Positions 1 through 39,717 of a stretch of DNA of 39,717 nucleotides are shown one piece after another. Under the pieces are notes generated by a model. That model was given only the letters and a program-made list of their open reading frames with translations, was not told the origin of the DNA and searched no databases. This stretch comes from Candidatus Hermodarchaeota archaeon (GTDB taxonomy: Archaea > Asgardarchaeota > Lokiarchaeia > Sigyniarchaeales > SOKP01). The position numbers and the translations under genes are program-made. Each line of letters starts with the position of its first letter. Position 1 is the first letter of the stretch. The stretch spans positions 1 through 39,717 of the forward strand of contig JBHLLP010000024.1 in assembly GCA_048885525.1 (NCBI GenBank). Direction: 5' to 3'.

Positions 1-284
1 GCTTGAGCTCCGGGACCGGGAGTTTGTGATTTATTTCCACCAGGGGCTCTAACTTTAATATGAATCCCATTAATACCCTTATCTTTGAGGTCATTTGCGA
101 CACGAAACCCGCATTGCATAGCAGCATATGGGGATGATTCATCTCGGCTAGCTTTCACGACCATTCCAGCAGTACATTTGGCAAATGTTTCAGCACCACT
201 AAGATCTGTTGCAGTAACTATTGTATTATTATAAGAACTGAATATATGCACTATGGCCCACTTATTTTCATCTCGTTTACTCAT
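1..284 (-). CDS. rps11: 30S ribosomal protein uS11 (3' end beyond window)
   Basis: Manual translation from ATG at 284: [33 protein letters not shown]...[10 protein letters not shown]...[26 protein letters not shown] at 295-291, 6 nt upstream. Follows S13 and S4. Confidence 0.97.
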
Positions 285-296
285 TTTTACTCACCA

Positions 297-800
297 TTAA
301 CTTTTTTCTTTTGCTGTTGTAAATGGACTGCTAGGGGTGAAACCGATAAGATCTTCTTCATCTCTTTTTACAATATAGGAAGGAGCGTTAATTTTTTTTC
401 CTCTAATTTGTATATGTCCATGAGTGATATATTGTCTTGCTTGATATATAGTACTCGCAAGTCCTTTTTCATAAACAAGTGATTGCAATCTTCTTTTTAA
501 AATATCCTCTGTCGTTAGAAGAAGGACATCTTCGAATTCTGCTTCTGAACCAATAATTCCCAATCGATTTAATTTTTGAATGAGTGTCTTTTGTACTTCC
601 ACAGCTTGTTCTTTAGATAATGTTCTAGATTTTCGAGCGATATCACGCCAATTTCCTAGCATTGTACGCATTTTCCAGTATTCTCGCTTATTTCTAAGTC
701 CATATTTACCCAAAAATTCGAGTTCTTCCATTATTCGATCTCTTTGAAATGGATGTTTAGGTTTCTTGAATTTCTTTTTCAGACGTCTTGGATCTCCCAT
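297..800 (-). CDS. rps4: 30S ribosomal protein uS4
   Basis: MGDPRR...YGLRNKRE...RRLQSLV...ARQYITHGHI; archaeal S4 between S13 and S11. Confidence 0.97.
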   Translation of the reverse strand: MGDPRRLKKKFKKPKHPFQRDRIMEELEFLGKYGLRNKREYWKMRTMLGNWRDIARKSRTLSKEQAVEVQKTLIQKLNRLGIIGSEAEFEDVLLLTTEDILKRRLQSLVYEKGLASTIYQARQYITHGHIQIRGKKINAPSYIVKRDEEDLIGFTPSSPFTTAKEKS

Positions 801-811
801 TTTACCACCTT

Positions 812-1303
812 TTATTTTTGTTGTTGACCTTTTTTCCTTCTCATAACTCCAATTACTAATCCATGACGACCAGTGCTTCTAGTTCGTTGACCACGGACTT
901 TTAATTTTAAGTGATGTCTAACGCCTCTATAACTCTTGATTTTCTTCATTCTATCAATGTCTCTTTTGACAGTAATTTCTAACTGATTTCCTATAATGTG
1001 AAGATTTTCACCAGTTCGTAGATCTTTTGGTCGATTTACCATCCAACTAGGAATACCATTTTCAATAGGATTTAAGATTATTTCTTCGAGTTTATTCAAA
1101 TCTTTTTCAGAAATAGCACCTATCCTAGTATTAGGATCGATTCTTGAGACTTTAGTGATTACTTGAGCGAATCTTCTTCCAATGCCTCTAATTTGTGTTA
1201 ACCCATGTTCAACTTTTGCATTTCCATCCACTTGAGATCTTAGTTTACGAAAAAACACTTTTTCGCGGAAATTTTTTGGTCGAATCGCAGATAAAGAACT
1301 CAT
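812..1303 (-). CDS. rps13: 30S ribosomal protein uS13
   Basis: GIGRRFA, IPSWMVNR, SYRGVRH...VRGQRTRSTGR motifs. Confidence 0.97.
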   Translation of the reverse strand: MSSLSAIRPKNFREKVFFRKLRSQVDGNAKVEHGLTQIRGIGRRFAQVITKVSRIDPNTRIGAISEKDLNKLEEIILNPIENGIPSWMVNRPKDLRTGENLHIIGNQLEITVKRDIDRMKKIKSYRGVRHHLKLKVRGQRTRSTGRHGLVIGVMRRKKGQQQK

Positions 1304-1434
1304 TTAAACTCAATTAATTAGTATTATATTTTATTCTTTGATTTAATGGTAGAAAATACAGAGCTTAATATTAAATTTTTGGTTTTACTTAAGATAAAGT
1401 TATAGGAGTAGTAAATTTCTTAAAATAAGATTAC

Positions 1435-2928
1435 CTAGTAGTTTGGAACTCTCATGCTTTCTTCTTTTTTTGAATTAATGTGTTTTTTACTTGTACTTTT
1501 TTTAGAACCAGCAACTTTTTGTAATAATGATAAACCAGGTTTCACTTCTGCTATGGGCTTAGATTCAATTAAATTGTCTTCAATTAATTCATTATAAAGT
1601 TTTTTACCTATTTCAGTCCTAATCAGTACTGTATTCCATCCTGATGGAGAACCTATGGACCCGATTGAAATATCTGCTGATTCTGAGGTTAAATCATAAC
1701 ATACCTCACAATCTTCTCGAGCTAAATTTGAAATTTCTTTAATAGGAATACTTAATTCTTCTTGTTTGTTTGTAAATATGAAGAACTTTCCCTTATTGAT
1801 ATCCATCTTTTTAACACTTTTTATATCAACATTCAATTTCTCACATATTTTCATAAGAGATTCGTAAGAAAAGGACTCCATACAGAAGATTCCAATCCGA
1901 TAATTGATGTTATTTAAGGAAGGCAATCCAATATCGTATATCTTGGACTTTAGAATTGCTTGCATTTGACATGGTACTCCTACTACCGCGATTTTTTTAT
2001 TGTTTACTTCATCTTTGTTGAGTAATTGTAAATTAGGATTGTTTACATATTTGGTTCCTGCTGTGGAAAGGATATCTTCTTTGTTTTTTAGCAAAATTGG
2101 CTCAGGGCGCCATAGTGTGTTACTCATTTTGGCTCCTAAAGCGAGATCTATTTTGTTCTTATCAAAAAGATAATGTAAACAAGTACTTGAAATTCCTCCA
2201 TCTTGACATATTTCTGAAATTTCTTTTACTTTAGTTCTTGCTGAATAAGCTTCAAGAAAAGGTCCAATATTCTGATATTCTTTAATCTCAGAAGCTTTAT
2301 CTTGCGTCATATTTAAAATTTTCACAGGCAGATAAGTTCTTGGACAAATAAAATAACATAAACCACAGCGAATACACTTGTTTTCATCTATTTTGCCAAA
2401 TCCATTATATATATGGAGACAATTCATAGGACATATTCCTGCACACAATCCACAGCCAGAACAATTCTTAGAATCAAAAATTACTTTTACAGGTTCGTAG
2501 ATTGGCTTTAATTTTGAAACTTGTACATCATTAATTGTTATTGAAAAATCTTTGAAGATATTTTTATCTTGAGTATTTTCATCTCCTTCGATTTTATCTT
2601 CTAAAATTTCTACATTTATAAGTTTTTCATTTTTAAGTAATTCCATTAAGCTCAATGTTTTACTTAAATTAAAAGAGTTAAGTTCAGAAAATTTGGAAAG
2701 AGTCTTTAAATTATTTCTTGAATTATTTTTCAAATAGTTAAAAAGGGAATATTTTAGCTTTTCTTCGTCTAACATCTTGAAGAGTATAGCTTCATATTGA
2801 GCTTCATCATATATTCCAGTCTCTAAAATATCTTTTTTAGCATCTATAAGAGCTCGAATCCTATATGAATCTAAGGCATCTGCTACATTCTTTAAGAATT
2901 CCCATGAAAAATTTTCTTCAAGACTCAT
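1435..2928 (-). CDS. FrhB/FdhB-family (F420-dependent oxidoreductase beta subunit) protein with 2x[4Fe-4S] ferredoxin domain and ~145-aa N-terminal extension
   Basis: CSGCGLCAGICP and CIRCGLCYFICP ferredoxin motifs; QDGG, AGTKY, VGVPCQ, IGIFCMESF, CEVCYD, ADISIGSIGSPSGW FrhB motifs. Confidence 0.9.
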   Translation of the reverse strand: MSLEENFSWEFLKNVADALDSYRIRALIDAKKDILETGIYDEAQYEAILFKMLDEEKLKYSLFNYLKNNSRNNLKTLSKFSELNSFNLSKTLSLMELLKNEKLINVEILEDKIEGDENTQDKNIFKDFSITINDVQVSKLKPIYEPVKVIFDSKNCSGCGLCAGICPMNCLHIYNGFGKIDENKCIRCGLCYFICPRTYLPVKILNMTQDKASEIKEYQNIGPFLEAYSARTKVKEISEICQDGGISSTCLHYLFDKNKIDLALGAKMSNTLWRPEPILLKNKEDILSTAGTKYVNNPNLQLLNKDEVNNKKIAVVGVPCQMQAILKSKIYDIGLPSLNNINYRIGIFCMESFSYESLMKICEKLNVDIKSVKKMDINKGKFFIFTNKQEELSIPIKEISNLAREDCEVCYDLTSESADISIGSIGSPSGWNTVLIRTEIGKKLYNELIEDNLIESKPIAEVKPGLSLLQKVAGSKKSTSKKHINSKKEESMRVPNY

Positions 2929-2962
2929 AATTATTATAAACTATCATAGTTATGATTTTTTC
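2906..2962 (-). promoter_or_regulatory. Candidate SECIS element (eukaryote/Loki type), overlapping the frhB-like start codon
   Basis: Minus-strand RNA: GAAAAAAU-CAUAACU-AUGAU-AGUUUAUAA-UAA-UUAUGAGUCU-UGAA-GAAA-AUUUUUC. This gives a UGAU/UGAA quartet core, a ~9-bp helix II with one bulge, an A-rich apical loop and an A/U helix I. Located ~60 nt after the mvhD stop. Folded by eye. Confidence 0.55.
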
Positions 2963-3021
2963 CGAAAACCCGAGCTTTGGGTTAGTTGCTCTTCAACTAT
3001 GATTTTTTTGAAAAGTTCATT

Positions 3022-3450
3022 CTATTTCGGATTAAATTTTGGGAGAGGAGGGAGTGCATTAATTTTTGCGACAATATCTTCAACTGAATTTATAAATTTT
3101 TCAACTTCTGCTGCTGAACAAAAATATTGTTGAACTCTATCTTCAGAAATACCTTCATGTTTTAATAATTTCTTTAAAGTACTTATATGTTCATAAGTAT
3201 TAATGTTACCATTTCCAAATTCGCATTCTCCTTCTTTTCAAGAAATTATTGCGACACCATCAGCACCATTTAAAAAAGCTTCCATGATTAAATGAATTCC
3301 TACTCGTCCTGTGCACCTTACTCTAATGAGATGAAAATCTGTAGAATATGATTTTCTTGTTACACCAGTTAGATCAGCGGCTGAATACCCTCACTTATCA
3401 CAACCAAAAGCGATTATCCTTCTAGAACTACTATCTTTTTGTTTAATCAT
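3022..3450 (-). CDS. mvhD: MvhD/VhuD [2Fe-2S] subunit, 142 aa, selenoprotein with two UGA-Sec (U20, U71)
   Basis: Not in ORF track. Manual translation MIKQKDSSSRRIIAFGCDK*GYSAADLTG...IRVRCTGRV...AFLNGADGVAIIS*KEGECEFGNGN...RVQQYFCSAAE...LPPLPKFNPK-TAG. TGAs at 3393-3391 and 3240-3238 fall on the conserved Cys of the CxxC and GC-x-x-G-x-C motifs. Confidence 0.93.
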
Positions 3451-3471
3451 TATTTATAACCCCTAATTTAT

Positions 3472-5469
3472 TTATTCTTCAATAGTCTCAGAAATTTTTT
3501 CAATACTACTTAATTCACTACTGCTAATACCTTTAATTTCTTGAGAAAATTGTATATCTCGATAATATTTTAAGTCTATCGCTCTTGCTGGACAGGAAGA
3601 TACACATACACCGCATCCTTTGCATTTTAATTCATCAACTTGCGCGATTTCTTTCTCATTTACATTTATAGCTTCATAGAAACAAACTTTCTCACACCTA
3701 TGACATCCCATACATAGATCTTCATTAACTTCAGCAATAATTAATTCTTGTTTTATTGTGTCATGAGATAAAATAGTAGATGCTTTACTTGCGGCAGCTA
3801 AAGCAGAAGACACTGAATATGGAATATTTTTTGGCCCTGCAGCACATCCAGCAATGTAAATTCCTATATCTTTTGTTTCTTGTGGACTTAAACATCCATG
3901 AATTTCTGAAAGGAAACCTCCTGGACCCTTACTTAATCCCATTACCTCTACGATTTCTTCAGTTCCTTTTGAAGGAATCATTCCCGTTGATAATACGACT
4001 AAATCAGCATCAATCTTTACAATCTCACCAGTTAGAGATGAATACGCTCTAACTTTTATCTTGTTAGTTTTATGATCCTCTAATATTTCACCTACTTTTC
4101 CCCTAATCATTCTGATACCAGTTTCTCTTATTTTTCTATAATAATCTTCATTTCCCTTATCTGTTGTTCGAATATCAATATAAAACATAATAACATCCAT
4201 GTCTGGATACTCTTGTTTGAGTAATTGAGCGTTTTTAAGTGCAACACTACAACAAACAAAGGAACAATATGGATTAGCATTAACATCTCTAGAACCAACA
4301 CATTGAATCATTACTATGGTTTTTGGTATTTCTCCATTGGAAACTCGATATACATGCCCTCCAGTTGGTCCAATTGGACTTAGCATTCGCTCTAGTTCTA
4401 TTTGTGTAATCACATCAGGATAATACCCATAGTTATATTCATTAGTCTCCCATATTGGATATTCATCCCATCCTGTCGCTATAATTACTGCTCCAACTTT
4501 AATATCAATGTATTTCGTTTCTTGATCAAAATTTATAGCTTCAGCAGGGCAGGTTCGTTCACAATTTTTGCAATCAATGCACACACTTCTATCCATAACA
4601 GCTAATTTTGGGACTGCTTGGGGAAAAGGAATATATATTGCTCCTCTTTCACCAATACCTCTATCAAACTCACTAGGGACCTTAATAGGACATTTCGTGG
4701 TGCATAATCCACATCCTGTACATTTTTTTTCATCAATATACCGAGGATTCTTTTTAATCTTCACCTTATAATCTCCAGGAATACCACTAAACTCTACAAC
4801 CTCACTATAGGTAAATAAATTGATGTTTGGATGTTTGGATGCGTTTACCATTATTGGAGCTAGAACTCATATACCACAATCATCAGTTGGATATATTCTG
4901 TCTAATTGTGCCATCTTACCTCCAATAGTTGCTTCTTTTTCAACTAAATAGACAGGAATTCCTTGGTTGGCTAAATCTAAAGCAGCATTCATTCCAGCAA
5001 TTCCTGCTCCAACAACTAAAACCGCTTTTGTTACAGGAATTTCTTTTCGCGGAATATTTTCTAATTCTCGTGCACGATTGATTCCTGCTTTAACGAGTCT
5101 TATTGCTTTTTCTGTAGCTTTTTTCTTGTCATCTCTATGGACAAAAGAGCAATGTTCTCTTAAATTGACCATTTGAAAATAATAAGGACTTAAACCCGCT
5201 TCAATTAAAACAGCTCTGTAGGTAGGTTCATGTATCTTAGGTGTACATGCCGCAACAACTATTCTATTCAGATCCTGTTCTAAGATATCGTTTCTTATGG
5301 TATTTTGTCCAGGGTCACTACATGTAAAGGAGTTTACTCTAGCAATCACTACATTTGGGAGATTTTCAATAGCATCTTTAACCGCATCACAATCAATGGA
5401 AGCTTTAATATTCACTCCTCACTCACATACATAGACTCCTATTCTAACATTGGTCTGATTTTCAGACAA
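3472..5469 (-). CDS. hdrA: Heterodisulfide reductase subunit A-like flavoprotein, 665 aa, selenoprotein with two UGA-Sec (U17, U201)
   Basis: Track ORFs 4867..5415 and 3472..4851 are in one frame joined by TGA (DDCGI*VLAPIMV). Upstream of 5415 the frame reads TTG-SENQTNVRIGVYVCE*GVNI (canonical RIGVxVCHCGxNI), with an AGGTGA SD 5 nt before TTG at 5469. Also GAGIAG FAD motif, IQCVGSRD, YCSFVCC and ferredoxin motifs. Confidence 0.93.
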
Positions 5470-5679
5470 TAAATTCACCTTTTTGTAAACGTTCACCTAA
5501 TATTTTTCTTTAACTTGAAATATTTTATCATATCTTATTGTTTTAAGAAATTATGGAATTAATTTATTTTTTCTGATTAGATTTCAATAAGTAGTTATAT
5601 TTGTTTTCTTTTAATTTATTTCTACTTTTAATGAATTCCTCTCGTGAATTTTTTATGGAAAAAAATATTATTTAATATT

Positions 5680-5865
5680 ATGTCAGAGGCAGAAGATAAG
5701 AAGAAAGAGGATTTTGCTACTGAATTTATGGCAGAAGAAGGATTAAAAGGAAAAGCAAGAAGAATAAAAATTATGAAGATCATCGATATGGTGGGTTATG
5801 ATAAAAAAAAAATTAAAACAGCATTAGCCCGTTCCACTATAGCCGATAGGATTCAACATGAATAA
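5680..5865 (+). CDS. Small hypothetical protein (61 aa)
   Basis: MSEAEDKKKEDFATEF...; protein-like composition in coding-like purine-rich sequence; ATG at 5680 preferred over GTG at 5644. Confidence 0.6.
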   Translation: MSEAEDKKKEDFATEFMAEEGLKGKARRIKIMKIIDMVGYDKKKIKTALARSTIADRIQHE

Positions 5866-5975
5866 TATCAATTTTTTTAATAATGTTTTTGAATAGATTT
5901 CACATTTTAATTTATTAGTAGTTTTTAAATTCAAATAATAAAACTTTGGTTCTACGTGGATAAAAGGGATTCATT

Positions 5976-7265
5976 TTGCTTGATATTGAGTTATTTAGAA
6001 AGAATATTGAAAAAATAATTGAATCAGAGAAAAAGAGGTTTAAGGATCCAAAAAATACTGAGAAAGTTTTAGAATACGATAAAAAATGGAGATCAGTCCT
6101 ACAAGAATTAGAAGATTTAAGGAAAAAACGAAATGAAATTTCAATTAAAATTGGTGAGTTCAAAAAATTAAACGAACACGAGAAAGCAGAAGAACAAGTA
6201 AAAAAATCACGGGAAATTAAAGAAAAAATTGACAATTTAGAAAAATTAAGAGAAGAATATTTTGAGCGCCGAGAAAAATATCGCTATATAGTAGGAAATA
6301 TTCTCCACGAGTCAGTACCTATAGGTGAAACAGAAGAGGATAATGAAGTAGTAAGGACGTTTGGAAAAATACCAGATTTTGATTTTAAACCATTATCTCA
6401 TGTAGACTTAATTGAAAAAATCGATGGAGTAGATACAAAAAAAGCTTCAGAAATCGTTGGTTCAAGATTCTTCTATTTAAAAGGAGATCTAGTTTTCCTT
6501 AATTTAGCTCTTCTGAAATATGCATTAGACAAATTAATTAAAAAAAATTATATCCCTATGTGGACTCCTTTCTTTACAAAATATGAAGTGATGAAAGCAG
6601 CGGCAGAATTAGCAGATTTTGAAGAGCAATTATATAAAATCCAGGATGAAGATTTATATATGATTGCAACCTCTGAACAATCCATAGCTGCGTATCATTT
6701 TGATGAAATTATAGAACCAGAAAGATTACCACTTAAATATGCAGGAATTTCTTCATGCTTTAGAAGAGAGGCAGGTTCTCATGGAAAGGATACTTTAGGA
6801 ATATTTAGAGTACATAGGTTTGAAAAAGTAGAACAATTTATATTTTGTAAACCTGAAGATTCCTGGAAATATCATGAGGAATTGATAAAAAATGCTGAAG
6901 AGATTTACAAGGAATTAAAATTACCTTACAGAATAGTTAATATAGCATCTGGAGAATTAAACGATAATGCAGCAAAAAAGTATGATTTAGAAGTTTGGTT
7001 CCCTGCTTCAGAAACATTTCGAGAATTAGTATCTTGCAGTAATTGTTTAGATTATCAAGCAAGGAAATTAAAAATTCGTATGGGAAAAGTTGGTTCCCAA
7101 GAAACCAAAGAAATTTTACATACTTTAAATTCAACTGCAATAGCGACTGAACGTACAATCTGTTGTATTCTTGAAAACTATCAAAATAAAGATCATTCAA
7201 TCACAATTCCGGAAGTTCTTCGCAAATATATGAGTGAAAGAAAGATTATTAAAGCAATAAAATAA
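5976..7265 (+). CDS. serS: Serine--tRNA ligase
   Basis: N-terminal coiled arm, IATSEQ, CFRREAG, GIFRVHRFEKVEQF, ELVSCSNC, HTLNSTA motifs. Confidence 0.97.
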   Translation: MLDIELFRKNIEKIIESEKKRFKDPKNTEKVLEYDKKWRSVLQELEDLRKKRNEISIKIGEFKKLNEHEKAEEQVKKSREIKEKIDNLEKLREEYFERREKYRYIVGNILHESVPIGETEEDNEVVRTFGKIPDFDFKPLSHVDLIEKIDGVDTKKASEIVGSRFFYLKGDLVFLNLALLKYALDKLIKKNYIPMWTPFFTKYEVMKAAAELADFEEQLYKIQDEDLYMIATSEQSIAAYHFDEIIEPERLPLKYAGISSCFRREAGSHGKDTLGIFRVHRFEKVEQFIFCKPEDSWKYHEELIKNAEEIYKELKLPYRIVNIASGELNDNAAKKYDLEVWFPASETFRELVSCSNCLDYQARKLKIRMGKVGSQETKEILHTLNSTAIATERTICCILENYQNKDHSITIPEVLRKYMSERKIIKAIK

Positions 7266-7283
7266 AATCTAATAGAAAGTAAA

Positions 7284-8516
7284 ATGATTGAAAAAGATTT
7301 AACAGAATTTGAAACCTTTTATAATGAACAACTTAATTCTCAATTTTCCAAGATTAAGAAAATAGTAAATAAATTACTTAAAGATATAAGAGATAATTTA
7401 ATTGAAATAAAAGTATGTTTAGATCATTTCTTAGAAACAGGGATGGAGAAAATTGATCAAAAGGCACAGAGATCATTAAATTTTTTTTCTGATCGAATAA
7501 GAAAAGAAATTGATGAGATAGAAATTCCTGAAAAGGATATAAATTATGAGACTATCATGGAATTATTAAATTCTATTAAAAAATTATTCACAACAATTAA
7601 TGAAATCGCTAGAAAATCTTTGCCGAAATTTCATAAAGAAGTACAAACAGAAATAAAAGAATTAAACTATATAACTCGTAAGTTAGGGAAAAAGCAGGCA
7701 ACACTAGATCAATTCATGAGAAAGAAATATACTGAAGTTAAAAATGCTGAAGATTTTCTTAAAAAATTACCGAAACTCTTTCAATTAAGGGAAAATATTG
7801 AACATGCTAAAATTGATCTAGATGAATTTGGAAGAGAATTAGAGGGGCGTAAAAAAAAACAGGAAGAACTAAATTCAGAGTTAATAAAACTAGAAAAAAA
7901 TGACTATTTTAAGGAATTAGAGAATAATAAAGATAAATTGTTTCAATTACAGTTAGCCATTAATGATGAAATTGGATTTAAGAAAGCATTGAAAAAGTTG
8001 AAATTTGAATTAGAAAAAGGAAATATTCATATCTCTAATATTGATTTAAATTACTTGCGGGATTTTACTAAAAATCCAATTAAAATGTTAATTAATGAGC
8101 AAAAAGAATTACCTAAGTTTACGAGTCTTATGGTACAGCTACGCCATACTTTAGAAGAGAACAAATTAAACCTTAAAACTGATACTAAGCAAAAAACCAT
8201 AGATCAAATTAACGCAATTTTTAATGAAAAACAATTACAAGAAAATATAGAGAAATATCTAAAAATAAAAGAGGAAATTAAAGAAATCGAAAGAAAAATT
8301 CAAGAAATTGGATTAGCTCAGAAATTAGAAAATTTAAAAAATGATATATCTTCCAACACTGTGAAGTTAGAACATGTTCAAAGTGATTTTGAGAGAAAAA
8401 ATAAGGATTACACTAGATATCTTGAAGCTCTCAAAACTGAAAGGGAAGATTTCCAGAATTCAATTGAAGAAATCTTAAAGGAAAAAATAAAGATAAACGT
8501 AACTTTTTCTTTTTAA
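7284..8516 (+). CDS. Coiled-coil hypothetical protein
   Basis: 410-aa K/E/L-rich helical ORF 18 nt after serS; no catalytic motif recognised. Confidence 0.7.
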   Translation: MIEKDLTEFETFYNEQLNSQFSKIKKIVNKLLKDIRDNLIEIKVCLDHFLETGMEKIDQKAQRSLNFFSDRIRKEIDEIEIPEKDINYETIMELLNSIKKLFTTINEIARKSLPKFHKEVQTEIKELNYITRKLGKKQATLDQFMRKKYTEVKNAEDFLKKLPKLFQLRENIEHAKIDLDEFGRELEGRKKKQEELNSELIKLEKNDYFKELENNKDKLFQLQLAINDEIGFKKALKKLKFELEKGNIHISNIDLNYLRDFTKNPIKMLINEQKELPKFTSLMVQLRHTLEENKLNLKTDTKQKTIDQINAIFNEKQLQENIEKYLKIKEEIKEIERKIQEIGLAQKLENLKNDISSNTVKLEHVQSDFERKNKDYTRYLEALKTEREDFQNSIEEILKEKIKINVTFSF

Positions 8517-8520
8517 TACT

Positions 8521-9252
8521 TTATTCTCTTTCTGTTATTTTAAAAGACCTATTGTTATTAGCATTAATTTTTTTAATAGATAACTTCAAATTACGCTTTA
8601 AAAATTTAAAAACTTCTGTATCTGTTAATTTAAGAATTTTTAAATACTCATATGCAAGTATTAAATCCTGTTTTATATCAATATCAAAACCCGCTCTAAA
8701 AGAATCATAAATAGCTATTTTATCTATTCTTTTCTCATAAGCATTATTAAGTAAAGCAAATAAAGAAGGTATTTTTGGATGAGAAAAATATGAAGGGATA
8801 ATATCTGGGGGATTTCTTCCCAAAATAGAAATACCAGCAGAATGGATCGCAGGACATATAACCAATTGATTGTTTTTTAAAAGTGCATCAATTTCATAGA
8901 AATTTTTAGCAGAAATTAAAATTAAGTCTAAAAAAGAAAAAACTGTCTGTTTTGCATTATAATTTTTAATAGCTATAGTATTAAGATCTTTAATTACAGT
9001 ATCAAATGATTTAGGTGGAGTTGTCAATTCCTCTTTAATTCCTACTAAATCATAATTGGGGGCAATTTCTAATATTTCAGGAGTATTACAATATACAATT
9101 TTTTTATCAAAGCAATTGACTTTGGTTAAGGTCTTTCCAAGATCATTGAACATTGCAATTGTTAATTCTCTTAGTTGTTCAGCTGTAAAACAATCTCTGA
9201 GACGAGATTTTGTTTTTGATAACGGAGCAACAGGAATCAATAGGATACTCAT
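8521..9252 (-). CDS. cofC: CofC-like 2-phospho-L-lactate/PEP guanylyltransferase (F420 biosynthesis)
   Basis: LIPVAPLSKTKSRL N-terminal motif and FDIDIKQDL C-terminal motif; start set at ATG 9252. Confidence 0.75.
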   Translation of the reverse strand: MSILLIPVAPLSKTKSRLRDCFTAEQLRELTIAMFNDLGKTLTKVNCFDKKIVYCNTPEILEIAPNYDLVGIKEELTTPPKSFDTVIKDLNTIAIKNYNAKQTVFSFLDLILISAKNFYEIDALLKNNQLVICPAIHSAGISILGRNPPDIIPSYFSHPKIPSLFALLNNAYEKRIDKIAIYDSFRAGFDIDIKQDLILAYEYLKILKLTDTEVFKFLKRNLKLSIKKINANNNRSFKITERE

Positions 9253-9339
9253 AATAAATGCATAAATAATCTCTAAGCAAATATAAATTGTAAATATTAA
9301 AGTCAAAAATAAAATTTAATATTTAAAATTATATGGAAG

Positions 9340-9897
9340 TTATTTAAAAGTATTTAAAATTTGAACTGATAAACTTTCGAAAGCCTCATCGACGTTTTCA
9401 TTTAATTTTGCAGAAGTTTCAAAATAATTAACTCCTAACTTTTTAAGCTTATTTTCTATTATTTCTGCATTAATTTCTCTTTTTAAATCATTTTTATTTC
9501 CTACAACTATATATGGTATGTCTCCACTTAACTCCTTTAATTTTGAAATCCAAAAATCTATATGATCGAAAGAGGAGATTTTATCTAGACTAAAAATAAC
9601 CATAGCACCAACTGCTTGGACAAAGTAATATTCATTAGCCCAAAGTTTATCTGTTTGCCCTCCAATGTCCCAAAAATAGAGTTTAAATCCCTTCTGTTTT
9701 ATATCTTTCTTTAATTTTGGATTTTTTAACTTTAACGTATCAATAATTCTCCTTAATTCAATCTCCTTTATTAAAAAATTCGCTCCTATAGTTTGATGGT
9801 ATTCATCACTAAATTGGTCATCAACATATTGAGCTAATAGACTTGTCTTCCCGACTCCAGCATCTCCACATAGAATAACTTTTCCACGGTAAGACAT
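9340..9897 (-). CDS. Rab-like small GTPase
   Basis: GDAGVGKTS, TIGANF, WDIGGQ, GNKND, ETSAK (G1-G5); no C-terminal Cys. Confidence 0.93.
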   Translation of the reverse strand: MSYRGKVILCGDAGVGKTSLLAQYVDDQFSDEYHQTIGANFLIKEIELRRIIDTLKLKNPKLKKDIKQKGFKLYFWDIGGQTDKLWANEYYFVQAVGAMVIFSLDKISSFDHIDFWISKLKELSGDIPYIVVGNKNDLKREINAEIIENKLKKLGVNYFETSAKLNENVDEAFESLSVQILNTFK

Positions 9898-10015
9898 TAA
9901 ATTCTTCCCCTAATTTTTGTATAAATTTAAGAATAATATATTAACTTTTAACCTTAATTACTTATTTTTCTAATAGTGTTTTACAATATATTTTTATTGA
10001 ATTATTTAATTTTAT

Positions 10016-10873
10016 TTAGATTGTTGTATTTGGAAATGGGTTATTTACAGCTTTAGTTAACTTTATTGATTTACATTCACTTGTAATGAAATGCTTAAAC
10101 AAATGTTCATATCCAACAATTTGTTTTTGAGTACCATTTTCTAACCATAAACCTGATGTATATTCTGGTGCTTCTCTTACACTATCTAAAGTTGTGAGCA
10201 AAAACTGATTATCAGTTATCAATAATCCGAAAGGAATAACACTATCCCCTTCAATGGAATGTATTATTACAGAAATTTTTAATAATTTTTTAATTTCTTC
10301 TTTTAAAATCTCATTATATTTTAATGCAATAATAATTTGAATTTCAGAAGAGAACTTCATATTCCAAAGTTCCTTTAACACCCAATCATAACCCCCTAAT
10401 TCTTGCATAAGTAAATCAGGAGTTATGATAAAGAAGATCCTTTCTTTTGCTGAATTGATTAATTCTTTAATTTTTTTTCGAATTTTTGACCTAGAATTGA
10501 TTGACCAAACTCGTGGTTCAGATTCTTCTTTATCAATTTCTAATTCACTTATGATCTTTTCTAATGATAAAGTATCTTCTATCTTTGACTTATATTCGTC
10601 ACGAATTACTTTAAAAATTCTTTCAATAGGAATAACTTGATAATTAGCACCACGTTTAATAGGTTCCTTTTGGATAAATCCCCTCTCAATCAGTCGGTTC
10701 AAAGAATCATAAACTCGAGCTCGATCAACACTTGAATGTTTTGCGATATCTGCTGGACTTAATATTCTAAATTTACATAATGTAAGTAATACTTTTGAAT
10801 CATTTTTAGTGAATCCTAATGATTGAAGCGCATCTTCAATTTCAGATTCATTCAAGTTGTTCTTTTTCGACAT
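10016..10873 (-). CDS. TrmB-family transcriptional regulator
   Basis: LGFT...DIAKHSSVDRARVYDSLNRLIERGFI wHTH followed by effector domain (INSAKERIFF). Confidence 0.88.
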   Translation of the reverse strand: MSKKNNLNESEIEDALQSLGFTKNDSKVLLTLCKFRILSPADIAKHSSVDRARVYDSLNRLIERGFIQKEPIKRGANYQVIPIERIFKVIRDEYKSKIEDTLSLEKIISELEIDKEESEPRVWSINSRSKIRKKIKELINSAKERIFFIITPDLLMQELGGYDWVLKELWNMKFSSEIQIIIALKYNEILKEEIKKLLKISVIIHSIEGDSVIPFGLLITDNQFLLTTLDSVREAPEYTSGLWLENGTQKQIVGYEHLFKHFITSECKSIKLTKAVNNPFPNTTI

Positions 10874-11409
10874 ACACAATTAAAAACTAAAGATCAGTTC
10901 TAATTTTTTTTTTATAATAGTCTAATCAAATATTTACTATTTTAATTTTTAGATCTGAAAAAAAAATAATAATATCGTTTCTTAAGTTTCAAGGTTTTTA
11001 TGTTAAAAATTTTTTTCTATGTAGAACTTTATGAAATCGGTAAAAATCAAAAAATTTGATTTGAAATTATTTATAATTGAAATTATTTATTGAGCTATTA
11101 ATAACTGTTAAAACTTAAAAAAATTAGAATTCACGACTCTCTAAAGTCAAACTTAAATTTTTTTTAATTCCCGATTCATTAATCTTTTAATAAAAATTAA
11201 TTAGTGATTAATATATTTTCAACTGGATCAATTGGATTATTAATATTAGTAAAACATAAAAAAATCAATAAACCAAGGCGTTATTTAATTAAAAAAAAAA
11301 ATTGTTTTTAGTCGGAAAAATTAATATCAAATTAATAAAACGATCTAATTTTCGATTCAACATGATCTCTTATTGCTCTTTCATAGCAATATTAATTCCA
11401 ATCATAACA

Positions 11410-11439
11410 TTTATATAATAGAAATGTGTAGTTATACAT
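11410..11439 (+). promoter_or_regulatory. Putative histone promoter: TATA box plus downstream imperfect palindrome
   Basis: TTTATATA at 11410-11417; ATGTGTA-GT-TATACAT at 11424-11439 (6/7 pairs); GGAGG SD before ATG 11496. Confidence 0.4.
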
Positions 11440-11495
11440 AATTAACATCTAAAAAATAATTAAAAATAAACTAATTAAATAGTGGAGGAATAATT

Positions 11496-11729
11496 ATGGC
11501 TAAAAAGAAAGCACCTGCTAAGAAATCTGAAGGATATATTGCTAAAGCTCCAATAAGGCGCTTAATGAAAAAAGAGGGAGCAGATCTCGTAGCAGCAGAA
11601 GCACTAGATAAATTAATTGATTTCCTTGAAAAGAGTGCAGCTACAGCAACTAAAGAAGCTATTAAGGTTTGTAAAGCTGACAAAAGAAAACGAGTAACAG
11701 CTGCAGATATTCGAAATGCTACAAGGTAA
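11496..11729 (+). CDS. Archaeal histone with Lys-rich N-terminal tail
   Basis: IAKAPIRRLMKKEGA...VAAEA...ADKRKRVTAADI histone fold preceded by MAKKKAPAKKSEG. Confidence 0.93.
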   Translation: MAKKKAPAKKSEGYIAKAPIRRLMKKEGADLVAAEALDKLIDFLEKSAATATKEAIKVCKADKRKRVTAADIRNATR

Positions 11730-11757
11730 ACCTTTCAGGTTTTTATAATTAATGTAA

Positions 11758-11774
11758 TTTTTTTTTCTTTTTTT
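11758..11774 (+). terminator. Oligo-T archaeal terminator after histone gene
   Basis: Long T run (one C interruption) ~30 nt after the stop. Confidence 0.5.
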
Positions 11775-11870
11775 AATTGAATGGAACATTCATAAAATTC
11801 ACTTTTAGAATTCAAATAATTTTCAAATTTGACTAGATTTCAATTAAGAACTCAATATTTAAATAAAAGT

Positions 11871-12392
11871 TCAAAAAAAATTCTTATAAAAATCCTCATT
11901 TAGAAATTTGTGAATTGAGCTATCTAATTTGCGTTTAACAGAATCTAGACTTTCTGGCAGAACACGAGTTTCTCCTACTATATCAATAAATCCAAGTTCA
12001 GAGCCATATCTGGGAACTATATGGAAATGTAAATGTTCTATACTACCCCCAGCATCTCGACTCTGATTGACACCAATATTATACCCTTTAGGATTATATA
12101 ACTCGTCTAGTAATAATTGGATACCTTGAATTGTTCTGTTGATATGAAGGATTTCTTCTTTAGTAAGTTCAAGGAATTTAGTTAGATGTCTATGGGTAGC
12201 TATCATCAGATGAGCGGGGTTGTAAGGATATAAATTTAATACTATAAAACATAAATTATCTTCATAAACTTTTAATAATCTTACTCTCTCATCATTATCA
12301 CGGACAGCACACAGTATACAATCTACATCAGGCCTATCTTTTCCCTGAACGTAATCTAATTTTCCTAATGCTTGTAGCCATTTTTTAAAAAT
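11871..12392 (-). CDS. HIT-family hydrolase (probable ATT start, 173 aa)
   Basis: HLHFHIVPR triad. The frame extends upstream of track ATG 12206 through WLQALGKLDYVQG...DCILCA...LNLYPYNPAHLM up to an in-frame TGA, with no ATG/GTG/TTG. ATT at 12392 lies 6 nt after GGTGA. Confidence 0.88.
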   Translation of the reverse strand: MFKKWLQALGKLDYVQGKDRPDVDCILCAVRDNDERVRLLKVYEDNLCFIVLNLYPYNPAHLMIATHRHLTKFLELTKEEILHINRTIQGIQLLLDELYNPKGYNIGVNQSRDAGGSIEHLHFHIVPRYGSELGFIDIVGETRVLPESLDSVKRKLDSSIHKFLNEDFYKNFF

Positions 12393-12422
12393 TAATTTTC
12401 ACCAGTAATATTTAAATAATAA

Positions 12423-12971
12423 TTATGAATATAAAGAAAAATCAGAATCAGATGTGAATTCTTTAGATTTTAGTAAATCCTCTGGCTTAATTTTACCTGC
12501 ACAATATTCTTCTAATATGATATTACTATACGCGGCAGAATTGAATACTTTTCGAACAATTTTATAAAAAGAATGTTTAGAAATATATCTATTTTTCTTA
12601 AGAAAAACTTGATCTGTTATTTCATATCTATGATTCTTTATATCTATTCGATAAAAAACGTCCTTTAAAAGAAAAGACTTCCTTAAATCCATAAAAAAAT
12701 TCATTTTTTTAGAACTTTCTAATGAATTTAAAGCATTTACATGGGGTTCTGAAATTAGGACTCCCAAGCTTACTATAATTAAACCCTTATTTTTAGGTTT
12801 AATGACTACCATATTTCTGCCAATTTGGCGTCCTAAAGGATCCTTACCAGGAGGAAATATGAATTGAAACCCAAAATCAAGTTTAGGATCAGAAATCTTT
12901 CTTCGTAATAATCCCTCGTCTAGTAGATATTCTTGGATAAGTTGTTCGATATTAGATTCATTACTCGACAT
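12423..12971 (-). CDS. DUF2299-like protein
   Basis: IQEYLLDEGL...FGFQFIFP...VIKPK...ISEPH pattern recalled for archaeal DUF2299. Confidence 0.6.
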   Translation of the reverse strand: MSSNESNIEQLIQEYLLDEGLLRRKISDPKLDFGFQFIFPPGKDPLGRQIGRNMVVIKPKNKGLIIVSLGVLISEPHVNALNSLESSKKMNFFMDLRKSFLLKDVFYRIDIKNHRYEITDQVFLKKNRYISKHSFYKIVRKVFNSAAYSNIILEEYCAGKIKPEDLLKSKEFTSDSDFSLYS

Positions 12972-13071
12972 TATAGCTCAGTAAGGTTAAGAATGAACTT
13001 AATTATATATTTTTTTTCTACACTTGGATAAATATTTCTATTTTTTCCAAACAGAAAGGATTGATAAAAAA

Positions 13072-13425
13072 TTAATATTTTCCTCGTGGTCGGGGTTGAG
13101 GTTCAATTCCAGCTGATTTTAATACCTCTATATTACTTTCTAAATCTTCCAATGGAGTACAATAAATTACCTGAAGAGAATCATAGTCAACGTAAATCTT
13201 GCCAACAATACCCAAACCCATTAATTGGTTATCCTTATCAACAAAAGTATGATCTATATTCATTTTAATAGCTTTTTTACCCCCTTCAAGTTCTACTAAA
13301 GAGGGTTGACAAGCAGTAAATCCAGGACCTCGATTTCTGAGTAAATAATTCATTAAAGCATAGTCTAACTCATCATTTATTTCTCCTCGTTCTTGTATAA
13401 TTTTAATTATACTTGGATCTTGCAT
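13072..13425 (-). CDS. Hypothetical protein
   Basis: 117-aa ORF with normal composition, co-oriented with neighbours. Confidence 0.7.
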   Translation of the reverse strand: MQDPSIIKIIQERGEINDELDYALMNYLLRNRGPGFTACQPSLVELEGGKKAIKMNIDHTFVDKDNQLMGLGIVGKIYVDYDSLQVIYCTPLEDLESNIEVLKSAGIEPQPRPRGKY

Positions 13426-13532
13426 GTCTAAAAAATATATTTTATTTAGATAAAAAAGAGTAGAATTAGTTTTTATTTTTTTTGTTAACCTTCTATAAAA
13501 AAATATAAAATAAAGAATTTAATTTATGGTGT

Positions 13533-13787
13533 TTAATCTTTTTCCTCCAATATTACCTCATCTACTGAATGAAGAGCACAATTCATTGAACCCAAAACTT
13601 CAGTTATTTCATCAAGCGAAAGATTAGTCCCCTCAATATTCATATGCAAAGAAGCAGTTTTTTGATCTAGTTCGTCAACTTTGATGCGAACTTTTGTTAC
13701 TCCATTAATTTTCATTAAAGTGCGAGCTACTAAGTCCACTCCTGGTTGATGTGGTTTTAAAATATCTAAATAATACTCAACTTTCAT
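13533..13787 (-). CDS. DUF211-family protein
   Basis: LDILKPHQP...GVTKVRIKVDELD...IEG...ALHSVDEV. Confidence 0.8.
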   Translation of the reverse strand: MKVEYYLDILKPHQPGVDLVARTLMKINGVTKVRIKVDELDQKTASLHMNIEGTNLSLDEITEVLGSMNCALHSVDEVILEEKD

Positions 13788-13872
13788 TATTTTACTTAAA
13801 CCCTTGAATACAATTATTTAAATATAGTTTTTGTGTATAATTCGTTATTATTTTATTAATTTTTTTTTTAGT

Positions 13873-14562
13873 TTATAAAAGTTTCTTAATAGATTTTATC
13901 AATTTTTGAGGTATTCCATCTTCTTTAATGATTTTATCTGCTTTTTGGAGGGTTTCAACTTTTGCTAATCTTGTTTGTGTGGCTATAGAATATGCTCCAA
14001 CATTGATTGCGGCTTCAATATCACGGATATTATCTCCAATAACTAAAATTTCGTTAGGTTTTACATTTAATTCATTACAGATATAAATTAAATGATCAGG
14101 ATGAGGTTTTAAATTGGTAATATTATCTCTTCCAACTATTAGGTTAAAAAACTGTAATAAGTTCACTTTTTTGAGAGAAATTTCAGCATTTCTTTTTGTA
14201 TTAAATGTGAAAATTGCTTGTTTTAGATGATTATTCATAGCAAATTCTAATACTTGATCTATCCCATTTATCATTGTAGCGTTCTTAGCAGCTTCATATT
14301 CTATTTTAACAATCTCATTATCCACTTCTTCTATTATTTCATTAATTTTTTTCTGAGTTAAACCTTCTTTTTCGAAAAATTCCCTAGCAGATTTCATATT
14401 TTCTAAAATAGAAATATTAACCGTAAGGAGATGTTTAGGAACTCCATATCTTTTTAAAATTTTTATGGCAGTACTTCGTGCTCTTAAATAATCAATTTTA
14501 AAATGAATTAATGTACCATCTAAATCCCAAACGATTGCTTTGATAGGTTTTCTATTCTTCAT
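13873..14562 (-). CDS. HAD-superfamily phosphatase (phosphoglycolate phosphatase-like)
   Basis: WDLDGTL, FTFN, KPHPD, IGDNIRDI motifs. Confidence 0.9.
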   Translation of the reverse strand: MKNRKPIKAIVWDLDGTLIHFKIDYLRARSTAIKILKRYGVPKHLLTVNISILENMKSAREFFEKEGLTQKKINEIIEEVDNEIVKIEYEAAKNATMINGIDQVLEFAMNNHLKQAIFTFNTKRNAEISLKKVNLLQFFNLIVGRDNITNLKPHPDHLIYICNELNVKPNEILVIGDNIRDIEAAINVGAYSIATQTRLAKVETLQKADKIIKEDGIPQKLIKSIKKLL

Positions 14563-15135
14563 TTAATAAGTCAAATCTGAGTAAATTGGTCCCTTTGGAG
14601 TAAGTTCGGATTTTTTTAGTTTTACTTGGTTAATAGTAAAAGTCCCAAACTCAAATTTTTTATTCTCATTTATTAAATTCTTAAGCGTATCAAAGGTTTT
14701 ATAATTTATTTTCCCCTTTTTAAGTCTTGCAATTGTCAAGTGAGGTTTAAATTTAGTTCTTTTATCCTTTTCAATATGCAATTTATCAAACAAGGAATTT
14801 TCAATTGAATCCTTAATGTTCTGCATAAATTGAATGTCACCTACTAGTTTTGTCCATAGAACTGAAAACTTATTAAATTGGCCAACACCTTTCAGATAAT
14901 ATTTAAGAGTTTGACCTTGAAATAATCTTTCATTAATTTCTTCTTGTAAAATCGTATAAATCTTGGGTGCTAAATGTTCAGGTATATTTCCCAAAAATTT
15001 CATTGTCATATGCAAATTTTCAGGTTCTACTAATTTAATATTAGGTTGATTTTGTTTCAATCTTTGAGAAAACAGAACAATTTTTTCAATAGTTTCTAAG
15101 TCTTTTAATTCAATAGCTATGAATGATCTAATCAT
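14563..15135 (-). CDS. thpR: RNA 2',3'-cyclic phosphodiesterase (2H family)
   Basis: RSFIAI, NLHMTMKFLG, PHLTIAR, SELTPKGPIY; ATG at 15135 overlaps the upstream TGA (ATGA). Confidence 0.9.
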   Translation of the reverse strand: MIRSFIAIELKDLETIEKIVLFSQRLKQNQPNIKLVEPENLHMTMKFLGNIPEHLAPKIYTILQEEINERLFQGQTLKYYLKGVGQFNKFSVLWTKLVGDIQFMQNIKDSIENSLFDKLHIEKDKRTKFKPHLTIARLKKGKINYKTFDTLKNLINENKKFEFGTFTINQVKLKKSELTPKGPIYSDLTY

Positions 15136-16265
15136 TTTCTTTCCCAATAATTATAAATTCTCCATCTTTTTTCAGTCATTAGATTTTTATGCTCTGGAAT
15201 AATATGAATTTCTCTTAAATCTTCTAAGGAAGAGGATTTTACTAAATTAATTATATCCTTTAAAAAAAGAATATTCATTTTAGCACGAGTATTAGCATCT
15301 GCAGAAGCATTATGTGGTAATAAAATTATCCTAATATTTGGTTGTTCATGTTTTATTTTTTTCAATCGCATAAGACTTTTAGAATCAATAGGTTCTATAG
15401 GAAACACATCAAAAGCAATATTAATTTGAATTTCTTTATTTTCTAACATAGTTAATAGCGATTCTAGTTCTAAAATACCTCCTCGTGCAGTATTTATTAA
15501 CAAAGAACCTTTTTTCATCAGCTTTAGTAAGTTTTGATTCACGAGATTTTCTGTATATTTATTTAAGGGAATATGTAGACTAACAATATCTGATTCTCTA
15601 AAAATAAACTCAATATTTTCTTTAAATTCAATTAAAGGATATTCTTTTTCAAACTGTTCCATTTGATTATTATCATTATAAAGGATTTTTACACCCCAAG
15701 GATAGAGTCTCCTAACTACCTCTTTTCCAATCTCACCTAAACCTACAATTCCGATTATTTTATTTGTGATTACAGAGGAGAGAGATTTATCTAAATCCCA
15801 TTTATCATCATGAGTCCACTGATCATCCCAAACATAATTATGAAGATCAACTATATTCCTTAAATTCGCCATTATTATAGCTATAGTGTAATCTGCTACA
15901 GTCTCTTGAAGAACCCCTGGAGTGTGAGTAATTAAAATATCATCTTCTTTTATTCTTTGAATGTGATCATATCCTGCTGTTGCTGTAGAAACAGCTATAA
16001 TATTTGATTTTTTTAATATTTTTGATGGTATTTGATGACTTAAGTGGCATCCAAGAATATCAGGGTTAAATCTTTCAATTTCATTTTTAATTTGCTCCTC
16101 TGATGGAAATCTTCCATCGAAAAATTCAATTTCTGAAATTTCCTCTAATTGTTGCCATAAATGTTTGATAATATTACGATATTTTTCTGAGATTTGATCA
16201 TTTGACCCAATTTCCTTCGCTGAGAATACATTCGAGGTAAAGTAAACTTTAGGTTTAAAATTCAT
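15132..16265 (-). CDS. D-isomer-specific 2-hydroxyacid dehydrogenase (glyoxylate reductase-like)
   Basis: AGYDHI, HTPGVL.ETVAD, GIVGLGEIG, INTARG, DVFPIEP, PHNAS. Confidence 0.9.
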   Translation of the reverse strand: MNFKPKVYFTSNVFSAKEIGSNDQISEKYRNIIKHLWQQLEEISEIEFFDGRFPSEEQIKNEIERFNPDILGCHLSHQIPSKILKKSNIIAVSTATAGYDHIQRIKEDDILITHTPGVLQETVADYTIAIIMANLRNIVDLHNYVWDDQWTHDDKWDLDKSLSSVITNKIIGIVGLGEIGKEVVRRLYPWGVKILYNDNNQMEQFEKEYPLIEFKENIEFIFRESDIVSLHIPLNKYTENLVNQNLLKLMKKGSLLINTARGGILELESLLTMLENKEIQINIAFDVFPIEPIDSKSLMRLKKIKHEQPNIRIILLPHNASADANTRAKMNILFLKDIINLVKSSSLEDLREIHIIPEHKNLMTEKRWRIYNYWERK

Positions 16266-16392
16266 ATATATAGTCAGAATTATTAAATGGATGAGTTTAG
16301 TTGTGAACCAATTATATATGTATCTTTGTTATTATCAAGATTTATTCATATTAAATCTAATTTATTTTTAAAAATCTTAAGGTTGGTAGAAA

Positions 16393-16545
16393 ATGACTAA
16401 GATTAGATGTCAAGCATGTAAAAAAGAAATTATAGGAAGAGCTAAAATACAAGAATTTGACCCAATTGAGCCTACAACCATTCATGTACTCTATTCTGAA
16501 TATTATAGAGAGAAATGGATACCTATTCAAGAAATTAATAAGTAA
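16393..16545 (+). CDS. 50-aa micro-ORF resembling a degenerate TRASH/MYM-type zinc finger (possible pseudogene)
   Basis: MTKIRCQACKKEIIGRAKIQEFDPIEPTTIHVLYSEYYREKWIPIQEINK*; CxxC intact, second Cys pair replaced by TAT codons; G-rich stretch upstream. Confidence 0.45.
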   Translation: MTKIRCQACKKEIIGRAKIQEFDPIEPTTIHVLYSEYYREKWIPIQEINK

Positions 16546-16558
16546 TTTTTTTCAATAA

Positions 16559-17521
16559 TCACCTTTTAATTTTACCTGGAAGGTAGAATTCATATTTCTT
16601 TCGAAATAATTTAGTTTTAACGTATCTATCAAAGATTCTTAAATTATACATCAATGACCAAACCAATTTATCGAATTTATAATATTTTTGAATTTCTTCA
16701 AGCGTTATTGCCTCAATTTCAAACTTAGTTGCCTCTTGTCTGAAAAAACCATTAACTACTTTTAGCAAACTTGGAATATATTTTGGTAATTGTTCTTTAA
16801 AGAAGTTAGCAATTAAATCTATTGCCACGTCTCTCCAAATATAATATCTACCAACTAAATCATCAACAAAAATAGCATTCACTAACCCCTGAATATAAGT
16901 AGGAAGTGCTTTTGTTAAAAGCCTCATATTCATTGCTTCAACCCCATTTTTACGAAAAAAAGGAGGAAATGTATCAATATATAGTAATTCTGAATTCTCG
17001 TCTACTCTTGGGTTATTTGGATCATAATTTAAAACAGCAAAGTTTGAAATTTGACCATCTAATCCAACTTCAAATCTTTTATTTTCCATATTAAAAGTCC
17101 AGACTTTTTTCATTTCCCTCATTACTTTAAGTGCTAAAGTTTCTACATCTTTCCTTCCAACTTGATGAATTACCTTGTTTCCGACGGATTCTGGAGGAAT
17201 TCTCTCTTGTATTCCATAAAAAATAATCTTACCATCATCATTTTCAAACCATACAACATCAAGGGGAGGTGTTTTAATATCTATCTCTTCATTTAAGATT
17301 CTATTGTATTCCCTAAAAATATATTCGTGTTTTCTGGCTTGTTTTTCATTTTCAAATATTGGAGATCTCTTATAAGCATAATGTTGAGGGTCATTTACTA
17401 TTTCAAAAACTAAGCTTAATTCTCCATAACCAAGAATCTTAATGGGAATTTTACCTCTTTCAGGGTAAATTGTATTAATTGAACGTTCTAATTCTTTTAA
17501 CAATTCTATATTTACATCCAT
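16559..17521 (-). CDS. Protein-kinase-like-fold protein (DUF6206-like)
   Basis: LGYGELSLV (Gly loop), YAYKR (Lys), LDGQISN (catalytic-loop-like), LYIDT (DFG-like). Confidence 0.6.
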   Translation of the reverse strand: MDVNIELLKELERSINTIYPERGKIPIKILGYGELSLVFEIVNDPQHYAYKRSPIFENEKQARKHEYIFREYNRILNEEIDIKTPPLDVVWFENDDGKIIFYGIQERIPPESVGNKVIHQVGRKDVETLALKVMREMKKVWTFNMENKRFEVGLDGQISNFAVLNYDPNNPRVDENSELLYIDTFPPFFRKNGVEAMNMRLLTKALPTYIQGLVNAIFVDDLVGRYYIWRDVAIDLIANFFKEQLPKYIPSLLKVVNGFFRQEATKFEIEAITLEEIQKYYKFDKLVWSLMYNLRIFDRYVKTKLFRKKYEFYLPGKIKR

Positions 17522-17660
17522 AAAAAATCATATTGAAATTAGAGTTATATCTTAGTTTTAATTTAACATTTATGTTATTTAAAAGTATAAACTTTATTCA
17601 TTTCATTTCTTTTTAGTTATGTATTAGATACATTAAATTTATGATTTATAGGCTAAAAAT

Positions 17661-19130
17661 ATGAAATATTCAGCAGATAAAGAGTCTATCAGTAAACATG
17701 AAGTCCCAAAGTGGTTTAATGATGCAAAATTTGGGATCTTTATTCATTGGGGACTTTATTCAGTTCCAGCATTCGCTGTTACTGGAAGAACTTTTATTGA
17801 ATCTATAAATCAATTAGATCATTTCGTTAAGAATCCTTATGCTGAATGGTATTTGAATTCTCTTCGAATTGATGGAAGTCCTACCCAGAAATATCATCAA
17901 GAAACATTTGGAGATAATTTCTCATACGATGATTTCATTCCTATTTTTAATGAAAAGATCCAAAAATGGAATCCGGAAGAAATAGCGAAGATTTTCAAAA
18001 AAGCTGGAGCAAAATATGTAATCCTTGTTACGAAACATCATGATGGATTTCTTCTGTGGCCAAGTAAATATACAAACCCTAAGAAAGGAAAATATTGTGC
18101 TAGTAGAGATATCGTAGGGGAGCTAACCAAAGCTGTTAAAAATGAAGGTATGAAAATTGGATTCTATTATTCTGGTGTATTGGATTGGTCGATTAACCAA
18201 AATCCAATAATAAGTGAAGCAAGTTCACTATTAAACCAGATTATGCCATCAGAATATGTTGAATACGCTAATAATCATTGGTATGAATTGATAAAAAAAT
18301 TTGAGCCAAAAATTTTATGGAATGATATTGGTTATCCCTGGGGTACGAATATCTATAAAATTTTTGCATATTTTTACAATAAAATTCCTGATGGTGTAAT
18401 CAACGATCGTTGGATGCAAATGAATAAAGATACGATAGAGTCCCTTCAATCTCTTCCTGAAAGTCTTATCAGACGTGCAGATAAATCAATTTTAAAATGG
18501 GAAGAAAGAGCCTACAAAAAGACCACAAAAAGAAAGATTCATAGTAAAGAAATAATTCATTCCGACTTTTTAACGCCAGAATATATAACCTTTAATTCAA
18601 TTCTCAAAAAAAAATGGGAAACATGCAGAGGAATTGGAAATTCATTTGGATATAACAAATTCGAATCTGAAGAGGATTACTTAACTTCTGAAGAATTAAT
18701 TAAATTGCTTATTGATATTGTTAGTAAAAATGGCAATCTTTTATTAAATGTAGGTCCTATGGCAGATGGGACAATCCCAAAGATTCAAAAAAAGCGTTTA
18801 TTAGAGATTGGTAGTTGGTTAGAAATAAATGGGGAGGCAATATTTGGTACAAATCCTTGGTTAATCGCAGAAGGAAAAACCGTAGATAATATAGATATAC
18901 GTTATACTATGAAAGGAAACATATTATTTGCTATATTGCTGGATAAACCTAAAAAATCTTCAATCATAATTGATGAATTAAATAATTTCAAAATTTCACA
19001 AATTAATATGCTTGGGTTTAATAAAGATATATTATGGAAATATGAAGCAAATCAATTGCATATCTCTATTCCAGAAAATCTATGGGATTCTCCAGCTTAT
19101 TCTTTTAAGATAATGCTATTCAAAAAATAA
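17661..19130 (+). CDS. Alpha-L-fucosidase (GH29)
   Basis: WFNDAKFGIFIHWGLYSVPA, YAEWY, TKHHDGF, LWND, WETCRGI, GNLLLNVGP, NGEAIFGT; no signal peptide. Confidence 0.95.
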   Translation: MKYSADKESISKHEVPKWFNDAKFGIFIHWGLYSVPAFAVTGRTFIESINQLDHFVKNPYAEWYLNSLRIDGSPTQKYHQETFGDNFSYDDFIPIFNEKIQKWNPEEIAKIFKKAGAKYVILVTKHHDGFLLWPSKYTNPKKGKYCASRDIVGELTKAVKNEGMKIGFYYSGVLDWSINQNPIISEASSLLNQIMPSEYVEYANNHWYELIKKFEPKILWNDIGYPWGTNIYKIFAYFYNKIPDGVINDRWMQMNKDTIESLQSLPESLIRRADKSILKWEERAYKKTTKRKIHSKEIIHSDFLTPEYITFNSILKKKWETCRGIGNSFGYNKFESEEDYLTSEELIKLLIDIVSKNGNLLLNVGPMADGTIPKIQKKRLLEIGSWLEINGEAIFGTNPWLIAEGKTVDNIDIRYTMKGNILFAILLDKPKKSSIIIDELNNFKISQINMLGFNKDILWKYEANQLHISIPENLWDSPAYSFKIMLFKK

Positions 19131-19179
19131 TACAAATCTTTTTAATTTTTTCTGGACTTTCTATTAAAAATCGAAATAA

Positions 19180-22362
<3,183 letters not shown>

Positions 22363-22441
22363 CTTTAATATAACAATGTTATTAAATTAAAATAAACTTA
22401 GATTAATATTTAATAAGTAATTTATAGTCTATTGTGATTAA

Positions 22442-23257
22442 ATGGCTCGTCCTTTATGGTTTGTAAAATTACTTAAAAAAACATTTCCAAATGTTAAATT
22501 GATTGCCAAATTGACAAATTTACCTGTCTTAGGCACCCTTTTTGATCATTTGCTTTTTAAGGGGGATGATATTATATACCTTCCTCAAGATAAAGTCATA
22601 GATATAAACAAACCAATGGGAGAATATCAAGAATATGTTTTACCATCCCAGGTATTGGAATATTTTATAAATAAAGCAAAAAACCACTGGATTATGAATT
22701 TTTGCATATGTAGATCGAGTATGAATTGTCAAGACTATCCGATTGATTTAGGATGTCTTTTTCTTGGAGATGCTGTTTTGGATATTAATTCACAACTAGG
22801 GAAATTAGTAAGTAAAAAAGAAGCATTAGAGCATCTAAAGAAATGCAGAGAAGCTGGTTTAATACAAATGATTGGTAGAAATAAATTAGATGCGCAATGG
22901 TTAGGTGTTAAAGAAGGAGAAAAACTTTTGAGTATATGTAATTGCGATCCATGTTGTTGTCTTTGGCGTGTATCTTCCATTATATCTCCTAAGATTGGCT
23001 CTAAAATAAAAAAAATGCGAGGAGTAAAAATTCAAATTTCTGATAAATGTATTGGATGCAGAACATGTACTAAAGGAATATGTTTCGTTAATGCTATAAA
23101 AATAATAGATAATCACGCTGTTATCAATAATGATTGTAGAGGATGTGGTCGCTGCGTTGAGGTTTGCCCTCAAAAAGCAATAGATATAATAATAACTGAT
23201 TTCAATTATGTGAAAAAATCAATAGAAGAAATAGATAATATTATTGATATTGCCTAG
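22442..23257 (+). CDS. Cys-rich 4Fe-4S ferredoxin-domain protein
   Basis: CICR..C, LGC, CNCDPCCC, CIGCRTC...C and CRGCGRCVEVCP. Confidence 0.85.
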   Translation: MARPLWFVKLLKKTFPNVKLIAKLTNLPVLGTLFDHLLFKGDDIIYLPQDKVIDINKPMGEYQEYVLPSQVLEYFINKAKNHWIMNFCICRSSMNCQDYPIDLGCLFLGDAVLDINSQLGKLVSKKEALEHLKKCREAGLIQMIGRNKLDAQWLGVKEGEKLLSICNCDPCCCLWRVSSIISPKIGSKIKKMRGVKIQISDKCIGCRTCTKGICFVNAIKIIDNHAVINNDCRGCGRCVEVCPQKAIDIIITDFNYVKKSIEEIDNIIDIA

Positions 23258-23259
23258 AT

Positions 23260-24708
23260 TTAAGATTTTTGCTCCCAAAATTTATTACCATGTTTAATAT
23301 TTCTAATTCTTGTTCTTTCTTTAAGTGCAGACACTGCTTGAACTGCTTCTTTGATTGAATGAAAAACAGGTATATTTGCTAGTTCTAATGAGTCAATTAT
23401 TAAAGAATATTTAGGAATATAAGGAATAAAACAAACTAATGGTTTTTTTTTTGTTAATACAACATTAGCAATTCTTCTTCCTATTTGAAAAGAAATATTT
23501 GGTGGGTATGGAAGTATTAATAAAATAATACATTCAATTCTTTCAATATCAGATAAAAATCTAACAACATTTTCAATATCAGTATCTAAAACTGACCCTG
23601 TTAAATCAATTGGATTATTAAATGAAGCAATTTCCCTAGCAACAGGGCTAGTTAAGGATTTTAATTCTTCTTTCTCCTTTTCAGTTAATTGTAAAGCATT
23701 CAAACCATATTTTCTTAACATATCACTTGCTATAACAGCGTGTCCTCCAGATCCAGAAACTATTACAACATTTCCAAATGTCACTACATTTTTACCAAAC
23801 GGATTTCTGCGTTGTGACAATACATCGTAAACTTTGAGACATGTTAATAATTCTCTCTCAGAATGAGGCTGAATAACATAATTTTGTCTCAAGGCATTAT
23901 AAATGACATTATAATTACCAGCTAGACTTGCTGTATGAGATTTAGTCGCAATTTTTCCTTCCTTTGTCTTTCCTCCGTAAAATACTATAACAGTATCTTC
24001 TGATTCTTTTGCAAATTGTGCAAATTTTTTTGCTTTACCCTCTTTAAAACCTTCTAAATAAAATGCAATGTTAGAAGTTTCTTTATCTACTTTGCTAAAG
24101 TATTCTAATAACATCGATTCATCTACGACTGCACGATTACCTATAGAAACTGCAGTAGAGACACCTATGTTTCTTTCCGCAAATTTCACAAAGAATTGAT
24201 CAACTAAAAATCCTCCACTTTGACTTATTAGAGCTACAGAACCTTTTGGTGGTCTTGTGATACGCTCTGTAGGTAGAAATATTGTATCAACAATAGGAGG
24301 TGCGTATACACCAAGGCAATTAGGACCTAATACAGCAATATCATTATCAAACGCTATTTTTTCTAATTTTTTTTGACGCGATATGCCTTCACCACCTACT
24401 TCTGCAAATCCCCCTCCAATTATTACACTTGCTGGGATACCTAAATCAGCACACTCTTGGATGTATCCTAATGTATCATCTGGACCTACAGCAATAACTA
24501 AAAGATCAGGAATCTCTGGAAGTTTGTCTAATCGCTCATATAGATCTACTCCCTCCACTTCACCTCCATTAGGATAGATTCCATACACTTTAACATTCAT
24601 TTCAAATTCATTTTTTAGTAAAACTATTCTTCCAGGGCTTAAGGGATTCTTTTTACTAATACCAACAACACATATCGATTTTGGCTTAAAAAGCTTTTCT
24701 AAATCCAT
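23260..24708 (-). CDS. Acyl-CoA synthetase (NDP-forming) alpha-type subunit
   Basis: LFKPKSICVVG, GGFAEVG, LGPNCLG, ISQSGG, SHTASLAG (phospho-His), NPIDLTG. Confidence 0.9.
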   Translation of the reverse strand: MDLEKLFKPKSICVVGISKKNPLSPGRIVLLKNEFEMNVKVYGIYPNGGEVEGVDLYERLDKLPEIPDLLVIAVGPDDTLGYIQECADLGIPASVIIGGGFAEVGGEGISRQKKLEKIAFDNDIAVLGPNCLGVYAPPIVDTIFLPTERITRPPKGSVALISQSGGFLVDQFFVKFAERNIGVSTAVSIGNRAVVDESMLLEYFSKVDKETSNIAFYLEGFKEGKAKKFAQFAKESEDTVIVFYGGKTKEGKIATKSHTASLAGNYNVIYNALRQNYVIQPHSERELLTCLKVYDVLSQRRNPFGKNVVTFGNVVIVSGSGGHAVIASDMLRKYGLNALQLTEKEKEELKSLTSPVAREIASFNNPIDLTGSVLDTDIENVVRFLSDIERIECIILLILPYPPNISFQIGRRIANVVLTKKKPLVCFIPYIPKYSLIIDSLELANIPVFHSIKEAVQAVSALKERTRIRNIKHGNKFWEQKS

Positions 24709-24874
24709 TTTAGGCAAAATATTATGAAAGTTTGTATTAAAGTATCTTCTTTAAAGAATTAAATAATATTTACTTTACTTTAAGGTTCTTCTAAATAAAA
24801 TCTTTATTAGGAAAGAAAGAGAAATATAATCATTTCAAGAAATTTTAAAATTTTAATATGAATGAGAAAAAAAA

Positions 24875-26296
24875 ATGAATGAAAAAAAAATAAAAGATGA
24901 GAGTTATTCAATTAAAAAAGCTGCTAGTTATGCTACTGCACAAATTGCTGATCAAGCTGCCTATCAAACCTTTACATTTCTAGTTTTTACATTTTATTTC
25001 GCAGTGGTCCAAATCAATATTACACTTATTACTATTGGATTTATAATATGGGCAGTTTGGAACGCCTTCAATGATCCTATGTTAGGTTATTTATCAGATA
25101 GAACTCATACTAGGTTTGGTCGTCGTATGCCCTATATTATGATTGCTATAATACCTTTAGGAGTTGTTTTATTTTTGTTATTCACGCCTCCATTACCAAT
25201 TGGTATAGAAAATCAATTCGGAAATTTCTTTTATTTCATGCTTATAATAATACTCTTTGAACTTTTCTATAGTATGTTTAGCCTTAATGCTACTTCTTTA
25301 TTTCCTGAAACCTTTATTACTGAAGATGAAAGAACAAAAGCTAACAACGTTAGACAGGTTTTCCTTATTTTCGGCTTAATAGTGGCATTCATCTTACCCA
25401 GTTTATTTATAGCTAATTATGCTCCTATTGTTCCAGAAGAGAAGCTTATAGCTTTAGGTGAATATCAAATTTTTGGAATCGTCCTAGCTATAATAATCAT
25501 CATTATTGGAGGAATTTTTATCAAATTTACACCAAAAGAAAAAGCTGAATTCAAAGATGATTATAAGAAAGCACCGAGTTTTTTTAATTCTATTAAGCTG
25601 TGTATGAAAAGTAAATCTTTTAGATGGTTTATTCCAGCGGAGATTGCTAATTGGTTTGTGTATGGAATACTTCCAACATTAGTACCACTTTATGCAAAAG
25701 CAGTTTTAGGAATTGAGGATGCTTTTATGATATCAATTTTAATGGGATGCATGTTTCTGTCATCTGCTATTTTCATCACATTTGTTTGGAAACCAGTGGT
25801 ACGAAAAATAGGTAATAGAAAAAGTTGGTTGGTTTCAATGACAATATGGATCTTAACACTTTTGCCATTGATGTTTCTTGGTCCAAATATGGAAATAATC
25901 GCAATGATAGTATTCTTCTTTATTGGGCTTGGAATGTCAGGATCTTGGTACATAATAGATTTAGTTATGGCAGATTTTATTGATGAAGATGAAGTTACTA
26001 CAGGTATTCGTAGAGAGGCAGGATATTATGGTGTTAATTCATTCTTTCTTAGATTAGGCATCATCATTGTGTTTTTAAGTATTGGTCCAGTCTTTATCAT
26101 CGCTGATTGGGAAGTTTTCGGTACAATAACTCTTGAAGTACAACTGGGACTTCGAATTTTGATGTTTGCCTATCCCGCAGTCGCAATAGGAATCGCGATT
26201 TTATCAATTTATAAATATCCTTTACATGGTGAAAAATTGAAACAAGTTAAAGAAGAAGTTCAAAAACTTCACGAACTAAAAAAATCTAATATTTAA
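24875..26296 (+). CDS. MFS transporter, glycoside-pentoside-hexuronide (GPH) family
   Basis: WNAFNDPMLGYLSDRTHTRFGRRMPY, DEDEVTTGIRREAGYYG; many hydrophobic segments. Confidence 0.92.
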   Translation: MNEKKIKDESYSIKKAASYATAQIADQAAYQTFTFLVFTFYFAVVQINITLITIGFIIWAVWNAFNDPMLGYLSDRTHTRFGRRMPYIMIAIIPLGVVLFLLFTPPLPIGIENQFGNFFYFMLIIILFELFYSMFSLNATSLFPETFITEDERTKANNVRQVFLIFGLIVAFILPSLFIANYAPIVPEEKLIALGEYQIFGIVLAIIIIIIGGIFIKFTPKEKAEFKDDYKKAPSFFNSIKLCMKSKSFRWFIPAEIANWFVYGILPTLVPLYAKAVLGIEDAFMISILMGCMFLSSAIFITFVWKPVVRKIGNRKSWLVSMTIWILTLLPLMFLGPNMEIIAMIVFFFIGLGMSGSWYIIDLVMADFIDEDEVTTGIRREAGYYGVNSFFLRLGIIIVFLSIGPVFIIADWEVFGTITLEVQLGLRILMFAYPAVAIGIAILSIYKYPLHGEKLKQVKEEVQKLHELKKSNI

Positions 26297-26301
26297 AATA
26301 T

Positions 26302-27615
26302 TTATTCTTTTTTTATTTTTTTCAAGTCTATTATACCTTGACGAATTCTTTTAAGAATTTCTTCAATTTCTTCTTTCTTTACAATCAAGGGTGGCATAAT
26401 AATATGAGTATCTTTTTTGTTACCACAGTAATTGAGTAAAACACCTTCTTTAATTATGGAAAGCATCCCTAACTGGCTATTCTCTTCATTGTGAAATTCT
26501 AAACCCCACATTAGTCCTCTACCTCTTGCCTCTTTAATAAGATCTGAATGATCTTCTACAATCTCCTCTAATCCTTTGCCAAATAATTTACCCATTTCTT
26601 TAACATGATTAAGAAATTTTGGGTTAGATTGTATTTCTAACATCTCGAAAGCGATGGCACATCCAAGATCTGAACCTCCAGTTGTAGAAACATGGATAAA
26701 TGGATCATCTTTAAAAACAGCTTTTTCTATAAATGGTTTATAGCTACAAGTTGATAGAGGATAAACACCAGAGCTCATTCCTTTTCCACAAACTATAAAA
26801 TCTGGCACTACTTTTTCATTAGAATATAATCCTCCATAAATTGCCCAGAAAACACCTGTTCGTCCCAATCCTGCTTGAACTTCGTCATTTATCAACATTA
26901 CACCGTGATCATCACAAATTTCTCGAACTTCTGGATAATAACCTTCTGGAGCAATCAATACACCACCACTTGCAGGAATTGTTTCTAAGATCACACATGC
27001 AATATCATCCGTTACTGCTTTTCGCATAGCATCTACATCCCCATAAGGAATTTGTTTAAATTCAGGAAAATTCCAAAGAAAAGGATCTTTAAAATTGGGA
27101 TCCCCTGTTAATAACGCAAAGCCTGTGTGACCATGATATCCTCCAATAGCTGATATGCACCCCTTTCTTTTAGTATAAGCTCTTGAAAATTTAATAGCTG
27201 TATCAATTGATTCACCACCACCTACACCAAAAGTTGTTTTACTAATATCTCCAGGCATCAATTCTGCTAGCTTTTTTCCTAACAAAGCTCTCCATTCTGA
27301 CAAAATAAGATGGTCACCTAAGTCTAATCCTCCATCTAAAGCATCTTTAAGTCTTTGGATGATCCTTGGATTTCTGTGTCCTAGATTAAATACACCCCCA
27401 GAAGAACGACAATTATATAGTTCTAATGGTGGTGTTCCTGGGTTTAAACCCTCTAATGTTATCATACGGATCCCATCTCTTTCCCCAGGAATGATTCCTA
27501 ATCCAAATCCTTTAAACATCCGAACTTTGGGACCATTTACATGTTTTGAATATAATTTAAGTAGTTCCTTTTGAGACAAAGTTCCAACATATTTTTGCTT
27601 AGGATTCTCATTCAT
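26302..27615 (-). CDS. Class III PLP aminotransferase
   Basis: FNLGH, GGESID, YHGHT, DEVQAGLGRTG, CGKG, RGRGLMWG. Confidence 0.92.
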   Translation of the reverse strand: MNENPKQKYVGTLSQKELLKLYSKHVNGPKVRMFKGFGLGIIPGERDGIRMITLEGLNPGTPPLELYNCRSSGGVFNLGHRNPRIIQRLKDALDGGLDLGDHLILSEWRALLGKKLAELMPGDISKTTFGVGGGESIDTAIKFSRAYTKRKGCISAIGGYHGHTGFALLTGDPNFKDPFLWNFPEFKQIPYGDVDAMRKAVTDDIACVILETIPASGGVLIAPEGYYPEVREICDDHGVMLINDEVQAGLGRTGVFWAIYGGLYSNEKVVPDFIVCGKGMSSGVYPLSTCSYKPFIEKAVFKDDPFIHVSTTGGSDLGCAIAFEMLEIQSNPKFLNHVKEMGKLFGKGLEEIVEDHSDLIKEARGRGLMWGLEFHNEENSQLGMLSIIKEGVLLNYCGNKKDTHIIMPPLIVKKEEIEEILKRIRQGIIDLKKIKKE

Positions 27616-27749
27616 AATGTTAAATAAAAGTTCTTTAATATTTTAAAATTTTGATAGAAAATAACTTAATTGAAATTAGTAATAGATAAAAAATTCAAAT
27701 TAAATTAGAAAATCACTAGAAAAGAAAAAAGAGAAATTAAAAAAATCAA

Positions 27750-28598
27750 TTAGAATTCATAGCCACACTTTTTACAAACATGCTTTTTAGCATACATAGG
27801 GATGTGTCCAACATATGAGAGCACTTTGGTCTTATCCTCCGTGACCTTGATATTTGACCCTACAGCGCCGCACATTGGGCATGTAATTCGCTCATCACTT
27901 GCAAAACCTCCCGTACCTATTTCTGGAGGTTTTAGTTCATCGAGTTCAGATTCAACTTCAGAAAGGTGTGCTGTTGTAGATTCTAGTACTTTTTCTTTTT
28001 CAGCTATTTGGTCTGTTAATTCTTGTACTTGAGTATCTCTTTGTAGAAGATTATTATTCAATTCACTTAATTGAGAGTTTAACTGAGTAATTTCACCTTG
28101 AAGGGATGAGACTTTTGAAGTTAATTCTTCAACTTTAGAAGATAAATTGCTTATCTCTTCTTCTTTTGCTGATATTGTACTATGAGCATCATTCAATTCT
28201 GATTCTAAGGTTGAAGAATTTTCTTTAAAAGGTTCTAAATTCGTTATGTTTTCTTCTAATTCAGAGATTTTTGCATCTTTTAAATCTAGGCTATTTTCAA
28301 GATCATTGGTTTTAGTCTTAAACTCTGCTAATTCTGTTTTAAGGTCATTATTTTCAGTATTTAAATTTTTAATTACTTCTTGATCATCTGCTTTTGTCTT
28401 TTCAAGTTCACTTTCAGTTTGATCAAGTTTAGTTTGAGTTTCATCAAGTTTGCTCATTGAATCAGCAAGTTCATTTTTAGTATCACTTAATTGTTTTTCT
28501 AAGTCATTAACTTTAGCTCTAAGATCAAGCAAGAATTTCCCTTCAACCGCCTGTTTCTTATCGGGTTTTTCTTCTGCTTTTGCCCAGTCGATACTAAT
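27750..28598 (-). CDS. Long coiled-coil protein with C-terminal Zn ribbon (probable ATT start, 282 aa)
   Basis: Heptad-rich body, CPMCG...CKKCGYEF. Frame extends 22 codons above the track TTG to ATT at 28598, 6 nt after AAGGTGA. Confidence 0.8.
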   Translation of the reverse strand: MSIDWAKAEEKPDKKQAVEGKFLLDLRAKVNDLEKQLSDTKNELADSMSKLDETQTKLDQTESELEKTKADDQEVIKNLNTENNDLKTELAEFKTKTNDLENSLDLKDAKISELEENITNLEPFKENSSTLESELNDAHSTISAKEEEISNLSSKVEELTSKVSSLQGEITQLNSQLSELNNNLLQRDTQVQELTDQIAEKEKVLESTTAHLSEVESELDELKPPEIGTGGFASDERITCPMCGAVGSNIKVTEDKTKVLSYVGHIPMYAKKHVCKKCGYEF

Positions 28599-28803
28599 TA
28601 TTATTCACCTTATTCAAATATTATTATAATTTTGAATTGATTTTATGAATTTAATTTTTTAATAATATATAAATCATAGTGTATTAAGTTATTAATTATT
28701 TTTACTTTTAGAATTCAAAGTACCAAATTGAATATTATGATTTAATTATTTTCAAAATTATAATATAATATAAAGAAATCATAATTAAAATTTGATTAAT
28801 TTA

Positions 28804-29670
28804 ATGGAAAGTACAGAAGATTCACAGAGTGGAGTTGAATATATATCTACTTCAGGAGTATATAAAACACCATTTACTTTAATTATCCTTTTGCAGTTGT
28901 TTGTAGGTTGTATAATTTTGATCCTAATTAATCTGTGGTTTTACAATGATCTCTATTTTCTTTTGACTAAAAAGACATTTTTACCATTTATTTTAATTGG
29001 TGAGTGGTGGGAATGGTTGTTGCTTCCATTAAATATATATGGTAATTTGCTTTTATTTGCGTTCTCGATTATCGTATTTTCAACTGTAATTTTTAAGATA
29101 TTAAACAGATTATATCCTCCAAAAGAAGGGGTATTTAAGAGGGGGAGTAAAGAATGGAAATACACTCATCGAAGATTTTGGACAGCCTATTTTCCGATTT
29201 GGTTAGCAAGAGCTTTACCATTACCTTGGTCAGATATTTTTGTCTATCGTTTTCTCGGTGTACATATAGGGAGAAATGTTGTTGCTTATGAAGGATATAT
29301 AGATCCAGAGTTAGTAGAGATTGGAGATTATACTATGACATCCCTTAATATTTGCATATTTTCACATTTAATATATCAAGATAAAATTTTAATTAAAAAG
29401 GTTAAGATAGGGAAGGCTTGTATTGTAGGCCCCCAAACCATCATTAACCCGGGAACCACACTTCAAGATGGAGCTATTTTAGGGGTTAATAGTTATACTG
29501 CATTAGATCAAGTATTAGAAGGAGATTTAATCCATGTAGGAACACCCGCAAGTATGATACTTCAAATTCAATCTATAGAAGAATCCCAAGAAAAAGCAAT
29601 ACGAGTAAAAGGGAAATCATTAGATGAGATCAATAACAGTGAAAAAAGTGAAAAGGGAGGGATTAATTAG
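28804..29670 (+). CDS. Membrane-anchored left-handed beta-helix (hexapeptide) acyltransferase-like protein
   Basis: Two hydrophobic helices, PKEGVF, RFLGVHIG, VEIGD, VKIGKACIVG...INPGT...GTPA. Confidence 0.8.
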   Translation: MESTEDSQSGVEYISTSGVYKTPFTLIILLQLFVGCIILILINLWFYNDLYFLLTKKTFLPFILIGEWWEWLLLPLNIYGNLLLFAFSIIVFSTVIFKILNRLYPPKEGVFKRGSKEWKYTHRRFWTAYFPIWLARALPLPWSDIFVYRFLGVHIGRNVVAYEGYIDPELVEIGDYTMTSLNICIFSHLIYQDKILIKKVKIGKACIVGPQTIINPGTTLQDGAILGVNSYTALDQVLEGDLIHVGTPASMILQIQSIEESQEKAIRVKGKSLDEINNSEKSEKGGIN

Positions 29671-29673
29671 GAG

Positions 29674-30411
29674 ATGTTTCAACCTGCAAGTTTAAAAGGA
29701 GATTCTCCAACTCCTATAGATGAAAGATTAAGGAATAATTTTCTTATATTATATTTGATTGTTATTATATTAAGTTTCATTCCATGTATAATATTTGAGT
29801 ATATGTATTTTGTGTTTTTCTGGAAAGAAGGATTTTATCTAATATTTTTCTTTCTAATACCATTGAATATTTTATTATTAATTTATATACTTCAATTTAG
29901 TGCCATATTAGTCTCAGTTTTATTTTTGAATTTAATAAAACTAGTTTTTCATCCAAAAGAAGGAATTTTTGATAGAGATATAAAAGATAAGAATTATTTT
30001 TATTGGAATTTAAGAAATATGATTAAAAAATGGCCGCTTTTTATTAGTGCATCAAATCCATTTCCTTGGTTTAAAAATCGTTTTACACTCCGATTTTTTG
30101 GCGTAAAAATTGGAAAAAACGGGATATGTGATAATAGTTGGATCTCTTCTGAATATGTATATATTGGTAATAATGTAATCATAGGAATGAATAGCACTTT
30201 ATTGAGTTTTGGAATTGAACAGAATAAATTTATTTTAAAGAAAATAATTATAGAAGATGATGTTTTGATTGGAGCTAAATGTGTATTGCTCCCAGGAACT
30301 CATATTAAACGAAATACAAAATTATCTGCTTATTCATATACAAAATTTAACGATGTATTAGAAGAAGATTCTATATATATTGGACATCCAGCAAAAATAA
30401 AAAAAAGTTAA
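29674..30411 (+). CDS. Membrane-anchored left-handed beta-helix acyltransferase-like protein (paralog of upstream gene)
   Basis: Two hydrophobic helices, PKEGIF, RFFGVKIG, VYIGNNVIIG, VLIGAKCVLLPGT...GHPAK. Confidence 0.8.
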   Translation: MFQPASLKGDSPTPIDERLRNNFLILYLIVIILSFIPCIIFEYMYFVFFWKEGFYLIFFFLIPLNILLLIYILQFSAILVSVLFLNLIKLVFHPKEGIFDRDIKDKNYFYWNLRNMIKKWPLFISASNPFPWFKNRFTLRFFGVKIGKNGICDNSWISSEYVYIGNNVIIGMNSTLLSFGIEQNKFILKKIIIEDDVLIGAKCVLLPGTHIKRNTKLSAYSYTKFNDVLEEDSIYIGHPAKIKKS

Positions 30412-32013
30412 ATGAATATGATATCTGAAAAAAGTGTTAAAATAAATTCAGAAGAAAAAATTAATTCAAAAAAGAGAATTGTAGTAATATCGGATACTCA
30501 TATCACTAGGGCTAGAGGCCCTTTTAACCTTCATGCATATAATTTGGGTATACAACAAATAAATAAAATCAAAAATGTTGATCTTTATTTACATCTTGGA
30601 GATATCACACACACAGGCACTCTTCTAGAATATGAATATGCTATGGAGCAATTCAAGAAATTCAAACCCATATCCAAATGTCCTCTAATGATCCTTATTG
30701 GAAATCACGATGCAATGAATGTTGGTTACTTACTTTTTGAAGAAATGATAGGAAGAAGACATTATGAGTATGAGGATGATGAGATATATGTAACTGGAAT
30801 AGATAGCACCAAACCAGACTTAGCTGGTGGTATAATTCATCATAATGTAATAGAAGCTTTGAGAAAGAGATTGGAAAAACAAGAAAGAGAAAATAAATTC
30901 AAGATAGTATGTTTTCATCATCAATTAATCCCAATCCCGAATACAGGAAAGGAAAGATCGGCGATTGATGATTCAGGAGATATGCTTAAAATGTTATTAG
31001 AATCAAAAGCAGATTTAATTTTGAATGGACATAGACATACATCAAATTTATATACTGTTAGTAGTAGTGAAAAAGACTTATATATTTTTAACGCGGGAAC
31101 ATTTTGCTGTAATAAGACTAGATATCGAGAGTTATTCACCTATTCAATTATCGACATCAAGGAAAATAATATTAATTTTAAGATAATTCCCATCTTTGAT
31201 TCAAATTCAAAGCGTGAGATTCAACGTCAAGTGAATTATTATCTTCCATTAGAAATAAAACAAAATCAGAATCCGATATGTAAGTTTATACAATTATCAC
31301 ATTCGTTAATTACTGAACAATCAGAAAATGTGAATACTAATTTTGATCGTGCTATAGAGAAAATAAACAGTATCAAAGATGTAGATTTAGTTGTACATAC
31401 CGGAAATGTCACACGAAATAGCTATAAAGAAGAATTTAAAATAGCAAAAAACAAAATAAACAAATTAAAGTATCCATATTTAATTGTACCTGGATATACA
31501 GATTCAAGACCACCTGCTTGGGAATACTGGAAACAATGTTTTGGTGAATTTGATCCTTTATATGAAGATGAAAAATTGTATTTTCAAGGATTAAATTCTA
31601 CGACTCGAGATTCTACCGATGGATTTATTGGCCGAAAAAGAATGAATAAATTTATAGATAAAGTATTATCACTTAGTCATCAAAAAATATTTGGAGTATG
31701 TTGTTTTCATAGTCTAATCCCTACTCCTTTAAGTATTTGGAGAACTGAATTAAATGACTCAGGGGATGTCCTTTCTCAATTTGCTCGTTCACAAATTGAT
31801 CTTTGTTTAAATAGTTCACCAAGTATTTCATTCAATGTAAAAATAGATTATACAGTTTTTTCCAATGGTGGCAATTTAAACCCAGAAAGATTTGATGAAA
31901 CCTTCATTGAAATTGATATTTATAAAAAAGGTAATGTTGTAGTTAAAGAACATAACTTGAAAACTGGTCTTGTAAAAACTGTAGGGAATTATAATATTAC
32001 AATCTTTATTTGA
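30412..32013 (+). CDS. Tandem calcineurin-like metallophosphoesterase (second domain degenerate)
   Basis: Domain 1 SDTH/LGD/GNHD/FHH/GHRH; domain 2 SHS/TGN/GYTD/FHS/NSSP. Confidence 0.88.
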   Translation: MNMISEKSVKINSEEKINSKKRIVVISDTHITRARGPFNLHAYNLGIQQINKIKNVDLYLHLGDITHTGTLLEYEYAMEQFKKFKPISKCPLMILIGNHDAMNVGYLLFEEMIGRRHYEYEDDEIYVTGIDSTKPDLAGGIIHHNVIEALRKRLEKQERENKFKIVCFHHQLIPIPNTGKERSAIDDSGDMLKMLLESKADLILNGHRHTSNLYTVSSSEKDLYIFNAGTFCCNKTRYRELFTYSIIDIKENNINFKIIPIFDSNSKREIQRQVNYYLPLEIKQNQNPICKFIQLSHSLITEQSENVNTNFDRAIEKINSIKDVDLVVHTGNVTRNSYKEEFKIAKNKINKLKYPYLIVPGYTDSRPPAWEYWKQCFGEFDPLYEDEKLYFQGLNSTTRDSTDGFIGRKRMNKFIDKVLSLSHQKIFGVCCFHSLIPTPLSIWRTELNDSGDVLSQFARSQIDLCLNSSPSISFNVKIDYTVFSNGGNLNPERFDETFIEIDIYKKGNVVVKEHNLKTGLVKTVGNYNITIFI

Positions 32014-32163
32014 ATATAATTAAAAAAAATTATAAAACAACTCTAAGTCTAATATTTTCTTAATAAGAAATAAACTTAAATGTAATATTTTGTTTAAAAA
32101 AATAAAGTAAATGCTTTAAATGAATAATAGGGAAAAGATCTCTGATATTTTAAAGGGATTTCT

Positions 32164-32445
32164 ATGGCTAAAGTGAAATTGAATTTATTAAATATTTTCC
32201 AACTTAGAATTAATAAAAAATGCATAGAATATGAGGGAAAAAATGTTGGAGATATAATATCTCAATTTCTACGTGAAAATGGAGATAAACTCGATGCTGA
32301 ATTATTGAATAAAAATAAAAAGCAATTTAATTCTCAAGTGTTAATTTTATTAAATGGCCGAAATATAAAATATCTTAAAAGCTATAAAACAAGCCTTAAT
32401 GATGGAGATGAGCTTTATATATCTTATGCTCTCGCTGGAGGTTAA
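32164..32445 (+). CDS. Ubiquitin-like MoaD/ThiS/SAMP/Urm1-family protein
   Basis: ILLNGRNI...LNDGDEL.I...AGG with C-terminal Gly-Gly. Confidence 0.9.
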   Translation: MAKVKLNLLNIFQLRINKKCIEYEGKNVGDIISQFLRENGDKLDAELLNKNKKQFNSQVLILLNGRNIKYLKSYKTSLNDGDELYISYALAGG

Positions 32446-32592
32446 AAATATAATGATTTTAAACGTTAATCTTAAATATTAATGTCATCATTATTTTTTA
32501 CGAAAAACGATTATTTATTAATAGTTCTTAATATTGAATAATTTAGAAGACGGTTCATTAAGCCTATTTAAAATATAGATTTGGTGATTTTT

Positions 32593-33528
32593 ATTAGTAA
32601 GAAAATTGGTGTAATGGGTCTTGATAATGCAGGTAAAACCAGTATCATAACAGCAATAACTAAGCGCTTCGGTTTTGAGGAACAGATCAGTAGATTAACA
32701 CAAACGCGGGGAATTGCCCGTGATTCATTCAAATTTCTTGGAATTGAGTTTACTCGATTAGATTTTGGAGGACAAAAAATTTATAGAGAAAATTATCTAG
32801 CACATCCTGAAAAATATCTAATGGGAACAGATTTATTGTTCTATGTTATAGATGCTCAGGACTTTAATCGATATATTGAATCAATAGACTATTTGGAGGA
32901 AATTCTACTTTTTTTCAAAGAAGAACAAGAATATGTGCCAATATGTATTCTTTTCCATAAATTTGATCCTCAACTTGTCAATGATAAGGATATCAATAAA
33001 AGAATTCTTACTTTAAAGCAAGCTTTAACACGATACTCTAATGCTTTTGATATATTTTTTTTTGAGACAACAATTTATGATATAAAATCGATAATGGATG
33101 CTTTTTCAAGCGGTTTATCGATGTTATTTGAAAAGATGGAGATGGTATCGCAATTATTTTCTGAAATAAGCAAGAATTACAATTCAATATTAATTGCTTT
33201 ATTTGACGCAAAAGGTATAACTTTGGGGGAATATTATAGACCACATCTCCATTTAAATGAGAAATTAAAAATATATGAAAAATATATTGAATTGCAAAAA
33301 CGTATAGTTTCAGAGAATAGCACTTTACTCGAATTTTCAGATAGATTTGAAAATGGAGAAAGATTTTCTGGTTTAATTGAAGTTCTCCAATTTGGAAACC
33401 TAGATTTTTATTTGTTATTTATTGTTGAAGAGGATGAAACTGATTTAGAAAAGACCATAAATCTTTTAGATAAAATTGAAGCTGCAAAACCTCAAATGGA
33501 AAATTTAATTTTACAGATTATCCAATAA
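32593..33528 (+). CDS. Rag/Gtr-like small GTPase with C-terminal roadblock/longin-like domain
   Basis: GLDNAGKTS, DFGGQ, HKFD, ETTIYD..SIMDAFS. Start uncertain: TTG 32581, GTG 32584, or ATT 32593 (5 nt after GGTGA). Confidence 0.85.
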   Translation: MSKKIGVMGLDNAGKTSIITAITKRFGFEEQISRLTQTRGIARDSFKFLGIEFTRLDFGGQKIYRENYLAHPEKYLMGTDLLFYVIDAQDFNRYIESIDYLEEILLFFKEEQEYVPICILFHKFDPQLVNDKDINKRILTLKQALTRYSNAFDIFFFETTIYDIKSIMDAFSSGLSMLFEKMEMVSQLFSEISKNYNSILIALFDAKGITLGEYYRPHLHLNEKLKIYEKYIELQKRIVSENSTLLEFSDRFENGERFSGLIEVLQFGNLDFYLLFIVEEDETDLEKTINLLDKIEAAKPQMENLILQIIQ

Positions 33529-33543
33529 AGTTTTTATTACAAG

Positions 33544-33648
33544 CGCAGCTGGAGGGATTCGAACCCCCGAGCGCTTATGCGCACCGGCTTTCTTGATAAT
33601 CTTAATCAATTCTCGAGGCCGGCGTCTTACCAACTAGGCTACAGCTGC
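33544..33648 (-). tRNA. tRNA-Ser(CGA) with 22-nt intron at 37/38 (intron 33590..33611)
   Basis: GCAGCTG/CAGCTGC acceptor, G73, CCGGC/GCCGG anticodon stem, CT-CGA-G loop, long variable arm GCGC-ATAA-GCGC, GGGGG-TTCGAAT-CCCTC T arm; no encoded CCA. Confidence 0.92.
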
Positions 33649-33751
33649 TCTATAAGTGATTATCTATAAATTGTGAAAAAGTTCTTCAATAAACCTTAGA
33701 ACCTTATATATATAAAATCGTTTCTTCTTTTAAAATTAGGGAGATTTATTT

Positions 33752-34048
33752 TTATGCAGGCACATAAATTTTTAATTTTAAGGTTGGATCTAACAATTTT
33801 ATTAATCCTTCTTCCTCATATTGCTTTAATAATAATTTTATAGTAGAAACTCTGATATCATGTTTTAACGCAATATCAGTTGCTAAAATTGTTTTTCTTT
33901 TCAAGATTGATTCTTTTATTTCTTGCTCAAGATTTTTTGGAATAAATGCATCTCTCTCAACAATATTAATTTGTTTTGTTCTTCCATACTTTCTTCTGAG
34001 ATTTAACGTAGCTTTTCTTATTATTTGTTTTTCTTCCTTTTCCGACAC
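33752..34048 (-). CDS. rps25e: Probable 30S ribosomal protein eS25
   Basis: Basic 98-aa protein; ILATDIALKHDIRVSTIKLLLKQYEEEGLIK...KIY fits the S25e winged-helix pattern. Confidence 0.65.
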   Translation of the reverse strand: MSEKEEKQIIRKATLNLRRKYGRTKQINIVERDAFIPKNLEQEIKESILKRKTILATDIALKHDIRVSTIKLLLKQYEEEGLIKLLDPTLKLKIYVPA

Positions 34049-34203
34049 TTAAAATCACGAAATGTTAATTAAAATATAGAAAATATAAACTAATTGTAAT
34101 TATAAATATTTAAAATTTAATAAAATTTTTGATTTATTATTGAAAATTTAATTTAACTTTTCATAATTGACTATCTGATTAAATTATTTAAGATTTGTAG
34201 GAT

Positions 34204-34839
34204 TTGAACGAAAGATATTATTTTAAAGTTAAAAGGAAGAGACCAGAAGAAATTTATGATAATGTTTCAGATTATTTTAAAGGAGAAATCTTAAAACAGT
34301 ATGCAAGCTCTAAGAGTATGAAGAAAATTCAAGAAAAAATAACTTTTAGAGTTTTGGAATTATTAAATCTTAAAAAAAAGAATGCGTTAATTTTAGATGC
34401 AGGGAGTGGTCCAGGATTTGCCGCAATGTTATTAAGAGAGATGGGATATAAGACTGTAGCTCTTGATATTATATCTGAATTCTTAAGTTTCTATAATATA
34501 AAAGATTTAAATCCTATTGTTGCTGATATGTGTTTTCCTCCTTTTAAGTCAAACTCCTTTGATGCAATTATTTCAATTTCAGCATTACAATGGATATATA
34601 GAGAACTAAATAATAAAAAAATGCATTTCTTGTTAAATAGTTTATCTAAGTCTTTTTTTAAGATTTTAAAACCTGATTCCAGAGTAGTGATTCAATTTTA
34701 TCCCAAAAATAACGATATTATGGAAAAGATTGGTAGAATAATAGCGAGTAATACAGATTTTGAGGGAAACTTCATAATAGATAACCCTAATAGCCAAAAA
34801 AAAAGAAGAATTTATCTTTTATTAAGTAAAGATGAATAA
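34204..34839 (+). CDS. Bud23/WBSCR22-like SAM-dependent rRNA methyltransferase
   Basis: RPEE, IQEKITFRVLELLNL, ILDAGSGPG, PFKSNSFDAIISISALQW, QFYPKN, DNPNSQKKRRIYLLL match the Bud23 motif series. Confidence 0.85.
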   Translation: MNERYYFKVKRKRPEEIYDNVSDYFKGEILKQYASSKSMKKIQEKITFRVLELLNLKKKNALILDAGSGPGFAAMLLREMGYKTVALDIISEFLSFYNIKDLNPIVADMCFPPFKSNSFDAIISISALQWIYRELNNKKMHFLLNSLSKSFFKILKPDSRVVIQFYPKNNDIMEKIGRIIASNTDFEGNFIIDNPNSQKKRRIYLLLSKDE

Positions 34840-34986
34840 AAAAGTAATTTGATTTCTATATTTTTTATAATTTGATTTTTTTATTTAACAAAAGATTTTA
34901 TCTATATGCATAACATTTTATTTGAATTCTCCCATATTATTTTTAAAAATTTATTTATAAATTTTTCAAATAAATAAGATGATTTT

Positions 34987-37900
34987 ATGATAGTTAAAAA
35001 GAAGTCTAGTTTTCAATTAAAAGCAATTATATTACTTTCGGTAGTGATGTTAACAAGCTTTTTAACAATTGATTCAGCGATTCTTTCTAATTTTACAGCT
35101 GATAAAGAGGATAAAAATAATGAAGATATGATGAATGATGATTTTGATGATATTAAGTTTCTTGAAAGTCCTAAATTAAGTATATTTGGTAATGCTCCAT
35201 GGTGGGATTCTTCCTATGAATATAGAATGTTAATAAATGTGACAAATCCATATTTTCATAATATTAAGAATTTTGGCGTGAATGTGACTTTTAATTATGC
35301 AAGTTTGGTGTCAGCAGGTAAAATGCAATCTGATTTAGATGATATTAGAATCGTCGAGATGATAGGGGGAATTGGGGTTTTACGTAATTATTATGTTGTA
35401 AAAGATTATCCTACTACAAATTATGTTACAGTATTCTTTGATACTAATGTAACTGCTGACAAAACGGAAACTGATACTTATTTATATTTTGGGAATCCAA
35501 CAATTTCGAATAGTGAGTCTGATCAACCATCTGAAACTTTTGGTTGGATAAAAAATGGTGATTTTGAGTTAGACATTGATTTAACTGATAAATTTGAACC
35601 ATTTGGATGGTATTTTTCACATAATCCTGTTGAATATATAATGGCCGATCCAAATCCTACTCCAAACCCTTACAACAGTTCTGTTACTAGTTATCAGTAT
35701 TTCGTCAATAAGTTAGAAGATAATTTAAATGGTGGTCACAGAGTCGCTAGTGGTACATATTCTTATAAATTTGGTGCCGAAGATCACACTCTACCAGATT
35801 CTCTTGTAAATGATTATGCGGGGACATTATTTTCTTATCCATTTAAAGTTCCAATTGTGGAGGGTAGTGATATTTCATTAATCGTATATCGTAATATTCG
35901 AACACACAGATTTGAAAGACCGAAAAATATGGGTACTATAAATAAAGATGGATATTTTATTCGAGTTCTAAATGGTTCAGATACTTTATATGATACTAAC
36001 CCTGATAACCATGATGATAATGATATAATTCAGACTGGTTATGATAATTATTTAGAAGCTTATGATGGATATTGCTATTATAATAATCCGGCTAAAAAAT
36101 GGGATGTTGAGACACAATTGATCGATTATCCTGGGCATACAGAACCAGGAGGTGTAGTAGATACTTACTCAGATGAATTAGGAGGAGGTATTGACGGAGA
36201 CTTGACTGGTTATCTTAATTTCGATATATCTACTTATGAAGGAAAAGAAATCTTTTTTGAACTTGGAGTATGGGGTGATGAGTCAAATACACTCAAAAAA
36301 GAGAAGTCAGCATTTTTCCAAGTGGACGATCTTAGATTTAATTATTCATTATCAACTTCGATTAATGAAATACAAGCCAGAAAATCAGATGTTACTGTAG
36401 ACACAAGAGATGTTGACGGTAATATCGTCCCTAATGTACATATTATAATAATTGATGAAAGCTCAAGCACCATTGTTGCTTCGGGATTCACTTCAACCTT
36501 TAATGGATCTATTAGTTTTTATCAATTACTTAATGGAGAATATAACTTTACTGCGAATTATACTTTAGGTATTGAAGAAAGAGTTGTGGGACACCAAATG
36601 GTGGAATTAAATGGAACAAGCTATACAATTACATTAAATCTAAATCTTTGGACAATTGATTTTGAAGTTGTGGATTGGGATGGAATACGACTGAATTTAG
36701 GATCTATTGAAATTTATGAAGATTTGGCAGGGATTTTATTGGATACATTAACTTTGGATCAAAATGGAAAGGCAACTTTTTGTTGGCTAAATAAAACTTA
36801 TTACTATTTTAAAATTTATTATGAAAATGAAGATTATACAGGTGAACGATTTCTTTTAAACGAATCTTATGTTTCCAGAAATTTATATGAAAAGGATGGA
36901 GAAAAATTTAGAGATCATACAATATGGGTAAATAATACTAACACTCTATCCCCTGGAGCCAATAGCTATTCAGTCAGTGAACTATTTTATGCCAATGGAT
37001 CAAGAACCGAAATTGGAAATAGGAGAATAATTAAAGTTAATATTTCCTTAACTAATATGGTTAACCAACTTACGGATATTTCGATATATTATATTGATAA
37101 AGATAATTCAATAGGTATTGGTAATGAAAATTTAATATATTTTGAAGATGATTATACTCCTGGTGAAGATAGTGATTTTATTGAATTAGATATTCCTAGT
37201 ATAGAAAATGCTAAGTTAGAAAGCGAAAGTTATGAGGTTTATGGTTTACTACTTGAAATTAATGGAATTAATTTTACTCTATGTAATGGTATCATTGAAG
37301 TAAGTACTATTGAAACATGTAACATCTTCAATCGAACTAATTTAGCGAGATTAAATATACGAATAATAAAGGACGAAAGTGGTGTAAAAGTACCTTATCC
37401 CGCTCTAATAAAAGTGTTAGATAACAAAACCCAGCAACCAATTGTTAATCTAACTTCACGTTTAGATAGAAATGGATATGCTTATACAACAAAAACTGAT
37501 TTGCCATTTTGGTTTTTAAAAGATAAAACATATAATATTTCATTGAATTCACTCAATGTCACTAATATTGAATTCAATGTAACTTATATAAGTCCTTATC
37601 AATGGCATCCCACAGATAGTGATGGTGTTACATGGTACAACTATACTTTATATGGAGACTCTTCAATTGAATTTAATCTCATTTTCAAAATGTTCATACC
37701 TAATATTACAAATTACGTGACTTCATTCTTTAATGCTTCTGGGACAACAGAGGTTCAATGGGGACAGGATATGAGATTTTCAGTATCTTTTTATCTCACT
37801 GATGATAATGGACAAACTTGGAATCCTATAACAAATCCAAGTGCAAGTTGTATGATATACATTAGAGAAGCTGGGGATGATTTGATTCAATATACACAAT

Positions 37901-39717
37901 CATTAACAAATGTAGGAGGGGGAAATTTTACTATAATAGTTAATTCAAATATATTTTCCGCGGGAAGTGATGCTAAATATTATACAGTTAGGATAAAAGG
38001 ATTATATCCTGGATATCCTGAACCAAATCCTCAAAACTTTATAGTAAAAATAAAAGCAATACCAACTATAATCAGCGCACACGAGTATGATTCATATGTT
38101 TCAATACCATCTAAAACATATTCGGCCTATTTTGATGAACTCATAAATATAACTATTAAATATTCGATTGAGGAATCGGGAACTTCTCTAACTAATGCAA
38201 TTCTAACTTATGAATGGATTGGGCTTTATCCCATTACGATTTACTCTGATCCTCAAAATAGTGATTATTTTACATTTACAATAAATACTGCTAATGCTCA
38301 GAGTACAGGATTAAAGATTATAAGTATTACTGCATCTCTTGAAAATTATAAAACCAAATCTGATTTTCTAGTTTATCTCAATATTTTCGAGAGAAGAGCA
38401 ACACTAAATAATGAAACTGTAGATTTATTATATGTAAGTTCAACGATAAACGTTGAAGATCTAGAGTATTTTGATTTCACATATCGAGACTATTCCACTA
38501 ATAATATTATTGGAGACTTGAATATAGCTACTTTTATTTGGGAGGAGTTATATGAAAATGGAACGAAAGTTGCTGGTAGTTTTGGTTCTGGAACATTAAT
38601 TCAAAATCTAAATAACACTTACACGTTAGATTTTAAAACAGACCTAAAACAAGTTGGCTATTATTTCTTATATGTTTCTCTAAAGAAAGAGAATTATGTT
38701 CAAAAAAATGCTTTTATTAATCTAGTGATTCAGTTGAGAAGATTTATTCCTACTATTGAAACCTCTCCTTATCAGATTGGGAGTAACAATCAAATCCAAA
38801 TAAACCAAGGAACTGATATTAATTTTGAAGTCAGGTTATGGGATGAAACTAGAGATGTTGAATTACAAAATGCATCAGTTAGCTTGAATTTTAGAGATTT
38901 AACTTATTCTTTTAATGAAACCATACCAGGTACTTACAAGATGACCTTGGAAACACATTATATCGACACTTTTATTTCAGCGAAATCATTTGTAGGCAAA
39001 ATTTACATTACAGCTGCAAATTTTACTTCACAAGAATTTATTATTTATATTACAGTGAAAATGGAGGAAATATTTCCAGGGATGCCAACCTTCTATTTTA
39101 TTTTAATAACAGCTTCGATTATTGGTGTTTTAGGAAGTGTCGTTGCATATAGAGTTATCCAACAAGCAAGAATACCAAAACATGTTAAGAAAGTAAGAAA
39201 AATCAAGAATTTAATAAAATCGAAAAAGAAAATAACTGAGATACCTTCTATCCCGACAAAAGAACAGATGATAGTAAAAATGTTTGGAAATGAATGGAAA
39301 GAAATTGGTTTATCGCTTGATGAAGTTTTAGGGATCCAAGATTTAAAGTCAAAGAAACCTCCAAAAAAAGAGAGAATATTAAAAGATACAACTGCTATAG
39401 ATAGGATAATTGAAGAGAAAGTAAAGAAGGAGAAAATTAAAAAGAAGAAAATAAAGAAAGAGAGAGGATTAGAGGAGAAGGCAGCTGAGGAAGAAGTACC
39501 CGAAGAAAAAGTTTATGAAGAAGAACTACCTAAAGAAAAAGTTTATGAGGAGGAAGTAACTGAAGAGAAAGTTTATGAAGAAGAATTACCTGAAGAAAAA
39601 ATTTATGAGGAGGAAGTAACTGAAGAGAAAGTTTATGAAGAAGAATTACCTGAAGAAGAAATCCATGAGGAGGAAGTAACTGAAGAGAAAGTTTATGAAG
39701 AAGAATTACCTGAAGAA
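34987..39717 (+). CDS. Very large single-pass surface glycoprotein (at least 1577 aa, 3' truncated): signal peptide, DUF2341-like domain, beta-rich repeats, TM helix, charged cytoplasmic tail
   Basis: Not in track, consistent with no stop before the window end; all segments I translated are open. MIVKKK+hydrophobic signal; PWWDSSYEYR...DLDDIRIV; many N-x-S/T sequons; TM FYFILITASIIGVLGSVVAY at 39091-39150. Confidence 0.88.
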   Translation, partial: MIVKKKSSFQLKAIILLSVVMLTSFLTIDSAILSNFTADKEDKNNEDMMNDDFDDIKFLESPKLSIFGNAPWWDSSYEYRMLINVTNPYFHNIKNFGVNVTFNYASLVSAGKMQSDLDDIRIVEMIGGIGVLRNYYVVKDYPTTNYVTVFFDTNVTADKTETDTYLYFGNPTISNSESDQPSETFGWIKNGDFELDIDLTDKFEPFGWYFSHNPVEYIMADPNPTPNPYNSSVTSYQYFVNKLEDNLNGGHRVASGTYSYKFGAEDHTLPDSLVNDYAGTLFSYPFKVPIVEGSDISLIVYRNIRTHRFERPKNMGTINKDGYFIRVLNGSDTLYDTNPDNHDDNDIIQTGYDNYLEAYDGYCYYNNPAKKWDVETQLIDYPGHTEPGGVVDTYSDELGGGIDGDLTGYLNFDISTYEGKEIFFELGVWGDESNTLKKEKSAFFQVDDLRFNYSLSTSINEIQARKSDVTVDTRDVDGNIVPNVHIIIIDESSSTIVASGFTSTFNGSISFYQLLNGEYNFTANYTLGIEERVVGHQMVELNGTSYTITLNLNLWTIDFEVVDWDGIRLNLGSIEIYEDLAGILLDTLTLDQNGKATFCWLNKTYYYFKIYYENEDYTGERFLLNESYVSRNLYEKDGEKFRDHTIWVNNTNTLSPGANSYSVSELFYANGSRTEIGNRRIIKVNISLTNMVNQLTDISIYYIDKDNSIGIGNENLIYFEDDYTPGEDSDFIELDIPSIENAKLESESYEVYGLLLEINGINFTLCNGIIEVSTIETCNIFNRTNLARLNIRIIKDESGVKVPYPALIKVLDNKTQQPIVNLTSRLDRNGYAYTTKTDLPFWFLKDKTYNISLNSLNVTNIEFNVTYISPYQWHPTDSDGVTWYNYTLYGDSSIEFNLIFKMFIPNITNYVTSFFNASGTTEVQWGQDMRFSVSFYLTDDNGQTWNPITNPSASCMIYIREAGDDLIQYTQSLTNVGGGNFTIIVNSNIFSAGSDAKYYTVRIKGLYPGYPEPNPQNFIVKIKAIPTIISAHEYDSYVSIPSKTYSAYFDELINITIKYSIEESGTSLTNAILTYEWIGLYPITIYSDPQNSDYFTFTINTANAQSTGLKIISITASLENYKTKSDFLVYLNIFERRATLNNETVDLLYVSSTINVEDLEYFDFTYRDYSTNNIIGDLNIATFIWEELYENGTKVAGSFGSGTLIQNLNNTYTLDFKTDLKQVGYYFLYVSLKKENYVQKNAFINLVIQLRRFIPTIETSPYQIGSNNQIQINQGTDINFEVRLWDETRDVELQNASVSLNFRDLTYSFNETIPGTYKMTLETHYIDTFISAKSFVGKIYITAANFTSQEFIIYITVKMEEIFPGMPTFYFILITASIIGVLGSVVAYRVIQQARIPKHVKKVRKIKNLIKSKKKITEIPSIPTKEQMIVKMFGNEWKEIGLSLDEVLGIQDLKSKKPPKKERILKDTTAIDRIIEEKVKKEKIKKKKIKKERGLEEKAAEEEVPEEKVYEEELPKEKVYEEEVTEEKVYEEELPEEKIYEEEVTEEKVYEEELPEEEIHEEEVTEEKVYEEELPEE
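39487..39717 (+). repeat. Coding tandem repeat, 30-nt unit in a 60-nt higher-order unit, at least 7.7 copies
   Basis: EEEVPEEKVY EEELPKEKVY EEEVTEEKVY EEELPEEKIY EEEVTEEKVY EEELPEEEIH EEEVTEEKVY EEELPEE... Confidence 0.95.

Follow-up and report, generated by a model that had tools for sequence, protein, structure and literature searches.

The window, i.e., the whole 39,717-nucleotide stretch of DNA analyzed here, covers the first 39.7 kb of a 54.6-kb contig (C24) of an Asgard archaeal genome. On its minus strand, a gene for a HIT-family protein extends over positions 11871..12392 when it is read from an ATT codon at 12390..12392, which yields 173 codons plus stop and is the reading favored by its translation, by Pfam and by its homologues. 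In 5' to 3' direction, the TAA stop (12425-12423) of a co-directional upstream gene (12423..12971, minus strand, 182 aa) is followed by 19 nt, the Shine-Dalgarno (SD) core GGTGA (12399..12403), the 6-nt spacer aaatta (12393..12398) and the ATT, which lies 30 nt behind the upstream stop and continues with TTT AAA AAA TGG CTA. The TGA contained in the SD core (12401-12399) is an in-frame stop two codons 5' of the ATT and closes the frame upstream, and a TAA follows 8 codons further upstream. Between the TGA and the ATG at 12204..12206 (minus strand), the HIT frame holds no ATG, GTG or TTG. This ATG is the first canonical in-frame start, lies 62 codons after the ATT, corresponds to Met63 of the ATT-started protein and opens an ORF of 111 aa. 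After the in-frame TGA and before codon 63, the ATT is the sole codon of the AUN or NUG type. A further ATG (aaaaATGg, 12379..12381, minus strand), 11 nt downstream of the ATT, is out of frame; its frame ends after 16 codons and it is not a start. A previous sequence-only reading of the window had described the GGTGA-aaatta-ATT layout and the lack of any in-frame ATG, GTG or TTG after the stop, and both coordinates and translation agree with that description. Adjoining the HIT gene, a 77-aa ORF on the plus strand (11496-11729) has a lysine-rich N-terminal tail (MAKKKAPAKK...) and, as judged from its sequence alone, resembles a histone-fold protein of archaea.

The ATT-started protein matches the Pfam HIT domain (PF01230) with 66.7 bits (cut-off 21.5) over residues 40-128, and DcpS_C is matched as well. 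The histidine-triad motif H-x-H-x-H-x-x is intact in the translation (HLHFHIV), in keeping with membership in the HIT superfamily (PF01230). As the domain spans residues 40-128, the first canonical start falls inside it and initiation at Met63 would cut the HIT domain. The homologues, more than 500 proteins of 161-177 aa, span the entire query; most are from Lokiarchaeia/Promethearchaeota, the group in which protein matches place the genome.

We compared the orthologous HIT locus in 20 other genomes of the same genus, a check that the sequence-only reading had proposed. The aligned start codon is ATT in 18 of these 20 genomes (19 of 21 if the window is counted), and a GGTGA-like SD always precedes this ATT by 6 nt, the spacer being constant in length and variable in sequence. 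One of the two remaining genomes has gained an ATG one codon upstream, where the ATT now reads GTT, and the other has ATA at the aligned position. The protein is conserved from the ATT onward (I-F-K/E-K/D-W-L-Q-A-L-G-K-L-D-Y...) and the codon directly 5' of it is hypervariable (L, K, Y, M, I, P, R, F), i.e., conservation begins exactly at the ATT. Within the genus, pN/pS amounts to 0.157 (pS 0.66) over the approximately 60 codons before the first ATG, compared to 0.291 downstream, which indicates that the codons between the ATT and the first ATG are under strong purifying selection, tighter than that on the rest of the gene. All genomes compared keep the full-length frame open. Furthermore, the TGA of the GGTGA lies in frame in about 12 genomes, and hence no canonical HIT start is possible there. 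In other families of the order, the orthologues are extended at the N-terminus and start at ATG or at an SD-led TTG, showing that the N-terminal region is truly coding in the wider family. Leaderless initiation does not match the site either, as there is no AUG and the SD is conserved.

To place the HIT gene in its genomic context, we turned to the metagenome-assembled genome (MAG) as a whole (3.58 Mb, 87 contigs, 29% GC, 3.4% contamination). The ORF set comprises 2870 non-overlapping stop-to-stop frames of ≥120 codons, which cover 84% of the genome and are open frames rather than curated genes, so that all counts are approximate. Scoring was restricted to the part of each frame that lies between the upstream in-frame stop and the first ATG, GTG or TTG, with out-of-frame and interior controls. 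This replaced raw triplet counts after every GGTGA, which are confounded by in-frame GGT-GAN codons inside genes. Among in-frame codons located 6-8 nt after GGTG, ATG (34) and ATT (31) are nearly level, followed by TTG (19), ATA (18) and ATC (6), as against 4-5 each for the equally frequent control codons AAT, TTA, TTT and TAT; out of frame, ATT occupies this position in 9 of 2502 cases. With the SD defined as a contiguous match of ≥5 nt to GGAGGTGATCC at an aligned spacing of 5-7, an SD precedes 121 of 2022 ATG (6.0%) and 35 of 581 TTG codons (6.0%), 37 of 1797 ATT (2.1%; OR 2.8, p 5e-7), 24 of 1357 ATA (1.8%; OR 2.4, p 4e-4) and 6 of 432 ATC codons, and 147 of 19773 other codons pooled (0.74%). 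The spacing from GGTGN peaks at 6 nt for ATG (17), TTG (10), ATT (17) and ATA (13) alike, and the profile is flat, with no peak at 6 nt, for control codons and for out-of-frame ATT in the same genome.

The excess above background corresponds to about 24 ATT, 14 ATA and 3 ATC codons. Thus, about 40 of the 2870 long ORFs (at least 1.4%), or about a fifth of the SD-led starts, appear to begin at ATT, ATA or ATC, a figure that is a lower bound since it omits short ORFs, weaker SDs and genes with an in-frame TTG or GTG inside the SD. An SD-led ATT is followed by the next canonical start at a median distance of 23 codons, other codons at one of 6; the long canonical-free stretch fits coding sequence, whereas the shorter distance fits a non-coding leader. 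SD-led genes are themselves a small minority in this genome, with an SD match of ≥5 nt at about 6% of first ATGs, and SDs have been described as rare in Lokiarchaea (PMC12993045, PMC7531240). The in-frame enrichment of ATT and ATA and the same 6-nt spacing peak as for ATG are what routine SD-guided AUU initiation in this lineage, as envisaged in the sequence-only reading, would be expected to leave behind.

Within the window, the bare motif GGTGA-N5-7-ATT is not more frequent than expected by chance (6 found, 5.1 expected). Three of the six occurrences coincide exactly with the 5' edges of long conserved ORFs, and it is thus the position of the motif at ORF edges and not its abundance that makes it significant. 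These are the three gene starts of the type GGTGA-N5/6-ATT noted previously in 40 kb, at 12392 (-), 28598 (-) and 32593 (+), and comparative data speak for each of them. The sites that had been named for comparison are likewise present, i.e., rps11 with GGTGA-N6-ATG at 284 (-) and hdrA with GGTGA-N5-TTG at 5469 (-). The second case (27750..28609, minus strand) consists of GGTGA (28609-28605), N6 and ATT (28598-28596) in front of a 282-codon ORF beginning ISIDWAKAE. Its 21 same-genus orthologues with the motif are all SD-led and start with ATT (11), TTG (8) or ATG (2), and two paralogues elsewhere in the genome also have SD-led ATT starts. The third case (32583..33528, plus strand) combines GGTGA (32583-32587), N5 and ATT (32593-32595) with a 311-codon small-GTPase-like ORF that carries a GLDNAGKT P-loop. 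The aligned start in the genus is ATT, ATA, ATC, once ACG (locus L168), ATG or GTG, and in several species no alternative in-frame start exists before the P-loop. As TTG and GTG lie in frame inside the SD of the window gene, this case is resolved by comparison alone. In the hdrA gene of the window (4900-5469, minus strand), codon 17 is an in-frame TGA (5421-5419). The motif around it, VYVCE-U-GVNI, suggests a selenocysteine-containing HdrA, and a tRNA-Sec(TCA) is found in the genome by ARAGORN.

In comparative work, a start codon is classically recognized by its turnover at one aligned site, and the ribosomal protein uL16 (L10e) provides a further example. In this genome (C37:22697-23326, plus strand) it has ATA behind AGGTGA-N6. 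Among 24 genus members, the start before A-H-K-R-P-W is ATG in 12, ATC in 6, TTG in 3, GTG in 2 and ATA in 1, namely this genome, and most of these starts have (A)GGTGA-N6 or an AGTGA-like SD in front of them.

Domain content leads in the same direction. Pfam was run on 20 candidates for SD-led non-canonical starts, and domains begin 4-23 residues after the ATT, ATA or CTG codon and upstream of any canonical start. Among the ATT-started proteins, the rubredoxin-like domain of a rubrerythrin begins at residue 6 (next canonical start at codon 95) and ThiF at residue 10 (codon 62). Behind ATA, the domain begins at residue 12 in V-ATPase subunit D (next canonical start at codon 62), at residue 21 in uL16/L10e (codon 39), at residue 8 in a DsrE protein (codon 32) and at residue 6 in AFOR (codon 30). 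An HTH_3 regulator (C29:4588, plus strand) and a zf-AN1 protein (C4:30293, minus strand) have CTG behind GGTGA-N6/7, with domains from residues 11 and 4 and next canonical starts at codons 89 and 78, respectively. Together with the ACG in the GTPase orthologue, these CTG genes suggest that near-cognates other than AUH (AUU, AUA or AUC) may occasionally be used. Elsewhere in the genome, a frame of 164 codons (C63:13393-13887, plus strand) is open without any ATG, GTG or TTG and without a clear SD-led AUH codon (GGTGAT-N6-TTC); it may be non-coding or may have another kind of start.

The MAG itself contains no 16S rRNA, and its 3' end was taken from one genome of the same genus and two of the same order. 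In these relatives, the 16S 3' end is ...GGAUCACCUCC-3' (reads GGATCACCTCC) and is complementary to GGTGA. The spacing of 6 at the HIT gene equals the optimum for ATG and TTG in the same genome. The tRNA inventory obtained with ARAGORN is incomplete (13-34 tRNAs), probably because many tRNAs carry introns. One tRNA-Met was readable, with the anticodon CAU, an A1:U72 pair and three G-C pairs in the anticodon stem, and these are ordinary features of archaeal initiator tRNAs. A second initiator tRNA with a different anticodon is possible. A plausible course of initiation can be drawn from these elements. GGUGA, six bases upstream of the start, would pair with UCACC near the 3' end of the 16S rRNA and bring the HIT AUU into the P site, to be read there by the ordinary initiator tRNA (CAU) despite the third-position mismatch, the SD duplex providing the positioning. 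The HIT protein would then begin with Met-Phe-Lys-Lys-Trp. AUU, AUA and AUC, and rarely CUG or ACG, would accordingly serve a minority class of SD-led genes in the genus as regular starts and would swap freely with AUG, UUG and GUG over evolutionary time. We infer that Met-tRNAi is used at these codons, that initiation is weaker than at AUG and that aIF1 sets the permissiveness.

Several other explanations of the HIT locus were weighed. The sequence stems from one MAG, which is split into 87 contigs and has 3.4% contamination, and an A6 homopolymer adjoins the start site, so an error of sequencing or assembly that hides a true ATG, or a decaying gene with a dead N-terminus, might be suspected. 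The same ATT is, however, found in 18 further members of the genus whose genomes were assembled independently, the frame is fully open everywhere and pN/pS is 0.16 over the disputed codons, leaving a negligible chance for either; the concern about a sequencing error that the sequence-only reading had voiced is thereby settled by the conservation of the ATT across independent assemblies. A start at the ATG at 12206, with the 62 upstream codons as untranslated leader, is what an ORF finder limited to ATG, GTG and TTG returns (111 aa). It would discard HIT profile positions 8-30 along with the conserved CxxC and the NLYPYNPAHL block. Moreover, at the protein level, purifying selection acts more strongly on the supposed leader than on the remaining gene, and homologues in other families carry the region behind an ATG; we regard this start as very improbable. 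Taken together, the absence of a canonical start, the conservation of the ATT in independent assemblies and the purifying selection exclude, in our view, a start at Met63 as well as a sequencing error or a pseudogene.

The N-terminus might also be translated by another route, i.e., by termination-reinitiation, from a neighboring non-AUN codon (TTA, AAA) or through a frameshift from the ATG at 12381. The co-directional gene that stops 30 nt before the ATT and the out-of-frame ATG 11 nt downstream of it lend this some appeal, and yet each version meets counter-evidence, so that we consider it unlikely. Genes with SD-led AUH starts are no nearer to upstream genes than genes without SD (22% and 17%, respectively, lie within 40 nt of an upstream gene, compared to 39% of genes with SD-led ATG or TTG); AUH starts are thus not preferentially located near an upstream gene and reinitiation is not required. 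The spacer codons are unconserved whereas the ATT is conserved, and at spacing 6 the excess is specific to ATT, ATA and ATC. As to programmed ribosomal frameshifting, the sole nearby ATG is out of frame and is missing in most relatives, which read AAG TGG or GAT TGG at this position. Recoding, with the TGA being sense or read through and the ORF extending upstream to a normal start or into the upstream gene, could be entertained because hdrA appears to have TGA as a selenocysteine codon and a tRNA-Sec is present in the genome. The TAA 8 codons above the TGA, with no ATG, GTG or TTG between the two, speaks against it, as do the relative frames of the upstream gene and of HIT, which vary between species and so preclude a read-through fusion of the two, and the intervening sequence, which is not conserved. 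Recoding therefore has next to no chance of being correct. We conclude, with a probability of roughly 0.87 and from comparative sequence data, that the HIT gene is intact and is translated from the AUU at 12392-12390, and that AUU, AUA and AUC are regular SD-led minority starts in the genus.

The start-codon proofreading factor aIF1 appears to be among the genes concerned. The main copy of aIF1/SUI1 (locus L122; C32:32281-32595, minus strand) begins with ATT-AAA-GAT-GAT directly after an in-frame TGA TAA, and its reading frame holds no ATG, GTG or TTG until near the C-terminus. The ATT is invariant in 27 of 27 same-genus genomes and the leader AAGGTTGTGATAA-N6-ATT is nearly invariant, with the ATT sitting 9 nt behind GTGA. 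A second copy, a paralogue (C2:79571-79882, plus strand), has ATA behind GGAGGTGA-N8. Within another family of the order, the aIF1 start is ATA in one genus and TTG in two. It is tempting to speculate that Lokiarchaeia possess a relaxed start-codon regime, in which the stringency is set by aIF1 through its own invariant and sub-optimally spaced AUU, a negative feedback like that of infC and eIF1, and in which AUU, AUA and AUC are ordinary and evolutionarily interchangeable starts for SD-led genes including essential ones. We hold this wider model to be somewhat less probable than its negation, and the feedback by aIF1 is put forward by analogy, as a hypothesis and not as a result. If true, it would be the third independent instance of a fidelity factor that gives itself a bad start site, and such feedback would occur in the closest archaeal relatives of eukaryotes.

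AUU, AUA, AUC and CUG are listed as possible starts in NCBI translation table 11. To our knowledge, no system tested so far initiates well at AUU, and archaeal reporter work is said to accept AUG, GUG and UUG only, which speaks against AUU starts. The eukaryotic eIF1 gene has an AUG in poor context, by which start-codon stringency is autoregulated. The orthologous aIF1 might be compared to it in carrying a weak initiation site, the difference being that eukaryotes use the Kozak context of an AUG and the archaeon a non-AUG codon behind an SD. In bacteria, SD-led AUU starts are known for E. coli infC (IF3) and pcnB (PMC4705826), and AUU and AUA starts behind extended SDs are described for Staphylococcus aureus (PMC13009471). 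The archaeal cases resemble these in that a near-cognate AUU or AUA lies at a fixed distance behind a good SD and is conserved between species, and infC in particular in that the gene of a start-codon-proofreading factor uses AUU (infC in bacteria, aIF1 here). In contrast to the bacterial cases, they occur in an archaeon with the eukaryote-type factors aIF1, aIF1A and aIF2. Furthermore, unlike infC and pcnB, they would concern about 40 or more ordinary genes (uL16, V-ATPase D, HIT) and not a handful of regulatory ones, and between species the codons are freely exchanged for ATG, TTG and GTG. With regard to infC autoregulation, the precondition alone is seen here, namely the ATT of aIF1, and no link between the HIT gene and initiation is known.

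Non-canonical initiation codons were detected in Deinococcus deserti by N-terminal proteomics (PMC2830850). Like the present genus, this is reported to be a lineage in which real proteins have starts beyond ATG, GTG and TTG that break automatic annotation; it is a bacterium with proteomic evidence, whereas the evidence here is comparative and statistical. A "rare ATT start codon" has been proposed for the Asgard (Kariarchaeaceae) tubulin gene atubA (PMC13394414). This, too, is an ATT start in an Asgard archaeon, but the proposal is a methods remark on a single gene from a different Asgard class, made without genome-wide or comparative analysis. Ribosome profiling in Haloferax revealed near-cognate candidate sites, which were set aside (PMC7261190). 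Throughout the literature we searched, archaeal starts are given as AUG, GUG and UUG, and we found no systematic account of AUH starts in Asgard or other archaea. What is new is thus the suggestion that SD-led near-cognate initiation, of a kind known from infC and pcnB, may be routine in an Asgard lineage.

Gene finders that allow only ATG, GTG and TTG truncate or miss such proteins, among them HIT, uL16, V-ATPase D, ThiF, rubrerythrin and aIF1. Public calls for HIT orthologues are 150-167 aa long instead of approximately 173, in line with the N-terminal misannotation foreseen in the sequence-only reading, and the database proteins at the compared loci start at a downstream TTG or GTG (161, 167, 150 aa) or at a GTG inside the SD. 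Those at L003-L006, L012 and L016 begin at internal TTG or GTG codons and lack the N-terminal part of the conserved ATT-started frame. Truncations of this sort distort Asgard protein families, structure predictions and the phylogenies used for eukaryogenesis. Routine AUU, AUA and AUC starts would be unexpected in an archaeon with direct homologues of eIF1, eIF1A and eIF2. Hence, start-codon stringency and its possible feedback control by aIF1 become a concrete and testable question in Asgard archaea.
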